In this document: piece after piece, positions 1-10,162 of the stretch
How the letters are laid out: every line of letters starts with the position of its first letter
Position numbering within the stretch: position 1 is the stretch's first letter
Origin: an uncultured Nitrososphaerota archaeon
GTDB lineage: Archaea; Asgardarchaeota; Njordarchaeia; Njordarchaeales; Panguiarchaeaceae
Assembly: GCA_964636085.1 (NCBI GenBank)
Contig: CAZWPQ010000051.1
Coordinates: 1-10,162, forward strand
DNA length: 10,162 nt
Reading direction: 5' to 3'
Position numbers and translations under genes: made by a program
Notes under the pieces: model-generated
Databases searched by the model: none
Told to the model about the DNA's origin: nothing
What the model saw: only the letters and a program-made list of their open reading frames with translations

Positions 1-158
1 CCCCGCCAGTATCTCCTCCCAAACCCCCTCCCCCAAAAGCCCCATTGAGAATAATTATTGCCCCTATAAACAGCATTTAGCCACAACCAATAGCATATTC
101 CTCTACCCCTTCCTCTACCTCTACCTCTACCACGAGGCCACCAACCATACCACGGCAT
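1..158 (-). CDS. RG-repeat, Trp/Tyr-rich low-complexity small protein (DUF5320-like composition); 3' end runs off the window
   Basis: Not in the ORF track. Manual translation from ATG 158 gives MPWYGWWPRGRGRGRGRGRGICYWLWLNAVYRGNNYSQWGFWGRGFGRRYWRG..., open to base 1. A GGTGG RBS lies just upstream, and there is an alternative in-frame ATG at 170. Confidence 0.8.
   Translation of the reverse strand, partial: MPWYGWWPRGRGRGRGRGRGICYWLWLNAVYRGNNYSQWGFWGRGFGRRYWR
112..131. repeat. (CCTCTA)3+ hexamer tandem repeat encoding part of the (RG)n tract
   Basis: Three exact CCTCTA copies at 112-129, with degenerate copies extending to about 100. Confidence 0.7.
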
Positions 159-184
159 CTTTACCACCATGATTATTCTTCATA

Positions 185-210
185 TTATAAATTTAATTAT
201 AACATTATAA
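185..210 (-). promoter_or_regulatory. Promoter/operator of the RG-repeat gene: TTATAA-N6-TTATAA-CA-TTATAA
   Basis: TTATAA at 185, 197 and 205. Bases 182-209 match 1309-1336 at 23/28 positions. The element overlaps a minus-strand TTTATAAT TATA candidate (191-184). Confidence 0.5.
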
Positions 211-222
211 CTCATTTTCAAA

Positions 223-564
223 TTATTTCTCCTTTATAATTTGACCAGATAAAATATCTATAACCACCCTCCTTATCGTTACCCTCCAAACTTTCTCTGG
301 CGCTCCTCCCTTTCCCGTCTCTCTATATCCCGAAACTTCAATAATACCCATTCTCTCAAGCTCACTTAAGTGGTAATAAAGTAGGGATCTAGGGATACTA
401 ACACCATAGTTCATCGCAAGCTCCCTAAATATCTCGCTAGTTGATTTCTCCCTATCCCCAATGATTCTGAGAATTGCCCAGCGTATCCCAGTAAATGCTG
501 CCAAAAAGTTGTTGTAGTAGTTTCTCCAACAACCCTGCAGTCGCCATCTCCTTCTCCTCATCAA
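223..564 (-). CDS. ArsR-like winged helix-turn-helix transcriptional regulator with an Arg-rich N-terminus
   Basis: IRWAILRII...KSTSEI...IPRSLLYYHLSELERMGII helix-turn-helix, followed by a GGAPEKVWRV wing. GGTGA lies 6 nt before TTG 564; ATG 561 is an alternative start. Confidence 0.85.
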   Translation of the reverse strand: MMRRRRWRLQGCWRNYYNNFLAAFTGIRWAILRIIGDREKSTSEIFRELAMNYGVSIPRSLLYYHLSELERMGIIEVSGYRETGKGGAPEKVWRVTIRRVVIDILSGQIIKEK

Positions 565-570
565 TACCCT

Positions 571-864
571 TCACCGCCCTCTCCTTCGCCTTCTTCTTCG
601 TCCTCCCCGCATCCCTCGGCCACCGTAGTACATTCCGCCATAATATCTTGGAGGCCCTTGATAGTACACATTTCTATTTAAAATGGGGACTGACTTATCA
701 GCATTACTTGATCGCGGTTGTAAATCGTATACATGAGCTGAATTAATGGCTGATATGCGTCTCAATACATAGTATAGTATGGCTAGGATTACTATTATAC
801 CGATAACGATTGCAATATAGGGAGGAAAAACAAAAAAAGATTCTAAGGATAACATTTCCATCAC
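571..864 (-). CDS. Small single-pass membrane protein with a C-terminal Tyr/Gly/Arg low-complexity tail
   Basis: Hydrophobic IAIVIGIIVILAILYYVL followed by RR; tail YYQGPPRYYGGMYYGGRGMRGGRRRRRRRGR. Tightly packed between its neighbours. The more likely start is ATG 855 (GGTGA 5 nt upstream). Confidence 0.75.
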   Translation of the reverse strand: MMEMLSLESFFVFPPYIAIVIGIIVILAILYYVLRRISAINSAHVYDLQPRSSNADKSVPILNRNVYYQGPPRYYGGMYYGGRGMRGGRRRRRRRGR

Positions 865-869
865 CTAGC

Positions 870-1268
870 CTAATAAATCATGCCTGGGCCTCTCCACCCC
901 CCACCTCTCCCTCTTCCTCCTCTCGCCCATCCCTTATCTAGCCTGTGGATCATATAATGGGGTGCCCCACAATAGGGACACTGAGCTGGCTTTGGAACAC
1001 CATAAGGTACCTCAATAATCTTATTACAACTATAGCAAAGGAATCTCTTCATGGGGGCTGGAATTCCAGGCGGCGGTGGAGTTTGGGGAGCTGTTGGAGT
1101 TGCTTGAGGAGTAGTAGTTGTACCTGTAGATTTATCATCGAACACCTGTACCAATAGCCCAGGACCTGCTCCACAAAGTGGGCAACGTATAGGATCAGAC
1201 GCGGATTTGGGGATTTCAAAAATACCTCCGCAGTTCATGCATTTGAATTTTTTCATGTCTTTCGACAT
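870..1268 (-). CDS. Tandem CxxC...CxxC metal-ribbon (Zn-ribbon/rubredoxin-like) protein with a Thr/Pro linker and RGG tail
   Basis: Two homologous units (MKKFKCMNC..FEIP..CPLCGA and MKRFLCYSC..IEVP..CPYCGA), linker TGTTTTPQATPTAPQTPPPPGIPAP, tail GWARGGRGRGGGWRG. GGTGA RBS 6 nt upstream. Confidence 0.85.
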   Translation of the reverse strand: MSKDMKKFKCMNCGGIFEIPKSASDPIRCPLCGAGPGLLVQVFDDKSTGTTTTPQATPTAPQTPPPPGIPAPMKRFLCYSCNKIIEVPYGVPKPAQCPYCGAPHYMIHRLDKGWARGGRGRGGGWRGPGMIY

Positions 1269-1301
1269 CCATACTCACCAATAATATATTGTCTATAACC
1301 A

Positions 1302-1337
1302 TTTATAAATATTACAAATATATTTGTAATATTATAG
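1302..1337 (-). promoter_or_regulatory. TATA box (1302-1309) abutting a perfect 26-bp palindrome (1308-1333); putative operator
   Basis: AATATTACAAATATATTTGTAATATT is self-complementary. TTTATAAA lies about 34-41 nt upstream of ATG 1268. Confidence 0.7.
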
Positions 1338-1707
1338 GAAAAATTAAAGAAGGCCAAATCAAGTATTTTCAAAGGACATATTATCACGAAAATGAGACTC
1401 CAGATGATAGAGTAATATATCCACTCGGAGTACCCATCTTTGACATTTTAACCACCAAATACAACGCCTTTTCTTCAATACGCGATGCCAACCCTATGAA
1501 AAGAATAAAAAAGATAAATCACCGAAAAAATGTTTATTTGTTTCATTTTTCCTACCCACAAGAAACTTATGTCATCTCATCAGTAGCTATGTGATTGGTG
1601 CTCTAGTCGTCCTTAATTTGTTAGAGGTATGAGTTAAGGAAAAACCAGATCGGGAGGGAATTAATTTACATCCGACAACAGAGCAGACGCAGCACAATTT
1701 GTTGCGC

Positions 1708-1727
1708 AAAGAAAAAAGAAAAGAAAA
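1708..1727 (-). terminator. Oligo-T archaeal terminator
   Basis: TTTTCTTTTCTTTTTTCTTT immediately after the stop codon at 1728. Confidence 0.65.
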
Positions 1728-4700
1728 CTAAAGACCAGAAGAATAGTGTCTACGAACAACCAACAAGGCAGCAATGACTAAGACAAAAACGATGGCAACA
1801 TAAAACCACAAAAACTCCCTTCCAATAGTTGTAGGAGTCTCTTCAGAAGTCTCTGTAGAGGTCTCAATAGGATAATCATTAGGATCAAGAGGATCAGTAC
1901 CATGCTCGATCTCATAACCATCCTCAAAACCATCATCGTCAGTGTCGGAGTCAAGCGGATCGGTACCATTCTGATACTCACCAAGATTAGACAAGCCATC
2001 ACCATCAACATCACCAGAAGCATCACTAGCATCTAGAGGATCAAGACCATATCCAACCTCCCAGCCATCCGACATACCATCATAATCGCTATCCCAGTTG
2101 AGGGGATCCGTGTTGTGTATAATATATTCCTCACTATCTGTCAAACCATCATCATCTGTATCAGGATCCCATGGATCAGTTCCTATTTGCGCCTCTAAAC
2201 TATTCGATAGCCCATCATTGTCGGAGTCTGGCGTTAGTTCTATTTTGATAAGCCCTGTGGTTCCCCATGATCTCGTGGTGTTTTGTCCGCAGAAAACTAT
2301 GTAGTCTGAGTGGAGAAATAGTTTGTAGCAGTAGATGTAACTTGTGGTGTTGAAGAGCTGTATTGATGTTTCATAGTTCATTGTGGTGCCATCATAATAA
2401 TGTTGCTGAATGTCTCCATACCAGAAATCACCTATTTTGTATGAACCGCTGAATATTAATTCGTCGTCTCCATCAAGATCATAATCATATCTTAAGAAGT
2501 AATATAAGCTGGAGCCCGCCCAACGAATATTTTCCCATACATATTCATACTCAAGATTAATGTTTGATCCATTATAATTTAGTATTAGTATAGCGCCCCA
2601 ATATACATTGCTAGCATTTCTCTCCCTCATATATGTTATTATTTCATCAACCCCATCAGAATCTATGTCCGTTTGAATTATGTGAGTATAGTATCCTCCT
2701 GAAACTTCCGCATATTTAAGCGTCCAAGATGCGTCAGACTCCAAGTAAAAGGAAGAGCCATCATATGTCATGACTCTAACATAGTAGTACCATTGCGTCC
2801 AAGGTTGGCTAGCATAATTTGACTGAACTAGTATCTCTATCTCGCCATCAACGTCGATATCACCTATATATAAACCGCTACCATAAGTAGGATCCGCTTT
2901 GCTCCAGTTTGTCTCGGCTTCTAAGGAGAACTGGGTTCCATCAAAGCTCCAGATGGCCACGTAAGTTCTGAGATCTCCCCACCCAGGTACCGCAATAAGA
3001 GTTCCTACTTCTACTAGTTCTTGCACTCCGTCCATATCTAGGTCTGCCACATAGAAGTGTCCACCACTATAATACTCTGCATTCCTTAGCGTTTGGTTAT
3101 ATAAATATGTTAGGGCACCAGAATCATATTCCAGTACACTCATTTCTATAGTCCATGGTTGGGATCCATAAACCCATATAAGTAATATTTCTTGCCTTCC
3201 ATCGCCATCATAGTCGATTATGCGTAAATAGTATGTTTCCGATTCATCTCTAGGCGTACTCCTAAGCTCCTCCTCTACTGTTAGCTCAGGGTATTGTGTG
3301 TAGTTCTCGAATACTAATACCCACAGATGTCTATAATCATATTCATAAGAAATGCCTAGACATACCATCTCTTCATTATCATCACCGTCAGCATCGTATA
3401 TGTATGAGTCACGTATATGCACAATAACATTGGGTCTCTTCCAGTAGAATGCTACCTTCGTATTGTTGTGTATTTCGATTACCCCAGTATTCCTTTTTGT
3501 GTAGGGTGATGTAGAATTAAAACCTGCTATAAAAATAGTTTCGCCGATGGTTATTGAAGCGTAAAAAATCATTCGGGAACCCAATGGTGCCGTTGCAAGC
3601 TCATACTTGCCCTCGTAATCTATTGATAATCCATTATGCATGAATACCTCCGACATGTACCAAATTTTGTTCTGTGATATGTTACGGTAGTAGCCTAGTG
3701 CAATTATTTCCATATCTGTGTCGTTGTCTATGTCTTTAAATGCAACGGTACGTATGCTATTATCATTCGCATTTGGCTCCCTCCAATTCGTTGCAGCCTC
3801 CATTGTTAAGGCTGAGCCATTATGATTATATATTGCAATTCCAGCTCTGTATATATTATTGCTATTCTCCGTTGTATTTGCTGTCAAGAATGGAGATACT
3901 ATCTCCACGACTCCATCCCCATCAACATCAAAAAACTCTACATCACTCCCAACACCCTCGATACGGTAACCCAATGGGGAGCCATACGAATGAGAAGCCT
4001 CTGTTGTTAGTGTCGTTCCATCCCACCGAAGAATCCTATGATATAAATACCAGTAGGTCCAAGGTTGAGAGGAGTAATGAGATCTGACCACTATTTCTAT
4101 ATCTCCATCAGCATCGACATCATATATTCCACATCCAGAGCAGTATGTAGGGTCGGCGAGAGCCCAGTTCGTTTGAACCTCTTTTACGAAAGCTGAGCCA
4201 TTATACTGCCATATGGCAATGTATGTCCTATAGTCCCCCCAACTTGGGTCATCAAGATATGTTCCAACCTCAACCAACTCATCAACCCCATCGCCATCCA
4301 CATCGCCCCCACAGATTTTCGTAGCACTATAGGTCTCATAGTTTCTTAATTGCTGATTGAATACGTTTGTAAGTCCATAGGAATTATACTCATAAACGTA
4401 TATATAGGAGTCATGATAGTCTCCCCTAGGATACCGTTTTAGAAAGAGTATGTCTTTTTGGCCATTATTATCATAATCAATTACTGTCATCAAACCAGAA
4501 TATTTTATGTCTTCTCTATCCTGTATCAGTGCTTTAGTTGATGCAGATAATGTATATGTCCCTGAATTATTCTCGTACACCAAAATCCAGTAGATATAAT
4601 AATTATACTCCCACGACGAACCCAGTGCAATAATCTCATTCTGTGTGTCACTATCGACATCTTCAATGATTATATAAATGAGCGAATTCGATGTCCTTGG

Positions 4701-4931
4701 CCTCTCCCAGACGATGAGGGTAGTATTATTTTCCATAGAAACACTAGAACTGTAAATATCTGTTTTATCAAAGTATCGTCTATTAGTTTGACCAAGATTT
4801 TTAAAGCCACGAAGCGCCAAATAGTGCAGAGTTTTATTACCTGTACTAGCCGTATTCCGTGGTTTCAAATCAATAATAAGGACCGAGATGGATATGAATA
4901 GCATGGCTAATAATAGATACCTTCTAACCAT
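1728..4931 (-). CDS. Large membrane-anchored cell-surface protein: signal peptide, two FG-GAP/VCBS-like DxDxDG beta-propeller units, Asp-rich thrombospondin-type-3-like repeats, C-terminal TM anchor
   Basis: N-terminal MVRRY plus hydrophobic stretch; 12 DxDxD(G)xxE/D-type hairpins; five DxDxDG[LMF]...E...DP repeats; Ser/Thr/Glu linker; TM FLWFYVAIVFVLVIAALLVV-RR; many N-x-S/T sequons; GGTGA RBS at 4938-4942. Confidence 0.9.
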   Translation of the reverse strand: MVRRYLLLAMLFISISVLIIDLKPRNTASTGNKTLHYLALRGFKNLGQTNRRYFDKTDIYSSSVSMENNTTLIVWERPRTSNSLIYIIIEDVDSDTQNEIIALGSSWEYNYYIYWILVYENNSGTYTLSASTKALIQDREDIKYSGLMTVIDYDNNGQKDILFLKRYPRGDYHDSYIYVYEYNSYGLTNVFNQQLRNYETYSATKICGGDVDGDGVDELVEVGTYLDDPSWGDYRTYIAIWQYNGSAFVKEVQTNWALADPTYCSGCGIYDVDADGDIEIVVRSHYSSQPWTYWYLYHRILRWDGTTLTTEASHSYGSPLGYRIEGVGSDVEFFDVDGDGVVEIVSPFLTANTTENSNNIYRAGIAIYNHNGSALTMEAATNWREPNANDNSIRTVAFKDIDNDTDMEIIALGYYRNISQNKIWYMSEVFMHNGLSIDYEGKYELATAPLGSRMIFYASITIGETIFIAGFNSTSPYTKRNTGVIEIHNNTKVAFYWKRPNVIVHIRDSYIYDADGDDNEEMVCLGISYEYDYRHLWVLVFENYTQYPELTVEEELRSTPRDESETYYLRIIDYDGDGRQEILLIWVYGSQPWTIEMSVLEYDSGALTYLYNQTLRNAEYYSGGHFYVADLDMDGVQELVEVGTLIAVPGWGDLRTYVAIWSFDGTQFSLEAETNWSKADPTYGSGLYIGDIDVDGEIEILVQSNYASQPWTQWYYYVRVMTYDGSSFYLESDASWTLKYAEVSGGYYTHIIQTDIDSDGVDEIITYMRERNASNVYWGAILILNYNGSNINLEYEYVWENIRWAGSSLYYFLRYDYDLDGDDELIFSGSYKIGDFWYGDIQQHYYDGTTMNYETSIQLFNTTSYIYCYKLFLHSDYIVFCGQNTTRSWGTTGLIKIELTPDSDNDGLSNSLEAQIGTDPWDPDTDDDGLTDSEEYIIHNTDPLNWDSDYDGMSDGWEVGYGLDPLDASDASGDVDGDGLSNLGEYQNGTDPLDSDTDDDGFEDGYEIEHGTDPLDPNDYPIETSTETSEETPTTIGREFLWFYVAIVFVLVIAALLVVRRHYSSGL
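1869..2228 (-). repeat. Five Asp-rich Ca-binding-type repeats
   Basis: DSDNDGLS, DTDDDGLT, DSDYDGMS, DVDGDGLS and DTDDDGFE, each followed by E...(T/L)DP. Confidence 0.9.
2235..4709 (-). repeat. Internal tandem duplication of a ~400-420 aa unit (aa ~75-496 and ~497-899)
   Basis: WERP..EIIALGSSWEY matches WKRP..EMVCLGISYEY. ELVEVGT..PxWGDxRTY, TNWxxADPTY and SQPWTxWY occur in both units. The ends also match: GFNST..TGVIEI and GQNTT..TGLIKI. Confidence 0.9.
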
Positions 4932-4961
4932 AAATATTCACCATTTTCTAGGACAATCACA

Positions 4962-5005
4962 GAACCCTCAGAAGACGCCTAGCTAGGAACGGCCTCTGAG
5001 GATTC
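4962..5005 (-). other. Stem-loop upstream of the surface-protein gene
   Basis: Arms GAACCCTCAGA and TCTGAGGATTC (10/11 complementary) flank the palindrome CCTAGCTAGG. Two DNA mismatches become G-U pairs on the minus-strand RNA. Confidence 0.6.
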
Positions 5006-5052
5006 CATGATTCTGAAAAACTATATATTATTAATTATATATTGGAATACTC

Positions 5053-5292
5053 CTATATTTTATATAAAATCTTGCAATGCGTTCGTCTACCGAGAAGGTT
5101 TCCAAGGCCATATGTTCCAGGTAGATCAACAAATCTTATCCTGTAGCCTCCTAAAATTTTCTCGCCCTCTTTCTTTTCGACCGCAACACATTGCCAGTTT
5201 CCCACATATTGTTTTGCCCAAGTTAGCTCATTAAAAAGAGTGGACTTTCCAACATTTGGGTTTCCAATAACTGCGACTGTTATATCCTTCAT
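5053..5292 (-). pseudogene. feoB: Truncated, degenerate ferrous iron transporter FeoB (N-terminal part of the GTPase domain only)
   Basis: G1 GNPNVGKS and G3 DLPG are present. The consensus LTG..VGNWPGVTVE reads LTW..VGNWQCVAVE here, so the G2 Thr is lost. After a frameshift near 5100 another frame continues SVDERIARFYI, then homology stops. There is no G4 motif or membrane domain. Confidence 0.9.
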
Positions 5293-5535
5293 TGGCCACC
5301 ACCTAGTTTCTTAACCTTAATATAACGAGCCTCCGACCTCCTCAAAGACAGGAAATAATTCCTAAGCTTGAACTCTATTGGGTCACCAATAGATGGCCCA
5401 GCCATCTCCACAACGACACCACGAATAAGGCCCTATAGCGAACCTCATCTTTAGATTTAATGGTGTCTCTTCATCATAGCCAACAACATCGGCAATTTCG
5501 CCCTTTTTGAGCTCTTCCAACCTAATTACATCCAT
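5289..5535 (-). pseudogene. feoA: Frameshifted second FeoA
   Basis: Not in the ORF track. ATG 5535 (GAGGAGG RBS) gives MDVIRLEELKKGEIADVVGY...MRFAI and stops at 5383. Shifting frame near 5433 gives GLIRGVVVEM..GDPIEFKLRNYFLSLRRSEARYIKV, ending in a TGA that overlaps the feoB ATG (ATGA). Confidence 0.85.
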
Positions 5536-5841
5536 TTAAATCCTCCTCACATAAATTTTCATAGCCATCCCAAAACCAATAGCAAATCTCGACTCACCTA
5601 TCTGTATCATGATCCCACCTGACCCCCTCCACAATACTCTAACCCTAACTCCAGGGACTATATTCATCCCAGCAATCTTACTCCTCATTCCTCTTCTAGC
5701 AAACACACGAACAACTATTCCTTCCTCACCAACATTGAGCATTGCTAAGGGAATCACATTTCCTACTCTTATATCAATACTAGATAAACTATATGCCAAC
5801 CGTCTAGCCCCCCATCGCGACAAGCCATGCACCAGAATCAT
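5536..5841 (-). CDS. feoA: Ferrous iron transport protein A (SH3-like)
   Basis: IPLAMLNVGEEGIVVRV...MNIVPGVRVRV...IGESRFAIGFGMAMKIYV. The start is uncertain: GTG 5757 gives a typical 73-aa FeoA, while ATG 5841 adds 28 aa. Confidence 0.85.
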   Translation of the reverse strand: MILVHGLSRWGARRLAYSLSSIDIRVGNVIPLAMLNVGEEGIVVRVFARRGMRSKIAGMNIVPGVRVRVLWRGSGGIMIQIGESRFAIGFGMAMKIYVRRI

Positions 5842-5874
5842 TTAGATTAATCTAATTTTATTAGAATTATCTAA
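5842..5874. promoter_or_regulatory. Tandem DtxR-family-type operators TTAGA-N4-TCTAA
   Basis: Perfect palindrome TTAGATTAATCTAA (5842-5855) and TTAGAATTATCTAA (5861-5874), 19-bp period. They lie just downstream of the minus-strand TTTATAAA (5881-5888) and resemble TTAG-N6-CTAA boxes of DtxR-family regulators. Confidence 0.8.
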
Positions 5875-5880
5875 TTTTGT

Positions 5881-5921
5881 TTTATAAATGAAAATTTATA
5901 ATTAGTTTTATAATATTATAA
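5881..5921. promoter_or_regulatory. Divergent promoter region: feo TATA box plus TTATAA-N6-TTATAA-TA-TTATAA element
   Basis: TTTATAAA at 5881-5888; TTATAA at 5896, 5908 and 5916. GAAAA-TTTATAAT (5890-5902) is also a plus-strand BRE/TATA candidate. Confidence 0.55.
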
Positions 5922-6005
5922 TCAGAATTGAAAAAAATAGTCACTACAGCAAGGAGAATACTATGCTTTGGTTGTCTCTTATTAAGAAATTTTCGTTATG
6001 TTTAA

Positions 6006-6452
6006 GTGTTGGAGATAGCAATGCTTGGGACTGAAAAAATAACAAGAGCCCTGGAGGATTGTCTGGAAGCTATGTTGATTCTGAAGAATAAGAAGGGATA
6101 TATCAGGCTTAGGGACTTATCAGATATGCTTAATATTGCCCCAAGTTCTGTTGTTAGTGTGTTGAAGAGGCTTGAGAAATTGGGATACATCAGATATATT
6201 AAAAGGGAAGCTATACTGCTCACCGAAAAAGGCGAAAAGACCGCCAGCAAGATTCTCGATAAGCATCTTACTATTAAGAGATTTCTCCAGCATGTATTAT
6301 TCTTGCCTGAGGATATCGCAGATAGTGATGCCTGTGTTATTGAGCATAGGGTTCACGACATAACAATACAAAGACTAAAAGCCTTAACCAAAATCGTTCT
6401 GGGCGACCCAGATTTGAGGAAAAAAATTTCCGAGGGAGTTAGGGGGGTATAG
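6006..6452 (+). CDS. DtxR/MntR-family metal-dependent transcriptional regulator (two-domain, no C-terminal SH3)
   Basis: EDCLEAM, HTH LRDLSDMLNIAPSSVVSVLKRL, LTEKG, KH and DACVIEH metal-site motif. Divergent from feo. ATG 6021 (GGAG upstream) is a likely alternative start. Confidence 0.92.
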   Translation: MLEIAMLGTEKITRALEDCLEAMLILKNKKGYIRLRDLSDMLNIAPSSVVSVLKRLEKLGYIRYIKREAILLTEKGEKTASKILDKHLTIKRFLQHVLFLPEDIADSDACVIEHRVHDITIQRLKALTKIVLGDPDLRKKISEGVRGV

Positions 6453-6476
6453 GAATATCTCTCTTGGCGATATAGT

Positions 6477-7421
6477 ATGGATAAGTTTAAATATGTTTTT
6501 GGGCCTGTCCCATCACGCAGACTTGGCTATTCACTGGGTATTAATAACTTGCCATCTAAAATATGCTCGTATTCCTGCATATATTGCCAGTTAGGTGCAA
6601 CAAAAGCTTTGACAATTAGGAGATATGGTTACTCGGATCCAGATAGGATTGTGGATGAGATTCTTACCGTGTTGAAAAAGGATGTGAATGTGGACTACAT
6701 AACATTTGTCCCAAATGGCGAACCTACCCTGGATCTTAATCTGGGGAAGATTGTAGAAACTCTTAGAGAAGAGACAGCTAAGCCACTAGCGATACTTACC
6801 AATGCATCATTAATCTGGATGAGTGATGTTTTTGATGATCTTCTTAAATTCGACCTAGTATCAATAAAAATTGATGCTACCATGGACTTATGGCGCCAAG
6901 TGAATAGGCCGCACCCTGACCTTGAATACGATCGCGTCTTGGAAGGGATCATGAATTTTTCCGAGACATACGATAGAGAAATAATAACAGAAACAATGTT
7001 AATACACCATATTAACACATCTAGGGGCACTCTAGAGAACATCGCTACAGTCATCCAAGACATCAAACCAAAGAAGGCATATTTATCAATACCTATCAGG
7101 CCGCCTACGGAGAATTGGGTTAAGAAACCCACTGAAGAAGAACTAGTCCTAGCATACGCGGTTTTTTCTAGGAAAATAGGAGAAGATAGAGTCGAAATAT
7201 TGGGGCATCTAGAACCATTTGACTTTCAAGTGCGTGACGATCCCATAGGATACATACTTGCAACAACAAGAGTGCATCCACTCAGTATAGAGTATGCAAA
7301 GAAAATATTGTCTAAATGTGGACTAGACCCAGAAAAAGTCCTACAAAAACTCTTTGACAAACAACTAATCAAGATCGTGGAGTTCGAAGACAAAAAATTC
7401 ATATTAGCTAGGATTCATTAA
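6477..7421 (+). CDS. Radical SAM Fe-S protein (COG0731-type, FGPVPSRRLG family)
   Basis: FGPVPSRRLGYSLG, CSYSCIYC (CxxxCxxC), GEPTL, LTN, SIKIDA and ETML motifs. Starts 24 nt after the dtxR stop. Confidence 0.92.
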   Translation: MDKFKYVFGPVPSRRLGYSLGINNLPSKICSYSCIYCQLGATKALTIRRYGYSDPDRIVDEILTVLKKDVNVDYITFVPNGEPTLDLNLGKIVETLREETAKPLAILTNASLIWMSDVFDDLLKFDLVSIKIDATMDLWRQVNRPHPDLEYDRVLEGIMNFSETYDREIITETMLIHHINTSRGTLENIATVIQDIKPKKAYLSIPIRPPTENWVKKPTEEELVLAYAVFSRKIGEDRVEILGHLEPFDFQVRDDPIGYILATTRVHPLSIEYAKKILSKCGLDPEKVLQKLFDKQLIKIVEFEDKKFILARIH

Positions 7422-7567
7422 ATCCACGTAATGATCCCAATAAGAATCTCCTCACGACCTAAGTATTAGCCGCAAAAGTTTCTACATGCCAATACACAGA
7501 ATATCCTTCATTAGAATCAAAATCCCGCAGAGTTTATATTCTATTAGTTTTATATTAATACTTATAT

Positions 7568-8029
7568 TTGGAGATAAGATTGAAATATAAAATAGACAAT
7601 ATCAATGAAATCGTGGATAAAATCAGATCAGCATTGCTGAAATTCCCATATTCAACACATATAAAATATGCTATCCTTTTTGGTTCCACTATACATGATT
7701 CCACACACCATGAAAGTGACATAGATGTCTTGGTAAGAGTCGATGAAAAGAGCGACATAATTAATTTGGTCGTGGAGCTAACATTCTTTATCTCTAAGGA
7801 ATTATGTGTGAAGGAAGATTACGTTGATATTCTACCTATTAAGAAGAAAAACGATGTTCCATATGATATGCTTTATGACATATATACAAATGGCATAACA
7901 ATCATCATAAATGATAGAGATACATACCATAGGGATTTTGTTAGGGCCATTTCACTCTACTGCGACCTGCAAATATTCCTTAGAAAACATAATGCTGTAG
8001 GGAATTTCCTTAGGATTCTGAGGGGCTGA
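7568..8029 (+). CDS. mntA: Minimal nucleotidyltransferase (MNT), MntA-type antitoxin
   Basis: LFGS-TIHDSTHHES-DID matches GSX10DXD, with a later VD. Directly upstream of a HEPN gene. TTG start at 7568 or 7580. Confidence 0.85.
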   Translation: MEIRLKYKIDNINEIVDKIRSALLKFPYSTHIKYAILFGSTIHDSTHHESDIDVLVRVDEKSDIINLVVELTFFISKELCVKEDYVDILPIKKKNDVPYDMLYDIYTNGITIIINDRDTYHRDFVRAISLYCDLQIFLRKHNAVGNFLRILRG

Positions 8030-8031
8030 CC

Positions 8032-8460
8032 TTGATAGCATATGATTTATATGCTGTCATAGCAAAAAATGTAGCCGAGCTTGATAAGCTACTCGAAAAA
8101 ATGAGCATTGATGAAATACTGGACAACTATATTACTTTTCATGGTGTCGTTCATGTCCTTCAAATAATCATTCAGGCCTTAATAGACCTTGGGCAATATG
8201 TCATATCTATAAAAGGACAGAAACCACCCTCAACTTACTCTGAAATCCCCCTAATCTTAAAAGATCTAGAGGTAATAACGAAAAGCGAAGCCAGCCAATT
8301 CAGAAAAATGATTGGATTTAGAAACATCATCGTTCATAGGTATACTGATCTAAATCTTACAATAATAGAAAAAATACTCGCTAATAAGCTCTATAAGAAC
8401 GCACTAGAAATCTCAAAAAAACTTGTAATAGCGTCAAAAACAAATAGCAAAACAACATAA
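8032..8460 (+). CDS. hepT: HEPN (DUF86) RNase toxin, HepT-type
   Basis: GFRNIIVHRY matches RX4HXY; LQIIIQALID and PxTYxE motifs; 2 nt after the MNT stop. Confidence 0.88.
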   Translation: MIAYDLYAVIAKNVAELDKLLEKMSIDEILDNYITFHGVVHVLQIIIQALIDLGQYVISIKGQKPPSTYSEIPLILKDLEVITKSEASQFRKMIGFRNIIVHRYTDLNLTIIEKILANKLYKNALEISKKLVIASKTNSKTT

Positions 8461-8727
8461 TATATCTGCAATACAGAAATAAACCATAAAAATATGCTCA
8501 ACCAGCAAATAGTATATCTATCAATCAAACACCAGTAGGCCAGAGACGTACATTGTCTTGTGGGAGGAAACTACTCTACAAATGAAGACATAACGGCTAC
8601 GAAAAGAAAAGGGAAAAAGCTAGCCTTTCCCTCCCCACAACTGAAGAGCAACGATCTACATCCAACATCTTGTCAAGGCAATAACTCCAAACAATTTTCA
8701 GATACAATACACTAAAAAATCAGTCCT

Positions 8728-8749
8728 AAACAAAACAAAATAAAAAGAT
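8728..8749 (-). terminator. Oligo-T terminator
   Basis: ATCTTTTTATTTTGTTTTGTTT immediately after the stop at 8750. Confidence 0.55.
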
Positions 8750-10162
8750 CTACTCTAGAATAGCGTCGATAGCATCTCTATCAATCTCATGAATCATCGG
8801 AATACCAAGAACCTCCTTAGCATGAGGAGTCAATGCAGCAAGCAGAGAACGATCAAGCAAGTCAAGCTTAAATCTTCTAGCACCCGCCATCAACTGCTTA
8901 AGGCCCACACCAATGTACTCAGCATAGGAATAGATACCAATAGCACCATGCGGGATCTTCTTAACCCTATCACCAAACTTCTGCTTCAACTCATGATATA
9001 CAGCAAATATACTCTCCACCCTACCGCCATACACCTCAGCAAACGCCTTGTTACGCTTGGCTAGCTCACCCTTCTCAGCCCACTCGCCATAAAGCTTAGC
9101 CTTGAACACGGCAGTAAGTATAGGCTTAGCCATAGCAACAGCACGCACAAATGGGCCAGGACCACCATTAGGCCACCTACTAAGAGCAATAGTCTTAAAG
9201 ATCTGTGTAGAATCGATGAAACCACCAGCCATCATAATATGTGGGACATGCTTACCCTTCTTCCAGAGCCTATAAGCAGCTTCGAGGATATAAGCCTCCA
9301 TGTAGATCGTAGGAACGCCCTGCTCAAGCATCATCGGCCATGGCGACATGCCTGTTCCTCCTGGTTGGCCGTCGAAGGTGACGTAGTCGAGTTTTGCTTC
9401 TGATGCTACTTTGAGGGCCCAGACGGTTACTGCGGGTCTGTATTGGCCCATTTTTAGGCCTACGATTTTTGCTCCTTGTTCTCTTAGTTTTTCTATGTCT
9501 TCTACGAAGCCTTCTAGTGTTGGCATTCCTAGTCTTGAGTGTCTTTCGAAACTCCTTATTGTTCCTGCTTTGAATGCTTCTTGTACCGCTGGGTCTCTTG
9601 GGTCTGGTATTACTATATATCCTCTTTCTGCTAGCATTTTTGCTTTTTCTAGGTCGAAGATTCTTACCTCCCCCCCTATCGATTTTGCTCCTTGTCCCCA
9701 TTTTCTTTCTATTACGTTAACCTCTAGTTTTGTTATTGCGTATATGTCTACTCCTAGTCTTTGGTCTTCTACATTTGTTTGTACTGCTATGTCTCCCCAT
9801 TCTCCATCCCACCACTCTCTGAATGCATCTACTCTCCTCTTCATGTCTGGTGAGTCCTGTACTTTTCCATTACTTATTACTGAGTTGGGATCCATCCCGC
9901 ATACGTTTTCTCCGATTACTGTGAGTATCCCTGCTATTGCTGCTCCACCATAGATATGTTCTGCATTTTTGGCCGCTACTTTTGTTGAGCCTAATGCCGC
10001 TATTGTTATAGGTACTTTAAGCTTTACCCTATGTTTGAATCCGAGGTATGTTGTGATGTCTACGTGATCAAATATTGCTTTGTCAGGGTCTCGAAATTCC
10101 TCGGGGAATGTTGCTTCTTTTCTGACATCGCTCATTATTTGTATGTCTGCCCAGTCTAGGCC
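8750..10162 (-). CDS. Stand-alone FMN-binding glutamate synthase family protein; 5' end lies beyond the window
   Basis: PITIAALGS, IERKWGQGAKSIGGE, LKMG, DYVTFDGQPGGTGMSP and MAGG...IFKTIAL FMN-barrel motifs. The frame stays open upstream of ATG 10135 (GLDWADIQI) to the edge. Confidence 0.9.
   Translation of the reverse strand, partial: GLDWADIQIMSDVRKEATFPEEFRDPDKAIFDHVDITTYLGFKHRVKLKVPITIAALGSTKVAAKNAEHIYGGAAIAGILTVIGENVCGMDPNSVISNGKVQDSPDMKRRVDAFREWWDGEWGDIAVQTNVEDQRLGVDIYAITKLEVNVIERKWGQGAKSIGGEVRIFDLEKAKMLAERGYIVIPDPRDPAVQEAFKAGTIRSFERHSRLGMPTLEGFVEDIEKLREQGAKIVGLKMGQYRPAVTVWALKVASEAKLDYVTFDGQPGGTGMSPWPMMLEQGVPTIYMEAYILEAAYRLWKKGKHVPHIMMAGGFIDSTQIFKTIALSRWPNGGPGPFVRAVAMAKPILTAVFKAKLYGEWAEKGELAKRNKAFAEVYGGRVESIFAVYHELKQKFGDRVKKIPHGAIGIYSYAEYIGVGLKQLMAGARRFKLDLLDRSLLAALTPHAKEVLGIPMIHEIDRDAIDAILE

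Follow-up and report, generated by a model that had tools for sequence, protein, structure and literature searches.

The four arm-bearing genes at the left end of the window (the whole 10,162-nt stretch analyzed here) are the promoter-proximal half of a co-directional eight-gene cluster in a metagenome-assembled genome (MAG) of the Njordarchaeota (Asgard archaea). In order, the cluster encodes a zinc-ribbon protein with an RGG tail, a membrane anchor with an Arg-rich tail, a winged helix-turn-helix (wHTH) regulator with an Arg/Trp arm, an R/G/W-armed protein, a NifX-like protein, two MinD-ferredoxin ATPases, and an Mrp/NBP35 carrier. On balance, we read this locus as a lineage-specific Njordarchaeal form of the ORP/IssA-type Fe-S module of anaerobes, in which IssA-like tails are provided in trans and a membrane anchor carries one of them.

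Iron and sulfide storage and traffic in strict anaerobes are largely open questions; to our knowledge, IssA is the only characterized Fe-S storage protein, and the ORP complex has no defined function. What the locus would bring to this field is a small operon that controls its own expression and distributes IssA-type tails among several partners, a membrane anchor and the regulator among them. Through it, a widespread, unnamed zinc-ribbon/RG-tail family is linked to the DUF5320/NifX module across several phyla of archaea.

Eight genes across a contig junction

The window is an entire contig (C51), its left end being the contig end. All described open reading frames (ORFs) are present, and the four armed genes lie co-oriented on the minus strand with intergenic gaps of 5, 9, and 64 nt. 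The ORFs, their composition, and a genome scan thus bear out the original prediction of four consecutive genes with Arg/Gly/aromatic arms. The last of them (positions 3 to 158 or 170, minus strand) reaches the contig end and encodes the N-terminal 52 residues of the R/G/W-armed protein, the start probably being the ATG at 158, with GGTGG ahead of it. A second contig of the same assembly, C25, ends in the C-terminal part of the same R/G/W-armed gene, which abuts the left end of C51, and direct abutment of the two contigs preserves the reading frame. A full-length homolog (P0064) crosses this junction without a gap; its residues 1 to 52 align to the window ORF (77% identity) and its residues 53 to 158 to the terminal ORF of C25.

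Leftward extension had been proposed as the way to find a NifX-like protein and MinD-ferredoxin ATPases, and beyond the split gene C25 does encode a NifX-like protein, two MinD-ferredoxin (CbiA+Fer4) ATPases, and an Mrp/NBP35 carrier. The NifX-like protein (L030, 15099 to 15443; PF02579, 59.7 bits) is 114 aa long and has no tail. Both ATPases (L030, 14203 to 15102 and 13325 to 14206, on C25) matched the NCBIfam MinD/ParA P-loop and ferredoxin-type models, and their orthologs in L022, a locus from another family, matched Pfam CbiA+Fer4. The Mrp protein (278 aa) scored 313 bits against ParA/NUBPL, 315 bits against NCBIfam MrpORP, and 238 bits against ApbC; its MrpORP match covers profile positions 1 to 250 of 365, falls below the equivalog cutoff of 450 bits, and lacks the C-terminal NifX domain. 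None of the four window proteins matched PF02579, and an RG tail was found on none of the five NifX-domain proteins in this genome, which is 83% complete, such that a tail-bearing IssA could be missed.

Four proteins with arginine-rich arms

Arg, Gly, and aromatic residues make up 73, 63, 77, and 70% of the four arms, against a background of 22% in a proxy proteome. Lys and Asp/Glu are nearly missing from all four and the cationic residue is Arg, with net charges of +11 (R/G/W-armed protein), +6, +12 (membrane protein), and +4. The arms are predicted to be disordered (AF2 pLDDT <50). Scanned in six frames, the whole 2.41-Mb assembly yielded only 10 segments above the R/G/aromatic threshold, the top three of which belong to neighboring window proteins; by a rough estimate, the chance of 3 of the 10 falling within 1.3 kb is ∼1e-5 to 1e-4. 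RGG/RG motifs are defined as di- or tri-repeats of RGG or RG spaced 0 to 4 residues apart. Purely as a pattern match, they occur here as (RG)6 in the R/G/W-armed protein, RGG-RG-RGG in the ribbon tail, and RGMRGG in the membrane tail. The wHTH arm is rich in Arg and Trp with little Gly, and hence of a related rather than identical type. Conservation of the tails in orthologs had been named as a check on the original prediction, and arms of the same kind are indeed kept among relatives of all four families (the counterparts of the membrane protein being positional), every ortholog seen carrying an Arg-only, acid-free arm with Trp, Tyr, or Phe. We take the four ORFs to be genuine genes, since they have relatives at the protein level in other Njordarchaeota MAGs in which the same arm type is kept.

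The promoter-proximal gene (positions 870 to 1268, minus strand) encodes a 132-aa protein with two CxxC...CPxCG ribbons of zinc-ribbon or rubredoxin-like type, a Pro/Thr-rich linker between them, and an RGG/Trp tail at residues 110 to 132 (C terminus GWARGGRGRGGGWRG). Each ribbon has two CxxC knuckles, and family profiles match: the protein scored about at the cutoff against both Pfam Zn_ribbon_8 and the NCBIfam FmdB-type ribbon (ribbon 1 against TIGR02605, 31.5 bits, cutoff 31.3), and the precomputed family PF27353 is assigned to it and to all its homologs. The second ribbon and the tail are kept in 15 relatives. The AF2 model gives the ribbons pLDDT values of 80 to 90 and places the linker and tail below 50. 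ESM Atlas matches to the ribbon protein, with scores of ≤0.86, serve as a lead only.

Downstream, a 97-aa single-pass membrane protein (positions 571 to 864, minus strand) consists of a short acidic N terminus, one hydrophobic helix of ∼25 aa, a Q/S/P/Y linker, and a C-terminal tail with YYGG, RGG, and R7 motifs (net +12) that, by the positive-inside rule, should face the cytoplasm. It matched no Pfam or NCBIfam family, and a word-based homolog search returned the protein itself alone. Proteins of this layout, also with R/W/F/G tails, occupy the corresponding position in six loci (L015, L016, L017, L019, L022, and L064); these "orthologs" are positional only, given that no sequence homologs are detectable.

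The R/G/W-armed protein (∼158 aa in full) starts with MPWYGWWP(RG)6, an arm of net charge +11, and continues on C25 with a Q/N-rich linker and a folded C-terminal domain. This ∼78-residue alpha+beta domain was modeled confidently, had no Pfam match, and belongs to a family so small that 1.84 billion representatives contain just 19 clusters of it. Foldseek returned nothing against the PDB at E ≤ 1e-3, and VIA-align gave a best Z of 4.2, with PepSY-type rows (YpeB, YpmB, and UipA) at Z of ∼3 and no clear match. Of the DUF5320 neighbor that had been predicted, the resemblance stood, the R/G/W-armed protein being DUF5320-like, and the membership did not: the ORF scored 13.7 bits against PF17253 (12.9 bits at the site in the whole-genome search; cutoff 27), and the C-terminal coiled coil of that family is replaced by a different domain. 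The best subthreshold DUF5320 match in the genome, at 23.5 bits, was a 287-aa multipass membrane protein on another contig (C5) with a Gly-rich stretch, which appears unrelated. DUF134, also predicted, found no match in this 83%-complete genome.

Operator, regulator, and conserved neighborhoods

Upstream of the zinc-ribbon gene lies a 26-bp perfect palindrome (positions 1308 to 1333; halves AATATTACAAATA and TATTTGTAATATT, 100% complementary), a candidate operator that overlaps TATA-like elements. The putative core promoter and leader (positions 1271 to 1307, minus strand), as read from the sequence, have a TATA-like ATTTATAAAT at 1301 to 1310 and a Shine-Dalgarno-like GGTGAG at 1274 to 1279, ahead of the zinc-ribbon ATG at 1268. 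The core of the palindrome, TTACAAA-N4-TTTGTAA, has exact copies ahead of the zinc-ribbon ortholog in five loci (L015, L016, L018, L019, and L020). In L022 it stands between the membrane-protein and R/G/W genes, each of which has an operator copy. At ≤2 mismatches, 0.08 matches are expected per window. Within the 2.41-Mb assembly the window copy is the only exact match and 1-mismatch sites are scattered, so that no regulon can be defined in this assembly.

The probable binder of this operator is the wHTH regulator (positions 223 to 561 or 564, minus strand), which begins MRRRRWR and carries the Arg/Trp arm MRRRRWRLQGCWR. It scored 22.9 bits against HTH_5 (cutoff 22) and 26.3 bits against HTH_20 (cutoff 27), and its profile matched distant HlyU/ArsR structures (E ∼2e-3). 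This marginal but consistent set of matches places it in the ArsR/SmtB family, with the winged-helix core present. The R/W arm is conserved within the wHTH clade, and a sister clade bears, at the same position, a Cys-rich N-terminal arm with an invariant Cys2, an HC pair, and a Cys-rich stretch between them. Those regulators, whose contexts were taken from a metagenome scan, control an ABC exporter. An R/W arm also occurs on a wHTH paralog that stands alone on a third contig (C18) of this genome, without armed neighbors and with no operator upstream. The regulator's arm is a feature of its own family and may serve as a sensor or DNA-contact arm instead of a shared tag.

The likeness of the arms could be partly coincidental: the membrane tail would serve as a positive-inside or lipid-binding anchor and the wHTH arm as a DNA or sensor arm particular to its family, which would leave a shared DUF5320/IssA-like role to the ribbon and R/G/W-armed proteins alone. 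Such a reading fits the Gly-poor, R/W-rich composition of the wHTH arm and its presence on the stand-alone paralog, the R7 run that dominates the membrane tail next to the membrane, and the missing sequence homologs of the membrane protein. It sits poorly with the acid-free, Arg-only arms with W/Y/F kept in every ortholog seen of the four families, with the adjacency of the three strongest R/G/aromatic segments of the genome, and with the operator copies of the L022 membrane-protein and R/G/W genes. Motifs of YYGG/RGG or W/F type, moreover, occur in the membrane tail as far as 35 residues away from the helix. Taken together, we find partial coincidence an improbable account of the arms.

Co-occurrence in other genomes had been suggested as a further check, and NifX, DUF5320-like, Mrp, and radical SAM genes do recur as neighbors in other genomes and phyla. 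The order R/G/W gene, NifX, MinD-ferredoxin, MinD-ferredoxin is conserved across the taxonomic order. L022, a 6.4-kb contig, encodes wHTH, DtxR, the R-tailed membrane protein, the R/G/W-armed protein, NifX, two MinD-ferredoxin ATPases, DtxR, the zinc-ribbon/RGG protein, and a radical SAM protein. Within the genus, one MAG has a CDF::NifX fusion and then the radical SAM gene after the trio, and two loci (L017 and L018) have the trio with no NifX gene nearby. Beyond this lineage, the zinc-ribbon/RG-tail gene directly follows a DUF5320-like gene in seven Methanococci-type loci (sequences retrieved for five of the seven). In Methanocaldococcus sp. 16A, the genome's only PF02579 gene lies 5.2 kb from this pair, near but not in the same operon. 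The zinc-ribbon/RG-tail gene is also found between DUF5320-like genes and Mrp plus DUF134 in a Thermoprotei MAG, and near NifX and two MinD-ferredoxin genes in Methanomethylicota. Of the 80 sediment contigs fetched with a Cys-arm regulator, 9 carried an operon of DUF5320-type, zinc-ribbon, and NifX-like genes, and 3 more carried part of it.

These neighborhoods bear on whether the arms bind nucleic acid, with the ribbon/RGG and R/G/W-armed proteins as small RGG-box-type RNA or DNA binders, the wHTH arm adding DNA contacts, and an otherwise ordinary regulatory cluster that regulates or chaperones nucleic acid, not an Fe-S mineral. RNA-processing genes are absent among the conserved neighbors; instead, in several phyla of archaea the families recur beside NifX-like, MinD-ferredoxin, Mrp, DtxR, CDF::NifX, and radical SAM genes. 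One of the arms is membrane-tethered, and the Cys-rich arm of the regulator's sister clade suits ligand sensing over DNA contact. We accordingly give a nucleic acid role little weight, even though RGG/RG repeats and Arg-rich arms are classic binders of RNA and DNA, the wHTH is itself a DNA binder, and the profile of the ribbon shows a weak likeness to RNA polymerase subunit P/Rpo12 and to a "Zn-ribbon RNA-binding protein" model.

Within the window, a DtxR-type iron repressor (positions 6006 to 6452, plus strand; Pfam) and a radical SAM protein (positions 6477 to 7421, plus strand) are encoded, and both are recurrent neighbors of the zinc-ribbon gene in relatives. In L016/L034 the zinc-ribbon and membrane genes are immediately followed by the radical SAM ortholog, which lies close to these two genes in L015 and L042. 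Of the iron-related genes noted nearby in the original prediction, DtxR, feoA, and the radical SAM gene, the last as a conserved neighbor, support the link to iron; the feoB is a 79-aa stump. Assignment of the radical SAM protein to NifB, TYW1, or a RiPP maturase yielded only weak, subthreshold NCBIfam matches.

Arg/Trp-rich peptides are typically membrane-active, and with a radical SAM gene as a conserved neighbor the cluster might be viewed as a RiPP- or antimicrobial-peptide-like system, in which small cationic Arg/Trp products are matured by radical SAM chemistry and the membrane protein acts in immunity or export. That seems very improbable given what accompanies the arms: the radical SAM protein falls in the core Radical_SAM Pfam family only, with no maturase family above cutoff, genes for leader peptides, proteases, and exporters are absent, the armed proteins have conserved folded domains, and their constant partners are Fe-S proteins.

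Proposed role and relation to known systems

Because the operon is related to IssA and the ORP complex, the arms probably hold anionic Fe-S species. In the mechanism that we favor, the NifX-like protein, the ATPases, and Mrp would build or carry inorganic Fe-S species, and the disordered, acid-free Arg/Gly/Trp/Tyr arms would neutralize and wrap the Fe-S anion in the way that has been suggested for thioferrate and the tail of IssA. The membrane protein would hold part of the assembly at the cytoplasmic membrane face. The wHTH would repress the operon via the 26-bp palindrome at its promoter, and its R/W arm, located where sister regulators have a Cys-rich sensing arm, would report the state of the system. 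The parts list and the operator bear on thioferrate-like binding by the arms, on membrane-localized storage, and on sensing of the store by the regulator.

The original prediction proposed the arm as an addressing or assembly tag that gathers all four proteins on one polyanion. In the boldest reading, the arm would be a compositional "address" shared by otherwise unrelated proteins (scaffold, membrane tether, metal/redox ribbon, and repressor). It would gather all of them on one Fe-S polyanion, or in an arm-driven condensate, at the membrane, and stored mineral would titrate the repressor off its operator. We regard this as unlikely, if still worth stating: it would imply that an Asgard archaeon and, via the shared families, other anaerobic archaea have an organelle-like body that is templated by mineral and subject to product feedback.

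Several parts of the module resemble described systems. ArsR/SmtB repressors with sensing sites in an N-terminal arm are of the alpha3N type, e.g., CadC. The wHTH shares their winged-helix core, and its sister clade has a Cys-rich, sensing-type arm. In the Njordarchaeal clade, however, an Arg/Trp arm replaces the Cys/His positions, which makes classical thiolate metal sensing unlikely there. The (RG)6 and RGG-RG-RGG stretches, with aromatics and predicted disorder, are like eukaryotic RGG/RG motifs, but their genomic context is Fe-S rather than RNA metabolism and no homology is implied; as Methanococci and Thermoprotei have the same families, there is no Asgard-eukaryote link here. The DUF5320 family (PF17253) comprises small R/G-rich proteins of unknown function beside NifX-like genes, and the R/G/W-armed protein shares with it an N-terminal "MP(R/W)..G..RG" arm and a position directly upstream of the NifX-like gene, with an alpha+beta domain in place of the coiled coil. 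In other genomes, genuine DUF5320 genes adjoin members of the zinc-ribbon family.

The C25 half of the cluster corresponds to the ORP (orange protein) complex, which in Desulfovibrio vulgaris Hildenborough includes the MinD-ferredoxin ATPases Orp3 and Orp4, the NifX-like Orp8, and Orp9/MrpORP (PMC6345978; PMC8359166). As there, it has a NifX-like gene with two adjoining, paralogous MinD/CbiA-type ATPases bearing inserted 2x[4Fe-4S] ferredoxin motifs, an Mrp/NBP35 protein, and a dedicated regulator. Unlike the ORP system, the cluster is archaeal, an ArsR-type repressor and palindromic operator replace sigma54/OrpR, and the Mrp lacks the C-terminal NifX-like (Di-Nase) domain of MrpORP; the ORP complex has no described counterpart of the Arg/Gly/Trp-armed proteins.

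For the arms, the closest parallel is IssA (SipA, PF2025) of Pyrococcus furiosus, a thioferrate Fe-S storage protein with a NifX-like (IPR003731/PF02579) domain fused to a cationic, Gly/aromatic-rich tail that is conserved in W/G/R kind rather than in sequence and is proposed to wrap anionic thioferrate (PMC5524996). The two marks of the IssA clade, a NifX-like domain on the tail-bearing polypeptide and a fused cationic tail, were not found in this 83%-complete genome. Instead, the NifX-like protein is bare and four others bear the arms, namely the zinc ribbon, the membrane anchor, the regulator, and the small protein with an alpha+beta domain. Like IssA, the cluster nevertheless combines a NifX-like protein with Pro-rich and cationic Gly/aromatic disordered segments of conserved composition, and the chemistry of the window arms agrees with the published description of the IssA tail (PMC5524996).

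Gene order and arm composition

Four consecutive open reading frames (ORFs) on the minus strand encode a double-ribbon (zinc-ribbon) protein (positions 870-1268), a membrane protein (571-864), a wHTH regulator (223-564) and an R/G/W protein, here also the first protein (3-170), with intergenic gaps of 5, 9 and 64 nt. The original observation that these co-oriented neighbours carry R/G/aromatic arms held, with all quoted motifs found: GWARGGRGRGGGWRG at the C-terminal end of the ribbon protein; YYGG..YYGGRGMRGG and R7 at that of the membrane protein; MRRRRWR at the N-terminus of the regulator; and MPWYGWWP, then (RG)6, at that of the R/G/W protein. The arms consist of 63-77% R+G+W/Y/F, against a background of 22% in the genome's proxy proteome, and have net charges of +4 to +12, with Arg nearly the sole basic residue and acidic residues almost absent. 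Scanned in six frames, the whole 2.41-Mb assembly yielded just ten segments that passed the R/G/aromatic threshold, the top three of which are these neighbours. Given this composition and ranking, the clustering of arms is real and far beyond chance.

The window is a complete contig (C51) of a MAG that is 83% complete. The one other contig of this assembly that matches its left end, C25, ends in a 5'-open minus-strand ORF that forms the C-terminal part of a family with R/G/W-arm N-termini. Two spare bases at the C51 start and one at the C25 end make exactly one codon, so the reading frame is kept across the two contigs. The full-length public homologue P0064 (158 aa) spans both contigs: its residues 1-52 match the window ORF at 77% identity and its residues 53-158 the C25 ORF at 52%, without a single residue lost in between. 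Short of PCR, we take it as established that C25 adjoins C51 within the R/G/W gene.

Downstream of the R/G/W gene, C25 carries four tightly packed genes on the same strand, which encode a NifX-like protein (PF02579, 114 aa) starting 3 nt after the R/G/W gene end, two MinD/CbiA ATPases carrying 2x[4Fe-4S] ferredoxin insertions, and an Mrp/NBP35 Fe-S carrier. Since these join the four window genes, the cluster comprises eight genes. That it is a RiPP-like system seems very improbable. The leftward prediction was borne out for NifX and the MinD-ferredoxin ATPases; DUF134 had no match in this 83%-complete MAG, where also none of the five NifX-domain proteins carries an R/G/aromatic tail. For DUF5320 there was just a sub-threshold likeness: at 13.7 bits, the R/G/W protein stayed below the cut-off of 27 and is DUF5320-like only.

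Arm conservation and predicted structures

Relatives of the ribbon protein came from four other Njordarchaeota genera or families and show almost no variation in ribbon 2; the tail is variable in length and sequence, and R/G/W(Y,F)-rich in every relative. Relatives of the R/G/W protein all open with 25-60 residues of R/G/W, and close relatives of the regulator begin with RRGRRVW, RRRRRWGRR, RRMRWGR or RRWGRGRGPWW. No homologues of the membrane protein were detected by sequence search; positional counterparts, with orthology assigned by layout alone, occur at six loci (L015, L016, L017, L019, L022 and L064) and share one helix, a Q/S/P/Y linker and an R-rich tail with W/F/Y/G. The arm type therefore recurs in relatives of all four proteins (by position for the membrane protein), as expected if the tails are kept in orthologues, and we consider it unlikely that the four arms are partly of independent origin.

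On contig C18 of this genome (locus L002, 1318-1671), a paralogue of the wHTH, armed with RRRRRRWRW, occurs by itself, flanked by a TiaS-like gene and RtcB. At L017, in a MAG of the same genus, the complete trio (ribbon, membrane-protein and regulator genes) adjoins the TiaS-like gene and RtcB, which suggests that two genes were lost or relocated at the C18 locus.

AF2 models built on family alignments predicted the arm and linker of the R/G/W protein to be disordered (residues 1-73, pLDDT below 50), followed by a 78-residue helix-plus-five-strand domain (pLDDT above 90). No clear structural relative of this C-domain emerged: Foldseek found none, and the best VIA-align hit reached Z 4.2, with PepSY/cystatin-like rows at about Z 3. 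The domain belongs to a very small family of 19 clusters among 1.84 billion representatives, in some members of which the arm gives way to Cys-rich stretches together with a signal peptide or membrane helix. This replacement, seen in P0071 and P0076-P0080 with CCCGC-type Cys-rich runs, hints that the small alpha+beta domain also works outside the cytoplasm. In the ribbon protein, two independent ribbons were predicted, with the Pro/Thr linker and tail disordered.

Putative operator, regulator and neighbouring iron genes

A perfect 26-bp palindrome, AATATTACAAATA|TATTTGTAATATT, at 1308-1333 overlaps TATA-like elements upstream of the ribbon gene. Its exact core, TTACAAA-N4-TTTGTAA, lies upstream of the orthologous ribbon gene at five other loci in four genomes, and at L022 ahead of both the membrane-protein and the R/G/W gene; the window copy is the only exact one in this assembly. 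The palindrome is unlike the DtxR-box-like repeats (TTAGATTAATCTAA) of the feoA-dtxR intergenic region, and the obvious candidate for binding it would be the operon-encoded wHTH.

In more distant wHTH homologues (45-55% identity), a Cys-rich arm replaces the R/W arm, with an invariant Cys2, then a Cys-rich stretch and an invariant HC pair just before helix 1. Among the 12 longest-flank loci of 80 metagenome loci, these regulators precede a gene pair assigned by eye as ABC-type ATPase and membrane permease, and in several a small Cys-rich protein gene precedes the regulator. This unit, conserved in the loci inspected, has the look of an export operon that senses a metal or metalloid; the N-terminal arm of the regulator appears to occupy the position where relatives sense ligand. 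Because these relatives carry an apparently ligand-sensing arm there, a sensing role for the R/W arm would, by analogy, be a better fit than contact with DNA alone. That the four arms bind nucleic acid we regard as unlikely. The upstream Cys-rich protein is helical and about 55 aa long (unit loci in sediment metagenomes include L071, L074, L078, L083, L090 and L121), and the unit is abundant, with at least 438 tblastn-confirmed matches.

Elsewhere in the window, the feo locus (5053-5841) looks decayed. Between an intact feoA (5536-5841) and a 79-aa N-terminal G-domain stump of feoB (5053-5292) there are only two short ORFs, at 5383-5535 and 5289-5411 in different frames; by eye they resemble a frameshifted second feoA, with no Pfam match. 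The decay may be genuine pseudogenisation or stem from misassembly. Directly after the stump, and separating the Fe-S operon from the feo/DtxR genes, a giant minus-strand gene (1728-4931) encodes an integrin-like surface protein of 1067 aa that starts with a signal anchor, ends with a membrane helix and contains FG-GAP/VCBS-type and bacterial thrombospondin type-3 repeats. In the divergent feoA-dtxR region (5842-5874) lie two inverted repeats that resemble DtxR boxes, TTAGATTAATCTAA and TTAGAATTATCTAA. The plus strand carries a toxin-antitoxin pair, nucleotidyltransferase (MNT) and HepT-like (HEPN), at 7568-8460, and the minus strand a 461-aa protein (8750-10135) whose sole match, a weak one, was to the glutamate synthase FMN region, with no NCBIfam family.

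Co-occurrence and comparison with ORP and IssA systems

The prediction that these genes co-occur in other genomes found support within the order and across phyla. A cassette of R/G/W protein, NifX-like protein and two MinD-ferredoxin ATPases was found in seven genomes of the order, and one 6.4-kb contig (L022) holds all components, with two DtxR genes and a radical SAM gene besides. Downstream of the trio, one MAG of the same genus has a gene for a cation-diffusion-facilitator::NifX fusion as well as the radical SAM orthologue. The gene directly downstream of the trio in a same-genus MAG (L015, 4386-5669) has two copies in this genome, on contig C13 (L032, L033).

In seven Methanocaldococcus/Methanococci loci (sequences obtained for five; Pfam run on one), a DUF5320-like gene, encoding MFGWGRGFGRRFW... 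and a coiled-coil C-terminus, lies directly ahead of a ribbon/RG-tail gene. The complete Methanocaldococcus sp. 16A genome has a single PF02579 gene, 5.2 kb away from this pair. In one Thermoprotei MAG the ribbon gene is surrounded by two DUF5320-like genes, Mrp and DUF134, and in Methanomethylicota it adjoins NifX, two MinD-ferredoxin genes and the radical SAM gene. Among the 80 sediment contigs fetched with the Cys-arm regulator, an operon of putative DUF5320-type (MPRGDRTGP...), ribbon/RG-tail and NifX-like genes was present in 9, with part of it in three more (recorded as complete: L086, L090, L091, L092, L097, L108, L123, L134; as partial: L085, L093, L119, L144). The ribbon family (precomputed label PF27353) is regularly found in the DUF5320/NifX neighbourhood. 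DtxR was seen near these sediment operons in six contigs and FeoA in three.

What the sequences show is the gene order, the contig junction, the conservation, the co-occurrence and the operator; all binding, assembly and sensing steps we infer. Most plausibly, the cluster is an Fe-S module of the ORP/IssA type whose tails would be supplied in trans by neighbours: a soluble R/G/W protein with a small docking domain, a metal-ribbon protein, a membrane-anchored protein with its tail predicted to face the cytoplasm, and a repressor, its arm perhaps linking expression to the state of the Fe-S store.

The Desulfovibrio ORP complex comprises the MinD-ferredoxin ATPases Orp3/Orp4, the NifX-like Orp8 and the Mrp-type carrier Orp9 (PMC6345978), the same parts list as the downstream half of the cluster. 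A hit to the NCBIfam model MrpORP pointed to this likeness. The IssA tail, proposed to wrap anionic thioferrate electrostatically, conserves W/G/R in kind, not in sequence (PMC5524996), and the arm chemistry here matches that description. Since tail and NifX domain sit on different proteins, the cluster falls outside the IssA family. It most likely works like the ORP/IssA systems, and specific to it are the Asgard host, a ribbon/RG-tail family linked to the module across phyla, a tail on a membrane anchor, an R/W-armed ArsR-type repressor instead of DUF134, a new small C-domain instead of the DUF5320 coiled coil, and a sharply conserved operator.
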